The notes: generated by a model not told the origin, from the letters alone. DNA of 64,000 nucleotides from Bacteroidota bacterium (GCA_038750505.1 JBCDHD010000020.1:3534-67533), one strand, 5' to 3'. Positions 1-64,000 are shown, numbered from the stretch's first letter. Program-made: numbers and translations.

Positions 1-135
1 TACGATCATTACAGCATTATGGGTATTGCTATGGAAAGCGGGTTCAATTCAAAGTCGACCTTTAATGCGTTGTTCAAAAAATTTACCGGACACACCCCTT
101 CTTCATTTAAAAAAATGCATCAAGTACAGGATTAA
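1..135 (+). CDS. AraC/XylS-family transcriptional regulator, C-terminal end only (gene begins upstream of window)
   Basis: Frame +1 reads YDHYSIMGIAMESGFNSKSTFNALFKKFTGHTPSSFKKMHQVQD, then TAA at 133-135. This is the typical second HTH of AraC regulators. It is absent from the ORF track because the window edge truncates it. Confidence 0.75.
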   Translation, partial: YDHYSIMGIAMESGFNSKSTFNALFKKFTGHTPSSFKKMHQVQD

Positions 136-136
136 C

Positions 137-211
137 ACAAGAAATCCGTCCGAAATACCACAATTTTAATTTTCCGGGACATGGCTAATTCCAGCTTGCC
201 CATTTTTGATC
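137..211 (+). promoter_or_regulatory. Conserved upstream module of amine oxidase 1 (candidate operator plus -7 box)
   Basis: GAAATCCG (141-148) and GAAATACC (152-159) are direct repeats 11 bp apart. CATTTTTG (201-208) is one mismatch from the Bacteroidota -7 consensus TAnnTTTG and sits 24 nt before ATG 232. The whole 75-nt block recurs at 4314-4388 with only 4 mismatches. Confidence 0.4.
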
Positions 212-231
212 CCAATTCGTATGCCTTTATA

Positions 232-1398
232 ATGAACCGAAAAGCATTTCTAAGAACCTGCGGAATATTGGGACTCAGCATACCATTCAATGGTTTTTCA
301 ACCCTTAACACTTTTAAAGCGGCTTCAAGGCCAAATAGGGTCATTATTGTTGGTGCCGGGGCAGCCGGGTTATCTGCGGGATACCTTCTAAAACAAAAGG
401 GGATAGATTTCAACATTATCGAAGCGGACACTCAATTCGGGGGAAGAATGAAAATCAATACTTCTTTTGCAGATTTCCCAACGCCCCTTGGTGCTGAATG
501 GATTTCATCTGAAAACCTAGATTTCAGTCCGTTAGCTGAAAATGAGAAGGTACTGGAACGTATCAAAATCGCAAACTATCTGCCAAATGACGCATACTGG
601 GTTTGGGACAATCATAAACTACTGCGAAGTACACTCGACACTTATATTGACAAAAAATTCATTAATAGCTCGTGGTTCTCGTTCTTCAAAACTTTTGTAG
701 TACCCAGTATTGAGAACAACATTGCTTTCGATACGAAGATTACATCAATAGAGTACACCAACACGGAGGTAGTATTAAAAGCTAAGCAACACGTATTTGT
801 TGCGGATCAGGTGATCTTGACAACACCTTTGTCAATCTTAAAATCAAAAGCAATCCGCTTCGTACCTACGCTACCGAAAAGCAAATTAAACGTACTCAAT
901 AAAATCACCTACTGGGATGGATTTAAAGCCTTTTTCGAATTTGAACAAAAATTCTATCCTGCTTTTGTCGATTATACCATACAACCAAAGACAGATGGAC
1001 AGGTATCATTATACGATGCGGCCTGGGGACAAGAAAGCAAGAAACACATACTAGGTCTTTTTGCCGTAGGTGCGCCTGCAAAAAAATATGGTGATTTAAC
1101 AGATGAAGTATTTATATCTCAATTTTTAAAAGAATTGGATAAGATATTTGAAGGAAAGGCAAGCAAGTATTTTATCAAACATATTACCCAAAATTGGTCA
1201 AAAGAACCTTTTGCAAAGGGAGCTTATCCGAGTGATTTTAATACCCCCAGGGCATTGGCAACATTGCGGGAACCCATACGCTACAAACTTTACTTTGCTG
1301 GTGACGCTTACACTGATGGTACGGATTGGGGACATGTGCATAACGCCATCTACTCCGCCCGGCAATGTGTAGAAATGATGTTAAAAGAAAATCAGTAA
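232..1398 (+). CDS. FAD-dependent amine oxidase family protein with Tat-like leader (paralog 1)
   Basis: Dinucleotide-binding motif VIIVGAGAAGLSAGYLL..IEA....GGR. The C-terminal FAGDAY motif is typical of flavin amine oxidases. N-terminus is MNRKAFLRTCGILGLSIPF. I prefer the start at 232 over the track start at 181 because paralog 2 starts at the equivalent Met and codon 181 is GTG in the second copy. Confidence 0.85.
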   Translation: MNRKAFLRTCGILGLSIPFNGFSTLNTFKAASRPNRVIIVGAGAAGLSAGYLLKQKGIDFNIIEADTQFGGRMKINTSFADFPTPLGAEWISSENLDFSPLAENEKVLERIKIANYLPNDAYWVWDNHKLLRSTLDTYIDKKFINSSWFSFFKTFVVPSIENNIAFDTKITSIEYTNTEVVLKAKQHVFVADQVILTTPLSILKSKAIRFVPTLPKSKLNVLNKITYWDGFKAFFEFEQKFYPAFVDYTIQPKTDGQVSLYDAAWGQESKKHILGLFAVGAPAKKYGDLTDEVFISQFLKELDKIFEGKASKYFIKHITQNWSKEPFAKGAYPSDFNTPRALATLREPIRYKLYFAGDAYTDGTDWGHVHNAIYSARQCVEMMLKENQ

Positions 1399-1401
1399 GA
1401 T

Positions 1402-1791
1402 ATGAAAGGCATAGTTTTCACACTACTCTCGGTTATTTCGTGGACTTCCCATGCACAAAAAATTAATCGAGAAGACTTATATACCTTTTGGCATTTGGAT
1501 AAATATTCCGACGAAGAGCAGTATTACTTCCCACCAAAAAAAGAGGCAGAAGACTATTTGGCCTTTGAAATGGATATGAGCTATACCGAGGTTTCCGAAG
1601 GGGTAAAGAATAATGGGACATGGTTGTTCAATACCAATGGAAAGTACATTGAATTACGATCAGGAGCGGGAGAAAAGAAAAAACTATACCTCCATTTTCT
1701 CTCTGATAAATCAATGGTAGTTACCTATGATACGGATGCGTTTCGCTCGTGGGAGGTGCATTATGTTTCTCGAATAATGAAAGATGAATGA
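1402..1791 (+). CDS. hypothetical secreted protein (small, possibly lipocalin-like)
   Basis: Signal peptide MKGIVFTLLSVISWTSHAQ. It sits 3 nt after the oxidase stop and overlaps the next ORF by 4 nt, which indicates an operon. Confidence 0.7.
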   Translation: MKGIVFTLLSVISWTSHAQKINREDLYTFWHLDKYSDEEQYYFPPKKEAEDYLAFEMDMSYTEVSEGVKNNGTWLFNTNGKYIELRSGAGEKKKLYLHFLSDKSMVVTYDTDAFRSWEVHYVSRIMKDE

Positions 1792-2858
1792 AAATAATGA
1801 TCGCTGTCATTTCACTTTTTACGACAACAGTGCTTTGTGCCCAAGAGAGAATAGCACTAAGAACCCTTCCTTTCATACCGCAAAGCAACGAGAAGATATA
1901 TGTAGCGTCTGTGGTAGATCATCGAAAAATAAAAAGTTTAGGCCTCCATGAAAAGATAAATGGAGCGAAAACCGAGCTGTTTTTAAATGAAGGAGCGGAA
2001 ACCGCTATAGCACGTTTTTACAGCGCATCTTTGAAAAAAGATAGCTTTGACATCCCTGTTTTCATTGAACTAAAAGCGCTAAATATTCAGGAGTCAAAAC
2101 GAAGGATGAACAATGGAATTGTACAGGTAGCTAGAGTTCATGTTGAAATGTCCTTCTTTCAAATGGAAGGTAACACACCTAAACAACTCTATACAATTAA
2201 ACATAACGAAGATGAAGTATTTGATCTTTACGAAAGGGCAGAACTATACGCTACTCATGAAAAAAGGATTCGAGCAGCCCTGGAATATTGCATGCATTAC
2301 TTTTTGAAGAATTATGAGGCAATCAAGTATGGAGTTTCGGCGGATTTTATTCCGATAAGAGAAAACCAGAAAACAGAGGATAGGCTCGAACAATGGTTTA
2401 ATCTTGTAACCATAAAGGGAATGGGAAGTAGGTATTTTCAGGGGTACGGAATAAGCTATACAGGCTTTGTAGACCGTAAAAAAGGGTTGATCAGACCTTA
2501 TGAAACATCCTTCGAAGTAACCTGGGCGAGAGAAGACGTAGCACAAGAGAATGGATATGAAGAAGTGAATTCATTCGTATTTCGTCCCGAGTTATACTTC
2601 TTCTACAAAAAGCTATTTAAAGGAACCTACGCATCCATTAGTACAAATGTGCCTGCAGGCTTTGAACTGTTAGAAGATCTATCCGGTGATACCTCCTTTA
2701 ATTTTGTTATAGGTATTGGAACAAACCAGGGATTACGGTTTATCCCCTGGCAAGAAAGTGGACTTGTTTTTGGGGTGGACTTCTTCCAGCAGTTTGAAAC
2801 CTCAAAAGTGTATCGCTTTGATCTGGGGGTGGAATTTGTATTGGGTATAAACTTTTAA
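1788..2858 (+). CDS. hypothetical secreted protein, candidate outer-membrane beta-barrel
   Basis: Signal peptide MKIMIAVISLFTTTVLCAQ. The C-terminus ...FDLGVEFVLGINF ends in Phe after an alternating hydrophobic pattern, as in OMP beta-signals. No family recognised. Confidence 0.7.
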   Translation: MKIMIAVISLFTTTVLCAQERIALRTLPFIPQSNEKIYVASVVDHRKIKSLGLHEKINGAKTELFLNEGAETAIARFYSASLKKDSFDIPVFIELKALNIQESKRRMNNGIVQVARVHVEMSFFQMEGNTPKQLYTIKHNEDEVFDLYERAELYATHEKRIRAALEYCMHYFLKNYEAIKYGVSADFIPIRENQKTEDRLEQWFNLVTIKGMGSRYFQGYGISYTGFVDRKKGLIRPYETSFEVTWAREDVAQENGYEEVNSFVFRPELYFFYKKLFKGTYASISTNVPAGFELLEDLSGDTSFNFVIGIGTNQGLRFIPWQESGLVFGVDFFQQFETSKVYRFDLGVEFVLGINF

Positions 2859-2868
2859 TTCGAAAACA

Positions 2869-3879
2869 TTGTATCATCCAAGATTATATGGGGAATATTA
2901 CGAAATGGGACTGAAGTACGGAACACTACTTCGTGAGAAAGCAGACTTCGTTCTCCCTAAAATAAACAGTAAAAAAAGAAGATTTGGGCTCGAATCCTAC
3001 AAAGAGTTGCAACGCTTTTATCCCGAAGTCGTGGAGGAAATAAAAGGTTTTGCAAATGGGATAAATGACCAACCCGAAAACCTTGGAGCCTTTCTTTTAA
3101 GCCTTGGCGTTTTTGATACGGGTGGTCAATGTAGCGTATTCGCCTTTAAAAATGAAGACTCCGTAGTCGTTGGCAGAAATTATGATATGCTTTTTGCGTT
3201 TAAAAAATTCACTGAAAGCAGTTTAATAGCGCCTAACGACAAGTATGCCTACATCAGTCAATCGGATATTTTTATTGGTCGTTCGGACGGTATCAACGAA
3301 AAAGGCTTGTCTATTGCTATGTCGTTTGTGAATGGGACTGCGATTCAGCCGGGAATAGGGTTTCATTTTGTCATCCGAAAAGTATTGGAAAATTGTAGTA
3401 CCACAGCACAGGCAATACAGCTTATACGAAATACCAGGGTTTCTACTGCAAATAATTTTTTAATTGCTGATTGCACAGGTGATATGGCGGTAGTAGAATC
3501 TGCCCCGCAAAAAAAAGTCGTCAGAAGACCAGAACACAATCAAAACTACATTTATATAACGAATCAGTTTATATCGGGGGAAATGACCGTCTTGGATCGC
3601 GGAGGTGTTGAATGGAGTAAGAGTTCTGAGCGATCTCAGCAATTGGAAAAAAAATTGCATTCTATTAAAAATATGGACCAACTAAAAGCCAAGCAAATCC
3701 TTTCGGACGAATGCATATGTCTGAATTTAAAAAAAGAAAAGTTTGGCACCATATGGTCCGTTGTGGGCAATTTAAATAATCTATCTATTGAACGTGCAGA
3801 AACCAGGCCTAAAGTTTACAACTACAACTCGGAAAAACGATTGGATTGGTGGCTAAAAAAAAGAAATAAACGTAGTTAA
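2869..3879 (+). CDS. C45-family Ntn hydrolase / acyl-CoA:6-APA acyltransferase-like protein
   Basis: The N-terminus ..GEYYEMGLKYG, the GGQCSVFAF segment (candidate nucleophile Cys) and NFLIADCTGDMAVVE resemble C45/choloylglycine-type Ntn hydrolases. TTG start, exact start uncertain. No signal peptide. Confidence 0.65.
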   Translation: MYHPRLYGEYYEMGLKYGTLLREKADFVLPKINSKKRRFGLESYKELQRFYPEVVEEIKGFANGINDQPENLGAFLLSLGVFDTGGQCSVFAFKNEDSVVVGRNYDMLFAFKKFTESSLIAPNDKYAYISQSDIFIGRSDGINEKGLSIAMSFVNGTAIQPGIGFHFVIRKVLENCSTTAQAIQLIRNTRVSTANNFLIADCTGDMAVVESAPQKKVVRRPEHNQNYIYITNQFISGEMTVLDRGGVEWSKSSERSQQLEKKLHSIKNMDQLKAKQILSDECICLNLKKEKFGTIWSVVGNLNNLSIERAETRPKVYNYNSEKRLDWWLKKRNKRS

Positions 3880-3900
3880 AAACGCCTAAGGAAGCACTTA

Positions 3901-4346
3901 TGAAAAAACCGATATACGCCATAGTATTGCTAGCCGCCTATAGTACCAACCTCCTTTCACAGGAAAAAAGGATAAGGCAATACATCACCTTAGGATCGCT
4001 TTGGAATATTCCGAGGATGAAGAGGAGAAGAAGGAAATCAGCAATTCCTTAAAAGAAGTACTGGAATAAGGATAAATTTCCGAAGTGTTTGTGTTTTCTA
4101 AATTGCAATAAGGATAACAGCCATTTTTAAAGACAGCATTTACTATTTTCACAAAAAAAGGAATTGATGCGCCTCAAATACGATCATTACTGCAGTATGG
4201 ATATCGCTGTGCAAAGTGGGTTTAATTCAAAGTCCATCTTTAATGCGTTGTTCAAAAAATTTACCGGACGCACCCCCTCTTCATTTAAAAAAGGCGTCAA
4301 AAACAGAATTAGAACAAGAAATCCGTCCGAAATACCACAATTTTAA
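3901..4346 (+). pseudogene. decayed AraC-family regulator (N-terminal signal-peptide stub, frameshifted middle, HTH tail)
   Basis: ATG 3901 gives MKKPIYAIVLLAAYSTNLLSQEKR.. and stops after about 50 codons. A second frame reads SEDEEEKKEISNSLKEVLE then stop. 4167-4346 encodes MRLKYDHYCSMDIAVQSGFNSKSIFNALFKKFTGRTPSSFKK, which is homologous at DNA level to the intact regulator tail at 1-135. Confidence 0.5.
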
Positions 4347-4388
4347 TCTTCCGGGACGTGGCTAATTCCAGCCTACCCATTTTTGATC
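4314..4388 (+). promoter_or_regulatory. Second copy of the conserved amine-oxidase upstream module
   Basis: 71/75 nt identical to 137-211. Contains GAAATCCG (4318-4325), GAAATACC (4329-4336) and CATTTTTG (4378-4385), 25 nt before ATG 4410. Confidence 0.4.
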
Positions 4389-4409
4389 TAAACTCTATAA
4401 ACCTCTATT

Positions 4410-5600
4410 ATGACACGAAAGGAATTTATCGCCGCTTGCAGCTTGTTTGGCATATCACTCCCCTTTCAAACCGTATTAAGGGCCTGTTCCTCAGCTACGG
4501 AAGAACCCATCATCGCAGCTGATTTTGATGGTTCAGTATTGATCGTGGGTGCGGGGGCAGCAGGAATGGCTACCGCTTATTTATTACAACAACTGGGCGT
4601 AGAATATCAAATTTTAGAAGCGGATACCTCCTACGGTGGCCGCTTTCGTACCAACAATTCCTTTACAGATTTTCCGATTCCCCTGGGTGCAGAATGGCTA
4701 CATGTATCAGAAGCCGAGCTCCCGGCAATTGTGAACAATGCTGGTGTTGAAATTGATACCACCTTGTTACCCTACTCCGAGAAGGATACCTCCGGATATT
4801 ATAGCAATGGTCAACTGACCTTAGAAGAAGTGGGATCTGCTGTCAACGATGATCAGGACAAAAGGTTCATTAACTCTTCCTGGTTTGATTTTTTTGAAGA
4901 ATACATCGTTCCCAGCATTCGGAGCAACATGCGTTTCAATACCCGGATTGCATCTATTGATTATTCGGCTGACAGCGTTCTTGCGAAAGACACGAACGGA
5001 ACGCTATATGAAGCGGATAAACTAGTATTGACCATACCACTTAAATTGTTGCAGATAGGGCAGGTGGATTTTAGACCAGAATTGCCAAACAACAAACAAA
5101 ATGCCCTGGCCAACGCCAATATATGGAGTGGATTGAAGCTGTTTTTAAAATTTTCTGAACAGTTCTACCCTACCTTCCTCTATTTTGATGATAGTCAAAC
5201 CAGAGAAGGACAACGCCTGTATTATGATGCCGCCTATGGTCAAAATTCAGCCGATAACGTCTTGGGACTATTTTCGGTCGGGAAACAGGCCGAAGTGTAC
5301 CAAGCCTTTAAAGGTACTGCTCTAAGGGATTATGTACTGAACGAATTGGATGAAATCTTTGATGGAAAAGCCTCTGAAACCTTTCAGGATATTTTGGTAC
5401 AAAACTGGAATGAACAGCCATTTGCCGGAGCGGCCTATCTGGAAGACGAGGCTTCAAGTTCCATTTCAACGGCAATGTCCAAATCTATTGACAATAAACT
5501 TTATTTTGCCGGTTGCTCCTACACCCAATTTGATGATTGGAGTTCCGTACACACAGCTGCCCGTTCGGCCAGAGATGCTGTTCGGGAATTAGTTCGTTGA
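4410..5600 (+). CDS. FAD-dependent amine oxidase family protein with Tat-like leader (paralog 2)
   Basis: VLIVGAGAAGMATAYLL..LEA....GGR and a C-terminal FAGCSY motif. Leader is MTRKEFIAACSLFGISLPF. Clearly paralogous to 232-1398, with roughly half the residues identical by eye. Confidence 0.85.
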   Translation: MTRKEFIAACSLFGISLPFQTVLRACSSATEEPIIAADFDGSVLIVGAGAAGMATAYLLQQLGVEYQILEADTSYGGRFRTNNSFTDFPIPLGAEWLHVSEAELPAIVNNAGVEIDTTLLPYSEKDTSGYYSNGQLTLEEVGSAVNDDQDKRFINSSWFDFFEEYIVPSIRSNMRFNTRIASIDYSADSVLAKDTNGTLYEADKLVLTIPLKLLQIGQVDFRPELPNNKQNALANANIWSGLKLFLKFSEQFYPTFLYFDDSQTREGQRLYYDAAYGQNSADNVLGLFSVGKQAEVYQAFKGTALRDYVLNELDEIFDGKASETFQDILVQNWNEQPFAGAAYLEDEASSSISTAMSKSIDNKLYFAGCSYTQFDDWSSVHTAARSARDAVRELVR

Positions 5601-5616
5601 TGGAATACATTGTTAT

Positions 5617-5689
5617 TTCGAAATGAGTCGCCAAAGGAGACGATTGAGAAATCCGGGTTTCTCACGCTCGCAAGCTCGGTTCGAAATGA
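5617..5689. repeat. small structured intergenic element (REP/MITE-like or operator)
   Basis: TTCGAAATGA occurs twice (5617-5626 and 5680-5689), flanking the hairpin GAGAAA-tccggg-TTTCTC (5646-5663). The ...TTTCTCACGCTCGCAAGCTCGGTTCGAAATGAC stretch resembles short repeat elements common in Bacteroidota intergenic DNA. Confidence 0.35.
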
Positions 5690-5702
5690 CTATTTTCATG
5701 GT

Positions 5703-6179
5703 ATGAAAACCGCAACTGTTTCCCAATTAAAAAAGGAATTACTGCTTCGGAATCCCGAAGAATTACTGGAGTTGTGCCTACGCCTCTCAAAATTCAAAAA
5801 GGAAAACAAAGAATTGCTAACCTATTTATTATTTGAAGGTGATGACGAAGCGGGGTATATCACTAGGGTAAAGGCGGAATTGGATGTATGGTTTTCGGAG
5901 ATCAATACTACCAGTTATTACTATATCAAAAAAAGTGTTCGAAAGATCCTTAGGAGCCTCAAAAAGTTCATTCGTTATTCTGGCAATAAAGAAACCGAGG
6001 TGGAGTTACTTCTTTATTTTTGCGAAAAACTGAAGCACTTTACACCTCCCATCAGAAGGAATGTTGCCTTGACCAATTTATATGAACGTCAATGGCTATA
6101 CCTCGAAAAGAAAATTGGGTTGTTGCATGAGGATTTACAATACGATTATGGGATATTGCTACAAAGCCTTCGCGGATGA
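5703..6179 (+). CDS. hypothetical protein (conserved Bacteroidota family, possibly DUF6155-like)
   Basis: The ATG at 5703 gives MKTATVSQLKKELLLRNPEELLELCLRLSKFKKENKELLTYLLFE. The track start (TTG 5610) would read through the repeat element. The stop overlaps the AraC start (ATGA). Confidence 0.65.
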   Translation: MKTATVSQLKKELLLRNPEELLELCLRLSKFKKENKELLTYLLFEGDDEAGYITRVKAELDVWFSEINTTSYYYIKKSVRKILRSLKKFIRYSGNKETEVELLLYFCEKLKHFTPPIRRNVALTNLYERQWLYLEKKIGLLHEDLQYDYGILLQSLRG

Positions 6180-7099
6180 ATGCTATTAACCACTATGCCA
6201 CCTTAGATGCCTATTGCAAGGCAATACAGATTGCAACACCAAAATGGCCCGACTTTGATATACGAACTTTTGAGGATAATATGAAAACGGTAAAGCATAA
6301 AATGCCGCCGTTTAAACACGAGTTCTATGCAATTGCCTTGAAGTTATCCGGTGGAGGATTTACCAAAACCGGTAATTATTCTACGGAATCCTTATCCGCT
6401 ACTGTTTTCTTTAACTCCCCTTATCAAATCATACAATGGGACATTGCACCGGATTGGAACGGGTTTTATATCATTTTTTCCGAAGAGTTTTATCAATTAG
6501 GACAACCCAAAAGTCAAATCAGCACGGATTTCCCTTTTCTACTTGTAGACAATACAATTCCCATTGCCCTTTCAGAAATAGAAGCAATACCTTTTATCAA
6601 TACGTTCCGGGATATGCTATCCGAACATCAAAAAAATGATGCTACCTCAAAAACCATTTGCCATCTGGGAACCCAAATCCTATTACATAAGGTAGCTCGT
6701 CTCTTTAAAGATAGAGGTCCGAAACAAGCGCTGCCAAGAACACATCGCGATAACGACCTAGCTTTGGTAAGTCGTTTTAAAACACTGGTCGAGACCAGTT
6801 TTTATCCGGATCATCCTTTTGAGCATGGGGAGCCCCACAAAGTGCAGTTCTATGCCGATCAATTGCATTTACACCCCAATCACCTAAACGCTGTGGTAAA
6901 ACGGATCGCTTCGCAATCCGCCTCAGAAATTATTTACAAACACATGATCGCACTTGCCAAATCCAAACTACAACAGACCAACAAATCCGTTAAAGAGATT
7001 GCTTTCGACCTCTATTACAACTATCCGAATCATTTTGCTAATTTCTTTAAAAGGCAGGTGGGTAGTAGTCCTGTAGAATTTCGAAAATCGCTCAAATAA
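6176..7099 (+). CDS. AraC-family transcriptional regulator
   Basis: C-terminal HTH ...SVKEIAFDLYYNYPNHFANFFKRQVGSSPVEFRK. The N-terminal ligand-type domain is typical of Bacteroidota AraC proteins. Confidence 0.85.
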   Translation: MNAINHYATLDAYCKAIQIATPKWPDFDIRTFEDNMKTVKHKMPPFKHEFYAIALKLSGGGFTKTGNYSTESLSATVFFNSPYQIIQWDIAPDWNGFYIIFSEEFYQLGQPKSQISTDFPFLLVDNTIPIALSEIEAIPFINTFRDMLSEHQKNDATSKTICHLGTQILLHKVARLFKDRGPKQALPRTHRDNDLALVSRFKTLVETSFYPDHPFEHGEPHKVQFYADQLHLHPNHLNAVVKRIASQSASEIIYKHMIALAKSKLQQTNKSVKEIAFDLYYNYPNHFANFFKRQVGSSPVEFRKSLK

Positions 7100-7106
7100 G
7101 TTACTA

Positions 7107-7442
7107 CTAGACATTAAAATGGCTCCCAAACCATACCATTTGAGAAATCAGGTCTTTAGATTTTCTCCCCAGATCGGATAATGCATAAAAAACGATTTTT
7201 GGTGCTTTGGATTTGTGTTCCTCACGGTAAATTAAACCATCAGCAGTAAGATCGGCCAAAACCACGGTTAACATTTTTTCGGTAACGTCGGGGATACGGT
7301 CCCGTATTTCCGAGTAGCGCAGTGCCCCGTGCTCCAATAAAAGTTGAACAACCACTACCTTCCATCGACCACCAAGGATTTTAAGCGTTTGTGTTGCTGC
7401 GTTATATGGACAAGTATCTACTTTTCTTCCAATTCTGGGCAT
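7107..7442 (-). CDS. HxlR-family winged-helix transcriptional regulator
   Basis: CPYNAATQTLKILGGRWKVVVVQLLLEHGALRYSEIRDRIPDVTEKMLTVVLADLTADGLIYRE is the HxlR signature. I prefer the start at Met13 of the track ORF. Confidence 0.85.
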   Translation of the reverse strand: MPRIGRKVDTCPYNAATQTLKILGGRWKVVVVQLLLEHGALRYSEIRDRIPDVTEKMLTVVLADLTADGLIYREEHKSKAPKIVFYALSDLGRKSKDLISQMVWFGSHFNV

Positions 7443-7511
7443 ACTTACTTTTATGTACGTTATTTGACCGCAATTCAAGGAGCGTTACTTTGGCCTTATA
7501 ATAACCAAATT

Positions 7512-8423
7512 ATGAAAAAAGTACTTGTTCTTGGCGCTACGGGTTATATTGGCAAGGAAGTCTGCCAAACCTTTGTTTACAATAATTTTGAGGTGTATGG
7601 TTTAATACGCAGCCCCTCTCTTAGGTCGCAACTACCTCCGAAAGTAAAGTACATTGATGGTGATTTTGCTACCATAGACAATTGGTCGCATCACTTAAGA
7701 GAAATGGATACCATTATTAATGCAGCATTTCCCAGTCACGGCGGGGATTGGTTTAAAGCGGTAACAATAGAGCATGATTTTCTGGAAAAGCTTTTTGAGA
7801 ACGTAACAAATCAAACTCAGGTTATCCTGATGAATGGCACCGCTTTTCTGGGGGACAGTGGGGCAGGAAGTCTTTCCGAAACAGCTGCTGTTCAGCAGGA
7901 CCATCCGGCTGGTATTCGCGCTAAAAACACCTCTCCTAAACACTGGAAAAAGCTTCATAGCAATGTAGTAGAACTCCGTTTTGCCTCTTTTATCTATGGA
8001 AAAAACGGAAGTGTCTTCTTGCCTATCTTGATCAGCGAAGCAAGAAAAACCGGAGAATCCATCTATGTGGAGGACGGAAAAATCTACACCTCCACCTTAC
8101 ACGTATCGCTTACGGGGTCCGCTTGTCTGGCAGCGGTGCAATATGGCGTTGCGGGTGAAACCTATCATTTTGCTAATGACGAAACTCCTTCGATCAAAAC
8201 TATTGCTCATGCGGTAAGCCACTGTTGTGGCCCAAAGTGTAAAGCAATTTCTGTTACCGCTGAGGAAGCCCAAGATCGGCTTGATCCCTTCACCCTCCTT
8301 TTCATGCAGCAAAACAATGCGATTAACAGTACAAAGGCCCGTAAAGAACTAAATTGGCGGGCAAGCTGTGATACCTCGCTCTTATGGGATGTAGCCCACG
8401 GTTCCTATGCACACCACGGTTAA
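7512..8423 (+). CDS. NAD(P)-binding NmrA/epimerase-like oxidoreductase
   Basis: MKKVLVLGATGYIGKEV Rossmann motif at ATG 7512. The track ORF start at 7344 overlaps the divergent HxlR gene and is rejected. Confidence 0.8.
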   Translation: MKKVLVLGATGYIGKEVCQTFVYNNFEVYGLIRSPSLRSQLPPKVKYIDGDFATIDNWSHHLREMDTIINAAFPSHGGDWFKAVTIEHDFLEKLFENVTNQTQVILMNGTAFLGDSGAGSLSETAAVQQDHPAGIRAKNTSPKHWKKLHSNVVELRFASFIYGKNGSVFLPILISEARKTGESIYVEDGKIYTSTLHVSLTGSACLAAVQYGVAGETYHFANDETPSIKTIAHAVSHCCGPKCKAISVTAEEAQDRLDPFTLLFMQQNNAINSTKARKELNWRASCDTSLLWDVAHGSYAHHG

Positions 8424-8458
8424 AGCCTGCCCTACAACCCACCTTCTTAGCGCTAACT

Positions 8459-8521
8459 TTGAATTTTGTACTTCCTTCGTTGAAAAGTATACGTTACACT
8501 ATCCGGTACACCCTACTTTTG
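8459..8521 (+). promoter_or_regulatory. direct-repeat activator-type site plus -7 box upstream of the AKR gene
   Basis: TTGAATTTTGTAC (8459-8471) and TTGAAAAGTATAC (8480-8492) start 21 bp apart. After a 21-nt gap comes TACTTTTG (8514-8521), an exact TAnnTTTG, 22 nt before ATG 8543. The same architecture occurs at 10373-10436. Confidence 0.45.
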
Positions 8522-8542
8522 GGTAACTAAAAAATTGAAATC

Positions 8543-9589
8543 ATGAAATACAAATTATTAGGAAATACAGGCTTACGGGTTTCTGAGGTAGCTTTGGGAA
8601 CAATGACTTTCGGTACAGAAGCCGGTTGGGGCGCCGATAAAGCAACCAGTAAAAAAATGTTTGATGCCTTTGTCAACGCTGGAGGGAATTTTATTGATAC
8701 CGCTAATGAGATCTATACGGGAGGCACCAGTGAAAAATTCACGGGAGAGTTTATCAAATCAAATCGGGAATACATTGTATTAGGCACCAAATATACCGAT
8801 GCCCTACCGGGCAATGATCCCAACAAAGCAGGGAATAGCAGAAAAAGCATGATACAATCCCTGGAGCGAAGTCTAAAAAGGTTAGACACGGAGTACATTG
8901 ATGTTTTCTGGGTACACGCTTGGGATTTCATGTCTCCCGTAGCGGAAGTAATGCGTGCTTTAGACGATATGGTACGCCAAGGAAAGGTACTATACCTCGG
9001 GATCTCGGATGCGCCTGCATGGGTAATTTCCAAAGCGAATATGTACGCCAAAATGAATGGATTGACTCCTTTTCAAGCTTCACAAATCGAATACAGCCTC
9101 GTACAGCGCACTGGGGAACGTGATTTACTACCCATGGCAAAAAGCGAAGGTATGACCACCCTAGGATGGTCTCCGCTGGCTTCGGGAATTCTTACCGGCA
9201 AGTACAGCAAAAAGAACGTGCAAGTAGCTGAACGTGGGAATCGCAGATTAGATACAGCGGCATTTGTTGCATTAAGTGATCGCAATTTAGCCATAGGGGA
9301 TAAAGTAGTGGAAATAGCAGCGAAAAATGAAGTAGCTCCTGCGGCTGTGGCTATTGCGTATGTAAAACAAAAAGACATCATCCCGATATTAGGAGGGACC
9401 AAGGTAAGTCATATTGCCTCCAACCTGGAAAGTATTACTTTTGAATTGACACGAGAAGATGTGGCCGTTTTGGATGAGATCAGCGCCATTGAACTGGGGT
9501 TTCCTCACGATTTTCTTAAAAGCACACAAGCGGTAACCTACGGCGGGCAATTTGAAAATATCCTGCATAACAGGCCTTTTTTGAACTAA
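8543..9589 (+). CDS. aldo/keto reductase
   Basis: MKYKLLGNTGLRVSEVALGTMTFG..., ..FIDTANEIY.GG.SE..G and ..GISDAPAW are typical of the AKR family. Confidence 0.9.
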   Translation: MKYKLLGNTGLRVSEVALGTMTFGTEAGWGADKATSKKMFDAFVNAGGNFIDTANEIYTGGTSEKFTGEFIKSNREYIVLGTKYTDALPGNDPNKAGNSRKSMIQSLERSLKRLDTEYIDVFWVHAWDFMSPVAEVMRALDDMVRQGKVLYLGISDAPAWVISKANMYAKMNGLTPFQASQIEYSLVQRTGERDLLPMAKSEGMTTLGWSPLASGILTGKYSKKNVQVAERGNRRLDTAAFVALSDRNLAIGDKVVEIAAKNEVAPAAVAIAYVKQKDIIPILGGTKVSHIASNLESITFELTREDVAVLDEISAIELGFPHDFLKSTQAVTYGGQFENILHNRPFLN

Positions 9590-9607
9590 TCAGTTACTCC
9601 CTGTTAA

Positions 9608-10312
9608 ATGAAAACGACAACAAACAAAATAGCTTTGGTAACCGGTTCCAATAGAGGGATCGGTTTTGCCGTGGTAAAGGGCCTTGCAGAACACGGGATC
9701 ACCGTAGTGCTTACCAGTAGAAACGAAAAGGACGGAATAGCCGCGTTAGAGCAATTGGATAGTGACAACGTGCACTATCATCCTCTCGATGTGACCTCCT
9801 CAGAAAGTGTCCAAAAACTGGTTGAATATGTTACCAAGGCATTTGGTCGATTGGATATATTGATCAACAATGCCGGTATCAATTACGACACCTGGCAAAA
9901 CGTTGGTAACGCCAATCTTGAAAATGTCCAGGAAACCCTGGATACGAATTTGATGGGGCCCTGGCGTATGAGTCAGGCTTTTTTGTCCCTGATGGAAAGA
10001 AATCATTTTGGCCGTATTGTAAATGTGAGTAGTGGGGCAGGTGAATTAGCGGCCTTAACCGGTGGAACCCCAGGATATAGTATTTCCAAAGTGGCGCTAA
10101 ACGCCCTAACCATTAGTATGGCAAGGCATCTTCAAAATAGAAATATTCTGGTCAATGCGGTTTGTCCGGGCTGGGTACGCACCGATATGGGAGGTGCCGG
10201 AGCTCCGAGAAGCCCGGAAGAAGGTGCTGCTACGATTATTTGGGCCGCGCTATTACCAGATGGGGGGCCAACCGCTAAATTTTTCAGAGACAAATCTGAA
10301 ATCGTCTGGTAG
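9608..10312 (+). CDS. SDR-family oxidoreductase (carbonyl-reductase-like)
   Basis: VTGSNRGIGFAV cofactor motif, NNAG, and the YSISK catalytic Tyr-x3-Lys. Confidence 0.9.
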   Translation: MKTTTNKIALVTGSNRGIGFAVVKGLAEHGITVVLTSRNEKDGIAALEQLDSDNVHYHPLDVTSSESVQKLVEYVTKAFGRLDILINNAGINYDTWQNVGNANLENVQETLDTNLMGPWRMSQAFLSLMERNHFGRIVNVSSGAGELAALTGGTPGYSISKVALNALTISMARHLQNRNILVNAVCPGWVRTDMGGAGAPRSPEEGAATIIWAALLPDGGPTAKFFRDKSEIVW

Positions 10313-10338
10313 CACCGCTTTCCTGTTACAGTATAAAA

Positions 10339-10361
10339 AGCCCAAAAAGTGGGCTTTTTTT
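10339..10361 (+). terminator. rho-independent terminator after the AKR-SDR pair
   Basis: AGCCCA-aaaag-TGGGCT hairpin followed by T7. Confidence 0.8.
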
Positions 10362-10372
10362 ATGCCGATTCG

Positions 10373-10436
10373 TTGAATTCCGTAGTAGCTCCTTTGAATT
10401 TTGTAGGCGGTACACTCGCGCCTGGCACTAGTTTTA
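10373..10436 (+). promoter_or_regulatory. direct-repeat activator-type site plus -7-like box upstream of the NTF2-hydrolase gene
   Basis: TTGAATTCCGTAG (10373-10385) and TTGAATTTTGTAG (10394-10406) start 21 bp apart. After a 22-nt gap comes TAGTTTTA (10429-10436). The 14-mer CTTTGAATTTTGTA is identical to 8457-8470. Confidence 0.45.
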
Positions 10437-10476
10437 CACCAGTACTAATTGATAACAAAAAATCCGTGTAAACACC

Positions 10477-12378
10477 ATGAAAAAAGCAATCGCAACAGTC
10501 ACTATCAGCATCATCCTGATAGCCTGTATAAACGAAACAACAACGAAAAACGAAACAAAGATGACTACGGCTATAATAACTACCGAAAGTGCGGAAAAAC
10601 AGATCGATAAGGTAATCCATACGTTGTTTACCAGCGTAGATCAACGAAATTGGGAGGCCGTGAAACAGACCATGACCGATTCCGTCTACACTGATTACAC
10701 TGCCTTAGGTGGGGATTCTGGTTTTAAAACCCCCTCAGAAATACTTGAGGGTTGGGAAGCCCTGCTTCCCGGTTTCGAACGGACCATTCATCAGGTGCAC
10801 AACAAAGCCATTTGGGTAGCTGGAAACAGAGCTACCGCCACAATAGATGCCATAGCAACCCATTACCTGGCGCAGGATTTCTGGACCGTATTTGTGGGGT
10901 ACGATACGGAATTTATCCGAGAAAATGGCATCTGGAAGTTAGCGCGAATCGATGTAAGCCTCTACGATCAAACTGGAAATGTAGAATTACCGCTTACCGC
11001 CTTGGAAAATGTAAAGACTGGAAATATTCCGCCGCTGACTATTGCCGGTAATAGTAATGCGATCGAGACCTTCTTTACGGGTTTGGAAGAGCGAGACCTC
11101 AAAAAAGTGTTGTCTGCGCTTGATGAAAATGTTGTTCAGGAAATGCCTTTTGCCCCTAAAAATTTTCCAAAGACCCTAAGCGGGATCGCAGCCATGGAAA
11201 GTCAGTATTCCAGGGTAATGGAATATACCCAAAAATATGATCGGGAATACTTTGGCACTTCCACTCCTAATGTCGTCCTGGTTAAATTTAAGGGTACCAT
11301 TACCACTGGAGAAGGTAAACCGTACAATAACTCTTATGTTGGGATATATACGCTTAATGACAATGGAAAAATCGAAAAATTTGTAGAGCAATTCAATCCC
11401 GATATACTACGCAACGGGTGGCCCGGACTACAACCCGAAACCTACTCGGTTCACAAAGCAGGAGCAGCAACAGATAGTGGCGTGGTACTTCAAGAAATAA
11501 GTTTCAATAGTAACGGCGCCCTGTTAAAAGGCCATTTGTTCCTTCCGCCACGTTTTGATTCAAACCGCACCTACCCGGCAGCAATCGTTACCGGTAGCTG
11601 GACCAGTGTAAAGGAGCAAATGCCGGACGAATACGCCAGTGTATTGGCCAAAGACGGATTTATTACACTCACTTTTGACTTTACAGGGTTTGGGGAAAGC
11701 GAAGGACAACCCCGTCAGGTTGAGGATTACCAACTTAAAATCCAAGATATACGATCTGCTGTTGATTTTCTAGAAGCCCACAAAAACGTAGATAGCCAAA
11801 GACTTTCCGGATTGGGAGTATGCGCCAGTTCGGGCTATATGGCTCATGCAACAGCGCAAGATGATCGTATCAAGAATTTGGTGCTGGTAGCGCCCTGGTT
11901 GCATAACCCGGAAATCGCCAAAGCGATTTATGATGCACGGCCTGGTGGAACAGTAGGCTTGTTGGAAGCAGCAAAAACTGCTAAAGTAAAATATGCTGAA
12001 ACCGGAGAAATGGACTATGTACTCGCTGCTAGTGAGCTAGACCCGCTAAGTGCAATGTACGTTCCCAATAATATTTTTGACTACTATCTAAATCCTGCAA
12101 AGGCCGCCGGCCCATACTACGACAATCGCTTTGCGGTAAGCAGTTGGGAACCCTGGTTAACTTTTGACGGTATCTCAGTGGGAGCAGCCATTTCACAACC
12201 TGTTTTCATCGTACATAGCGAAAGGGGGGCCGTACCGCAAGGGGCAAAACAATTCTACGAATTACTGAAAGGGCAAAAGGACATTACATGGCTCAATCAA
12301 TTCAATCAGCAGCAATTGTATTATGAGAGGGATGCTGTAAATGCGGCAATGCAGGAGGTAGTAAATTACTTAAAATAG
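10477..12378 (+). CDS. lipoprotein with two NTF2/SnoaL-like domains fused to an alpha/beta-hydrolase domain
   Basis: Lipobox ISIILIACI. There are two NTF2-like segments (..FTSVDQRNWEAVKQTMTD.. and ..FFTGLEERDLKKVLSALDENVV..). The C-terminal half has FDFTGFGESEG and a nucleophile-elbow-like GVCASSG. Confidence 0.75.
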   Translation: MKKAIATVTISIILIACINETTTKNETKMTTAIITTESAEKQIDKVIHTLFTSVDQRNWEAVKQTMTDSVYTDYTALGGDSGFKTPSEILEGWEALLPGFERTIHQVHNKAIWVAGNRATATIDAIATHYLAQDFWTVFVGYDTEFIRENGIWKLARIDVSLYDQTGNVELPLTALENVKTGNIPPLTIAGNSNAIETFFTGLEERDLKKVLSALDENVVQEMPFAPKNFPKTLSGIAAMESQYSRVMEYTQKYDREYFGTSTPNVVLVKFKGTITTGEGKPYNNSYVGIYTLNDNGKIEKFVEQFNPDILRNGWPGLQPETYSVHKAGAATDSGVVLQEISFNSNGALLKGHLFLPPRFDSNRTYPAAIVTGSWTSVKEQMPDEYASVLAKDGFITLTFDFTGFGESEGQPRQVEDYQLKIQDIRSAVDFLEAHKNVDSQRLSGLGVCASSGYMAHATAQDDRIKNLVLVAPWLHNPEIAKAIYDARPGGTVGLLEAAKTAKVKYAETGEMDYVLAASELDPLSAMYVPNNIFDYYLNPAKAAGPYYDNRFAVSSWEPWLTFDGISVGAAISQPVFIVHSERGAVPQGAKQFYELLKGQKDITWLNQFNQQQLYYERDAVNAAMQEVVNYLK

Positions 12379-12415
12379 TTTGGTAAATTGTTACAACAAG
12401 TAGAAAATAAACACT

Positions 12416-13261
12416 ATGAAAAATAAAGAAAAAAATACCATTTGGTTTATTACTGGAGCTTCTTCAGGGTTTGGTAAATCCCTGGCAGAACACGCTATCA
12501 ACAAAGGGTATAAAGTAGTAGCTACTGCAAGGAGAAAAGAAAAACTGGAAGAGCTACGGTCCGTTGCTCCTGAACAAGTCCTACCCATCCAAATGGATGT
12601 GACTAAGCGGGAAGAAGTAAAACAAGGCGTGGTTGAGGCCATAGCGGGATGGGGTAAGATTGATGTGCTCGTTAACAACGCCGGTTACGGCATTGTAGGA
12701 GCGCTGGAGGAAACCCCCGAGGAAGAATTAAGAAAGCAAATGGAAACCAATTTCTTTGGGGCCATAGCTGTTACCCAGGAGGCCTTACCTCACATGCGAA
12801 AAGCCGAAGGTGGGGCCATCGTAAATATGAGCAGCATGGGTGGCAATATGTCATTTGGAGGATTTAGTGCCTATTCCGCTTCAAAATTTGCTCTGGAAGG
12901 AGCTTCAGAGGCTTTAGCACAAGAGGTCGCACCGTTTGGTATAAAGACTATGATTGTGGAACCTGGTGCTTTCCGTACTGAATTTGCCGGAAATGCTTTG
13001 AAACACATGCCGAAAATAAAAGCTTACGATGCTATCGTAGGCAGCACTCGTGATTTTGCAAAGGAAATGCATAATACCCAGGAAGGAGATCCAAAAAAAG
13101 CAGCCGAAGCCATTGAAAAGGCGTTACTTTCTGAGAATACACCTCTACGTTTACAATTAGGCAAAGATGCGGTAGACGCCGTCAAAGCACATGGAGAGCA
13201 GTTGCTGGCCGACCTGGAAACATGGCGGGAAGTTGCTGAAAGTACTACGTTTGAAAGTTAA
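12416..13261 (+). CDS. SDR-family oxidoreductase
   Basis: ITGASSGFGKSLA, NNAGYG and YSASKFAL motifs. Confidence 0.9.
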   Translation: MKNKEKNTIWFITGASSGFGKSLAEHAINKGYKVVATARRKEKLEELRSVAPEQVLPIQMDVTKREEVKQGVVEAIAGWGKIDVLVNNAGYGIVGALEETPEEELRKQMETNFFGAIAVTQEALPHMRKAEGGAIVNMSSMGGNMSFGGFSAYSASKFALEGASEALAQEVAPFGIKTMIVEPGAFRTEFAGNALKHMPKIKAYDAIVGSTRDFAKEMHNTQEGDPKKAAEAIEKALLSENTPLRLQLGKDAVDAVKAHGEQLLADLETWREVAESTTFES

Positions 13262-13285
13262 AAAGCGGTAGTACCCCCGAGCCAT

Positions 13286-13322
13286 AAATCCATCAATGAT
13301 CTGAATTGATGGATTTATTTTT
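13286..13322. terminator. bidirectional hairpin between convergent SDR and MFS genes
   Basis: 12-bp perfect stem AAATCCATCAAT / ATTGATGGATTT (13286-13297 / 13305-13316), then ATTTTT. It overlaps the last codons of the minus-strand MFS gene. Confidence 0.6.
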
Positions 13323-14468
13323 GCTGATTGTCAAAAAAAGTAGCCCCAGAAACGCTAAAAACGAACAACCCAACATGGCGCCGGGAATATTTTCGTAGGT
13401 GCTTTGATAGTACCAACCTGAAAACAAGGCCCCTAACCCTATCCCTGCTTCCAGTGCTATAAACATGGTAGCCACTCCGGTTCCTTTTTTGTCTTCCGGG
13501 CTAAGGTCAAATGTCCAGGCGCTGACTGCAGGTGAGAGCATGCCCATGGAAAAGCCATAAATACCTGCTGCGAATAGTAAACCCTCAGGAGATTTTAGCG
13601 TGGCCATCAACAATAACCCGACCAGTAACACCAGTAAACCGATCATACTTATCGGCTTACGGCCGAGGCGATCCGATGCTTTGCCGGCCAAAAACCGGAT
13701 CATAAGTGAGGTAATTGTAAATACAATAAAAAAACTTCCTTTGTTTTTAATGCCTAAGAATTCGCTCCAATCCGGAATTAAAGTAAGTACCATCCCAAAA
13801 GCGGTATAGGACAAAAATGTGATGACCGCAGGCACGAATACTTCCTGGGCAATTATATCCTTTCCGGAAATTTTTAAAAGTCTCCATCGAAAGCGCTCCT
13901 TATTTACCAGAGTTTCCTGCAATCGTGCAATAAGGATCAGCGCCAATAAGGCCATAAGTGAAGAGCTGAGAAACAAGATATTGAACGAAAAGTGTAGTTT
14001 TATCCAACTCCCCAGGGCCGGACCCACAGCCAGGCCTGTGCTAAAGAACAGACTTTGGACTCCAAAAGCTTCACCCCAGCGCTGTGCAGGGATACTATCT
14101 GAAACGTAGGCTGCAATCGCAGTCGGGGTAAACCCGGTAGAAAAACCATGAAAAAGCCGTAAAAAAAGAAACCCTGCCACAGAACCTAAAACGGGATATA
14201 GTATTCCGCAAACTACACATACCATTGCGCCTATCACCATTACAGGCTTCCTCCCAATCGTATCGGTTAACACTCCGCTAAAAGGTCGGGAAAATCCTGC
14301 GGTAAGCGTAAATAAGGCAATGATCAAACCTATATATTCCGATCCTCCTAACCCGGAAAGATATCCTGGAAGTTCAGGAATGAGCATGTTGTAACTCGCT
14401 GAGAAAAACAAAGAACTCAAACACAATTGTCCAAAACGAAGGGTATAAATATTGGGTGTTGTTTGCAT
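13293..14468 (-). CDS. MFS transporter
   Basis: About 12 hydrophobic segments. Contains the GVLTDTIGRKPV and ASDRLGRKP loop motifs (D-R-x-G-R-K) typical of MFS. Confidence 0.85.
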   Translation of the reverse strand: MQTTPNIYTLRFGQLCLSSLFFSASYNMLIPELPGYLSGLGGSEYIGLIIALFTLTAGFSRPFSGVLTDTIGRKPVMVIGAMVCVVCGILYPVLGSVAGFLFLRLFHGFSTGFTPTAIAAYVSDSIPAQRWGEAFGVQSLFFSTGLAVGPALGSWIKLHFSFNILFLSSSLMALLALILIARLQETLVNKERFRWRLLKISGKDIIAQEVFVPAVITFLSYTAFGMVLTLIPDWSEFLGIKNKGSFFIVFTITSLMIRFLAGKASDRLGRKPISMIGLLVLLVGLLLMATLKSPEGLLFAAGIYGFSMGMLSPAVSAWTFDLSPEDKKGTGVATMFIALEAGIGLGALFSGWYYQSTYENIPGAMLGCSFLAFLGLLFLTISKNKSINSDH

Positions 14469-14557
14469 TCCAAAATGGTATCTTGCTGTAGTGTACTAGG
14501 CTTCGGCAAAGAAATAGGGTTTTCTACAACAACAAAAGGACATTTGTCCCAATAGAA

Positions 14558-15118
14558 ATGATCAGGATAAACAAGGCGTTTTTACAATACATTATAAAAT
14601 TGAATACCCTTGGCGTAGCCCCTGCCATTACACAAGAGTATGCTGCGAAAGGTGAAAAAATCATAACCCAACGCACTTCGGTTTTTTCGGTGCATGTCAT
14701 GGAGCAAGGAATGGCCAAATGTTATCTGACCGAGGATACCGGAAACGATTTTATCCAAGAGTTTTTTGGAGAAGGTGAGGTCTTCGGAGAGATCGAAGTA
14801 ATATCCAATGCCCTAAGCTTTTGTACAATTGAAGCCCTTACTCCCATATCTTACTTTAAAATTCCAAAAGCGGCCTTTTTGGATTTATTAAAGTCGGACG
14901 AATTATTTAACCGACTTGTACTGAAACTAATGGCCAATAAAATTAAATATACTGCGCTGCGACATTCCTATCATCAGTCTCATCCTTTGGAAGCCAACCT
15001 TAAAAAATTGTTACAGGAATTCCCGGATATGTTAAATAAAATCAACAAAAAGGATATCGCAAACTATTTAGGGATTACGGTACGTAGCCTGAATAGAATG
15101 ATCAAAGCGATGTCTTAG
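14558..15118 (+). CDS. Crp/Fnr-family transcriptional regulator
   Basis: cNMP-binding-like FFGEGEVFGEIE and a C-terminal HTH ..KKDIANYLGITVRSLNRMIK. Confidence 0.8.
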   Translation: MIRINKAFLQYIIKLNTLGVAPAITQEYAAKGEKIITQRTSVFSVHVMEQGMAKCYLTEDTGNDFIQEFFGEGEVFGEIEVISNALSFCTIEALTPISYFKIPKAAFLDLLKSDELFNRLVLKLMANKIKYTALRHSYHQSHPLEANLKKLLQEFPDMLNKINKKDIANYLGITVRSLNRMIKAMS

Positions 15119-15236
15119 CACTTTTGTACAATACAATACGCCGCTTCAGATTATCGAAAACAATATCTTCTCAACTTATTGTATATATTACACTAAGTAA
15201 TTATCTTTACTACATATTACAACTATAATCTAGACG

Positions 15237-15983
15237 ATGATCACTACAGAATCACAAATAAACACCTATATATCTGTTGATTGTGTAGTTTTTGGTTATG
15301 ATTCGGAAAAATTAAATGTATTACTTGTAGAAAGAACACTAAGTAGTAATAACTCACGATCAGATTTTCAATCGGACTGGACCCTTACCGGAAATCATGT
15401 ATTTGAAGGGGAGACCGTAAAGGAGGCAGCCATGAGAGTCGTATTTAATCTTACGGGCATATCCGACATCTATTTGGAACAGTTTAAAACTTTTGCAGAT
15501 CCCGGGCGGTTGCTAAAGCCCAAAGACCAAAAGTGGCTAAGGAGTATCGGAAAGGATCCGGAAGAAAGGGTGGTCTCCATCGGCTACCTTGCTTTGTTGG
15601 CAACACAGGATGTATCCCTGAAATGGAAAGGAAGAAGGGTAAAGTGGACACCCGTGAAGACCGTGGGCCAACTAGGCTTTGACCATAATGAAATATTGGA
15701 ACAAGCTATGGAAGCCCTTCGTAACAAAATGAAGCATGAGCCCATTGGTTTTGGATTATTACCTGAAAAGTTTACCCTTACACAATTGCAAACGGTATAT
15801 GAACAGATCTTTGATACGCATTTTGACAAGCGAAATTTTAGAAAGAAAGTAAACCGCATGAAATATGTGATCCCTTTGAATGAAAAACAAAAAGGGGTAC
15901 CTCACAAACCCGCACAGCTCTATATGTTCAGCAGGGAGGTATTTGAAAAAACAAAGAAGGAATTATTTGATTTTGTGATCTAA
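15237..15983 (+). CDS. NrtR-like regulator (degenerate Nudix domain plus C-terminal winged helix)
   Basis: Nudix-box position reads GNHVFEGETVKEAAMRVVFNLTG, so the catalytic REUxEE glutamates are replaced (RVVFNL). The C-terminal ..FTLTQLQTVYEQIF....DKRNFRKK is typical of the NrtR DNA-binding domain. Confidence 0.7.
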   Translation: MITTESQINTYISVDCVVFGYDSEKLNVLLVERTLSSNNSRSDFQSDWTLTGNHVFEGETVKEAAMRVVFNLTGISDIYLEQFKTFADPGRLLKPKDQKWLRSIGKDPEERVVSIGYLALLATQDVSLKWKGRRVKWTPVKTVGQLGFDHNEILEQAMEALRNKMKHEPIGFGLLPEKFTLTQLQTVYEQIFDTHFDKRNFRKKVNRMKYVIPLNEKQKGVPHKPAQLYMFSREVFEKTKKELFDFVI

Positions 15984-16000
15984 CCCAACCCATATCAACT

Positions 16001-17614
16001 ATGGAATCTTCAAAAAACCACAAACTATCCTTTCTCGAAAAAGCAGGTTATGCCCTCGGGGACGGAGCGGCCAACATCGCATGGCGGGGAGTAGCTACCT
16101 TCTTGTTTGTTTTCTATACAGATGTCTATGGCTTAAGCCCGGCATCGGTTGGATTGTTATTGCTGATTGCCAGGTCCAGTGATGGTATCAGCGACATCTT
16201 GATGGGAATTGTGGGAGATAGAACAACTACCAAATATGGAAAGTTCAGACCCTGGATCCTGTGGACAGCCCTACCTCTCGCAGCAACACTATCCCTCTTG
16301 TTTACAACCCCGGATTTAGGACCTACGGGCAAAATTGTATACGCCTATAGTACCTATATTATTTTCACCTTACTGTATACGGCCAATAATGTGCCCTATG
16401 GGGCATTAATGGGGGTTATCACTGGCGATGATAAGGAACGTACCGTCTTAGGTTCTTATCGTATGGTAGGCGCTTTTGCAGGAGGTATGCTCGTGCAAGG
16501 TGCCTTACTATTCCTCGTAGCCTTTTATGGGAATGTCAATCCAACCGTATCGGTTTTGGCGGTAGATGAAGACACCTATGCTGTTACGGTAAGTGCGCCC
16601 AGAGAAGTGGCCAACGCATATATTAAAACCGAAAGTGGCCTGGCAACCTTTACCTGGGCAGATGGAGAAACGCAAACCGACGAAACAACACATAGCATTA
16701 GCTTCTCAATGGAAGCAGATCAGAAATATGTTTTTCTTGTTCGTGGGGAATCTGGTATCGCAAAAACGGATATCACTATCATAGATCAGAAGAAAGGATA
16801 TAGTAATGCTATTTATCTCATGTCCGTGTTTCTGGCCTTGTTCTTATTTCTAACCTTTATCAGCACCCGGGAAAGGATACAACCCCCAAAAGAACAAAAG
16901 TCCAACTTAAAAAGGGACTTCTATGACCTCATCGGTAACAGGCCCTGGCTGGTACTCCTGTTTATTGGCTTACTTTTTAACGTTTATAATTCCATAAAAC
17001 AGGGTATTACCGTTATTTACTTTACCCATTATTTGCAGGATCAATTATTGTCTGCGTCCTATCTGATAGCGCTTATGGTAGCTTCCATATTAGGGGCTAT
17101 GGCTACCGGTTGGTTAGGACGAAAACTGGGTAAAAAGGAATTGTTCATTTATGCCTTGCTTTTTTCCGGGGCCGTTAATGCTTTACTCCTCTTTTGTGGA
17201 CCGGACAACGTTTTTTGGATATTCATCATAGGAACCGTCTCTGAATTTGCCGCTGCTGTCTTCCCCACCCTGTTCTTCGCTATGCTTGGCGATGCCGCGG
17301 ATTATTCGGAATTCAAAAATGGTCGACGCGCTACAGGTCTGGTATACTCCGCAGGTTCTTTTGCCACCAAGTTTGGCGGTGGCTTGGCGGGAGTGGTAAT
17401 AGGTACTATACTGGCTGCCTATCATTACGACGGTTTGGATCAGTTGGCGATTCAGGGGGCTATTCCCGGAATAATCATGTTGATGAGTTGGGTTCCCGCA
17501 ATCGTAGCCGTAATTGCTGCCCTTGTTATGGTGCGTTATCCACTTAACCAAGGTAAAATGGACGAGATCACAATAGAATTGAACCAAAGACGGCAAAAGG
17601 AATTGGCCGTCTAA
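16001..17614 (+). CDS. glycoside-pentoside-hexuronide (GPH):cation symporter with about 90-aa loop insert
   Basis: GDRTTTKYGKFRPW loop 2-3 signature of MelB/GPH transporters and 12 hydrophobic segments. Extra hydrophilic segment at residues 178-269. Confidence 0.85.
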   Translation: MESSKNHKLSFLEKAGYALGDGAANIAWRGVATFLFVFYTDVYGLSPASVGLLLLIARSSDGISDILMGIVGDRTTTKYGKFRPWILWTALPLAATLSLLFTTPDLGPTGKIVYAYSTYIIFTLLYTANNVPYGALMGVITGDDKERTVLGSYRMVGAFAGGMLVQGALLFLVAFYGNVNPTVSVLAVDEDTYAVTVSAPREVANAYIKTESGLATFTWADGETQTDETTHSISFSMEADQKYVFLVRGESGIAKTDITIIDQKKGYSNAIYLMSVFLALFLFLTFISTRERIQPPKEQKSNLKRDFYDLIGNRPWLVLLFIGLLFNVYNSIKQGITVIYFTHYLQDQLLSASYLIALMVASILGAMATGWLGRKLGKKELFIYALLFSGAVNALLLFCGPDNVFWIFIIGTVSEFAAAVFPTLFFAMLGDAADYSEFKNGRRATGLVYSAGSFATKFGGGLAGVVIGTILAAYHYDGLDQLAIQGAIPGIIMLMSWVPAIVAVIAALVMVRYPLNQGKMDEITIELNQRRQKELAV

Positions 17615-17662
17615 TACGGTAATCCAACACCAAAATAAAATCTAAACCTTATAGTACGTGAT

Positions 17663-20101
17663 ATGAAATTTGGATATTTTGACGACGACAACAGGGAATA
17701 TGTAATTACCGATCCCGTAACCCCTTGGCCCTGGATCAATTACCTGGGAAATAAAGACTTTTTCTCGCTAATTTCAAATACTGGAGGGGGCTATTCCTTT
17801 TACATGGATGCTAAATTCCGAAGGTTAACCCGATACCGCTATAACAACCTGCCTATGGATTCGGGAGGCCGGTATTTCTACATCAAGGATGGAGATACCT
17901 TCTGGTCCCCAGGCTGGAAACCTTGTAAGACGGCACTTGATGCCTATGAATGTAGACATGGGATGAATTATACCAAGATCCGGGGAGAAAAAGATGGTAT
18001 TTCGGCTGAGGCGTTGTTCTTTGTTCCCCTTAACACTCATGCGGAAGTCCAAAAGTTAACGCTGTCCAATACAACACAATCACCCAAAAGCCTGAAACTA
18101 TTTTCGTTCACGGAATGGGCACTATGGAATGCTGTTGCTGATATGGAAAACTTCCAGCGGAACTTTTCTACAGGCGAGGTGGAAATTGAGGGTTCTACCT
18201 TATATCACAAAACGGAATACCGGGAACGACGGAATCATTATGCGTTTTATTCTGTTAACACAGCTATTGACGGTTATGATACCGACCGTGAATCATTTAT
18301 GGGCCTATATAACGGTTTTCATGAGCCCCAGGCAGTTATTGATGGCCAACCAAGAATGAGTGAAGCCCATGGTTGGTCGCCCATAGCCTCTCATTATATT
18401 GCGCTGGAACTTCAGCCTGGAGAGTCCAAGGACTTGGTGTTTGTCCTGGGATACATCGAAAACGAAGAACAGGAAAAGTGGGCGTCAAAAGGCATCATCA
18501 ACAAGGAGAAAGCCCATCGCCTCATTGAAAAATTCAATACTGCCGAGAAAGTGGATGCGGCCCTAGCGGAGCTCAAAGCCTACTGGAAGGAACTGCTTAG
18601 TGTATATACCGTAACTACAGGAGACGAGAAGTTAGATCGTATGGTGAATATCTGGAACCAGTACCAGTGTATGATCACTTTCTGTTTCTCCAGATCTGCT
18701 TCTTTCTTTGAAAGTGGTATTGGCCGTGGTATGGGATTCCGCGATTCTAATCAGGATTTGATTGGTTTTGTACATCAAATACCGGAAAGGGCCCGGGAAA
18801 GGATCATTGATATTGCTTCAACGCAATTTCCAGACGGCAGTTGCTATCACCAATACCAACCCTTAACGAAGAAAGGGAATAACGATATAGGGAGTGGATT
18901 TAACGATGATCCTTTATGGTTGATTTTAGGGACCACAGCTTACTTAAAGGAGACCGGAGATTGGTCTATCCTGAAAGAACAGGTGCCCTATGATAACGAT
19001 GATAGTCTGGCGCAATCCCTATTTCACCATCTGACCGTTTCCTTTGATCATGTAGTGAACAATTTAGGGCCGCACGGACTACCCTTGATCGGAAGGGCGG
19101 ATTGGAACGACTGCCTTAACCTCAATTGTTTTTCCAAAGATCCCAACGAATCCTTTCAAACCACCGAAAACCAGACCTCCGGCAGCCAAGCAGAATCGCT
19201 TATGATTGCCGGGCTCTTTGTGGTCTATGGCCGGGAATACGTGGAATTATGTAAGGTCTTAAAAAAAGAACAGGAAGCGGAAAGAGCCCAACAGCAGATA
19301 GACCACATGGTTAAGGCAATAAAAGAACATGGCTGGGATGGAGAATGGTTTTTAAGAGCCTATGATTTCTATGGAAATAAGATAGGAAGCCAGGAAAATG
19401 AAGAGGGACAGATCTTTATAGAGTCAAATGGTTGGTGTAGTATGGCAGGTATCGGCCTTAAAGAGGGCCTGGTAGAAAAAGCACTTAACTCGGTAAAGGA
19501 AAAACTGGACTGTAACTACGGTATCGTGCTAAATCATCCGGCCTATACTAAATACCATATTGAATATGGTGAAATATCCACATATCCTGAGGGGTACAAG
19601 GAAAATGCCGGAATATTCTGCCACAACAATCCCTGGATCATAATTGGTGAGACGGTATTAGGTCGTGGGGATCAGGCCTGGGAATATTTCAAAAAAATAT
19701 GCCCTGCTTATTTGGAAGAGATCAGCGAACTCCACAAAACCGAACCCTATGTGTACGCACAAATGATAGCCGGTAAAGATGCCTTTAAACCTGGTGAAGC
19801 CAAGAATTCGTGGTTAACTGGTACCGCAGCCTGGAACTTCTACACCATCAGCCAGTATATACTGGGTATTCGACCAACCTACGAAGGGCTGGAAATTGAT
19901 CCCTGTATCCCGGCAAATTGGGAAGCATTTCAGGTAACACGAAAATTCCGAGGCGCTACTTTTGCGATCACTGTGAAAAATCCAAATCAGGTAAATAAAG
20001 GGGTAAAACAACTCTACATTGATGGTAAAGAACATATCGGAAAGCCTGTAATTCCTATTCTTCCCAAAGGGCATTATAAGGTAGATGTTGAACTGGGCTA
20101 A
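17663..20101 (+). CDS. GH94 glycoside phosphorylase (cellobiose/chitobiose/laminaribiose-phosphorylase type)
   Basis: [29 protein letters not shown] is the canonical GH94 N-terminus. It also has the [10 protein letters not shown] catalytic-Asp motif and is about 810 aa. Confidence 0.9.
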
Positions 20102-20268
20102 ATAGCGATATTAAACCCAGATCATCCTATGCTTTTGTTCCAACCTCCGGTGGTACCATACGATCAAGTCCATGGCACCTTATTCCGACCGCTTTGTCGG
20201 TTATATTTCATTGTTTGTTACTTTTAACCTGTTGCACTATTTATTTATGCTGTTGAATACTATAAAGC

Positions 20269-22194
20269 ATGGAACCCATGAGATACCTCTTTTTGATCCT
20301 CTTGATTTTTGTAGGGTTAGGTGCTGCACATCCCCAACAGAAAATTGAGTTCCCTGATACGATCAAGGACATCATTATCAATGCTAATACAGGAGTGGTA
20401 TTGGCTAGAACAGGGAAAGGACTCTACGGAATAAGCCCAAACAGCGAAGCAATACTATGGCAAAATAACACCTTGGGCAAGGTTGATTTTTCATCTTATT
20501 ATGAAATCCCTTTTACGCCTTTGGTCATTTTTGAAAGCAAACCAGCGGTTAACTCCAAACTACTTTCCAACACGGTCAATGCCAAAGGTACTTCACGTAG
20601 GATCGTAAACGTTACCAATGGCACGTTGCTCTTTGATTCCGAAAAAGTTGGATTCAAATCGGTTAACCGCACCCTCTTAATTCCTGAACACAAGGCCATA
20701 CTGGTAGACGGTATTAAGGATAAGGAATTGGCGGTAGCCCTTTATCTCACTGATGATCAGAAAATGGCATGGCAAATTAACCTTACCAATTCTTCCTTTT
20801 TCAACAACCTTAAAGGCACCCTTTTTGAGCAAGAAAAGATCCTCCTGGATAGGGATCAGAACGTTTTTTGGTTACGAAACAATCACCTGTTACAGATCAA
20901 CGCCAACTCAGGAGAAATTGCTTATCAGCAGGAAAATGTTGCGTCCGTCGCCATCAACACTTCAAAAGATGTGATCTATCTATTTTCAAATGCTAACCAG
21001 GCGGAAAAACTAAAGCGTGAGACGGCCATAATGGCCTATTCTGTTAAAGAAATGCAACCCCTGTGGGATACGATAGCAAAAGTGAGAGGTGCTATCCGGG
21101 AAACCGCCTTTGACGGCGATAAAATGATTGCTATTACTACTACTGGATTTAACATACTGGATAGAAAAGGAACTAAACAATGGGAAGCCATGGCATCGCT
21201 CCCCCTTATCAAAAAGATCGTTCCTATAGCACAGGGCTTTCTGGTAGTACAAGAAAAGTTCTTATCGCGTATTGGACAGGACGGTAAAAAAGTATGGAAA
21301 GATCCTTTAAAAATCTCGCTTTCCAATGACGAACGTCCGGTATATCTATTTGAGACGGATTCCACTGCGCTATACGTTACCCCTTCCAGGGCCAATAAAA
21401 TTGCTATTTCCAATGGGGAAAAATTTTGGGATGACGTTATTTTAAATGATGCTGATTTTATTTCGCGAAACCTAAAGCTCAAACTACCGTCCCATCGTAT
21501 CTGGTATGACAGTATTGCAAAACAATACCCTGTATACAGCGACAATGCCCTATACCTATTGAAGGATAGTGCAAAGCATACGCCCCAATCTATCTATTCT
21601 TTCGATTTTGGAAAGTCCATCCCGGAGCTACAAATGGGAACATACGGTTATTTTATGAGTAACAACAACCACTATTTTCTATTCAACAGTTCCGGTGATC
21701 TGGAATACCAAAAAAAATATCCTTCAAACAGAACATCTTCCATTTTTAGAGAATCTGTGTATTATTTAAAGCGGGGGCTGGGAACGTATAGGGCTGCTAC
21801 TTCCTTCATTTACAATCAGGCTATTGAAAGTTTCAGTAGTACTGTAGCTTCCGGCAATCTCGGGTTTTTGACGAATTTGGGATCCGGTGTATATGGTTCC
21901 TACCAATTGTATCAGGATCCCAAAAAAATTGTTGCCAACCTGGAAGAACTTGGGTTCAGTACCGGACTGGAAAATGTATTTAAACGAATTCAAAAAGGGA
22001 AAGAAAGAGAGGACGCTATTTTGATAGTAGCACCTAAGGAAAATAATACCAAAGATGTGATTCGGTTGCATATCCCAACCGGGAAAGAGGAACTGCTCAA
22101 GCAATTAGGAGAGGAAAGGAAATTTGTAATAGATCAGGTGGAAAATATTATCTATTCCCTCAACAAAAAAGAAATTTATATTGAACGCCTATAA
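20269..22194 (+). CDS. hypothetical secreted protein, beta-propeller-like repeats
   Basis: Signal peptide ..YLFLILLIFVGLGAA. Recurrent x-W-x motifs at roughly regular spacing (ILWQNN, MAWQIN, PLWDTI, KQWEAM, KVWKDP, KFWDDV) resemble PQQ-like propeller blades. Confidence 0.65.
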   Translation: MEPMRYLFLILLIFVGLGAAHPQQKIEFPDTIKDIIINANTGVVLARTGKGLYGISPNSEAILWQNNTLGKVDFSSYYEIPFTPLVIFESKPAVNSKLLSNTVNAKGTSRRIVNVTNGTLLFDSEKVGFKSVNRTLLIPEHKAILVDGIKDKELAVALYLTDDQKMAWQINLTNSSFFNNLKGTLFEQEKILLDRDQNVFWLRNNHLLQINANSGEIAYQQENVASVAINTSKDVIYLFSNANQAEKLKRETAIMAYSVKEMQPLWDTIAKVRGAIRETAFDGDKMIAITTTGFNILDRKGTKQWEAMASLPLIKKIVPIAQGFLVVQEKFLSRIGQDGKKVWKDPLKISLSNDERPVYLFETDSTALYVTPSRANKIAISNGEKFWDDVILNDADFISRNLKLKLPSHRIWYDSIAKQYPVYSDNALYLLKDSAKHTPQSIYSFDFGKSIPELQMGTYGYFMSNNNHYFLFNSSGDLEYQKKYPSNRTSSIFRESVYYLKRGLGTYRAATSFIYNQAIESFSSTVASGNLGFLTNLGSGVYGSYQLYQDPKKIVANLEELGFSTGLENVFKRIQKGKEREDAILIVAPKENNTKDVIRLHIPTGKEELLKQLGEERKFVIDQVENIIYSLNKKEIYIERL

Positions 22195-22613
22195 TTCGGT
22201 TAGTCCAACAAAAATAGAGCTTCGGGATACTTCTAGATTCATATTTCTAATGACATGCTGCGTCCTGAATCTCAAACAAAATAATGGAATATGTACCAAA
22301 ACCAGAAAAGGGATGCAATGTGATGATCTTCGTATCCTATATCTGTAATAAAGGTAGAAAACGCCTTTCTTGCTACCATTGCGTCGCATTCACTTTACCT
22401 TTTTTGGGATAAGGAAGTATCGTATAAACTCTGAGCAAAAGGTAGCCTAGTTCGTTCCGGATTATGGAAAAAATAATTGCCCCTCTTCTGAAATACCACC
22501 CATTTTCCAAAAATATATACACGCCTCTGCAAAATTTATATCTTCAAGATGACCAACAAGATTAATTTTGTCACCAAAACATAGAGGTAAATTGATAATT
22601 CCTCGAAACAAAT

Positions 22614-23753
22614 ATGTCCTTGAAACAACTCAAAAAAATAGTAACACGAATGCTACTGTCTATAGTCATCCTCATTGCTTCTTTGGTTCTTATTTATCTG
22701 GCCTTTGTTAATTTTTACCCCTCTTTTGGTGGCAATGTGAATAAAGAAAGACAGGTGCTGTATGAAACTTCACAGCAGTTTAGCGAAGGAAAGTTTATGA
22801 ACACAAAAAGGGAAGTTCCTGAGGCTATGCGTTTTTCCAAGATGCTCTCTGTGAGTCGAAAGTTTTTTTTCGAAAAGGTTGAAAACGGAAGGCCTAAGAA
22901 AGACTTGGAGGTTCAAAAAATAGACTCTATTGCCCTTGCCGACCATAGTGGTGGAACACGACTGATATGGTTTGGACATTCTGCTTTTCTCTTGCAGATG
23001 AAGGGGAAAAACATTCTTATAGATCCCATGCTTGGCCCCGTTCCTGCGCCACATCCTTGGATGGGCTCCAGACGCTTCAATTTAGATGTGCCCATTGCGG
23101 TCAAAAAACTTCCAAAAATTGATGCTGTGGTTATTTCCCACGACCACTATGACCATCTGGACTATGACTCCATCAAAAAACTAAAGGACAAGGTAGACGC
23201 CTATTTTGTGCCACTTGGTGTAGGGGTACACCTGGAAGCTTGGGGCGTGGATGCCAACAACATCACCGAAATGGACTGGTGGGAAGAGACCACATTTAAA
23301 AGTATACAACTGGTGTGCACTCCAGCACAACATTTTTCAGGCCGGAAGTTTACCAATGGCCAGAGTACCTTATGGAGTTCCTGGGTGATTACATCCGATA
23401 GCACATCGCTCTACTTTAGTGGTGATGGTGGTTATGGCCCTCATTTTAAACAAATAGGTGAACGATATGGTCCCTTTGATTTTGCCATGATGGAATGTGG
23501 GCAGTACAACAAAATGTGGCCGGACATCCATATGTTTCCTGAAGAAACTGCCCAGGCGGGCATTGACGTGCAGGCCAAAACCCTTATGCCCATACATTGG
23601 GGTGCCTTTAAATTGGCCCTGCACTCCTGGACCGACCCCATAGAACGAGTTTCCAAAAAAGCCCAAGAGTTGCAATTGCCCTTGGTTGCACCACAGATTG
23701 GGGAGCCTATTGTGATTGATGAACTCCCAAAACCAACCACGATTTGGTGGTAA
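22614..23753 (+). CDS. MBL-fold metallo-hydrolase (NAPE-PLD-like), membrane-anchored
   Basis: N-terminal TM LLSIVILIASLVLIYLAF. Metal motif VISHDHYDHLD. Confidence 0.8.
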   Translation: MSLKQLKKIVTRMLLSIVILIASLVLIYLAFVNFYPSFGGNVNKERQVLYETSQQFSEGKFMNTKREVPEAMRFSKMLSVSRKFFFEKVENGRPKKDLEVQKIDSIALADHSGGTRLIWFGHSAFLLQMKGKNILIDPMLGPVPAPHPWMGSRRFNLDVPIAVKKLPKIDAVVISHDHYDHLDYDSIKKLKDKVDAYFVPLGVGVHLEAWGVDANNITEMDWWEETTFKSIQLVCTPAQHFSGRKFTNGQSTLWSSWVITSDSTSLYFSGDGGYGPHFKQIGERYGPFDFAMMECGQYNKMWPDIHMFPEETAQAGIDVQAKTLMPIHWGAFKLALHSWTDPIERVSKKAQELQLPLVAPQIGEPIVIDELPKPTTIWW

Positions 23754-24223
23754 TGCTACAAAATGGCAAACCGCCCATGACAAGAGCGGAAAAATGTATG
23801 CGATGCTTTTAAGCTAGCGTAATAGTTTAACAAAAAGATAGGATCTAATACAACTGTCATCAATAGGGATGTTGATGTGGGGTAGCGCTATGCTTGGCGT
23901 ATTTCGCTGGCATTTTGACTTTTAAAAAACTACAACTCAATGCTTATCCGACGGGAACGCGGGTTGTGCATTGGGTACCTATTGGCATAACCGGTTGCGT
24001 ATTTCTCCCGGGGTAGGTAACACAATAGAAATGGGCTCCATTAACGATGGTAGTAGTGTTTTCCAATTAGCAGTTTTGTGCACAATGCAAACCTTAGGCC
24101 TTATATCTGCCCGATGGGGATATTCACAATATTTTTGGGAATGGGTCGTATATGTTGTTCATTCATTTTTTTATTTGTATCTCCTATCTCAAAAGCCCTT
24201 TTTTGGGCATTAAATACTTCTAA

Positions 24224-24877
24224 ATGAAAAAGGCGATTATAGCGGGCGCCTCCGGAATGATAGGCAATTTGATATTGGAACACTGCCTGGTTTCTGCTGA
24301 TGTAGCGGAAGTTACCTCCTTGGTTCGAAGAAAAACAAATAAAGAACATTCCAAGCTTAAAGAGGTTGCTGTAGACAACTTCGAAGAATATTCTGAGCAG
24401 ATCGATTTGTTTCTGAATGTAGACATTGCCTTTTTCTGTATTGGGGTCTATACGGGGCAAGTGTCCGATAAAGAATTTAAAAAAATTACTGTTGATTATG
24501 CTGTTGCATTTGCGAAAGCTGTTAGATCCGGAAATCCAAATGCCAGCTTATGCCTCTTAAGTGGTGCCGGTGCTGACCGTACCGAAAAGAGTATTGCTTC
24601 TTTTTCCCGATACAAGGGAATGGCCGAAAATCAAATTGCCGAACTAGGGCTACATTTTTATGCGTTTAGACCAGGATATATATACCCGGTAACTCCTCGT
24701 AAAGCACCCAATATAATGTACCATATTTTGCGAATACTCTACCCCTTGATACGGTTGGCAGGATCAAATAGCAGTATCAAATCTAACCAATTGGCAGAAG
24801 CCATGTTTAAAGTGGCAATACATGGTGCCAACACTGAAGTATTGGAAAACAAGACCATTTTGTCGTATCTCCGTTGA
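24224..24877 (+). CDS. NAD(P)H-binding protein (atypical SDR)
   Basis: MKKAIIAGASGMIGNLILEHCL Rossmann motif. Size is about 217 aa. Confidence 0.75.
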   Translation: MKKAIIAGASGMIGNLILEHCLVSADVAEVTSLVRRKTNKEHSKLKEVAVDNFEEYSEQIDLFLNVDIAFFCIGVYTGQVSDKEFKKITVDYAVAFAKAVRSGNPNASLCLLSGAGADRTEKSIASFSRYKGMAENQIAELGLHFYAFRPGYIYPVTPRKAPNIMYHILRILYPLIRLAGSNSSIKSNQLAEAMFKVAIHGANTEVLENKTILSYLR

Positions 24878-25220
24878 ATGCTTTTAGGGAAACACTCGCC
24901 ACACTCATGTTAAACCCGAAAAATCTATATGCCCCCGGAGGAAGGTATCAATGACTTGTTGGTAAGCAGGGAAATTTGAGTAACGAAAACGTGAAGATAG
25001 AACAACTGACTGCTACACATCGTAGCATTTGAAAGGATAGCGTCATCGACGTAACACCCGAACGGGTTGGGTTGGTTTTAACCGATACGGTCTCTTATCA
25101 GATGTGAGCTGCATCTTTTGCAGATATTCAAGGTAGAGGTAAGTAGGGCCGAACGCAGTGCGTATGCAAAAAGGGAAGATGTCTTTAACTCTTACGGTCA
25201 AGGTAGTATCTCTTGATCTC

Positions 25221-26042
25221 CTACCCCAGCCCAACATCCAGGGTCATCATAATGATAAAGCCCCCTATAAAGCCTAAGGTAGCGATATCGGTGTACTTGT
25301 CCCGTTGTGTCTCCGGGATCACTTCTTCTACTACCACAAAGATCATCGCACCGGCTGCAAAAGCTAGCGCGTAGGGTAAAATAGGCTCAAAGGTCAATAC
25401 CGCCCATGCGCCTAAAACACCAGCTATAGGCTCTACAAGAGCAGAGGCCTGTCCATACATCCAGCTTTTTCGTCGGCTTAGACCCTGTCTCCGCATTGGC
25501 ACAGCTACGGCAAATCCTTCCGGGAAGTTTTGTAATCCAATCCCCAGCGCTAAGGCAACAGCACCACCAATGGTAGCACCTTCAAATCCCGAAGCAACAC
25601 CACCAAAAAGAACTCCCACAGCCAGGCCTTCAGGAATGTTATGAAGGGTTATGGCTAACACCAATAAGGTAGTACGATGCCAGGGGGTCTTCACCCCTTC
25701 TGCTTCACTAATTTTAAAATTGATGTGTAGGTGAGGCAATACCTTATCCAACCCATAGATAAAAAGTGCTCCTAGCAAAAACCCAACAGCCGCCGGTAGT
25801 ACCTTAATAAAACCTTCCCCTTCACTCATGGCAATACCAGGAGCTAATAAGCTCCAAAAACTGGCCGCTACCATAACCCCTCCGGTAAATCCCAACATGC
25901 CATCCATCAAGGAACGTTTCGGATTCTTAAATAGGAAAACCAGTCCTGCACCGGCTGCGGTTAGTCCCCAGGTGAACAAGGTGGCATACAAAGCGGCTAA
26001 AATGGGATCAATACTTTCGAAATAGTCAATTACCTGTTGCAT
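25221..26042 (-). CDS. zupT: ZIP-family divalent metal transporter
   Basis: HNIPEGLAVG and QNFPEGFAV motifs, with 8 hydrophobic segments. Confidence 0.85.
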   Translation of the reverse strand: MQQVIDYFESIDPILAALYATLFTWGLTAAGAGLVFLFKNPKRSLMDGMLGFTGGVMVAASFWSLLAPGIAMSEGEGFIKVLPAAVGFLLGALFIYGLDKVLPHLHINFKISEAEGVKTPWHRTTLLVLAITLHNIPEGLAVGVLFGGVASGFEGATIGGAVALALGIGLQNFPEGFAVAVPMRRQGLSRRKSWMYGQASALVEPIAGVLGAWAVLTFEPILPYALAFAAGAMIFVVVEEVIPETQRDKYTDIATLGFIGGFIIMMTLDVGLG

Positions 26043-26045
26043 GGT

Positions 26046-26699
26046 CTATTCTTTTTTTACGTATAGGTTGGTTGCAATTAGATGGGAAATATGAAATTGC
26101 CGGCGATCAATTTGAATTCGAAGAGAATCGTCAAATTCCTCTTTCTCCAAAACCTCAATAGTATCTCCAAGTGCAATTTTGTTTTTATCCAGAAATTTTA
26201 AAAAAGCAGAGGAGGTATCCTTCACCCCCACACAAACGCCTTTAGCCTGTACAGGCAATTCGCTTAATAACTGCTTGTCTCGTTCTTTGAACTCGCCTGT
26301 CTTAGAAGGAATTGGGTCGCCGTGCGGATCATATTTGGGATACTCTAACAAAGCGTCTAGTTGGTCTATGAGTTTTTCACTTTTGATGTGTTCTAATTGC
26401 TCCGCCACTTCATGCACCTCATCCCAGGTAAAATCCAGTTTTTTTACTAAAAACACCTCCCAAAGCCGATGTTTCCGAATAATAGCAAGGGCCTTTTCGA
26501 TCCCTAATTCCGTTAATGAAACGCCCTGATACTTTACATAGGTTACCAGCTTCTTCTCCGCCAGCTTTTTCGCCATATCCGTAACAGAGGAAGGTTTGGT
26601 ATCCATTTCCTCAGCAATAGCATTGGTAGCAATGGGTTGGGATGCCGCACCCCCCAGATGAAAAATGGCCTTGATATAGTTTTCTTCAGCTCGCGTCAA
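26046..26699 (-). CDS. mntR: DtxR/MntR-family metal-dependent repressor with C-terminal FeoA/SH3-like domain
   Basis: MTRAEENYIKAIFHLGG...SVTDMAKKLAEKKLVTYVKYQGVSLTELG...HRLWEVFL is the DtxR N-domain and dimerisation helix. It lies 3 nt upstream of the ZIP gene. Confidence 0.8.
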   Translation of the reverse strand: MTRAEENYIKAIFHLGGAASQPIATNAIAEEMDTKPSSVTDMAKKLAEKKLVTYVKYQGVSLTELGIEKALAIIRKHRLWEVFLVKKLDFTWDEVHEVAEQLEHIKSEKLIDQLDALLEYPKYDPHGDPIPSKTGEFKERDKQLLSELPVQAKGVCVGVKDTSSAFLKFLDKNKIALGDTIEVLEKEEFDDSLRIQIDRRQFHISHLIATNLYVKKE

Positions 26700-26744
26700 A
26701 ACGATTATTTTTTCAAATGTACATTTTATTTGTCAAAAAGTATT

Positions 26745-26760
26745 TTTAGATTTGTCTAAA
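26745..26760. promoter_or_regulatory. candidate DtxR/MntR operator in the 72-bp divergent promoter
   Basis: Perfect inverted repeat TTTAGA-tttg-TCTAAA. The outer TTAG...CTAA matches the arms of DtxR-type boxes. Confidence 0.4.
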
Positions 26761-26771
26761 TTATAATTTTT

Positions 26772-29123
26772 ATGATTAAAAAAGTCCTATTTAGCTTACT
26801 TATTGGTATAAGTAATCCCATTTTAGCACAGACAACATATATCTCGGGAACCATAACCAGCAATGGAGCACCGGTACCTTTCGCCAGTGTCTATCTACAG
26901 AATGGATCTTCAGGAGTTAGCGCAGACAATAATGGTTACTACAAATTCGAGGTCCCGGAAGGAGTAATCACTTTGGTAGTTCAGGCGCAGGGGTACCGGA
27001 CCCAAAGTAAGGAAATCACAGTGGCAGATGATGAAGAGACTGTTGATTTTTCCCTTGTTGAAGACATCTTAGGTCTGGACGAAGTTGTTGTAAGTGCCAC
27101 CAGAAACCGCGTGGAACGAAAAAGTGCTCCTGTTGTAGTGTCTTCCTTAAAACCCCGATTACTAACAGCAACACAGTCCATCACCGTAGCAGAGGGACTT
27201 AATTTTGCCCCTGGGGTAAGGGTAGAGACCAACTGCCAGAACTGTGGTTTTACACAGGTACGACTCAATGGCTTAGATGGCGGTTATACGCAAATCTTAC
27301 TTAATAGTCGACCCATATTTACTTCCTTATTGGGTGTCTATGGGTTGGAACAGATCCCCACAAATATCATAGAGCGTGTAGAAGTAGTGCGCAGTGGCGG
27401 ATCAGCACTTTACGGTTCTAATGCCATTGCCGGTACCGTTAATATCATTACCAAGGATCCGGTGCTGAACACCTGGGAAATTGGTAGCAATATGGCGCTT
27501 ATTGATGGGGAAGCCCTGGATCGTATCGTTAATTTCAACGGGGCCATCGTTGCGGACGACCTCAATAGTGGCATTACCCTCTTTGGTACCTACCGCAACC
27601 GAGCATCGTATGATGCTAATGATGACGGATTTACAGAGTTGGTAGAACTCCGAAATACAACAGTTGGGGCGAAAGCCTTTTTTAGACCCACCGATAGAAG
27701 TCGGGTTTCGGTAAACCTCAATGCCATCCGGGAATACCGCAGAGGCGGTGACCGTTTGGACCTGGCACCACAGTTTACCGATATTACCGAAGAGCTGGAT
27801 CATGATACCTTTATCGGTGGTGCGGATTATGAGCTGAATAGTAAAGACAATACTCAAAAAATTCAGCTATACACCTCCGCTTCGTATACCAATAGGGACA
27901 GTTATTACGGTGGTTTGGGGGGCGCCCGAACACGCCAGGATAGTATCACTGCCAACAATGCCTTTGGGACTACTCAAGATCTTGCGTGGGTCAATGGTAT
28001 TCAATTCACTAAATCCTTTAGAAATAACGACGTACTCACCGCAGGAACAGAATACAATTTTAACACTACGGAAGATCAAATCCCCGGTTACAATCGGTTA
28101 ATTGACCAAAGTGTGAATACCTTGGGTGGCTATGCCCAATACGAATGGAAACCTTCGGAAAAATTTGCGGCACTACTAGGAGCACGATTAGATCATGTAA
28201 CCGTAGATGGGGATTACACGATTGGCGGTATCGCTCGCGGTGTAGACCTGAATCAGACGGCACTTTCGCCACGATTAACACTATCCTACCAGTTAACCGA
28301 AGCGCTCAGACTTAGAGGCGGATATGCTCGTGGGTTTCGAGCTCCTCAAGCCTTTAATGAAGATCTGCACATCTCAAGTGTAGGTGGAGAACCTCAATTT
28401 GTAATTCTATCGGATGATCTCGTAACCGAGTTTTCCAATGCGTTTACCGCTTCTTTAAACTATTCCAGGACCATACAGCTATTGCAGATGGATTTTTTGG
28501 TAGAAGGCTTCTACACTACTTTAGAGGATCCTTTCACTTTAGTAAGCACGGGGGCTGTTTTGGAAAATGGCTCCATATTGGAAGAAGTTCGGAACGGTGA
28601 AGGGGCCCGGGTATTTGGCTCCAACTTTGAGTTCGGCGTTTCTCCGGACCCTGAATGGCGATTTCAACTGGGAGGTACTTTACAGCGAACAGAATGGGAC
28701 GAACCACAACTTCTTTTTGAAAGCGATGGAACTCCCGGGGAAACGGACATTGTGATCGACAAATTTGTACGTGTTCCTAATTTCTACGGGTATTTGAATA
28801 CCACATGGATTCCCAGTGAGGCCTTTAACGTAGACATAACAAGCACCTACACCGGAAGTATGACCGCCCCAAGAGTGATCAGCGATACGGGTTTTTTGGA
28901 ATTAAACGAAGTGAATTCCTTCTTTGACCTCAACATTAAACTGGAGACACATTTTGATTTCAATGACTCCTTTATGGTTACCGTCTCGGGAGGGGTAACC
29001 AACCTCTTTAATAGTTACCAGGATGATTTTGACATTGGCCCAACCCGAGATTCCGATTACATTTATGGCCCCGATGCCCCTCGCGCGTTCTTTCTCGGTT
29101 TGAAGTTTGGTAAATTGCACTGA
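26772..29123 (+). CDS. TonB-dependent receptor with carboxypeptidase-regulatory-like N-domain
   Basis: Signal peptide, CarbopepD_reg-like segment (GTITSNGAPVPFASVYL..GYYKFEVPEG), plug motifs (..ERVEVVRSGGSALYGSNAIAGTVNIITK) and a long barrel. Confidence 0.9.
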   Translation: MIKKVLFSLLIGISNPILAQTTYISGTITSNGAPVPFASVYLQNGSSGVSADNNGYYKFEVPEGVITLVVQAQGYRTQSKEITVADDEETVDFSLVEDILGLDEVVVSATRNRVERKSAPVVVSSLKPRLLTATQSITVAEGLNFAPGVRVETNCQNCGFTQVRLNGLDGGYTQILLNSRPIFTSLLGVYGLEQIPTNIIERVEVVRSGGSALYGSNAIAGTVNIITKDPVLNTWEIGSNMALIDGEALDRIVNFNGAIVADDLNSGITLFGTYRNRASYDANDDGFTELVELRNTTVGAKAFFRPTDRSRVSVNLNAIREYRRGGDRLDLAPQFTDITEELDHDTFIGGADYELNSKDNTQKIQLYTSASYTNRDSYYGGLGGARTRQDSITANNAFGTTQDLAWVNGIQFTKSFRNNDVLTAGTEYNFNTTEDQIPGYNRLIDQSVNTLGGYAQYEWKPSEKFAALLGARLDHVTVDGDYTIGGIARGVDLNQTALSPRLTLSYQLTEALRLRGGYARGFRAPQAFNEDLHISSVGGEPQFVILSDDLVTEFSNAFTASLNYSRTIQLLQMDFLVEGFYTTLEDPFTLVSTGAVLENGSILEEVRNGEGARVFGSNFEFGVSPDPEWRFQLGGTLQRTEWDEPQLLFESDGTPGETDIVIDKFVRVPNFYGYLNTTWIPSEAFNVDITSTYTGSMTAPRVISDTGFLELNEVNSFFDLNIKLETHFDFNDSFMVTVSGGVTNLFNSYQDDFDIGPTRDSDYIYGPDAPRAFFLGLKFGKLH

Positions 29124-29135
29124 TGCTAAAAAAGA

Positions 29136-29648
29136 ATGACCACACAGAAGACAAGTTATTTAAGTAAAATAAAAACCAAACGCTTCCTGATGCTGTTTGT
29201 AGTGGTTCTGCTGTTTTTCTCCGAAAGGGCCACCGCGCAAAACAGCATTCAGTGGATCAGTTTTGAGCAATTAGAAGACTCCCTTTCTATAAAACCCAAG
29301 AAGGTCTTCATTACTTTTTATGCAGATTGGTGTGCCTATTGCAAAAAAATGGAGAGGGTAGCTTTCCGGGATCCAAAGGTAATTTCAAGATTAAATGAAG
29401 CGTATTATGCAATAAAAATGAATGCAGAAGCAACGGATACGATACGATTTGATGGGAAAACCTTCACAAATAAACAGCTCGGAAAACAAAGAAATCCGAC
29501 CCATGAAATTCCGCTATTGCTCGCCTCCAGAAAAAACTATCCTTTTTCACTACCGGCAATGGTACTACTGAATGAAAAATTTGAAGTGGTAGGTCGGCAT
29601 TTTGAGTATCTCTCTCCAAAACAACTAAACGATATCCTGGCTGACTAA
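29136..29648 (+). CDS. secreted thioredoxin-fold protein (CxxC)
   Basis: Signal peptide and the FYADWCAYCKKME active-site motif. Confidence 0.75.
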   Translation: MTTQKTSYLSKIKTKRFLMLFVVVLLFFSERATAQNSIQWISFEQLEDSLSIKPKKVFITFYADWCAYCKKMERVAFRDPKVISRLNEAYYAIKMNAEATDTIRFDGKTFTNKQLGKQRNPTHEIPLLLASRKNYPFSLPAMVLLNEKFEVVGRHFEYLSPKQLNDILAD

Positions 29649-29666
29649 TGGATTGCTCTGGCGACC

Positions 29667-31229
29667 TCAGAAAAAGGGAATTCGCAATACATTGTGGAAA
29701 CTAATACCAAATACGGTATTGGGCGGAACGATCGTTGCCTCAAAAATCACTTGTTTGGTGGTATAATCTATCTCCACTACCTTCCCGGAAGGAATCCCGA
29801 AGCTTACCGAAGATCCCGGCGTAAATAAAACGGAGTTGCTTTCCGGCAAATAACTTACTTTGGAAACAATCCTGGCATAGGTTGCTTCACCCCGTTCCTT
29901 GCCATAGGACCATACCTGTTGTATGGTTTTGTTTTCCTCATCTATTTTATATTCTACCGCCCTGCTATAAGGTCCGAAATTGATATAGTTTCGATTATCT
30001 CCGTTGTCAAACACCATAAGATTACCATTTGGCATTAGTATTGGAGAATGTTGGTACCAGGACCATTCAAAATCAGGATGATTTATACTACCATCCAAAA
30101 CATCCGGATCCGTAATTTCCTGCCCCTGGGCATCAAGTGGTGTCAGTAGAAACTGCTTTAGGTCGGTACCGTTCCCGGCGGTTCCCCATGCCCTATGTGG
30201 TGCCAAAATATAACGTACCTCGTTCTGCGTGTTTAATTTTACGATGCCCTGTGTCCTACCGGAAACGATAATTTCATTGTCCTGAGCGCTATATTCAATC
30301 GCATTGGCATGAAACCAATCAAAATTGAGATCTGCAAGATCCGTTGGCCAGGCACGCCGGGAATTATCGAGAGACGCATTTAAATCCCAAGTGGTAATGA
30401 ACTCTCCTGTACTTCTGTCAATTTCTATGATCACATCTTCCACGGTTGATTTTGTTGCGTCGTTGATCGTTACCAATACGTTACCGTCTGGCTTTTCAAT
30501 AACATGGTGATGGAATTCATTACCCTGTAGGTCCCAGGAATCAATAATCCTTCCGAGAAAATCAATTTCGTAGATACTTTGAGATAAACCATCTCCGAAC
30601 AACAAGTTCCCATTTTGAAGCTGGGTCATACCGTTGTCATAGAAAAGATCAAAAAGCACGGGATGCGATGAAAAGTCGAGATACCAACGAATGTCCCCAA
30701 ACTGATCAAAAACAAAGGGGCGCTGTGGCCTGAAATTTCGATCAAACCCAAAATAGTTAACAAAATTAAGCTGAAGTTCCGAAGCGTTCGAAGGTTGATC
30801 AATCGTAATCCTGGGCATATCATTGATCACTGCCGAAGTTTGTATAGGTATGGATCCGGATTCCAAAACCGTTCCGGAGGGATCAAAAAACGTAACCCTC
30901 AATTCGTTCTCATAATTGGGATATAAACCTACTATTTCCAATGCAAAATCACTGCCTACTTCCTGGAACTGTTGCACAAGGTTTGAAGCACTGCCATTTT
31001 TACCGACCACAACCACTTCCAGCGTCACCTCCTGATTGGTTTGCAAATTCACCAATGCCGTTAACGGAGCATACCCCGTAGGATTTAACTGAAAGCCAAT
31101 GGATTCAACCACCTCCGAATTACGGAAAGGTTCTGAAGTCTCCGGAGTGTCATCAGGAGTGTCATCATCGGAACAGGCATAGCATACTGCTAATACCAGG
31201 GCGAAGCGCCAGTAGTTTTTCGTAAACAT
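29667..31229 (-). CDS. arylsulfotransferase (ASST)-family lipoprotein
   Basis: Lipobox LAVCYACSDD. Propeller-type segments with FHHHVIEKPDGNVLV and DWFHANAIEY resemble ASST-family proteins. Confidence 0.6.
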   Translation of the reverse strand: MFTKNYWRFALVLAVCYACSDDDTPDDTPETSEPFRNSEVVESIGFQLNPTGYAPLTALVNLQTNQEVTLEVVVVGKNGSASNLVQQFQEVGSDFALEIVGLYPNYENELRVTFFDPSGTVLESGSIPIQTSAVINDMPRITIDQPSNASELQLNFVNYFGFDRNFRPQRPFVFDQFGDIRWYLDFSSHPVLFDLFYDNGMTQLQNGNLLFGDGLSQSIYEIDFLGRIIDSWDLQGNEFHHHVIEKPDGNVLVTINDATKSTVEDVIIEIDRSTGEFITTWDLNASLDNSRRAWPTDLADLNFDWFHANAIEYSAQDNEIIVSGRTQGIVKLNTQNEVRYILAPHRAWGTAGNGTDLKQFLLTPLDAQGQEITDPDVLDGSINHPDFEWSWYQHSPILMPNGNLMVFDNGDNRNYINFGPYSRAVEYKIDEENKTIQQVWSYGKERGEATYARIVSKVSYLPESNSVLFTPGSSVSFGIPSGKVVEIDYTTKQVIFEATIVPPNTVFGISFHNVLRIPFF

Positions 31230-31384
31230 GGCAAAAGTGATTTAGCAACTCCTAATAAAATAACGATTATTTTGGTTACACCCAATACCGGGCATCGCGG
31301 GACGGTGAAGCGCTAAACTGGTACAAACCAAATATTGTTTTCCACCTTGGGCTTGTCCCCTTTGGAAATGATTACCTTTGAACA

Positions 31385-32527
31385 ATGTCCAATTACGATT
31401 ACATCATAATTGGTGCTGGGGCATCAGGATTACTTTTAGCATATCATTTAGGAGCCGATCCCTTTTTTAAGGACAAAAACATCCTGGTACTCGATAAAAG
31501 TAAAAAGCAACAAAACGACCGTACCTGGTGTTTTTGGGAAAAAGGCGAAGGGCCATTTGACCCTATTCTCTACAAGACCTGGCCAAATATTCATTTTGCC
31601 GGGAAGACATTGAATATTAACCCGGAAATCGCGCCCTACCGCTACAAAATGCTTCGTGGTATCGATTTTTATGAATACTATTTAGCCCAATTACACCGTT
31701 ATCCTAATGTCCATTTTGTTAATGATGGTGTCGTCAATACTGAAGAAACCGGACAAGGCGTCGTTGTAGTAGGTGAAAATAACACCTATACCGGCCAAAA
31801 GGTGTTTGATAGTAGATTTAACTACAACAAGATCAAACAGGAATCTAATTACCCCATTCTCCAGCAACATTTTTTAGGATGGTTTGTCAAGACAGAACAG
31901 TCTGTTTTTAATCCTGAAGCGGCAACCTTTATGGACTTTTCCATTCCCCAAAAAGGAAATACCCGCTTTATGTACGTGCTGCCATTTTCTGCAACGGAAG
32001 CACTGATAGAGTACACGCTTTTTTCAGAAAACCCTCTGGAAAAATCAGAATATGAAATGGCAATCCGGGAGTATCTTTCTTTCAAACTCGGTGTTACCAA
32101 GTATGACATCACAGAGACTGAGCAAGGCAATATTCCTATGACCTGTTATGATTTTTCGAAGGAGAATACCGATCAACTACTCCGTATTGGTATTTCCGGA
32201 GGATGGGCCAAAGCCAGTACGGGCTACACCTTTTACAGTTCAGTAAAAAAAGTCCCGCAATTGGTAGCGCACATTAAGGAAGAAAAACCATTACACGCCT
32301 TTAATCCCAAGACCCGTTTTTGGTATTACGATCTGCTGTTGTTAGATATTCTTCATAAAAACAATCATTTAGGTGGTATAATATTCGAATCCTTATTTAA
32401 GCGCAGAAAGCCCCAACTTATATTCAAGTTTTTGGATGAAGAAACTACCTTCTTAGAAGATTTATATATCATGGCCTCTCCGAGACCCTGGCCTTTTATC
32501 AAAGCATTATTAGGACGTTTGTTTTAA
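31385..32527 (+). CDS. crtY: lycopene cyclase family protein
   Basis: YDYIIIGAGASGLLLAYHL FAD motif. Length and the ..GWFV.., ..FMYVLPFS...ALIEYT.. segments are typical of CrtY/CrtL-type cyclases. Confidence 0.65.
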   Translation: MSNYDYIIIGAGASGLLLAYHLGADPFFKDKNILVLDKSKKQQNDRTWCFWEKGEGPFDPILYKTWPNIHFAGKTLNINPEIAPYRYKMLRGIDFYEYYLAQLHRYPNVHFVNDGVVNTEETGQGVVVVGENNTYTGQKVFDSRFNYNKIKQESNYPILQQHFLGWFVKTEQSVFNPEAATFMDFSIPQKGNTRFMYVLPFSATEALIEYTLFSENPLEKSEYEMAIREYLSFKLGVTKYDITETEQGNIPMTCYDFSKENTDQLLRIGISGGWAKASTGYTFYSSVKKVPQLVAHIKEEKPLHAFNPKTRFWYYDLLLLDILHKNNHLGGIIFESLFKRRKPQLIFKFLDEETTFLEDLYIMASPRPWPFIKALLGRLF

Positions 32528-33498
32528 CGGGACCGATGCAGTAGTGCTGTTCCGAAATCATAGAGTATTGCTTTATCCTCTTCAACTACTTTTATCTCGT
32601 TTAGACATTTAAAGGCCATATCCGTATACTTTTCTACTTCCTGTAGGATACGATCCTTTGCCCCACTAGTTGTGAAAATGGTCTTTACCGTTCGTACCTT
32701 TTCCTCGGGCGTTTCGCTTTTACCGGTAAAAAGTGTTAATAAGGTATTGCGATCCTCAACGGAGGCTAATTCCATAGCCTTCAGGTAAAGAAATGTCTTC
32801 TTATTCTCCAGAATATCCCCTCCTACCTGTTTCCCAAAAGTTTTTGGATCGCCAAACGCATCGAGGTAATCATCTTGAAGCTGAAAAGCAATGCCCAGGT
32901 TTTGCCCAAATGCATAGAGCAAATTTTGATTTTCAATTGTGGCTTGAGCAATTATTCCTCCCATTTTCAAAGCAGCAGCAATTAGTACGGAAGTCTTTAA
33001 GGTTATCATCTCCAAGTATTCCGAAACCGTTACATCGCTTCGGGATTCAAAATCAATATCGAGTTGTTGGCCTTCGCAAACTTCAATTGCAGTGGTGTTG
33101 AATAGTTGAAATAACCGGGCTAAAACCATTCCGTCGTAAGCTTCCAGAAACTGGTAGGAATTTATAAGCATGGCATCTCCGGAAAGGATTCCTGTATTCA
33201 CATCCCACTTTTCGTGTACGGTTGGTTTTCCTCTTCGCAAAGGTGCTTCATCCATAATATCGTCATGCACAAGAGAGAAATTATGAAACACTTCAACTGC
33301 CATAGCGGCTGATAAGGCCTTCTTATACCGTGTTCCAAAGAGTTCGGCACTAACTAAAACCAATACCGGTCGTAAGCGCTTTCCTCCCAGATGTAATATA
33401 TACGTGATAGGATCATATAGGTTTCTGGGTTCTTTGTAGCTCGTCTTCTCTTCCAAGTAATTCAGAAACGCCTTTTGGTAAAATTCCAGGGGTTGCAT
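32524..33498 (-). CDS. polyprenyl diphosphate synthase
   Basis: First and second Asp-rich motifs LVHDDIMD and QLQDDYLD. The stop overlaps the crtY stop (TTAA). Confidence 0.9.
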   Translation of the reverse strand: MQPLEFYQKAFLNYLEEKTSYKEPRNLYDPITYILHLGGKRLRPVLVLVSAELFGTRYKKALSAAMAVEVFHNFSLVHDDIMDEAPLRRGKPTVHEKWDVNTGILSGDAMLINSYQFLEAYDGMVLARLFQLFNTTAIEVCEGQQLDIDFESRSDVTVSEYLEMITLKTSVLIAAALKMGGIIAQATIENQNLLYAFGQNLGIAFQLQDDYLDAFGDPKTFGKQVGGDILENKKTFLYLKAMELASVEDRNTLLTLFTGKSETPEEKVRTVKTIFTTSGAKDRILQEVEKYTDMAFKCLNEIKVVEEDKAILYDFGTALLHRSR

Positions 33499-33633
33499 GA
33501 TTCAATTTTGCTTAAAAATACATCCATTGTTACAAATGACCGATGCATACGTCAAATGAGTGATCTTTTAAAAAAATGCAATAGGTTCAAAAAACTTCGT
33601 CTTAATACATGCAACCTGGCGTAAAGTGGCGAA

Positions 33634-34161
33634 ATGGCGGTAGAAAGGGAAAACAATAAAAAGCTAACAGATTTTTTTACCGAAGAATATCAGAATCTCA
33701 ACGGGTATGTACGGTCAAGAATTGGCGGGACCATAGAAAGTGATCCTGAAGACATTGTACAAGAAGTGGCATTGAAATTGTTTTCAAGGAACAGCCCTTC
33801 CCCCATTGATAATATTGCTGCTTTTGTGTATCGATCACTACGAAACAAAATAATAGATGTGATGCGAACAAGAAAACCAAACTATGAAGCACAGGAGGTT
33901 GAAGATCTCTGGTCGGAATTTGCTGAAAAATTCTATGCCCCAACGGCTTATGATTATCCCCATCAACTGGTGAGTCGTTTAAAGGGTGCAATTGCAGGAC
34001 TGAAACCCATGTATCGGGATATTGTTGTGGCAGTAGATTTTGAAGGGTATACCTATAGAGAAATTTCCGAGCAAACGGGCATCTCTCAGGGAACGCTTAT
34101 GTCTAGAAGGCACAGGGCGTTGTCTGAGCTATCCAAAAAATTAGAATTAAATAATACGTAA
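33634..34161 (+). CDS. ECF-type RNA polymerase sigma factor
   Basis: Region-2-like DPEDIVQEVALKLF and region-4 HTH YREISEQTGISQGTLMSRRHRA. Confidence 0.8.
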   Translation: MAVERENNKKLTDFFTEEYQNLNGYVRSRIGGTIESDPEDIVQEVALKLFSRNSPSPIDNIAAFVYRSLRNKIIDVMRTRKPNYEAQEVEDLWSEFAEKFYAPTAYDYPHQLVSRLKGAIAGLKPMYRDIVVAVDFEGYTYREISEQTGISQGTLMSRRHRALSELSKKLELNNT

Positions 34162-34172
34162 AAATAAATAGT

Positions 34173-34604
34173 ATGGAACATCAACTAGACCCTAGAAGAA
34201 AGGTGGAGAAAACCGTCAAGTTCTATGTGAAATCCGGATTCAAAATTCTTTTTTTCATCGTATTTATACTATTGATCACCCTTTTAGTAGGGTATGTGGT
34301 CATGTGGCTATGGAACTGGCTCGTACCAGATCTTTTTGGGGTACCTACCTTAAATTATTGGCAGGCTGTGGGATTGCTTTTGCTTGCTAAGCTCTTTTTT
34401 GGTTTTGGGAATGGTGGCCCTGGCAAGCGTAGTAAAAAGCGCCGCTTTAAAGAACGCCTATCCAATGAAAAATGCGGAGGGTGGCGCCGGGATTTTGAAG
34501 ACTGGAAACTGTACGATCAGTTTTGGAGGGCAGAAGGGGAACAAGCATTTAAAAACTATGTGGCAAAAATAAAACGGGATGGGACAGAAGAAAAAACATC
34601 GTAA
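34173..34604 (+). CDS. hypothetical membrane protein, co-transcribed with the ECF sigma
   Basis: Two TM segments, then a basic tail GGPGKRSKKRRFKERL. Sits 11 nt after the sigma gene. Confidence 0.6.
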   Translation: MEHQLDPRRKVEKTVKFYVKSGFKILFFIVFILLITLLVGYVVMWLWNWLVPDLFGVPTLNYWQAVGLLLLAKLFFGFGNGGPGKRSKKRRFKERLSNEKCGGWRRDFEDWKLYDQFWRAEGEQAFKNYVAKIKRDGTEEKTS

Positions 34605-34740
34605 TACCGAAACAGGACAAAACAATTCAGTGGCTTTTACAGCATTTCAGCAAAAAAAATCCGCAACTCGGTCCAATCACATCCTTTTCCTTCGTCTTTT
34701 TAAAGCAAATTTGGGAAAGGATTTCGAGTAGGTTAAAAAA

Positions 34741-34789
34741 ATGTAAAACCGAGGAAACTTTTTTGGTTTCTTAAGTTTCCAGGTTACAT
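34741..34789. promoter_or_regulatory. large imperfect inverted repeat directly upstream of the TetR gene (candidate operator)
   Basis: ATGTAAAACCGAGGAAAC (34741-34758) pairs with GTTTCCAGGTTACAT (34775-34789). The core GGAAAC/GTTTCC and ATGTAA/TTACAT arms are perfect, with a 16-nt spacer. Confidence 0.4.
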
Positions 34790-34801
34790 TTGCCGCTTGT
34801 T

Positions 34802-35407
34802 ATGAAAGAAAGTATTCTCCATAAGGCAACAGATATGTTTTTAGACCTCGGTTTTAAAAGTGTTACCATGGACGATCTGGCACAGGAGATGGGTATTTCC
34901 AAAAAGACCATTTATTCCCATTTCCCAAATAAGGCGCAACTGGTTGAAGAAAGCACCTTGCACCTGTTTGAGCATATTGTTAGCGGTATTGAAACCATTA
35001 TAGCGCTACAAAAGAATCCGATAGAGGAACTCTACGAGATCAAGAAGTTTGTAATGGCCTATTTAAAGGATGAAAAAACCTCTCCGCAATATCAGCTTCA
35101 AAAGTATTATCCAAGGATCTTTGATTCCTTAAGAAGGAAGGAATTTGAAGTGATGCATGATAGCATGGTAGAAAATATAGAACGTGGGGTAGCTATGGGA
35201 ATATATCGGGAAAACCTTAACATCCAGTTTGTGGCCCGTATTTATTTCTCAGGAGCTCTTGGCCTTTGCGACCATTATCTTTTTCCAGCAGAAATGTTTA
35301 CGAAATCGGTATTGGAGGACTACTATCTGGAATATCATCTTCGGGGAATTGTCACTCCAAAAGGTCGCAAAATATTAAACGAAATCATCAATTCAAACCA
35401 AGAATAA
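34802..35407 (+). CDS. TetR/AcrR-family transcriptional regulator
   Basis: KATDMFLDLGFKSVTMDDLAQEMGISKKTIYSHF is the TetR HTH. ATG at 34802 preferred over TTG at 34790. Confidence 0.85.
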   Translation: MKESILHKATDMFLDLGFKSVTMDDLAQEMGISKKTIYSHFPNKAQLVEESTLHLFEHIVSGIETIIALQKNPIEELYEIKKFVMAYLKDEKTSPQYQLQKYYPRIFDSLRRKEFEVMHDSMVENIERGVAMGIYRENLNIQFVARIYFSGALGLCDHYLFPAEMFTKSVLEDYYLEYHLRGIVTPKGRKILNEIINSNQE

Positions 35408-36766
35408 ATGCGAACAATCATTTTAGCACTCTTTTTTGTATTGCCGGTTCTGCTGTTTTCGCAAGAGGAAAAAACGCTTTTCAGTTTGGAGGAGGCCGTT
35501 GCTTATGCTTTAGAGCATAACTACCAGGCCATAAATGCAAACAGGGATCTGGTAGATGCTCAAAAGCAAAAATGGGAAACCATAGCAACCGGACTCCCCC
35601 AGATCAGTGGCGCAGTGTCCTATCAAAATCAGATTATCCAACCGATAAACCAGTTTCCATCAATTCTGGTTCCAGAGGAATTCTTACCGCCTGGGGTAGT
35701 ACAGGACCCGGATACGTTTATCCCGATTATTTTTGCTCCTCCACAGACGGCTACTGCTACGGCAACCCTTACACAACAGATTTTTGATGGCTCCTATATC
35801 GTAGGAGTGCAGGCCACAAGAGCTTTCTTGGATTTTAGTAGAAACAACAAAGAAAAAACAGATCAGGATGTCCGAAAGGCGGTGGTTGAAGCGTATGGGA
35901 ACGTTTTGTTGGCAGAAGAGAGTGTTGCCATCCTGGAAAACAACAAAGCTACTTTGGAAAAGAACCTTTTTGAAACCAAAAAGATCTATGAAAATGGTTT
36001 GGGAGATGAGGAAAGTGTAGATCAATTGCAGATTACGCTATCTTCTACGGACAATCAATTAAAAAATGCGAAGCGGCTGGAAAAGATCACACTTCAAATG
36101 TTAAATCTCATGATGGGCCTGCCTTTAGAAAGTCCTACAGAACTTGCAGAAGACCTGGACGACCTGACGCAAAGGAAAATTGATTTTGCGCTACTGGAGT
36201 CCGATTTGAATATGGAAAATAATGTGGATTACAAACTGGTCTACAATCTCAATGAGCAGCGGTATTTTGAACTCAAATTGGCCAAAAGCAGGGCGCTACC
36301 TACATTAAATGCTTTTGTAAACTACGGTGGAAACTCCTTTAGTGATCGTTTCAATTTTTTAGAACAGGGGCAACAATGGTTTGAGTTCTCCACTTTCGGA
36401 ATAGACCTTAACATCCCAATTTTTAGTTCTTTGGGAAGAGCGGCTACCACACAGCGGGCAAAGATCGCTTACGAAAAGGCAAAGACCCAACTTGACGAAG
36501 CTCAGGAACAAATTAGGTTGCAACTGGAAAACGCCAAGAGCGACTATATTTTTGCCATTGAGGAATATCAAACGTCAAAAGACAACTTGAAATTGGCGGA
36601 AAGTATAGAGGGTAAAAACCAGGTGAAATATTTTGAAGGATTGGCTACAAGTTTCGAGTTAAGGCAGGCGCAAGTGCAACTCTATGACGCACAACGCATC
36701 TATTTAGAATCTATGGTAGATGTTATTAACAGCAAGACTGAACTGGAAAACATATTAAATCAGTAA
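35408..36766 (+). CDS. TolC-family outer membrane efflux protein
   Basis: Signal peptide and SLEEAVAYALEHNYQ start, with two repeated helical halves. Abuts the TetR stop. Confidence 0.9.
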   Translation: MRTIILALFFVLPVLLFSQEEKTLFSLEEAVAYALEHNYQAINANRDLVDAQKQKWETIATGLPQISGAVSYQNQIIQPINQFPSILVPEEFLPPGVVQDPDTFIPIIFAPPQTATATATLTQQIFDGSYIVGVQATRAFLDFSRNNKEKTDQDVRKAVVEAYGNVLLAEESVAILENNKATLEKNLFETKKIYENGLGDEESVDQLQITLSSTDNQLKNAKRLEKITLQMLNLMMGLPLESPTELAEDLDDLTQRKIDFALLESDLNMENNVDYKLVYNLNEQRYFELKLAKSRALPTLNAFVNYGGNSFSDRFNFLEQGQQWFEFSTFGIDLNIPIFSSLGRAATTQRAKIAYEKAKTQLDEAQEQIRLQLENAKSDYIFAIEEYQTSKDNLKLAESIEGKNQVKYFEGLATSFELRQAQVQLYDAQRIYLESMVDVINSKTELENILNQ

Positions 36767-36786
36767 TCAAAGAAACAAATCAAAAA

Positions 36787-37977
36787 ATGAAAAAAATTGT
36801 ATCACTGCTTTTGCTCGCATTTTTAATCATTTCCTGCGGAGGAGGGACTTCTACTTCTGTAGAGGATATTATTGCGGGCAATGATCTTGAGGAAATACGT
36901 GCGAAGCGATCCGAAATAACAGAAGAACTTAAGGCAATCGAAGAACAGGTAGAACGCTTGGATGCTGCCATTGCCTCCCTTGACGATTCTGCCAAACTTC
37001 CGTTGGTAACCACGATGCAGGCAAAATCCCAGAAATTTCTACATTATCTGGAACTACAAGGCGATGTAATGACCGATCAAAATGTGTTGATCTATCCGGA
37101 GATTTCCGGCACATTGTACCGCGTACATGTTAAAGAAGGTCAACGGGTAGCAAAAGGGCAGTTGTTGGCCTCTATCGATGATGGAGGATTATCCAGTCAA
37201 TTAGCACAATTAAAGACCCAGGCGGCTCTGGCAAAAACAACATTTGAACGGCAAAAGCGGCTCTGGGATCAAAATATTGGTTCCGAAATCCAATATTTAC
37301 AGGCAAAAGCACAGTATGAAGCGCAGGAAAACGCGGTAAATCAGTTGGAAAGTCAGGTGGCCAAATCCAGTATTCGCGCACCTTTTTCAGGATTTATTGA
37401 TAATATTATTAAAGACCAGGGGACAGTAGTAAGTCCGGGCCCGGGATCTGAAGTATTCCGGATCGTAAACCTGTCAAACATGTATGTACAGGTAGAAGTT
37501 CCCGAAGCCCATCTGGCCAATGTTACACCAGGGAAACTTGTAGAAGTCTATTTTCCGGTTCTAGGCACTAGTGTTCAAACGAAAATTAGACAAACGGGGC
37601 ACTTTATCAATCCCGGAAACCGCTCATTTAACGTGGAAATACCGGTTCCAAACAATGACGGGGCTATAAAACCTAACCTTACCGCAATTGCCAAGATCAA
37701 CGATTACAGCAATGATGCGGCTATTCTTATCCCGCAAAGTGTTATCTCTGAAAATGCCACCGGGCAACAGTATGTATATCTCATCAAGGAAAATGGCTCG
37801 GAAACGGAAGTTGTTTCCAAAAAAACAATTATACAGTTGGGGAAAACGCAAGGCGATTATGTAGAGGTCCTTTCCGGTCTTTCCGAAGGGGATAACATTA
37901 TTGTAGAAGGGGCGAGAAGTGTCCGGGACAACCAACAGGTAAAGGTGTTGAACATTGAAAACACCGTCAAAAACTAA
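36787..37977 (+). CDS. efflux RND periplasmic adaptor (MFP/HlyD family)
   Basis: Lipobox LIISCGG, a coiled-coil hairpin, and the ..IRAPFSGFI.. barrel-sandwich motif. Confidence 0.9.
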   Translation: MKKIVSLLLLAFLIISCGGGTSTSVEDIIAGNDLEEIRAKRSEITEELKAIEEQVERLDAAIASLDDSAKLPLVTTMQAKSQKFLHYLELQGDVMTDQNVLIYPEISGTLYRVHVKEGQRVAKGQLLASIDDGGLSSQLAQLKTQAALAKTTFERQKRLWDQNIGSEIQYLQAKAQYEAQENAVNQLESQVAKSSIRAPFSGFIDNIIKDQGTVVSPGPGSEVFRIVNLSNMYVQVEVPEAHLANVTPGKLVEVYFPVLGTSVQTKIRQTGHFINPGNRSFNVEIPVPNNDGAIKPNLTAIAKINDYSNDAAILIPQSVISENATGQQYVYLIKENGSETEVVSKKTIIQLGKTQGDYVEVLSGLSEGDNIIVEGARSVRDNQQVKVLNIENTVKN

Positions 37978-37980
37978 ATC

Positions 37981-40900
37981 ATGGAAAAAGCTAAAAAGAA
38001 CGCCAATAAAGAATTTAAGCTCTCCTCATGGGCGATCGATAATCCCTCGGTCATCTATGTAATGATCGGTATTTTCTTATTCATAGGAATTTCTTCCTAT
38101 TTCTCAATGCCTCGGGAGGAATTCCCCGAAGCGGTTGAAACAAAGATATATGTAAGTACTGTATACCCTGGGAATACGGCGGAAGATATGGAACGGCTGA
38201 TCACAGATCCACTGGAGGAAAGCCTAAAGAATGTGAGCAATTTTGTAGAGATGACGTCTACCTCCCAGGAAGATTATTCTATGGTGGTGGTGGAATTTGA
38301 TGAAAACATAACCGTTGAGGCGGCCAAGCAGAGTGTCAAAGATGAGGTTGATGCCGAAAAAGCAAGCGAAGACTGGCCTATATTTAATGGTGCCAAGGTG
38401 GAACCGAACGTTTTTGACCTCAATTTAACGGAATCCTTCCCCATTCTTAACGTCAATATTACAGGAGACTATCCGGTAGAAAAACTTAAAGAGTACGCCG
38501 AATACCTCGAAGATGAGATTGAAAACCTGGATGAAATTAAACAGGTAGATATTCGAGGTGCCCAGGAAAAAGAGGTGGAAGTGGCCGTGGACATCAACAA
38601 AATGATGGCCGCCAAGGTAAATTTTGACGACGTAATACAGGCCATTGCCAATGGCAATATGACCATGTCCGCAGGGAATTTGATTACCAGCGGACAACGC
38701 AGGACCATACGTATCACCGGCGAAATTGAAGACCCCGACGAACTTTACGACTTTGTAGTGAAGTCTGAGAACGGGCCCGTTTATCTAAAAGATCTTGCGA
38801 GAGTCACCTTTACCGAAGAGGATAAAACCACCTATGCCCGCGAAATGGGAGAAAGCGTGGTAATGCTGGACATTAAAAAGCGCTCGGGCAAAAATGAGGT
38901 GCAAGCCACGCAAAAGATCAAGGCTATTGTAGCCGATGCACAGGAAGATTATCTTCCGGAAAATCTCGAGATCAGTTTTGCGAACGACAGCAGTAGCAGT
39001 ACCCTGAACCAGGTAGATGATCTGGTCAACAATATTATTTTCGGGATCATTCTTGTGGTTACGGTATTGATGTTCTTTTTAGGGTTCCGTAATGCACTGT
39101 TCGTTGGATTTGCCATTCCCATGTCCATGTTTATGTCCTTTATGATCCTTTCCACATTGGGATATACCTTAAACACCATGATTCTTTTCGGATTGATCAT
39201 GGGATTGGGGATGTTGGTAGATAACGGGGTTGTGGTGGTAGAGAACGTATATCGATTAATGGAACAGGAAGGCATGTCCCGAAAGGAAGCTGCGAAAAAG
39301 GGTATTGGTGAAATCGCTATCCCCATTATCATTTCAACGGCTACCACCGTGGCAGCTTTTGTTCCTCTGGGACTATGGCCGGGTATTATGGGAGAATTTA
39401 TGATCTACTTCCCAATTACACTTTCAGTAGTACTGGGCTCTTCCTTATTTGTGGCCATATTTATGAACTCCATGTTAGTATCCCAGTTTATGGAGATCGG
39501 GGAAAAAGAACTTACACGTAAACAGCTTATTCGTTTAAGCCTCATATTAGGAGGTTTTGGCCTATTTATCCTTATCGTTGGAGGACCCATTCGCGGTTTG
39601 GGAACCCTAATGATCGTTGTTGCGGGATTGTTCTGGATCTATAAGTACTTCTTAAAGAAATGGGCGTTGCATTTCCAGAAAAAGGCACTCACACGTTTTG
39701 AAGACTTTTATGAAATGCAGCTTAAGAGGGCCTTAAAAGGTAATAATGTGTATTGGTATTTTGGGGCAACCATGTTCTTACTCATTGCTGCTTTTATGTC
39801 GTTTGGAGCTTCCGTGGGGAGCCAGCGTACCAAAATGGAATTTTTTCCCGACAACACGCCCAAAGAAATTTATATCTATATCGAGTATCCCCAAGGTACG
39901 GATATTGAAAAAACCAATGCCATTACCAAAGACATTGAAGAAAGGGTCTACACCATTGTAAAAGAAGAACAGTATTTCGAGGAGGAGGATAATTTATTAG
40001 TGGATACTGCGGTCTCACAGGTAGGGAAAGGAGCAGAAAACCCCTTTACCGAAGGAGGATCTGCTGCAGAAATGCCGCACCGGGGAAAGATTACCCTATC
40101 CATGCAAGAATTCAAGTTCAGGCAAGGACTGGATAGCGAACAGTTACGACTTCGTATTCAAAATGCTCTTGCGGAAGTCTATCCCGGAGTTACGATTTCT
40201 GTAGAAAAAGATGCCGTGGGTCCACCGGCCGGCTATCCGGTAAACATTGAACTGGTAGGAAAGAACTACGATACTTTGATCAATGTAGCGGAACGGATGC
40301 GGAACTATATCAATTCGAAGAGTATTGATGGCATGGAAGGCTTAAAGGTGGATGTGAATAAAGGGAGTCCGGGCATGCAGGTAATTGTAGACCGGCAAAA
40401 AGCGGGAGAACTCAATGTTTCCGTAGGGCAAGTAGGACAACAGCTAAGAAGATCGTTGTTTGGAGACAAAGCGGGAGTGTACAAAAAAGACGGGGAGGAT
40501 TATGATATTAATGTCCGTTTTAATGAAGATTTGAGATACAATACCAGTGCCTTGTTCAATCAGAACATTATTTTCAAAGATCAAAATACGGGTGAGGTAA
40601 AAGAAATCCCTATTTCTGCCATTGCGTCAAGAAGAAACACTTCCTCCTTTAATGCGATAAAACACATCAATGGAGAACGCGTAGTAACCGTATACTCTGC
40701 CTTAAAACCGGGAGGTAATGCCGCAATTATAGTGGCTCAAATCCAAAAGGAAATGGAGAGTTTTAGAGGATTACCGGCGGGGGTAAAAATAGACTATACC
40801 GGTGAGTTGGAAGAACAGGAGAAACAACAAAACTTTTTAGGAGGGGCATTTATGTCTGGTCTGGGATTGATCATGCTCATCTTAGTATTTCAATTCGGGG

Positions 40901-41481
40901 GCGTTTCCAAACCTGCCATTATTATGATAGCGATATTTTTGAGTTTTATTGGGGTGTTTGGAGGTCTTGTAGCAACCGGATGGCCTTTTGTTATCATGAT
41001 GACCATGATGGGTATTATCGCACTCGCAGGAATTGTCGTAAACAATGGAGTGGTATTGTTGGATTACACCCAAATACTCATCGATCGTAAAAAGTTGGAA
41101 TTAGGTGTGGGAGATGATGAATTGCTAACACTGCAAGAAGTTACGGATACCATAATTAAAGGAGGAAAAGCACGGTTACGCCCGGTGATCCTGACTGCGA
41201 TTACTACCGTATTAGGACTAATACCTTTAGCAACAGGTCTCAATATCAACTTTGTAACCTTGTTTGGTCGGTTTGACCCTCAAGTGTATGTGGGTGGAGA
41301 TAACGTCATATTCTGGGGGCCCCTTGCCTGGACCGTAATCTTTGGGTTGATCGTAGCCACCTTCCTCACCTTGATTATTGTTCCTGTATTGTTCAATATT
41401 GTGTATCGTATAAAGATCAGGATTAAAGGCAGTCATAAAAAGAAAGAACAGGATGAAACCAAGATGGATATTGCTGCTTAA
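37981..41481 (+). CDS. efflux RND permease (AcrB/HAE family)
   Basis: 1166 aa with a 12-TM pattern and two large periplasmic loops. GMLVDNGVVVVEN and AGIVVNNGVVLLD are the conserved TM4/TM10 motifs. Confidence 0.95.
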   Translation: MEKAKKNANKEFKLSSWAIDNPSVIYVMIGIFLFIGISSYFSMPREEFPEAVETKIYVSTVYPGNTAEDMERLITDPLEESLKNVSNFVEMTSTSQEDYSMVVVEFDENITVEAAKQSVKDEVDAEKASEDWPIFNGAKVEPNVFDLNLTESFPILNVNITGDYPVEKLKEYAEYLEDEIENLDEIKQVDIRGAQEKEVEVAVDINKMMAAKVNFDDVIQAIANGNMTMSAGNLITSGQRRTIRITGEIEDPDELYDFVVKSENGPVYLKDLARVTFTEEDKTTYAREMGESVVMLDIKKRSGKNEVQATQKIKAIVADAQEDYLPENLEISFANDSSSSTLNQVDDLVNNIIFGIILVVTVLMFFLGFRNALFVGFAIPMSMFMSFMILSTLGYTLNTMILFGLIMGLGMLVDNGVVVVENVYRLMEQEGMSRKEAAKKGIGEIAIPIIISTATTVAAFVPLGLWPGIMGEFMIYFPITLSVVLGSSLFVAIFMNSMLVSQFMEIGEKELTRKQLIRLSLILGGFGLFILIVGGPIRGLGTLMIVVAGLFWIYKYFLKKWALHFQKKALTRFEDFYEMQLKRALKGNNVYWYFGATMFLLIAAFMSFGASVGSQRTKMEFFPDNTPKEIYIYIEYPQGTDIEKTNAITKDIEERVYTIVKEEQYFEEEDNLLVDTAVSQVGKGAENPFTEGGSAAEMPHRGKITLSMQEFKFRQGLDSEQLRLRIQNALAEVYPGVTISVEKDAVGPPAGYPVNIELVGKNYDTLINVAERMRNYINSKSIDGMEGLKVDVNKGSPGMQVIVDRQKAGELNVSVGQVGQQLRRSLFGDKAGVYKKDGEDYDINVRFNEDLRYNTSALFNQNIIFKDQNTGEVKEIPISAIASRRNTSSFNAIKHINGERVVTVYSALKPGGNAAIIVAQIQKEMESFRGLPAGVKIDYTGELEEQEKQQNFLGGAFMSGLGLIMLILVFQFGGVSKPAIIMIAIFLSFIGVFGGLVATGWPFVIMMTMMGIIALAGIVVNNGVVLLDYTQILIDRKKLELGVGDDELLTLQEVTDTIIKGGKARLRPVILTAITTVLGLIPLATGLNINFVTLFGRFDPQVYVGGDNVIFWGPLAWTVIFGLIVATFLTLIIVPVLFNIVYRIKIRIKGSHKKKEQDETKMDIAA

Positions 41482-41503
41482 GCCAGGTGTATCCAATAAA
41501 AAA

Positions 41504-41535
41504 AGCCCTGATACTCTGGTATCAGGGCTTTTTTC
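41504..41535. terminator. bidirectional rho-independent terminator
   Basis: Perfect 11-bp stem AGCCCTGATAC-tctg-GTATCAGGGCT, flanked by A6 upstream and T6 downstream, between convergent genes. Confidence 0.85.
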
Positions 41536-41550
41536 TTTTTGTGAGTTGTA

Positions 41551-41901
41551 CTAGAAATTTACATTAACCGCTTCGGATTGGTTCCAGTTTTTAACCGAGA
41601 CAATTTGATTATTCTTAAAATCAACCTCTTTTAAGATCTCTCCTTCCCAGAAAAACCATTTTCCTTGGCGTATCCCATTAATGTATTTTCCTGATGCTAT
41701 CTTTTTTCCCTGGTTATCATACATCAGCCATTGCCCATGTAATTTTCCTTTGAGCAAATGGCCCGTTTGTGCTATTTCCCCATTGTCGTGGAAGTAGGTA
41801 GCCTGCACCATTTTTCCTACTTGTTCGAAGGTCGGTTTAATATCTTGTGAAAACATATAAACCGAAAACATCATCGCCAGAAGTAATACTGCTTTCTTCA
41901 T
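41551..41901 (-). CDS. MORN-repeat (YwqK-like) secreted protein
   Basis: Signal peptide MKKAVLLLAMMFSVYMFSQ. MORN-variant repeats G.L.GKLHGQWLMYDNQGKK and G.Y.NGIRQGKWFFW. Confidence 0.75.
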   Translation of the reverse strand: MKKAVLLLAMMFSVYMFSQDIKPTFEQVGKMVQATYFHDNGEIAQTGHLLKGKLHGQWLMYDNQGKKIASGKYINGIRQGKWFFWEGEILKEVDFKNNQIVSVKNWNQSEAVNVNF

Positions 41902-42183
41902 AATTTACAGGTTTATTGTTATTTACTTAACGTTAATCATACAAAGATACGTATTTAGAAACAATTTATAAACTAAAAATTTACTATTTGTTTACATTAA
42001 ATTTACAAAAAACTCGTAAATCCTTCATTATCAAATACTCATATTTTCAACATGTTTAAACTTAGCGTACTGCAATTGTGTGAATGGTTAAAAAAACCGC
42101 ATAAACGGTAGCCTATCTTTAGGGGAATTTAATTGTTCCAACCCAAGGGAACATCTTAACTTTGCCGTCATTAAAACACAACT

Positions 42184-43932
42184 ATGTACAGAAGTCATAC
42201 CTGTGGTGAACTGGGAATGCAGGATAGCGATCGCGAAGTTACCCTTAGTGGTTGGGTACACAAAGTCCGTGACAAGGGTTTTGTAGTGTGGATAGACTTG
42301 CGAGACCGTTATGGGCTTACCCAACTGGTTTTTGATGAGGATCGTACCCCCAAATCGCTATTGGAGCAGGCCAGAGGCCTAGGTAGGGAAACCGTTATAC
42401 AGGTTTCAGGTACGGTGATTGAAAGGGCCTCAAAAAACCCAAATATGGCTACCGGTGCTATCGAAGTATTGGTGCAGTCGCTTCTTGTTCTAAACGAAGC
42501 CATGCTTCCTCCGTTCACTATTGAAGACGATACCGATGGTGGCGATGATCTTCGTATGAAGTACCGCTATCTGGATATCCGAAGGGCTCCTGTAAAAAAC
42601 AACCTCATTTTTAGGCATCAGGTGACCATGGAAGTACGAAAGTACCTATCCGGAGCAGGGTTTATTGAGGTAGAAACCCCCTATTTAATTAAATCTACCC
42701 CCGAAGGCGCCCGGGATTTTGTGGTCCCCAGCCGAATGAACGAAGGGCAGTTCTATGCGCTTCCTCAGTCGCCCCAAACCTTTAAGCAATTACTGATGGT
42801 TGGGGGAATGGACAAATACTTTCAAATTGTAAAGTGTTTTCGGGATGAAGATCTTAGAGCTGACCGGCAGCCGGAGTTCACCCAAATTGATTGTGAAATG
42901 GCTTTTGTGGAACAGGAAGATGTCCTAGCGACCTTTGAAGGCCTGACCAAACACCTACTTACCGAAATAAAAGGAATAGCGCCTGCAGACTTCCCCAGAA
43001 TGACCTACGACGAGGCCATGCAACGTTACGGGAATGATAAACCCGATATTCGTTTTGGAATGGAGTTTGGTGAACTAAACGCTGTAGCACAACACAAAGA
43101 TTTCAATGTATTCAATACTGCCGAATTAGTAGTGGGGATTGCCGTTCCCCAAGGAGCTTCGTATACCCGCAAGGAAATCGATAAACTCATAGATTGGGTA
43201 AAACGCCCACAGGTAGGCGCCAAAGGCATGGTCTATGTTAAATGCAATGAAGATGGCACTTACAAATCTTCAGTCGATAAGTTCTATGACCAGGAAGATC
43301 TGGCCGCCTGGGCTCAGGTGACCGGAGCACAGGCTGGTGACCTGATCTGTGTCCTTTCCGGAGAAGCGAATACCACACGTGGGCAATTGAGCGCCTTACG
43401 TATGGAACTGGGAGAGCGTTTAGGACTGCGAAAACCGGATGAATTCGCCCCACTTTGGGTAGTGGATTTTCCCCTGTTAGAATTGGATGAGGAAACCGGC
43501 CATTACCACGCCATGCACCATCCGTTTACTTCGCCCAAACCAGGGCAACTGGAACTTTTGGATACAGATCCGGGTGCTGTTCGCGCCAACGCTTATGATC
43601 TTGTGCTTAACGGTAACGAGATTGGTGGAGGCTCTATTCGTATCCATGATAAGGCCACCCAGGCCATCATGTTTAAGCATCTGGGTTTTAGCCCTGAGGA
43701 AGCCAAAGCGCAATTTGGTTTTTTAATGGATGCCTTTCAATATGGCGCCCCGCCTCATGGCGGTATTGCCTTTGGCCTGGATCGACTGGTTGCTATTTTA
43801 GGTGGACAAGAAACCATCCGGGATTTTATTGCCTTCCCTAAAAATAATAGTGGAAGGGATGTGATGATCGATGCGCCGGCGACTATCGACCAGGCGCAAT
43901 TGGATGAGCTGGGGCTAAGTCTTAAATCATAG
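42184..43932 (+). CDS. aspS: aspartate--tRNA ligase
   Basis: [25 protein letters not shown]-fold start, and class II motifs [18 protein letters not shown] and [10 protein letters not shown]. Confidence 0.97.
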
Positions 43933-43936
43933 GGAT

Positions 43937-46900
43937 CTATTGTCGGTCACGTGCTCTTGGTCGTAACGAGATAATATACCCTAATTGCAGTTCGCTAAAG
44001 CCATTGGTTTCAAAACTGCCATTATTAGAATATCGATACCTAAAAAAGAATTTGTTATCACTGGTAGCTGAAGGGCTGTAATGCGCATCTATCGCAAATT
44101 GCCATAACCATTGGGGATCATCGGTCAAATTTTCCCGAAACTGTTCTTCTGAGCTTATAACCGAAAAATCCCTGGTTTGCGTGTTGAAGCGCATGTACCT
44201 CCCCGATAACGAAGCACCATAGCGCTCCTCAGGCCTTAGTCTAAAAAGAATTTCAGGATAATAGCGCCATGTATTGGTAAAGCCATTGGAATCTATGGGC
44301 TCTCCTTCATCCATAGTGTCCGAAGCAACCGTATTGGCTAATACCCGTGTTCTTCCAAATCTGGCACCAGCATTAATCTCCGTTCTGAACTTACTATTGG
44401 GAAAATCAAACATAAAGAGGTTTAAGTCTGCTCCCACTGAAATATTTTCGTAGCGTAATAAATCCAAAAGTGTAACATAAGATACTGTTTGTTCACTGCC
44501 ATTGATAAATGTAGGTAGTGTTGAAGCCACCAAATTATCGGTATCTTCAGAGGTGTTCAATCTGGCCCATCGAAACTCAGGACGCATGTAATTCACATAA
44601 CCCCAATTAAAAGAAGGTCCTAAAACTCTTCTTAAGAACCTTCTAGGTCCAACAGGTTTTCTTTTCGTATGTAATGGTATAATTCGGTCAAACTCAAATT
44701 GGGCTGCTCCATTGGGATCACTTCCGAAACCAATAAAGTCAGTAAACACTTTAATATTGAAAAGCTTGGAGCTAACTTCTTTCTTCAGCTGTAACTTGTT
44801 GTTGGTTTCTTTATGTTCAGAATTGATATCGATTTTTACAGATTGATTTTTAGGACTAAAATCCAATCTATCATTTGCTAGTCTTTGTAAATACTCAGGA
44901 AAGACATCTTCCATTTCCATAGAGAATTGTTTCTTACGACCTTTTATTACTGACAACTCATACCCCTTAATATCTTCATAGTCAATCTGAGAGCTAAATC
45001 CATAAGGGAATTGACTGGTGAATTTGTTTTTTTTTCCGAAATGGGTATCCCATTCTTTGTTCTCGGCAATTAAGTCAGCCAATTTTAAATAGACCTCCTC
45101 GCTTTGTTCGTTAACAGCAGTTGGCCCTTTTATTTCGGCTTCAACTACAACGCGTTCTAAAAAGCCATCATTAAAATCCAAATCAATTGATTTGGCTTCA
45201 AAGTCCCAAAGTGTTACTCGATCCAACTCTTGACGTATCCGTTGAAGGGTATTTTTTTGTTTCGAATCATTTTGTAGAGAGTTTTTTGTGGCTTTTATAC
45301 TATCAGTAAGTCTTTGCCTGAAGTTACCATATTCATTGGTTCGATAAAAATCACGTAAAATCTTATTACTAATAGTGTCATAGTAATCTCTTCTTAAAAC
45401 TTTCAATATGTCTTTATCTAAAACCGTTTGATCAAAAAGATTCCCCCTTAAATTCTTTAGCTTTTTTATTTCATTTTCAAAATTTTCACCTTTCAAATTT
45501 CGAATATCCTGCCATTCCTCTCGATAATCCGCAATAAGCTTTTCATACTTCTCACTTAAAGCGAGATTTTCTCTATGTCTTGATCTGTCACCATTATAGT
45601 ATTTTTCGAAATCACTAAGTTCTTTTTTTAAAGACGAAAAAGAATCCCAGTCATCTTGTCCTGTTAAATCCTGATACTCATCATTAAGTTTCCCCCATAA
45701 TTCGTCAAGTTGATCTTCCTTTGAATTTAATCTTATTGTTTTTTCAGAGGTAAACTTTTCGATTCTATCATAAATAACTAATTGAGTTTCCAGAAATTTT
45801 ATTGTAGATGATAGTTTTGCCTTAGTTTCTTCCGCCCCGACATAATCCTTTAAATTCTCTGTTAAGCTCGGTAAAACCTGTATACTTTTAAGTTCCAACA
45901 ATCTTCTTTTAATTAACTTCTCCCTCTTTTTCCAGGTATAAACATCATAACGATTTATTATGTCATCAAAATTGTCGTAAAAGCTAACAGGGTTATTTAG
46001 ATATTTTATTTTATACTCTTTCCTATTTGCAAAATGACTTTTTATAACACATGCATAATATATTAGCAATGGATTATTTTGAATTCGACTAAGTAATTGT
46101 TTGGTCTGATTTTTAAGAATACTTTCAACAATAGATTCTCTTTTGCCTTCAACAGAATTTATATTTTCAGAAAAAAAAAGCTCTAACGAATTCTTCTCTT
46201 TAATATATTTTTCTACGCTAACCAGCCCGTCGTTTAAATACTCCAAACGGGAAGATTTTTTTTTGTCTTCCCAATCCGCTAATTTATCTTTAACCAGAAA
46301 GTAAGAGTCGATTAATCTCCAAGGTATTAGTTGAGAAACCTGAATCTCATTATTTTGGACGAGAATCAACTTCTTCAGATCTTTTAAAAACTTTAGTTCA
46401 TGTTCTAACATAACATATTCTGAAAACCCCCATTCATTTGTCTCAATTTCGATTTTATGCTGTTTTTTTTGATAGAGTTTTTCAATCTTATTCTTAAGAA
46501 CAGCTACTCTGTCGTCTAGATCTCTATCGATAGAGTCAGTCCTTAGTCCTCGGTTTATTAGATATTCTTCAATATCTATAGTTTCAAGAGAGCCAAGATC
46601 ACATTTTAAACATTTCTTCCATAATTTGGGGTAATCATGCAGTGTTAGGTGAGATACTTCTTTTCCAAGTTCTTCTTTAACCGGATTATTAAGTTCATTA
46701 GTCGCTTTCGAATCATCTTTACCTATTTTAATCTGATTTTTATTGGGTAATTTAAATTCATTGTATTTTTTTTGAACCTTTCTTAATTGCCTAATTAATT
46801 TGTGATAATCTGTCACCCTCTTTTTTAGATAAAGCTCATCACTATCTCCGGTATAATATTGTACTCCACGTATGAGTTTATTGAAATACAAATTACCCGC

Positions 46901-47671
46901 AACGGGCTCAGTATCAAACTGAAACAATAGGACTAATTGGGCGTCAAAGAAACGGTAAATACGATTCAAAAGACCTTCTATTCGCTGTTTAGACTCAAAG
47001 TATTCGATAGTATTAGGTCTGGTTAGCAAATTATTGAAATCCTCAAAAGTATCCGTATCTAAGATCTCTTTTACTCTTTCATCAGCTATGGCAGTCATAG
47101 CCTTTTGCAAATCCTCAAGTGCACGATCCTTCAATTCTCCAAGTTTCCTTTTAATGTCATCATTCGTATTAGCATCTTCTAATAAGTTTTTCTTCTGCTC
47201 ATTTGTTAAAAGCTTATTAAGCACAATCGAAAGGGAATGAAGTTTATCTTTAGTATCTGTTTCTGGATCGGCATCTCCTTGATTTAAATTATCTCGAGTT
47301 TCATTTGTTGGTTCAGCATTTTTTTGTTTATCATTCTTTACTTTTTTCAGATCGATTAATAGTAATTCAGTGTCCATTTGGTAAAGAGCAATTTCTTTGA
47401 GTGATTTTAAAAAATTATCCCTGAAGGTTTTCTGGTTCAGAGGATTGATTTCCAAAGTAATAGGAAATTCAAACCCTACTTTGTTTTTGTCGTCACTAAC
47501 AGTTTCTGTAGGGGCTATAGAGAAAGTTACATTGGACAGCGTCTCGGCCTTAGCAGAAATGGTCAATTTAGATTCTTCCGTTAATGGTACTCCTTTTACT
47601 TCTTTTTCTTGGGTCATAGCCAGAAAAGGAAGGAATACGGCACAGATTATTAATATTATATTGGTTTTCAT
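43937..47671 (-). CDS. hypothetical 1,244-aa secreted/outer-membrane protein, no recognisable family
   Basis: Uninterrupted ORF with signal peptide MKTNIILIICAVFLPFLAMTQE. About 900 aa are Lys/Glu/Asn/Leu-rich. The last 300 aa or so have beta-strand-like alternation (VGADLNLFMFDF, WRYYPEILFRLRP, KFFFRYRYSNN, FSELQLGYIISL). The coding DNA is very AT-rich. Confidence 0.8.
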   Translation of the reverse strand: MKTNIILIICAVFLPFLAMTQEKEVKGVPLTEESKLTISAKAETLSNVTFSIAPTETVSDDKNKVGFEFPITLEINPLNQKTFRDNFLKSLKEIALYQMDTELLLIDLKKVKNDKQKNAEPTNETRDNLNQGDADPETDTKDKLHSLSIVLNKLLTNEQKKNLLEDANTNDDIKRKLGELKDRALEDLQKAMTAIADERVKEILDTDTFEDFNNLLTRPNTIEYFESKQRIEGLLNRIYRFFDAQLVLLFQFDTEPVAGNLYFNKLIRGVQYYTGDSDELYLKKRVTDYHKLIRQLRKVQKKYNEFKLPNKNQIKIGKDDSKATNELNNPVKEELGKEVSHLTLHDYPKLWKKCLKCDLGSLETIDIEEYLINRGLRTDSIDRDLDDRVAVLKNKIEKLYQKKQHKIEIETNEWGFSEYVMLEHELKFLKDLKKLILVQNNEIQVSQLIPWRLIDSYFLVKDKLADWEDKKKSSRLEYLNDGLVSVEKYIKEKNSLELFFSENINSVEGKRESIVESILKNQTKQLLSRIQNNPLLIYYACVIKSHFANRKEYKIKYLNNPVSFYDNFDDIINRYDVYTWKKREKLIKRRLLELKSIQVLPSLTENLKDYVGAEETKAKLSSTIKFLETQLVIYDRIEKFTSEKTIRLNSKEDQLDELWGKLNDEYQDLTGQDDWDSFSSLKKELSDFEKYYNGDRSRHRENLALSEKYEKLIADYREEWQDIRNLKGENFENEIKKLKNLRGNLFDQTVLDKDILKVLRRDYYDTISNKILRDFYRTNEYGNFRQRLTDSIKATKNSLQNDSKQKNTLQRIRQELDRVTLWDFEAKSIDLDFNDGFLERVVVEAEIKGPTAVNEQSEEVYLKLADLIAENKEWDTHFGKKNKFTSQFPYGFSSQIDYEDIKGYELSVIKGRKKQFSMEMEDVFPEYLQRLANDRLDFSPKNQSVKIDINSEHKETNNKLQLKKEVSSKLFNIKVFTDFIGFGSDPNGAAQFEFDRIIPLHTKRKPVGPRRFLRRVLGPSFNWGYVNYMRPEFRWARLNTSEDTDNLVASTLPTFINGSEQTVSYVTLLDLLRYENISVGADLNLFMFDFPNSKFRTEINAGARFGRTRVLANTVASDTMDEGEPIDSNGFTNTWRYYPEILFRLRPEERYGASLSGRYMRFNTQTRDFSVISSEEQFRENLTDDPQWLWQFAIDAHYSPSATSDNKFFFRYRYSNNGSFETNGFSELQLGYIISLRPRARDRQ

Positions 47672-47675
47672 TTCG

Positions 47676-48509
47676 TTATATTTTGGTTAGATGGATGGTT
47701 AGGTTTTTGGCAGTTCCATTGTCATTGAAAGTGAGATTGTAGGTAATGGAAGAATCTTCACCAATACTAATACTCTCTTCACTTACACCGGTAAGATCAA
47801 AAGATGAATTGTCCTTTTCTGCTTGGCCTATAAATACATTTACTTCGCTCGTAGTAAAAGCACCTGTAATTGCGCTAAATATTGCTGTTTCCTCCGAGCT
47901 CAACAGAAAGAGGTTATTGTTGACATCGATAGAACCCAGCACATTAAATAAGTCTTCAGTTACTTCTACCGTACTATCTTCTTCCGATGGCTCCGTTGCA
48001 TCGTTAGACCCATCGTCTCCATTACCATCAGATTCATCATTCGTTGCTTCCACTCTAAAAACCCGAACCAAGCCCGAATAGCTCCCATTCAAATCATTCT
48101 GATCCGAAAATCTGCTGATGTGAAAATTATCCTCCTGAATCCTAACTTTTCCATTTGTTGCTAAGACAGTAAACGAACTGTCTTTTGGAATACCGACATT
48201 GGCCTTAAAATCCAGGTTTTGAGCCGTAAAACTGGTGCTCCTGAAAAGATACATTTCAAAATTTACCCTTTCTATATCCTCATTATTATCTCGAATTCTT
48301 ACAAGTGTTTCAAGATTGTTTTGTTTTGTAGAACGTGTAGAGTTCTGCATGAATTCGAAGGTCCCTGTTCCCGGCAGAAAGAATTCAAAACTGGAGGTTT
48401 CGGTACTATCTATAACAATGCTGCCGATATCCTGAGTAAGTCGCCATGGACTATCGGTAGAACAGGACATCAAACTGACAGCCAGCATAAAAAGAATACG
48501 CTTCTTCAT
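47676..48509 (-). CDS. hypothetical lipoprotein, first gene of the orphan pair
   Basis: The Met at 48509 gives MKKRILFMLAVSLMSCS (lipobox). Acidic stretch EATNDESDGNGDDGSNDATEPSEEDS. Ends 4 nt before the 1,244-aa ORF. Confidence 0.7.
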   Translation of the reverse strand: MKKRILFMLAVSLMSCSTDSPWRLTQDIGSIVIDSTETSSFEFFLPGTGTFEFMQNSTRSTKQNNLETLVRIRDNNEDIERVNFEMYLFRSTSFTAQNLDFKANVGIPKDSSFTVLATNGKVRIQEDNFHISRFSDQNDLNGSYSGLVRVFRVEATNDESDGNGDDGSNDATEPSEEDSTVEVTEDLFNVLGSIDVNNNLFLLSSEETAIFSAITGAFTTSEVNVFIGQAEKDNSSFDLTGVSEESISIGEDSSITYNLTFNDNGTAKNLTIHLTKI

Positions 48510-48864
48510 AATCGATGAATTTAGTTCGTTAGTTAATTCTTCAATTTGCACAAACGGGAAGCACTAGGCCATACCCATTACCGTGTATTTCGTAAGAATT
48601 GTACTGTAAATAAGGGGGGAGATGCCTTTGGTATAAAGACGCCTTTAAAGTAGGGTATTCCAGGGAACATAAACTACGGGAAACCTCAAAGCCCAAAGTA
48701 TTTTCATAGAATATCGATGCGGCGCAACTTAAAGAATTCCACCTAAAACTGGATTTATAGATCGGAACAGCTTCCTTCGGAATACAATTTCGGTTAAAAA
48801 GCATCTTCTAACCCTTGCAAGGTGAGGTAGGGTGAGGAACAATAAAAAAGTTACCTTTAATTAC

Positions 48865-49410
48865 ATGAAGAAGTGGCTAAAAATCACGCTGTTTGTACTT
48901 TTTGGTGGAATTCTAATCCTTATTGGGGTAATTGGTTATGGCTATTACCACTATTGGGGACGATTTACCGCCGATACAGCAACCTATCCTCCAAGTGTGG
49001 AATATATAGATCCGGAAAAAGCCCTTTACGGCAAAGGCTTTAAAGCCTGTAACGAAAATAGCATTGCCCAATACTATAATCCGGAACGTGCCACCTACAG
49101 CAAGGGCAAAAACGGGCTTAGAAAATTCATTATGTCCAATTATATCAACAAAGGGTATTCGGATTCTGGCTACCTGAATATCAGATTTGTTATCAATTGT
49201 AAAGGAGCGGCTGGCCGGTATATCATTCATGAAAATACCCTTGATTTGGAGCCTACCGAACTAGACAAAGACATGACCAACCAACTTTTTGCTTTGACAA
49301 GACAACTTAAAGATTGGAATCCCGTCTTCTTTCGAGGAAAAAATCGGGATGCCTATATGTACCTATCCTATCGTATAGAAAATGGAGAGATCGTTGCGAT
49401 ATTGCCTTAA
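48865..49410 (+). CDS. hypothetical membrane-anchored protein
   Basis: ATG 48865 gives MKKWLKITLFVLFGGILILIGVIGYGYY (TM anchor). No family recognised with confidence. Confidence 0.6.
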   Translation: MKKWLKITLFVLFGGILILIGVIGYGYYHYWGRFTADTATYPPSVEYIDPEKALYGKGFKACNENSIAQYYNPERATYSKGKNGLRKFIMSNYINKGYSDSGYLNIRFVINCKGAAGRYIIHENTLDLEPTELDKDMTNQLFALTRQLKDWNPVFFRGKNRDAYMYLSYRIENGEIVAILP

Positions 49411-50212
49411 TTGTCTTTGCGCTGCTGTGGTATTTTCCTGCAGTGAAAACTCCTCTGATCTCAGTTCGGAAGAGCGTAGAGCATTAGCGACACAAGTATT
49501 TTCCGAAGGTTCGCATTTACCCCAGGGATCCGCAAAAAGTATGACCCGAATTGCACGAGCCATTGAAATAGATTCTACCTACGCCGAAGCTTTAAGAGAA
49601 CATTCTGTCGCCTATCTAAAAAGGGGTATGCCCCACAAATGGAAACCGTGGTTTGATAAAGCGGTTTACCATGACCCACAAACCTGGCAACCCTGGCGAG
49701 GGTATCTCTATCTTTGGTTCTACCGGGATTACAAAAAAGCCATCGCAGACTTTAACGCCTCGGACACCCTTACGCCATATATAGATTATCCTCAAGGACA
49801 CAGCGTAGATTATTGGCGGGGAATTGCCTATCTCGGTTTAAAAGACTATCAAAATAGCATTGCCTTTTTTAACAAACATATCTTAAAAGAAACAGCAGAT
49901 TCAGGAGAAGACTGGGTAGAAATTAATGCATTTTTGTACCGGGGAATTGCATACATGCAAGCAGGAGATTCCATTAAGGCGTTGGAGAATTACGATAAAG
50001 TGATCCACTACTTTAAAAAATCGGCAGACGCAAAATACTGGAAGGCGAGAATGATACAACATACCGGAGAAAAGGAAAAGACCTTGGCTCTAGCGAATCA
50101 AGCAAAAGAGGACTTCAAGGAAGGGTATTTTAATAATCGCCCTTATGTAGAAACCTTGTTTCAGTTATACCCTGAGGATTTCGAAGTTTTGATCACGTCA
50201 ATCAACGAATAA
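49382..50212 (+). CDS. TPR-repeat lipoprotein
   Basis: Lipobox AAVVFSCSE. TPR-like repeats (..YWRGIAYLGLKDYQNSIAFFNK.., ..LYRGIAYMQAGDSIKALENYDKV..). Confidence 0.7.
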   Translation: MERSLRYCLNCLCAAVVFSCSENSSDLSSEERRALATQVFSEGSHLPQGSAKSMTRIARAIEIDSTYAEALREHSVAYLKRGMPHKWKPWFDKAVYHDPQTWQPWRGYLYLWFYRDYKKAIADFNASDTLTPYIDYPQGHSVDYWRGIAYLGLKDYQNSIAFFNKHILKETADSGEDWVEINAFLYRGIAYMQAGDSIKALENYDKVIHYFKKSADAKYWKARMIQHTGEKEKTLALANQAKEDFKEGYFNNRPYVETLFQLYPEDFEVLITSINE

Positions 50213-50236
50213 ATGTAGTACCCCTTGGTGAATGCT

Positions 50237-52018
50237 ATGCCTGATACGAAACAGCTTTTTAAAAAATTCCTAAGATGGCGGTATAGAAATATATCCAACA
50301 AGACCTTTATCCATGTAATGAGCATACTGATCGGTTTTTTAGCCGGTCTTGTTGCAGTCACTTTAAAGAACACTACCTACTTCATTGAAGCATTGCTTGA
50401 AGCTGGTATCGTATTCTCCGAAAATCAACTGTATTTTGTTCTACCGGTGATTGGCCTGACATTGGTCTACCTCTATGTAAAATATGTAAATAAACATCCG
50501 CTGGGGCATGCGATTTCCTCCATAATGTTCTCCTTGTCCAAAAACAAAGGAATACTAAATATCAAGAAGATCTATACTCCACTTATTGCGGCGCCTTTAA
50601 CTGTGGGTTTTGGAGGTTCAGTGGGGTTGCTAGGGCCTGCGGTAGAATCGGGGGCCGCAGTGAGTTCTAACCTAAGCAGGTTGCTTCATATCGACTCCAA
50701 AACCCGATCCTTGCTTATTGCCTGTGCTTCTGCCGGGGCACTTGCCTCTATTTTTCAATCGCCTATAGCCGCTATCGTTTTTGCAGTAGAGGTATTTAGC
50801 CTTGATCTGACCATGCTTTCTGTACTACCTTTGTTACTGGCTTCTATTTCCGGGGTACTTACTTCGTATTTTTTTCTTGGAAATGAGAGTTTGTTCAGTT
50901 TTTCATTATCGGAAGGGTTTCGCTTACAAGACACCCTATTTTACGTATTACTTGGTTTGGCTACGGGAATTGCCTCTGTGTATTTTACCAAGATGTATTT
51001 TGGGATTTTACGTCTTTTTAAACCGTTCAAAAGTCCAAAATACAAACTGCTACTAGGAGGAATTGCCATAGGCATCATGCTCTATTTTATTCCACCACTT
51101 TATGGGGAAGGTTTTGGTTTTATCAATAATTTGTTGGATGGTAATACCACCGAAGCCATAGGCGCAACACCATTTGGCCAGTATATGGATAACGTCTGGG
51201 TCATTATTGCTTTGTTATTTGGCATCACCTTGTTTAAAGCAATTGCCATGACCACCACCTTTGCTGCAGGAGGTGCGGGAGGTGTTTTTATCCCTACCAT
51301 GGTCATGGGCAGTGCCTTAGGGAATGTTGTGGCCCAACTGGTCAATAATCTTGGCTTGGGATTTGAAGTGAATGAAAGCAATTTCACCCTAATAGGAATG
51401 GCCGGATTAATTGCCGGGGTGATCCATGCGCCTTTAACCGCTATTTTCCTTATAGCAGAGATCACCGGAGGATATCAGCTTTTTGTCCCACTGATGATCA
51501 CAGCTTCTATCTCCTATCTTATTACAAAAAATGTGCTGGACTACACTATCTACACCAAGGAACTTGCTGAACAAGGGGTTTTACTCACCCATAACAAAGA
51601 CCAGGCCGTGCTAACGCTGATGCAAATGGACAGTATTATCGAGACTGATTTCAAGCCCGTTTCCCCCGATATGACCTTTGGTGATCTTTTATACCGTTCA
51701 GTTTCGAAGTCGGCACGCAGCTTGTTCCCAGTCCTTGATAAAGAAAATAAAATGGTTGGTATTATTTTACTGGATGACATCCGAGAATTTATGTTTGATA
51801 CCTCTCGGTATGACACCATGTTTGTACGCGACTTTATGCATGCTCCTCCCGAGTATATTTTTCAGGAAACCGACTCCATGCAGCAGGTAATGCGGAAATT
51901 TCAGGATAGTGGTGCCTGGAATCTTCCGGTAATTAAAGCGGGGAAATATGTTGGGTTTATTTCAAAATCCAAGTTGCTAACCGCCTACCGAAGAAAATTA
52001 ATCAATTATTCCCGTTAA
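50237..52018 (+). CDS. ClC-family chloride channel/antiporter with C-terminal CBS pair
   Basis: GGSVGLLGP and GGVFIP selectivity motifs. C-terminal CBS-like segments. Confidence 0.85.
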   Translation: MPDTKQLFKKFLRWRYRNISNKTFIHVMSILIGFLAGLVAVTLKNTTYFIEALLEAGIVFSENQLYFVLPVIGLTLVYLYVKYVNKHPLGHAISSIMFSLSKNKGILNIKKIYTPLIAAPLTVGFGGSVGLLGPAVESGAAVSSNLSRLLHIDSKTRSLLIACASAGALASIFQSPIAAIVFAVEVFSLDLTMLSVLPLLLASISGVLTSYFFLGNESLFSFSLSEGFRLQDTLFYVLLGLATGIASVYFTKMYFGILRLFKPFKSPKYKLLLGGIAIGIMLYFIPPLYGEGFGFINNLLDGNTTEAIGATPFGQYMDNVWVIIALLFGITLFKAIAMTTTFAAGGAGGVFIPTMVMGSALGNVVAQLVNNLGLGFEVNESNFTLIGMAGLIAGVIHAPLTAIFLIAEITGGYQLFVPLMITASISYLITKNVLDYTIYTKELAEQGVLLTHNKDQAVLTLMQMDSIIETDFKPVSPDMTFGDLLYRSVSKSARSLFPVLDKENKMVGIILLDDIREFMFDTSRYDTMFVRDFMHAPPEYIFQETDSMQQVMRKFQDSGAWNLPVIKAGKYVGFISKSKLLTAYRRKLINYSR

Positions 52019-52020
52019 CT

Positions 52021-52278
52021 ATGAAGCTGAAATATCTGATCGTACTCATCGTTTTCGCCGCTTTTGCATCAATTATTTATGGTTTTAGCATAAAAAAGGA
52101 TAACCCTCCATTGGCCCATAAATGTATCGGAATAGGTACTGTGGGCCTATTTTTGGTGGCCATGCCGTTATTTTTGATTAGTGAGAGCAAAGGAAAAAAA
52201 ATGAAGGATTATATGTTGACGAAAGAAAACATTAAGAAAATGCAAGAGAAAGAGCGGAAAAATACTGAAAATCAATAA
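52021..52278 (+). CDS. small membrane protein
   Basis: Two hydrophobic segments, 2 nt after the ClC stop. Confidence 0.55.
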   Translation: MKLKYLIVLIVFAAFASIIYGFSIKKDNPPLAHKCIGIGTVGLFLVAMPLFLISESKGKKMKDYMLTKENIKKMQEKERKNTENQ

Positions 52279-52361
52279 TTTTTAGTAAAATTTAAAGTCT
52301 TGCTAACCATTTCAGATTTAAAAAGAATTACTTTCGCACTTTAACATTTATTTTTTTTTTG

Positions 52362-52556
52362 ATGACTGGCACAGTAAAATTTTTCAATGAATCCAAAGGT
52401 TATGGCTTCATCACCAACGACGAAACCGGGAAAGACATTTTTGTTCATGTCACTTCGTTGAACGGAATGGAATTACGCGAAGGGAACAAAGTAGAATATC
52501 TTGAAGAAGAAGGACGAAAAGGAAAGGTAGCCGCGCAAGTACGGCTTATTGACTAA
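52362..52556 (+). CDS. cold-shock protein (CspA family)
   Basis: MTGTVKFFNESKGYGFI...DIFVH RNP1/RNP2 motifs. ATG at 52362 preferred over TTG at 52359. Confidence 0.95.
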   Translation: MTGTVKFFNESKGYGFITNDETGKDIFVHVTSLNGMELREGNKVEYLEEEGRKGKVAAQVRLID

Positions 52557-52583
52557 CTATATTTTATTTTGAGAGTTTTAAAA

Positions 52584-52608
52584 ACCCTGACCTTTGGTCG
52601 GGGTTTTT
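52584..52608. terminator. bidirectional terminator between csp and tadA
   Basis: ACCCTGAC-ctttg-GTCGGGGT stem (one G-U pair), flanked by A4 and T5. Confidence 0.75.
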
Positions 52609-53056
52609 AATTCAGATTACGTTTCTGAATAAAAAAACGCTTCAGCAACTCAGCTGATTCCCCCTCCATTACCCCTCCTACTACCTCTGTTTTGGGATGT
52701 AAGGTGGTTCCCATTACCATAAATCCGCGTTCCAGATCGGAAGCGCCAAATACAATTTTGGAGATCTGACTCCAATACAATGCGCCAGCGCACATCTGGC
52801 AGGGTTCCAGCGTTACATATAGTGTACACCCATGCAAGTATTTCCCTCCCAAAAAGTTAGAGGCCGCAGTAATCGCTTGCATCTCTGCATGTGCCGTTAC
52901 ATCATTTAGTTTTTCAGTGAGATTATGGGCACGACCAATTATTCTGTTATTTACCACCACCACCGCGCCAACAGGCACCTCACCTATCTCAAAAGCGGTT
53001 TCTGCCTCTTGCAGTGCCTTCTTCATAAAATAATTATCGTCAAAGGGATTTACCAT
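52607..53056 (-). CDS. tadA: tRNA adenosine(34) deaminase
   Basis: HAEMQAI and PCQMCAGAL zinc motifs, 149 aa. Confidence 0.9.
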   Translation of the reverse strand: MVNPFDDNYFMKKALQEAETAFEIGEVPVGAVVVVNNRIIGRAHNLTEKLNDVTAHAEMQAITAASNFLGGKYLHGCTLYVTLEPCQMCAGALYWSQISKIVFGASDLERGFMVMGTTLHPKTEVVGGVMEGESAELLKRFFIQKRNLN

Positions 53057-53237
53057 TTACAGAAAACTTAAGCCACAATACTAGGGATTAATACCATCGA
53101 AAACAATATGTCCTTTCGAAAAGCAGCGTATTTGTGATCGCACTCCGGTTAAGTAGTCCAAAATTTTGTATCTCATACAGAACGGATAGCGATCAAAATG
53201 GAAATGATGTAGTTTTGTCAGGCAATTCAAAAGCGTA

Positions 53238-55007
53238 ATGAACCAACTATTAGCAAACATAGCCTTACCTAAGGAGGTAAAAGCACTTTCTCGGGAAAAG
53301 TTACCGCAACTAGCCCGGGAGCTAAGGGAATTCATTATTCATATTGTAGCGGCAAAAGAGGGACACTTAGGGGCCAGTTTAGGGGTAGTTGAGCTCACCA
53401 TAGCATTGCACTACATTTTTGACTTCTCAAAAGACAAACTGATCTGGGATGTAGGTCACCAGGCGTACGGTCACAAAATACTGACTGGTAGAAAAGCTAT
53501 TTTTGATACCAACCGTCAGTTAGGGGGAATAAGTGGCTTCCCCAAGCGGGAAGAAAGTGAATATGATCATTTTGGAACAGGACATAGTTCCACTTCTATA
53601 TCTGCAATATTGGGCATGGCCATTGCCTCCCAGCTAAAGGGAGAAAAGGATAGTGAACATATCGCGGTTATTGGCGATGCATCCATCGCTAGCGGGATGG
53701 CCTTTGAAGGATTGAATCATCTTGGGGTAACAGACGCAAATGTGTTAGTTATTCTAAATGATAACGCTATAGGTATTGACCCAAGCGTTGGGGCACTGAA
53801 AAATTACCTAACTAACGTAAAACAGGGAAAAGCTAAGGAAGAAAACATTTTTGAATGTTTGAATCTGGAGTATACCGGGCCGGTAGACGGACATGATCTT
53901 CCTCAACTCCTAGACGCGCTCAATCGCCTAAGAAATCGCCGTGGCCCACGACTTTTACATGTTATCACCACTAAGGGTAAGGGGCTGCAAAAAGCAGAGG
54001 AGAACCAGGTAATTTACCATGCTCCGGGAAAATTCAATGCCAAAACCGGGGAACGTTTTAGAAAAAGCAAGGAAGCAGAACCTCCTAAGTTCCAGGATGT
54101 GTTTGGACACACTTTGGTAACCCTGGCAAAGGAAAACAAAAAGATTGTTGGGATTACCCCGGCTATGCCAACGGGAAGCTCCCTTAAGTTTATGATGCAA
54201 ACCTTCCCCGAGCGCGCTTTTGATGTAGGTATTGCGGAGCAACACGCCGTAACGCTAGCAGCTGGAATGGCCGCTCAAGGTATGGTTCCTTTCTGTGCTA
54301 TCTATTCCACTTTTTTGCAACGTGCCTATGACCAGGTTATTCATGATGTGGCACTGCAAAAGCTCCCGGTTATTTTCTGCCTTGATCGCGCTGGTCTGGT
54401 AGGGCAGGATGGCCCAACCCATCATGGTGTTTTTGATTTGGCGTATTTGAGATGTATCCCGAATCTAACAATTTGCTCCCCTATGAACGAAGTAGAACTT
54501 CGCAACCTAATGTTTACTGCTCAAAAGGGGTTGGATAGCCCTTTAGCCATTCGTTATCCCAGGGGAAGAGGTATTACTTTAGATTGGAAACAACCCTTTC
54601 AGGAGCTTCCGATTGGAAAAGGAAAAATGGTAAAAGAAGGTAATGAAATTGCCGTGCTTTCCTTTGGTCCGATCGGCAATGAAGTTAGCAGGCTATTTGA
54701 AGATAATTGGGAAAAAGCGGACGTAATTGGTCATTTCAATATGATTTTCCTAAAACCGCTGGATACTGAACTGCTACACCGCATCTTTACTACCTACCAT
54801 CATGTTATTACTATAGAAGACGGCTGTGAGATAGGTGGGTTTGGCACGGCAATTTTAGAATTTGCCAATGCACACCACTATACTACACCAGTAAAAGTAT
54901 TTGCTATAAAGGACACCTTTATTCCTCATGGAACGACTGAGGAATTGCATGAGATCTGCGGACTTACCACAAATCATCTAAAGCGTTACATTGAAACTAT
55001 TTGTTAA
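53238..55007 (+). CDS. dxs: 1-deoxy-D-xylulose-5-phosphate synthase
   Basis: GHLGASLGVVELT, WDVGHQAYGHKILTGR, GHSSTSISA and IGDASI..GMAFEGLN motifs. Confidence 0.97.
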   Translation: MNQLLANIALPKEVKALSREKLPQLARELREFIIHIVAAKEGHLGASLGVVELTIALHYIFDFSKDKLIWDVGHQAYGHKILTGRKAIFDTNRQLGGISGFPKREESEYDHFGTGHSSTSISAILGMAIASQLKGEKDSEHIAVIGDASIASGMAFEGLNHLGVTDANVLVILNDNAIGIDPSVGALKNYLTNVKQGKAKEENIFECLNLEYTGPVDGHDLPQLLDALNRLRNRRGPRLLHVITTKGKGLQKAEENQVIYHAPGKFNAKTGERFRKSKEAEPPKFQDVFGHTLVTLAKENKKIVGITPAMPTGSSLKFMMQTFPERAFDVGIAEQHAVTLAAGMAAQGMVPFCAIYSTFLQRAYDQVIHDVALQKLPVIFCLDRAGLVGQDGPTHHGVFDLAYLRCIPNLTICSPMNEVELRNLMFTAQKGLDSPLAIRYPRGRGITLDWKQPFQELPIGKGKMVKEGNEIAVLSFGPIGNEVSRLFEDNWEKADVIGHFNMIFLKPLDTELLHRIFTTYHHVITIEDGCEIGGFGTAILEFANAHHYTTPVKVFAIKDTFIPHGTTEELHEICGLTTNHLKRYIETIC

Positions 55008-56061
55008 TCTTATTGGGCTGTTGATGCTTTTTTACGGCTTCGAGACAATGGGCCAGGTTACGCAAGATAATCCTGAAGAGACGGCACAAGATTCTGTTGT
55101 GGTCGATACTACGATAATACGATGGAAACAGGAAAAAATTAAGATTATTCCAAGAGGAGTACGGAGAATCGTACCACAAAGCACCTTAAATAAGGTTAAA
55201 CCCTTTACGCAGAAACCACGAGGATTTACCCCTCAGTATTTCTGGACTCGTGAGAACATCTTTGGCTTCAATGTTAATGAAGTAGCCTTTGTAAATTGGA
55301 ATGCAGGCGGGGATAATTCTGTTTCTGCATTAGCAAACCTCGCTTTCGTTAGAAACTACAAATTCCGATATCTTTCCTGGGAGAATGAATTGCGGTTGCG
55401 TTACGGCATTAATGCCCAGGAAGGAAGAGCCCTAAGAAAAACAGAGGATTTAATCCGTCTGACCTCCACTTTTGGGTTTCGAAAAGATACCCTGACCAAT
55501 TGGTTTTATTCTGCAAAACTTAAGTTTAACACGCAGTTCTCTAACGGGTTTAATTACCCGGATAGAGAAACTCCGATTTCAAGGTTTATGGCTCCCGGAT
55601 ATTTGTTCTTTGGTGCCGGTACTTCTTATATTTTAGAAGATAATTCCTTCAACACTTACATTTCCCCACTAACATTAAAAGCTACTTATGTCTTTGATGA
55701 AGCCTTATCTGACCGCGGTGCTTTTGGGGTAAATCCAGGAAAAAACGCATTTACCGAGTTAGGCTTTCTAATTACCCAGGAATGGAATAAAGAGGTATTT
55801 AGAAATGTTACCATGAATCATCGCATTAACATTTACACGGATTACATTAGAAGTTTTGGGAATATCGATATAGATTGGGAACTCAATTTTCTCTTAAAGG
55901 TCAACAATTTTGTCAGTGCTAATATCGGAACCCATATCATTTTCGATGATGATATCAAGTTTGATGAAGTGGTAGACGCTGATGGTACGGTCATTGATCC
56001 GGGTATCCCAAGAATTCAATTCAAGCAAGTCTTGGGAATAGGTATCGACTATAAATTTTAA
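54991..56061 (+). CDS. DUF3078-like outer-membrane beta-barrel protein
   Basis: TTG start gives signal peptide MKLFVNLIGLLMLFYGF. Has the FVNWNAGGDNS motif and a C-terminal ...GIGIDYKF. Confidence 0.7.
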   Translation: MKLFVNLIGLLMLFYGFETMGQVTQDNPEETAQDSVVVDTTIIRWKQEKIKIIPRGVRRIVPQSTLNKVKPFTQKPRGFTPQYFWTRENIFGFNVNEVAFVNWNAGGDNSVSALANLAFVRNYKFRYLSWENELRLRYGINAQEGRALRKTEDLIRLTSTFGFRKDTLTNWFYSAKLKFNTQFSNGFNYPDRETPISRFMAPGYLFFGAGTSYILEDNSFNTYISPLTLKATYVFDEALSDRGAFGVNPGKNAFTELGFLITQEWNKEVFRNVTMNHRINIYTDYIRSFGNIDIDWELNFLLKVNNFVSANIGTHIIFDDDIKFDEVVDADGTVIDPGIPRIQFKQVLGIGIDYKF

Positions 56062-57413
56062 AACTGCCGCCCCAATATTTTGTTACTGAGCTGAACAGCA
56101 TTACTATCTGATAAACCCGCCACAAAACTGGACACGCCTAGTAGCAGTTCATAAGTAGACCTATCCCTGTTGGCTAATTCTTCAGGTAATGTTCGTAACA
56201 AAAGGCGATCATAACTACTTTCTTTTCCTCTGCTATAATTCACCAATGCTTTTGCGTACCCTCCCAGAATAGTGGCAATAATCTTGTATCCGGCAAGCTC
56301 TCTTTCTATAACCTCTTGCGATCTATACACTTTTTCTACGCTTATTTTTAAAATATCCTCAATTTGGGGTTTAAAAGTACTTTTTTCCAGAAGTGCTGCT
56401 TCCAACTGCCCCGAGCGAATAGCTTCTTCATGTTCCATAAATATCTGAGCGGCCTCGGTTACCAGAACATTAATGGATAAGGCGCGTAAATACGCTAGTC
56501 TGTCTCTGGTGTTCTCAAGGGCATGGTATTTTGTTGTATCTATTTTGTCTTTAACCAACTTGATCAGATACTCCAAAGCAAAATCTTCAGGAATCAAACC
56601 AAGGTTAATACCATCTTCAAAGTCAATAATGGTGTAGCAGATATCATCTGCTGCCTCCACCAAATAGGTTAACGGATGCCTGTGAAAGCGCGTATCACTT
56701 CCCTTTTTTTGTTGAAGACCGAGTTCCTGTGCCACCTCTAGAAAGAAATCCTGCTCCGACTGAAAGAAGCCATACTTCTTGTCTGAGATATGTTTGGACG
56801 GTCGTTTAGGCAGCGAAGGTTTTGGATATTTAATAAAAGCGCCAAGGGTAGCATAGCTCAATCGAAGGCCCCCGGGAACTCCCTTCCTGGATGCCGTAAG
56901 CAGTTTAAATCCGTTCGCATTGCCTTCAAAATCCCATAAATCCTGACGTTCTTTTTCAGTTAATTGCGTTGTATACTGAGCTCCCGCTCCCTCCTTAAAA
57001 AAGTGGCCAATAGCCTTTTCACCACTATGGCCAAAGGGAGGATTGCCAATATCATGCGCCAGGGCAGCAGCAGCTACAATGGAGCCAAAATCATTAAATC
57101 TATACCCAAGATCTTCACTAAGTATAGGGTATTTATGCAACAACTGCTGCCCTACAATCCGTCCTAAGCTTCTTCCCACTACGGAGACCTCTAAACTATG
57201 GGTGAGCCGGGTATGTACGAAAGTAGGTTTTGAGCCTGCAAAAATAGGAAGTGGCATTACCTGCGTTTTATCTTGCAAACTGCGAAATGATGCGGAAAAA
57301 ATAATCCTGTCGTAATCTACTTCAAACCCAAGTCGCGTCTCATCCTGCGCGGACCGTAATCTTGTGTTGGTATCTCCATAGCGTTTTAATGACAATAATT
57401 GCTGCCAATCCAT
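56058..57413 (-). CDS. dgt: dGTP triphosphohydrolase-like HD-domain protein
   Basis: TRLTHSLEV and AALAHDIGNPPFGH HD motifs, 451 aa. Confidence 0.9.
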   Translation of the reverse strand: MDWQQLLSLKRYGDTNTRLRSAQDETRLGFEVDYDRIIFSASFRSLQDKTQVMPLPIFAGSKPTFVHTRLTHSLEVSVVGRSLGRIVGQQLLHKYPILSEDLGYRFNDFGSIVAAAALAHDIGNPPFGHSGEKAIGHFFKEGAGAQYTTQLTEKERQDLWDFEGNANGFKLLTASRKGVPGGLRLSYATLGAFIKYPKPSLPKRPSKHISDKKYGFFQSEQDFFLEVAQELGLQQKKGSDTRFHRHPLTYLVEAADDICYTIIDFEDGINLGLIPEDFALEYLIKLVKDKIDTTKYHALENTRDRLAYLRALSINVLVTEAAQIFMEHEEAIRSGQLEAALLEKSTFKPQIEDILKISVEKVYRSQEVIERELAGYKIIATILGGYAKALVNYSRGKESSYDRLLLRTLPEELANRDRSTYELLLGVSSFVAGLSDSNAVQLSNKILGRQF

Positions 57414-57562
57414 TGAACAAATTTATCCTCGCAAGATACATTTTTAAGAAAGCAATCCGATTGGATCAAAGTCCTTATATCCCTATTTATGTTCTTTCGA
57501 ATTAACATCAGCATAACTATTCCTTAACCTTACTTTCCTTTCTTTGCAACTTTTAAGAAAGA

Positions 57563-57952
57563 ATGTATAGACTTGTTCTCTTTTTTGCTCTGACCGTTGG
57601 TCAATTGATATTTAGTCAATCAACCGGTTCCGTCTATGGAAAAATTACGGATGGTACTGCTCCTGGGGAACCTTTGCTTTTCACTACGGTTAGCTTAAAG
57701 GACACCCCTATTACAGCGCAGACCAATTTTCATGGTAATTTTGAGATAACGGGTTTAGAACCTGGTTTGTATTATCTTGAAATCACCTATTTAGGTTACG
57801 AACCCAAGGAGGTAGCGATACAAGTGAAATCAGGCGAGGTTGCGCTTGTAGAAGCGTCCCTACAAGCTATGTCAACGAATACGGAAAACTTAGTATTGTC
57901 GGAGGCTACCACTACAGCGATCAAAACGGTCGATCAAACGGTAAGGCACTGA
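57563..57952 (+). CDS. carboxypeptidase-regulatory-like domain protein
   Basis: Signal peptide, then GSVYGKITDG...GNFEITGLEPGLYYLEITYLGYEPKE. Confidence 0.7.
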   Translation: MYRLVLFFALTVGQLIFSQSTGSVYGKITDGTAPGEPLLFTTVSLKDTPITAQTNFHGNFEITGLEPGLYYLEITYLGYEPKEVAIQVKSGEVALVEASLQAMSTNTENLVLSEATTTAIKTVDQTVRH

Positions 57953-58085
57953 GAAAAGACTTCCCTTTTCCTTAGGAATACGCAGGGGCTATTTCTTCAA
58001 TTGAGACGTACATCTCTTTTCATAACTTTATTTTAACATCTCAAAGGAATTATAGTAGCATTTTTGCGTACTTTGAAAAGCTGAT

Positions 58086-60374
58086 ATGGGCGAGAATATT
58101 TACATTTTTATGGTCGTTGCTTTGGCCATTTTGGCTATCACAGATTTGGTGGTCGGGGTGAGTAATGATGCTGTTAACTTCTTGAATTCTGCCATTGGTT
58201 CAAAGGCCATCTCGTTCAGAACAATTATGATCGTAGCCAGTTTAGGTATTGCCTTTGGTGCAATTTCCTCAAGCGGTATGATGGAGGTGGCTCGAAAAGG
58301 TATTTTCAATCCTACCGAATTCGTTTTTGCCGAGATCATGATCATATTCATGGCGGTCATGATAACCGATATTCTCTTACTTGATTTTTTTAATACCTTG
58401 GGTATGCCCACCTCAACAACCGTATCCATCGTTTTCGAGCTTTTGGGAGCGGCTGTAGCGGTTTCTTTACTAAAGATCATTGCAGTAGACGGGTCATTTT
58501 CTGATCTTGGTGCGTATATCAATACCGAAAAAGCCACCGAAATCATATTTGGTATATTACTTTCAGTATTCATTGCCTTTACCATAGGGGCCCTAGTGCA
58601 ATACGTTTCCAGAGTTCTTATCTCTTTTAAGTTCGAAAAAAGACCCAAATGGGTTGAAGCTATTTTTGGTGGTGTTGCCATAACCGCTATTATCTATTTT
58701 ATCTTGGTTAAAGGCCTAAAAAGTGCAGCAATTTTTGATGCGTCGTTTATAGCATTCATTTATGAATCCACTGAACTCTTCTTATTGGGTAATCTGGTTA
58801 TCTGGACGTTGATCTCGTGGATTTTTGCCACCTTCCTGGCATGGAACGTTTACCGTGTTATTATCGTTTTAGGCACTTTTGCACTAGCAATGGCTTTTGC
58901 CGGGAACGATTTGGTCAATTTTATTGGTGTACCCATAGCTGCCCTTCAATCATTTCAAGATTGGCAAAGTTCCGGAATAGTAGCGTCCGAATTCAATATG
59001 AAAGGGTTAACTGCAGCCGTGCAAACCCCCACTCTGCTGCTTTTGGCCTCCGGTGCAATTATGGTGATTACCCTTTGGTTTTCATCTAAGGCGAAAAGCG
59101 TAGTGAAAACCAGTGTGGATTTGGCAAGGCAAGATGAGGGAGAGGAACGCTTTCAACCCAACTATTTGTCGCGTCAGATCGTAAAATTTAGTGTTACCGC
59201 ATTTGAAAATGTATCGGCAATTCTTCCGCCTTCCATAAGCAAACGCATTGACCGTCAATTTGAAGCGCCTTACACCTATGTACCAAAAAGCAAGGTTCAG
59301 GATCAACCAGCGTTCGATATGGTGCGTGCGGCTGTAAACCTTATGGTTGCCAGTGTATTGATTTCCATCGCAACTTCTATGAAACTACCCCTTTCCACTA
59401 CCTATGTCACATTCATGGTTGCAATGGGTACTTCACTCGCAGATCGTGCCTGGGGAGCTGAAAGTGCTGTGTATCGTGTTGCAGGAGTACTCAATGTTAT
59501 TGGCGGTTGGTTCTTTACTGCTTTTTCGGCTTTTACTGCAGCGGCGATCATTGCTTATATCTTACATATTGGTGGTTTGGCCGCTGTTATTATTTTATTG
59601 CTCGTTGCCGCAGCACTATTGTTGCGCAACTATATGGCGCATAATAAAAAAACCAAGGTGATCAAAGCTGAGGATAGTTTGCGGAGAGCAGAAAGTAGCT
59701 CCATTCAAGGGGTCATCGAAGAGAGTGCCGACAATATTGGCAATATGATCAAACGTACCAATAAAATTTATACGGGTGCCATTAACGGTTTGGCAAGACA
59801 TGATTTGGATTCGTTGAAGAAGAACAATAAGGGCGTCACTAAAATTTCAAAAGAGCTGGAAGATCTTCAAAACAATATCTTCTACTTCATTAAAAATCTG
59901 GATGAATCTAGTGTTGGCGGTGCCAGTAATTTCTATATTACATTATTAGATCACCTTCAGGATTTGGACCAGTCGTTGGAGCTGATCACCAAAATTGGAT
60001 TCACCCATGTAAACAACAACCACAAAAAACTGAAGTACAATCAAATTAAAGAATTAAAAGACCTTGATATCCATTTGGCAAAATTATTTGACGATGCTAC
60101 TGATATTTTTCAAAATAGAACCTTCGAAAGAATAGGGGGAGTACTTTCTACTAAAAATACGTATATGGACTTGGTGAATACCAAGATTGAGAAGCAAGTT
60201 GCACGAACCCGAACCGAAGAATCAAGTCCAAAAAACACGCGGCTCTATTTTACTTTGCTCACAGAGAGCCGTGATATGATCAAAGCAACAATGGACTTGT
60301 TGGAACTTTACTTTTTAGAACACGATAGCTCGGTGGAACCAGCTCGCATTGAAAATAAACCGCCTCTTTTATGA
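58086..60374 (+). CDS. PiT-family inorganic phosphate transporter with long C-terminal helical (PhoU-like) domain
   Basis: GVSNDAVNFLNSAIGSKA and GNDLVNFIGVPIAA are the duplicated PHO4 motifs. About 240 aa of soluble helical tail. Confidence 0.9.
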   Translation: MGENIYIFMVVALAILAITDLVVGVSNDAVNFLNSAIGSKAISFRTIMIVASLGIAFGAISSSGMMEVARKGIFNPTEFVFAEIMIIFMAVMITDILLLDFFNTLGMPTSTTVSIVFELLGAAVAVSLLKIIAVDGSFSDLGAYINTEKATEIIFGILLSVFIAFTIGALVQYVSRVLISFKFEKRPKWVEAIFGGVAITAIIYFILVKGLKSAAIFDASFIAFIYESTELFLLGNLVIWTLISWIFATFLAWNVYRVIIVLGTFALAMAFAGNDLVNFIGVPIAALQSFQDWQSSGIVASEFNMKGLTAAVQTPTLLLLASGAIMVITLWFSSKAKSVVKTSVDLARQDEGEERFQPNYLSRQIVKFSVTAFENVSAILPPSISKRIDRQFEAPYTYVPKSKVQDQPAFDMVRAAVNLMVASVLISIATSMKLPLSTTYVTFMVAMGTSLADRAWGAESAVYRVAGVLNVIGGWFFTAFSAFTAAAIIAYILHIGGLAAVIILLLVAAALLLRNYMAHNKKTKVIKAEDSLRRAESSSIQGVIEESADNIGNMIKRTNKIYTGAINGLARHDLDSLKKNNKGVTKISKELEDLQNNIFYFIKNLDESSVGGASNFYITLLDHLQDLDQSLELITKIGFTHVNNNHKKLKYNQIKELKDLDIHLAKLFDDATDIFQNRTFERIGGVLSTKNTYMDLVNTKIEKQVARTRTEESSPKNTRLYFTLLTESRDMIKATMDLLELYFLEHDSSVEPARIENKPPLL

Positions 60375-61084
60375 AACATTTCGCTTTTATCCTACTATTT
60401 CTAGTGAGCAACATCAATTTTGCACAAGAATTATCAGCTACATCGGTGCTGGATAAGGCCATAGCGTTTCATGACCCGGAGGGAAATTGGGGTAAGCTTA
60501 AGGAAAAACTATTCATCACAATGAACTACCCTGATGGGAGAGAAAGGGTTAGTGAGATTGAAGTCGATATGCCAAAGGACTTCTTCAGGTTGGCTTTTAA
60601 TAGTGGTGACGTACCCATAGAGCATACTTTAGATAAAGGTGAGTGTACTTTAAAATTAAATGGAAGTACAGATATATCAGAAGAAGTTAAAAAAGAGTAC
60701 AGGTTAACCTGCGACCGGGCTCGGATGATGAAGGACTATTATCTCTACTTATACGGACTGCCAATGAAGCTAAAGGACAAGGGAACCAACCTGGACCCAA
60801 CGGTAATAACCAAAAACTTTAAGGGGAAAGCGTACAACGTCCTAAAGGTTACCTATGATGCTGAGGTAGGTGATGATATTTGGTATTTCTATTTTGACCC
60901 TACCACCTATGCAATGGAGGTCTATCAGTTTTTCCATGACGAGTCGAAGAATGATGGAGAGTACATTTTACTCAAAGAAATGGAAGAGGTAAACGGAATA
61001 AAAATGCCCAAGATTCGGGAATGGTACTACAACAAAGATAATAAGCATTTGGGAACAGATGTTTTACAATCTCGAGAACAATAA
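60371..61084 (+). CDS. hypothetical secreted protein
   Basis: Signal peptide MKHFAFILLFLVSNINFAQ. ATGA overlap with the PiT stop. Confidence 0.65.
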   Translation: MKHFAFILLFLVSNINFAQELSATSVLDKAIAFHDPEGNWGKLKEKLFITMNYPDGRERVSEIEVDMPKDFFRLAFNSGDVPIEHTLDKGECTLKLNGSTDISEEVKKEYRLTCDRARMMKDYYLYLYGLPMKLKDKGTNLDPTVITKNFKGKAYNVLKVTYDAEVGDDIWYFYFDPTTYAMEVYQFFHDESKNDGEYILLKEMEEVNGIKMPKIREWYYNKDNKHLGTDVLQSREQ

Positions 61085-61101
61085 ATTGTTAGTCCCGACT
61101 T

Positions 61102-61686
61102 TTAACGATAGAAATTCATTTCGTCCATATATCGCCAAACCGCATCTGGTAGCATAGCGCGTATATTCTTCCCCGCTCTGTGTTGTTTCCGTATAAAAGT
61201 AGAAGAAATCTCCATAATAGGAGCATCTATCCGATGGATCTTCGGATGTCCCTGAAATTGATGATCCAATGCTCCGGACGAAATTCTCGGATAACAATAC
61301 ATACTGTAGTTTTCTAAAATGGCCTCATAGTTTTTCCACTTGTGAAAACGCTTTAGGTTATCTTCTCCCATGAGTAAAGAGAACTGAAAATTCCCTCCAT
61401 AGCGCTCTTCCAAATGTACCAGCGTGGTTATCGTGTAATTAGGCTGCGGCAGATCAAACTCAATTTTACTGGCTTTTAATTTCGGGTAGTCCTTGATGGC
61501 TTCAAATACCATGTGGTAGCGATGGTAATTGTCCAGTAAGGATTGTTTTTGTTTAAATGGGCTTTTGGGCGTGATAATCAACCATACCTCATCCAGATCA
61601 GAGAACTCCACCATATGATTGGCAATTACTAAGTGACCAATATGGATAGGATTAAAGGTGCCAAAAAACAAACCTACTTTTTTCAT
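61102..61686 (-). CDS. nadD: nicotinate-nucleotide adenylyltransferase
   Basis: GTFNPIHIGH nucleotidyltransferase motif and ISSTFIR. Confidence 0.9.
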   Translation of the reverse strand: MKKVGLFFGTFNPIHIGHLVIANHMVEFSDLDEVWLIITPKSPFKQKQSLLDNYHRYHMVFEAIKDYPKLKASKIEFDLPQPNYTITTLVHLEERYGGNFQFSLLMGEDNLKRFHKWKNYEAILENYSMYCYPRISSGALDHQFQGHPKIHRIDAPIMEISSTFIRKQHRAGKNIRAMLPDAVWRYMDEMNFYR

Positions 61687-62276
61687 TCCTCTTCTTCTCC
61701 GGTGACGCCCACAAAATCTGTAACCAGTTGATGTGCTTCTTTCAAAGCAACCTCCAAATCATAATTCTTGATCACCTTATCAAATTGAGGTGCGGTGGCT
61801 AGCTCTACCGAAGCTTTGGCAATACGCATATTGATCTTATCATCACTTTCCGTACTTCGCTTTTTAAGTCGAATCTTGAGCTCATCAACACTAGGAGGTT
61901 TCACAAATACGGCTAGGGTCTCTTTGGGGAATTTTCGCTTTATGCGTAAGCCTCCCGCTACATCAATGTCAAAAATTACATTTTTCCCTTCCCCCCAAAG
62001 TCGTTCTACTTCGCTTTTTAATGTGCCATAAAAGCTATCCCGATACACCTCTTCCCACTCCAGGAAATCCCCTTTTTTAATATGTTGTTTAAATTCTGGA
62101 GTGGTCATGAAATAGTAATGCACCCCGTGCTTTTCCTTATCCCTTCTGGGTCGGGAAGTTGCAGAAATAGAAAACGCCAGGTTGAGTTCCGGCTGTTCTA
62201 AAAGATAACGAACTATGGTAGTTTTACCACTACCCGAGGGTGCTGAAAAAAGAATGAGTTTTCCTCCTTTGCTCAT
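61683..62276 (-). CDS. gmk: guanylate kinase
   Basis: SAPSGSGKTT P-loop, with ..SATSRPRR..E..G..Y.F. Confidence 0.95.
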   Translation of the reverse strand: MSKGGKLILFSAPSGSGKTTIVRYLLEQPELNLAFSISATSRPRRDKEKHGVHYYFMTTPEFKQHIKKGDFLEWEEVYRDSFYGTLKSEVERLWGEGKNVIFDIDVAGGLRIKRKFPKETLAVFVKPPSVDELKIRLKKRSTESDDKINMRIAKASVELATAPQFDKVIKNYDLEVALKEAHQLVTDFVGVTGEEEE

Positions 62277-63130
62277 AGGACGTTAAGCAGTTGTTCTTTA
62301 ATTTTTTCTAACTCATCTTTCATTTGTACCACTAGTTGCTGCATGGGAGCAAAATTGGCTTTTGATCCAATGGTATTGATCTCACGGCCTATTTCCTGAC
62401 TAATAAAACCCAGTTTCTTTCCATTAGATTCCCCACTGTTGAGTGTAGCTTCAAAATAATCCAGATGATTTTTCAAGCGTACTTTCTCCTCCGTAATATC
62501 ATACTTCTCCAAATAATAAATAAGTTCCTGTTCAAATCGATTCGTATCTACGGTTACCTGTAACTCATTCAGTGCCTTTTCCAGCTTTTCACGAACATTT
62601 TCAACACGCTCCGCATCCATTTCGGTTACCTGTTGTAGCAGTGCTCTTAATAATTTCAAGCGAAGTTTGAAATCCTGATCCAGCACCTTTCCTTCCTCTT
62701 CCCGAAACCGTACTAATGCTGCTAGGGCCTGTTGAAGCCCAGTTTTGATGGCCAGGTATTCCGCATCATCCAATTCATCCTTATCCGTTTTAAGCGTATC
62801 CGGGAGGCGAAGGGCAAGCTCAAGCAACTTAACAGCGTCACCATCGGCAATTTTTCCAAGCTGTTCCATATAGCGCTTTACGACGCCCTCATTAATTTCA
62901 GCAGAGGTTTCTTCCCCTGTTATCTCAACATACAACCCAAAATCCACCTTCCCACGAACCAAACGTTGCGCCAAAAGTTTCCGAAATTCTAATTCTTTTT
63001 CCCGATAGCCTTGAGGAATTCTGGTATTGATATCCAGGTTTTTACTATTAAGTGACTTCAGTTCTATAGTAATTTTTTTTGTGGAAAGCTGAATGCTCTG
63101 TTTGCCGTAGCCGGTCATGGATAGAATCAT
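62273..63130 (-). CDS. yicC: YicC-family protein
   Basis: MILSMTGYG start and a C-terminal ..EIGREINTIGSKA.. motif. Confidence 0.9.
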   Translation of the reverse strand: MILSMTGYGKQSIQLSTKKITIELKSLNSKNLDINTRIPQGYREKELEFRKLLAQRLVRGKVDFGLYVEITGEETSAEINEGVVKRYMEQLGKIADGDAVKLLELALRLPDTLKTDKDELDDAEYLAIKTGLQQALAALVRFREEEGKVLDQDFKLRLKLLRALLQQVTEMDAERVENVREKLEKALNELQVTVDTNRFEQELIYYLEKYDITEEKVRLKNHLDYFEATLNSGESNGKKLGFISQEIGREINTIGSKANFAPMQQLVVQMKDELEKIKEQLLNVL

Positions 63131-63212
63131 CGTGAAAATCTGATTTGGGCAAAGGTAGCGAAATCAGGATTCCAACTCTATAGACAGGGAATAGCAATAG
63201 TTCCTCCCGGAA

Positions 63213-64000
63213 TCAATCCAATTCTCTTACCCATATATTGCGATAGCTTACTCTGCTATTATCCCGATGATCCTGTAATCGGATAGGGGCTTTCCCGTGA
63301 GGCTCATTTTTGGGCCATCCAATGTATTCTGTTGTGCCTTGTATCTCAAAATGATCCTGTATCAAAACACCATTGTGTAGCACAGAAATGGTGGCTGATT
63401 TGGTTTTTATTCCAGCAGCATCAAATTCAGGAGCATGGTAGATAATATCGTAGGAATTCCACTTGCCCGAGGGTTTTGAAGCCATGGCATAAGGCACGGA
63501 TTGTTTGTAGATCGCTCCAACCTGCCCATTTACATAGGTTTTATTGTCGTTATTGTCCAAAATTTGTACTTCATATCTATTCTGTAAGAACACCCCACTA
63601 TTGCCCCTGCTTTGACTTTTCCCCTTAATTTCGGATGGCGAACGCCATTCCAGATGCAACTGTACATTTTCGAAATTTCGTCTGGTCTGGATGTCCCCGG
63701 TTTTGTCTTTCACTGTCATACTGCCGTCGGGATTTAATGACCATTGTACCGCAGTACTATCTACGGTACTTATCCATTCATCAAAATCTTCTCCGTTAAA
63801 AAGAACGATCGCATCATCCGGTACTCCATTGGCATCAATAGTTACCTTGGGTGGGATTGGGGTATACAATTCTGTTTCCTCGGGCCGCGTTGGGCCTTCT
63901 TGCTGAGAGGATAATCCATCCCCTCCCAAATCATTTGCTTTTTCAGCCGAGGGTTTACAGCTTACAATGGTTGCTAGGATAGCAATAATATAAAGGGTTA
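63213..64000 (-). CDS. DUF1080 (3-keto-disaccharide hydrolase-like) lipoprotein, 5-prime end beyond the window
   Basis: NFENVQLHLEWRS...GNSGVFLQNRYEVQILD and IRLQDH...VSYRNIWVREL. The reading frame stays open upstream of Met 63929 (..IIAILATIVSCKPSAEK, lipobox) to the window edge. Confidence 0.8.
   Translation of the reverse strand, partial: TLYIIAILATIVSCKPSAEKANDLGGDGLSSQQEGPTRPEETELYTPIPPKVTIDANGVPDDAIVLFNGEDFDEWISTVDSTAVQWSLNPDGSMTVKDKTGDIQTRRNFENVQLHLEWRSPSEIKGKSQSRGNSGVFLQNRYEVQILDNNDNKTYVNGQVGAIYKQSVPYAMASKPSGKWNSYDIIYHAPEFDAAGIKTKSATISVLHNGVLIQDHFEIQGTTEYIGWPKNEPHGKAPIRLQDHRDNSRVSYRNIWVRELD

What the first reader, a model, noticed from the sequence alone, without database searches (positions are those of the whole stretch)
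43937..48509. AT-rich orphan two-gene module: lipoprotein plus a 1,244-aa protein with a long helical region and a C-terminal beta-barrel-like domain
Seen in sequence. Two co-directional minus-strand ORFs lie 4 nt apart. The first has a clean lipobox (MKKRILFMLAVSLMSCS) and a strongly acidic middle. The second has a cleavable signal peptide, then about 900 aa dominated by Lys/Glu/Asn/Leu/Ile that look helical or coiled-coil. In that region I see no P-loop, HExxH, HD, DxD or other catalytic motif. The last 300 aa or so switch to alternating aromatic/hydrophobic strands (VGADLNLFMFDF, FRTEINAGARFGR, WRYYPEILFRLRP, YGASLSGRYMRFN, WLWQFAIDAHYSP, KFFFRYRYSNN, FSELQLGYIISL), as in outer-membrane barrels. 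Hand GC counts on 60-nt lines give about 22-35% between 44.8 and 47.4 kb, against about 40-52% in aspS, the barrel-coding end and other genes. Inference. The topology resembles an autotransporter or anchor-plus-passenger protein, but with a helical rather than beta-helical passenger, plus a dedicated lipoprotein partner. I cannot place either protein in any family I know. The composition and position suggest horizontal acquisition. This is my best candidate for an undescribed cell-envelope system, possibly a surface fibril, adhesion or phage-receptor-masking layer, or an envelope tether.
Basis: partly seen in the sequence, partly recalled or inferred. Interest (0 to 1): 0.75.

Follow-up and report, generated by a model that had tools for sequence, protein, structure and literature searches.

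The report
Hypervariable outer-membrane barrel protein plus lipoprotein
This is a real two-gene cell-envelope cassette, a lipoprotein plus a 1,244-residue protein with a long, fast-changing helical region and an outer-membrane barrel anchor; it belongs to a sizeable but uncurated and unnamed Bacteroidota family, sits as optional cargo in a genomic hotspot, and has an undetermined function.

Summary
Two minus-strand genes lie 4 nt apart: a lipoprotein and a signal-peptide protein with about 800 helix-rich residues, an α/β "neck" and a C-terminal β-barrel. They contain the lowest GC in the window.

The module is not an orphan. Exhaustive HMMER finds 357 clusters at 50% identity (E ≤ 1e-10), and 35 Bacteroidota species genomes carry it. 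The lipoprotein lies directly upstream in 25 loci. No Pfam, NCBIfam, PADLOC or PDB-sequence family matches either protein. Foldseek returns only transmembrane outer-membrane barrels.

Low GC is intrinsic to the gene in every lineage, so it is not evidence of transfer. The module is nonetheless accessory: all 59 related aspS–ClC loci lack it. It is also evolutionarily decoupled from its flanks. In Flavobacterium the helical middle is mosaic and hypervariable between conserved ends. Against a Croceivirga relative the whole module is 29-51% identical while the flanks are about 90%.

Best guess (about 0.4): the barrel anchors the protein and the helical part stays in the periplasm as a scaffold or wall connector, because three distant members carry a peptidoglycan-binding domain there. 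Rivals are autotransporter-like surface display (about 0.3) and a Slam-like lipoprotein exporter (about 0.1). I rate it a new variant of a known kind, of moderate interest.

The parts
48510..48706 (-). Upstream non-coding region of the module (probable promoter / 5' region)
   Evidence: About 80% DNA identity to the Croceivirga MAG locus L007, ending at the lipoprotein start codon. No promoter motif was established.
47676..48509 (-). Lipoprotein gene (277 aa plus stop), partner of the barrel protein
   Evidence: ORF. One homologous family sits directly upstream of the barrel gene in 25 loci. No Pfam, NCBIfam, PADLOC or PHROG match.
48462..48509 (-). Lipoprotein signal peptide and lipobox (residues 1-16, ...SLMS-C16)
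   Evidence: The Cys is invariant in 22 homologues. Asp at +4 occurs in 20 of 22, but the published export-signal acidic pair occurs in only 4 of 22 and not in the window's copy.
47952..48041 (-). Acidic low-complexity insert of the lipoprotein (residues 157-186)
   Evidence: 43% Asp+Glu. Present only in the window and, in longer form, in L007.
47672..47675 (-). 4-nt spacer between the lipoprotein stop codon and the barrel-protein ATG
   Evidence: Read directly. Relatives have gaps of 2-25 nt or a 4-nt overlap.
43937..47671 (-). Large envelope protein gene (1244 aa plus stop)
   Evidence: ORF. 439 representative homologues at E ≤ 1e-3. The gene is intact at 800-1230 aa in isolate genomes.
47612..47671 (-). 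Signal peptide (residues 1-20), with cleavage exposing Gln21
   Evidence: The sequence itself. The Gln is nearly invariant in the family alignment. Q-rule from PMC5837995.
46802..47611 (-). Conserved N-terminal domain (residues 21-290: short β segment, helices, DTEPVAG motif)
   Evidence: Conservation profile. About 90% identical among Flavobacterium species, with ω 0.11-0.19.
45221..46801 (-). Length-variable, hypervariable helical middle (residues 291-817); holds the GC minimum
   Evidence: Middle length is 99-568 aa across the family, with low alignment occupancy. Predicted helices at low confidence. 38-65% identity among Flavobacterium species whose flanking domains are about 90% identical, with a mosaic pattern and sharp boundaries. 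GC 0.30.
44762..45220 (-). Conserved α/β 'neck' domain (residues 818-970: PLWxF, DxNDGF, FPxGFSS and NDRLDFSP motifs)
   Evidence: Invariant residues in 33-35 sequences. AF2 gives a ββ-αα-β-α-ββ arrangement at pLDDT about 60-70.
43964..44761 (-). C-terminal outer-membrane β-barrel (residues 971-1236, about 14 predicted strands)
   Evidence: AF2 model. All top Foldseek hits are transmembrane OM barrels. Turns alternate with loops: five of the six predicted periplasmic turns have invariant length, the predicted extracellular loops are variable, and the strands are amphipathic.

Best explanation
The module is an accessory two-gene cell-envelope cassette of Bacteroidota.

Shown: gene 1 encodes a lipoprotein. 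Gene 2 encodes a Sec-exported protein whose last 265 residues or so have the sequence and predicted-fold properties of a transmembrane outer-membrane β-barrel. The barrel is preceded by a conserved α/β neck, a length-variable and fast-evolving helical region, and a conserved N-terminal domain.

Inferred mechanism: BAM inserts the barrel into the outer membrane as an anchor. Strand 1 starts at the periplasmic face, so the roughly 950 N-terminal residues remain in the periplasm. There they form a helical scaffold or stalk hanging from the outer membrane. Its conserved N-terminal domain and neck work together with the co-translated lipoprotein, which would sit on the inner leaflet of the outer membrane. 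The stalk reaches towards the peptidoglycan. In a few distant members it binds the wall directly through an inserted PG_binding_1 domain. On this reading the helical region varies because only helicity and approximate length are constrained, and alleles are exchanged by recombination through the conserved ends.
For: The barrel: AF2 model with 14 strands. Every top Foldseek hit in the PDB and BFVD is a transmembrane OM barrel. Conserved short turns alternate with variable long loops, and the strands are amphipathic. Many Flavobacteriaceae members end in ...GYxxYLKF.

Periplasmic start of the barrel: this follows from the loop/turn pattern. No helix precedes strand 1.

Peptidoglycan link: PG_binding_1 in P0146 at 28.6 bits, above the gathering cutoff of 23. 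The equivalent segment in L040/P0129 also matches an endolysin PHROG at 1.8e-8. P0043 has it too. In all three it lies inside the helical middle region.

Structural precedents for a periplasmic helical extension on a C-terminal barrel: OmpM (PMC10628300) and Slam (PMC5449769). FapF and DcaP are among the fold hits.

Partner link: the lipoprotein is directly upstream in 25 loci and evolves at the rate of the conserved N and C domains.

Export: a signal peptide followed by a nearly invariant Gln (PMC5837995).
Against: A structural tether would be expected to be core and conserved. This module is instead sporadic: it is absent from all 59 related aspS–ClC loci. Its middle region is mosaic and hypervariable, with dN about 10-fold above the flanking domains and ω 0.38-0.67. 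That pattern is more typical of exposed proteins.

The PG-binding insert occurs in only 3 of about 180 family sequences searched directly, and the window's protein is not one of them. The middle length ranges from 99 to 568 aa, which does not suit a fixed periplasmic ruler.

The helical region is modelled at pLDDT below 50, so its shape is unknown. The barrel model is only pLDDT 65 and its first seven strands are short. No experiment bears on localisation.
Confidence: 0.4

Rival explanations
1. Self-exported surface fibre or adhesin (autotransporter-like, with a head–stalk–anchor layout). The C-terminal barrel translocates the N-terminal region to the cell surface. There the helical stalk is under diversifying selection from phages, grazers or competitors, and the lipoprotein is a surface partner.
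For: The module is accessory and sits in a hotspot. The helical middle is mosaic and hypervariable with sharp boundaries between conserved ends. Against L007 the whole module is 29-51% identical while the flanks are about 90%. The BrkA autotransporter β-domain is among the fold hits. Asp at +4 after the lipid-modified Cys occurs in 20 of 22 partners, which partly resembles the export signal (PMC5080379).
Against: No autotransporter β-domain Pfam match in about 140 members scanned. The model has 14 strands rather than 12 and no linker helix before strand 1. The N-terminal domain, which would be the distal tip, is as conserved as the barrel, unlike typical adhesin heads. PG_binding_1 lies inside the stalk in three members. 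The required acidic pair of the export signal is present in only 4 of 22 partners and is absent from the window's copy.
Confidence: 0.3
2. Slam-like dedicated translocator. The barrel protein, with a periplasmic helical domain and an approximately 14-strand barrel, delivers the adjacent lipoprotein to the cell surface. It would be a Bacteroidota analogue of the proteobacterial Slam / DUF560 (type XI) system.
For: The layout matches Slam: a periplasmic helical N-terminal domain, a 14-strand barrel and an adjacent lipobox gene (PMC5449769). Here 14 strands are predicted and the lipoprotein is directly upstream in 25 loci. The window's partner lacks a full general export signal, so it might need a dedicated route.
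Against: No DUF560 or TPR match in any member. The barrel protein commonly occurs without the lipoprotein, in Tenacibaculum, Chitinophagales and Bacteroidales, so the lipoprotein cannot be its obligate substrate. The N-terminal part is 600-950 aa and hypervariable, far larger than a Slam N-terminal domain.
Confidence: 0.1
3. Polymer-export porin with a helical periplasmic scaffold (BcsC / PgaA / PelB–PelC type).
For: The overall size and layout are similar: about 1,200 aa with a helical N-terminus, a C-terminal barrel and a lipoprotein partner. The PgaA and AlgE barrels appear among the weaker fold hits.
Against: No synthase, glycosyltransferase or other export gene is conserved next to the module in any of 40 loci. 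There are no TPR matches. Those porins have 16-18 strands, against about 14 here.
Confidence: 0.04
4. A recently acquired foreign AT-rich orphan island, possibly non-functional.
For: The module contains the lowest GC in the window. It is absent from most relatives at this site. Some metagenomic copies are disrupted.
Against: The GC dip is present in all 28 loci tabulated and tracks host GC. There are no tRNAs, integrases or flanking repeats. The family is absent from viral contigs. The conserved domains are under purifying selection, ω 0.11-0.30. The gene is intact in all isolate genomes.
Confidence: 0.03

Closest known systems
OmpM / SlpA-type outer-membrane tethers (diderm Firmicutes, Deinococcus)
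   Same: Signal peptide, then a periplasmic helical or coiled-coil stalk, then a C-terminal OM β-barrel. The wall-binding module is on the periplasmic part. Three distant members here carry PG_binding_1 there.
   Different: No SLH domain and no sequence similarity. The barrel has about 14 strands, not 16 or more. The helical part is 5-10 times longer, broken into many helices and hypervariable. The module is accessory rather than core, and it has a lipoprotein partner.
Slam / DUF560 (type XI secretion) with adjacent surface lipoprotein
   Same: A helical periplasmic N-terminal domain, a predicted 14-strand C-terminal barrel and a lipoprotein gene immediately adjacent.
   Different: No DUF560 or TPR match. 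The phylum is Bacteroidota rather than Proteobacteria. The barrel protein often occurs without the lipoprotein. The N-terminal region is much larger.
Type V autotransporters / trimeric autotransporter adhesins
   Same: An N-terminal signal peptide, a long passenger-like region and a C-terminal barrel anchor. The helical stalk is mosaic and recombining between conserved ends, as in coiled-coil adhesins.
   Different: No autotransporter β-domain match. The model has 14 strands rather than 12 and no linker helix. The N-terminal 'head' is conserved rather than variable. A conserved α/β neck domain precedes the barrel.
FapF and DcaP (barrels with an N-terminal periplasmic coiled coil)
   Same: Both are among the best structural matches to the barrel, and both have an N-terminal periplasmic coiled-coil extension.
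   Different: TM-scores are only 0.2-0.35. Their coiled coils are short (tens of residues). FapF lies in an amyloid operon, and no such genes occur here.
BcsC / PgaA / PelB–PelC exopolysaccharide porins
   Same: A protein of about 1,200 aa with a long helical periplasmic scaffold and a C-terminal barrel, sometimes with a lipoprotein partner.
   Different: No TPR repeats are detectable, no synthase operon is present, and the barrel is smaller.

Membership tests
Type Va autotransporter | Autotransporter β-domain (Pfam PF03797-type) at the C-terminus | tested here: not met
   No Pfam hit at E ≤ 1 for the window's protein. None in 33 + 53 + 56 family members.
Type Va autotransporter | 12-strand barrel with an α-helical linker running through the pore just before strand 1 | tested here: inconclusive
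   The AF2 model (pLDDT 65) has 14 strands and no helix at residues 949-970. Coordinates could not be inspected.
Type Va autotransporter | Passenger exposed on the cell surface | not testable with these tools
   Needs surface shaving or labelling.
Slam / DUF560 (type XI secretion) | DUF560 barrel domain | tested here: not met
   No Pfam match.
Slam / DUF560 (type XI secretion) | N-terminal TPR domain | tested here: not met
   No TPR family hit in any member. The helices are 5-58 residues long.
Slam / DUF560 (type XI secretion) | Adjacent gene encoding a lipobox protein | tested here: met
   One homologous lipoprotein family directly upstream in 25 loci. It is absent in Tenacibaculum, Chitinophagales and Bacteroidales.
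Slam / DUF560 (type XI secretion) | Barrel-dependent surface display of the lipoprotein | not testable with these tools
   Needs a translocation assay.
OmpM / SlpA tether | N-terminal SLH domain | tested here: not met
   No SLH hit.
OmpM / SlpA tether | Peptidoglycan-binding module on the periplasmic extension | tested here: inconclusive
   PG_binding_1 in P0146 (28.6 bits against a cutoff of 23), L040/P0129 and P0043 only. The window's protein has none.
Omp85 (BamA / TamA / TpsB) | POTRA domains plus a 16-strand Bac_surface_Ag/ShlB barrel | tested here: not met
   No Pfam or NCBIfam hit.
PorP/SprF type IX secretion barrel | PorP/SprF Pfam/TIGRFAM signature | tested here: not met
   No hit in Pfam or NCBIfam.
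Generic transmembrane OM β-barrel (fold class) | Even number of amphipathic antiparallel strands, short periplasmic turns, long extracellular loops, and structural similarity to solved barrels | tested here: met
   14 strands. Five of the six turns have invariant length (the sixth varies 0-2 aa). Loops 3, 9 and 11 are length-variable, and loops 9 and 11 have the highest entropy. All top Foldseek hits are OM barrels with probability up to 1.0, though TM-scores are only 0.2-0.4.
Bacteroidota surface-exposed lipoprotein (export-signal-dependent) | Two acidic residues at about +4/+5 after the lipidated Cys, preceded by a polar residue or Lys (PMC5080379) | tested here: not met
   The window reads C-S-T-D-S-P, with one acidic residue. 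The acidic pair occurs in 4 of 22 family members and Asp at +4 in 20 of 22.
Known anti-phage defence systems | Match to a PADLOC model | tested here: not met
   No hit for 8 proteins of the two families.

The most novel reading that the evidence does not exclude
The module is a previously unrecognised Bacteroidota surface-display system. The roughly 14-strand barrel would export either its own hypervariable helical region or the cognate lipoprotein to the cell surface, by a route distinct from the type IX system and from the general lipoprotein export signal. Allelic replacement at genomic hotspots would be driven by phage, grazer or competitor pressure.
Probability: 0.3. Interest if true: 0.8.

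Novelty: new variant of a known kind. Interest (0 to 1): 0.5.

Why it matters
Bacteroidota dominate marine particle and gut communities, and their outer membrane is organised differently from the proteobacterial model. This work defines a family of several hundred sequence clusters that no curated database covers. Its layout is recognisable: an outer-membrane barrel anchor, a huge helical extension and a dedicated lipoprotein. Its evolutionary behaviour is unusual. It is optional cargo inserted between core genes. Its helical core is mosaic between conserved ends. Whole-module alleles are far more divergent than the surrounding genome. If the helical region is periplasmic, the family is a new kind of accessory envelope connector. 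If it is surface-exposed, the family is a new display or secretion route in a phylum where surface lipoprotein export is still mechanistically unresolved. Either way the family now has clear boundaries, conserved motifs and cultured hosts, which makes it testable.

Tried and rejected
1. Full-length word-indexed homology searches returned only the query itself. The Lys/Glu/Asn-rich region saturated the candidate list. The C-terminal 400 aa alone and the exhaustive HMMER search recovered the family.

2. Single-sequence and profile searches of PDB sequences found nothing.

The barrel model therefore rests on 7 sequences.

4. The full-length AF2 model was too uncertain to read any tertiary structure in the helical region (pLDDT 47.7).

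5. My crude heptad score did not separate the regions.

6. The hairpin hypothesis, that the two helical arms co-vary in length around a central island, was inconclusive. The island is conserved only in the window's sub-clade, and the correlation was Spearman 0.34, p = 0.055, confounded by phylogeny.

7. I first read as a recombination breakpoint inside the barrel-coding region. Local identity and protein profiling showed instead that divergence begins at the gene end, so I withdrew that claim.

8. PADLOC gave no hit, PHROGs gave only one weak hit of unknown function plus the endolysin-type match in L040, and the viral-contig scan was negative.

9. No tRNA or flanking direct repeats were found.

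10. No convincing Bacteroidota-type promoter motif could be called by eye upstream of the lipoprotein gene.

Full report
OBSERVATION. The window contains two co-directional minus-strand ORFs. The large gene is 43937..47671 (1244 aa). The lipoprotein ORF is 47676..48551, and its ATG at 48509 gives MKKRILFMLAVSLMSC... (277 aa). The junction reads TAA-cgaa-ATG, a 4-nt spacer. The lipoprotein has an acidic insert at residues 157-186 (43% Asp+Glu) and a net charge of -24. The module's GC is 0.350 against 0.421 for the rest of the window. The lowest 1.5-kb stretch of the whole 64 kb (0.30) lies inside the large gene.

NOT AN ORPHAN, BUT UNCURATED. Neither protein hits Pfam, NCBIfam or PDB sequences. 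Full-length word-indexed searches returned only the query, because the low-complexity helical region swamped the index. The C-terminal 400 aa alone found six relatives at 31-52% identity. An exhaustive HMMER scan of 1.84 billion representatives found 439 proteins at E ≤ 1e-3, 357 at ≤ 1e-10 and 93 at ≤ 1e-30. All align over the last 360-430 residues and are 300-1230 aa long. A scan of species-representative genomes found 35 loci, all from Bacteroidota: Flagellimonas, Croceivirga, Aquimarina, Aureitalea, Winogradskyella, Psychroserpens, Flavobacterium, Tenacibaculum, Tamlana, Flavivirga and Pontimicrobium, with more distant copies in Chitinophagales, Saprospiraceae, Bacteroidales and Cyclobacteriaceae. 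About 140 family members and 22 lipoprotein partners scanned individually gave no Pfam family, apart from one informative exception described below and some generic coiled-coil matches. Public names are 'hypothetical protein'.

ARCHITECTURE. Family alignments show five parts. First, a signal peptide followed by a nearly invariant Gln, which fits the Bacteroidetes Q-rule (PMC5837995). Second, a conserved N-terminal domain of 110-265 aa. Third, a middle region of 99-568 aa with low alignment occupancy. Fourth and fifth, a conserved C-terminal block of 371-446 aa that comprises an α/β neck and the barrel. The neck carries invariant motifs (PLWxF, DxNDGF, FPxGFSS, NDRLDFSP). AF2 on the C-terminal 466 aa (7 sequences, pLDDT 64.6, pTM 0.57) predicts a ββ-αα-β-α-ββ neck and then 14 antiparallel strands. 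Foldseek against the PDB returns only transmembrane OM barrels: OpcA, FapF, NanC, the BrkA β-domain, OmpT/Pla and DcaP. Probabilities reach 1.0 but TM-scores are only 0.2-0.4. The viral library gives the same picture. Taking the last strand as ending at the periplasmic face, as is usual for OM barrels, the connectors alternate. Five of the six predicted periplasmic turns have invariant length, and one of them (RPEER) has the lowest entropy of any connector, 0.67. Predicted extracellular loops 3, 9 and 11 vary in length (0-14, 4-22 and 17-30 residues), and loops 9 and 11 have the highest entropy. The long strands are amphipathic. Many Flavobacteriaceae members end in ...GYxxYLKF, although a terminal Phe is not universal (22 of 151 sequences). 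The fold class is therefore well supported, but the exact strand count (12-14) is not. The full-length model predicts about 30 helices of 5-58 residues at pLDDT below 50, so the shape of the helical part is unknown.

THE LIPOPROTEIN PARTNER. An iterated profile shows one homologous lipoprotein family directly upstream of the barrel gene in 25 loci, with a gap of 2-25 nt or a 4-nt overlap. Tenacibaculum retains the barrel gene at the same site without the lipoprotein. Chitinophagales and Bacteroidales members are mostly solitary. Two distant members (L034, L040) have an unrelated small upstream gene that overlaps by 4 nt. The barrel protein is therefore the core, and the lipoprotein is an accessory found only in the Flavobacteriaceae loci. 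The published lipoprotein export signal requires two acidic residues at about +4/+5 (PMC5080379). Asp at +4 occurs in 20 of 22 partners, but the acidic pair occurs in only 4 of 22 and not in the window's copy. Surface exposure of the partner is therefore not established.

COMPOSITION IS INTRINSIC. In all 28 full-length loci tabulated the large gene is 2-14 GC points below its own flanks, and in 24 of them the middle region is the lowest segment. The gene's GC also tracks the host's, for example 0.27 with 0.30 flanks in Tenacibaculum and 0.365 with 0.45 flanks in Aureitalea. There are no tRNAs, flanking repeats or mobility genes, and no family members on viral contigs. Low GC therefore reflects the Lys/Asn/Ile/Glu-rich protein composition and is not a sign of foreign origin.

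THE MODULE IS ACCESSORY AND DECOUPLED FROM ITS FLANKS. The module occupies different conserved sites in different lineages. One is next to aspS and an RND pump (window, L002, L006, L007). Another is inside a biotin-gene block shared by seven genera. A third is a Flavobacterium site. A metagenome scan with the window's AspS returned 80 loci at 80-86% identity. None carries the module, and the pipeline's positive control worked. Of 59 loci holding both aspS and the ClC channel gene, 33 have the two genes 37-201 nt apart. The others hold different small cargo. Loci L041-L043 and L107 match L006's flank identities yet lack the module. The module is therefore optional cargo at an aspS–ClC hotspot.

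Against the Croceivirga MAG locus L007, the RND pump is 93% identical, the 116-aa gene 91% and AspS 88%. The lipoprotein is only 46% identical, and the large protein 35/29/51% over its N-terminal, middle and C-terminal parts. DNA identity is about 0.8 in both flanks. It drops to 0.60-0.68 at the 3' end of the large gene, becomes unalignable from about 44465 to 48489, and returns to 0.8 immediately upstream of the lipoprotein ATG.

Flavobacterium species show the opposite pattern. The lipoprotein and the N and C domains are about 90% identical, with dS 0.20-0.34 and ω 0.11-0.30. That is less diverged than the neighbouring RND genes in the same genome pairs (dS 0.40-0.84). The middle region is 38-65% identical (dN 0.24-0.59, dS 0.41-1.30, ω 0.38-0.67), with sharp boundaries and a mosaic pattern. 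Both patterns suggest allelic exchange by recombination. Slippage and misalignment in low-complexity helical sequence could inflate the estimates for the middle region.

TOPOLOGY CLUE. The Imperialibacter protein P0146 has a full-length PG_binding_1 domain (residues 326-382, 28.6 bits against a cutoff of 23) inside its middle region. The Cyclobacteriaceae member L040/P0129 has the equivalent segment (19 bits), which also matches an endolysin PHROG at 1.8e-8. P0043 has it as well. Only these three of about 180 family sequences searched directly have it.

INTERPRETATION. My best reading (about 0.4) has the barrel as an outer-membrane anchor and the N-terminal 950 residues or so remaining in the periplasm. 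There they would form a helical scaffold or wall connector that works with the lipoprotein. OmpM (PMC10628300), FapF and DcaP are analogues. The main rival (about 0.3) is autotransporter-like surface display. The accessory distribution and mosaic hypervariability favour it. The lack of a β-domain match, the 14 strands, the absence of a linker helix, the conserved N-terminal 'head' and the PG-binding inserts disfavour it. A Slam-like dedicated lipoprotein exporter (PMC5449769) has the same layout, but the family lacks DUF560 and TPR domains, and the barrel often occurs without the lipoprotein (about 0.1). Polymer-export porins and a 'foreign orphan island' are largely excluded.

VERDICT. This is a real, conserved and uncurated Bacteroidota envelope module with unusual evolutionary dynamics. 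It is a new variant of the known theme 'outer-membrane barrel with a helical extension and a lipoprotein partner'. Its function and the compartment of its hypervariable region remain to be determined experimentally.

Noticed in passing
window 43933-50224, and loci L041-L120: The aspS–ClC interval is an accessory-gene hotspot. In 33 of 59 related loci the two genes are 37-201 nt apart. Others carry a ~237-aa secreted protein, the p192+p276 pair (window 48832-50212), a 99+103-aa small-ORF pair (L054) or a 372-aa lipoprotein (L067).
   Followed up: partly
L001 9977-9979; L004 about 1773-1779; L002 about 3104-3165; L003 4786-6162; L005 1731-3428: Several metagenomic copies of the large gene are disrupted. 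L001 has an in-frame TAA, L004 a frameshift at an A7 run and L002 a frameshift in a 2x-coverage contig. L003 is truncated next to Rep_1, type I R-M and MksE-like genes, and L005 next to an ISL3 transposase. Whether these are real pseudogenes, phase variation or assembly errors is unresolved.
   Followed up: partly
L026, L027, L029 (Tenacibaculum): The barrel protein is retained at the same biotin-cluster site, but the lipoprotein partner is missing. A bioA-like gene lies directly upstream.
   Followed up: partly
window 47952-48041; L007 6906-7838: The acidic low-complexity insert in the lipoprotein exists only in the window's copy (30 aa) and the Croceivirga MAG copy (about 80 aa). All other partners lack it.
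   Followed up: no
window 43930-43939: aspS and the large gene converge with only 4 nt (GGAT) between their TAG stop codons, which leaves no room for an intergenic terminator.
   Followed up: no
window 41499-41534: A perfect 16-nt inverted repeat flanked by A and T runs (AAAAAAGCCCTGATAC / GTATCAGGGCTTTTTT) lies between the RND pump gene and the 116-aa gene. It looks like a bidirectional intrinsic terminator.
   Followed up: no
window 45092-45373 (large protein residues 767-860): A weak match to phrog_26248, a family of unknown function (E = 7.6e-4), spans the end of the helical region and the start of the neck domain.
   Followed up: no
L036, L039, L040, L001, L003: Several distant or metagenomic family members lie near defence-like genes: a TIR-like protein, a large methyltransferase/restriction-like protein, AAA_15/AAA_21 ATPases, and type I R-M with MksE. 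PADLOC does not match the family itself.
   Followed up: partly
L011-L014, L017, L019, L021, L025-L029: In seven genera the module is inserted inside a conserved biotin-synthesis gene block with bioD-, bioA- and bioB-like neighbours. This is a second recurrent insertion site, unrelated to the aspS site.
   Followed up: partly
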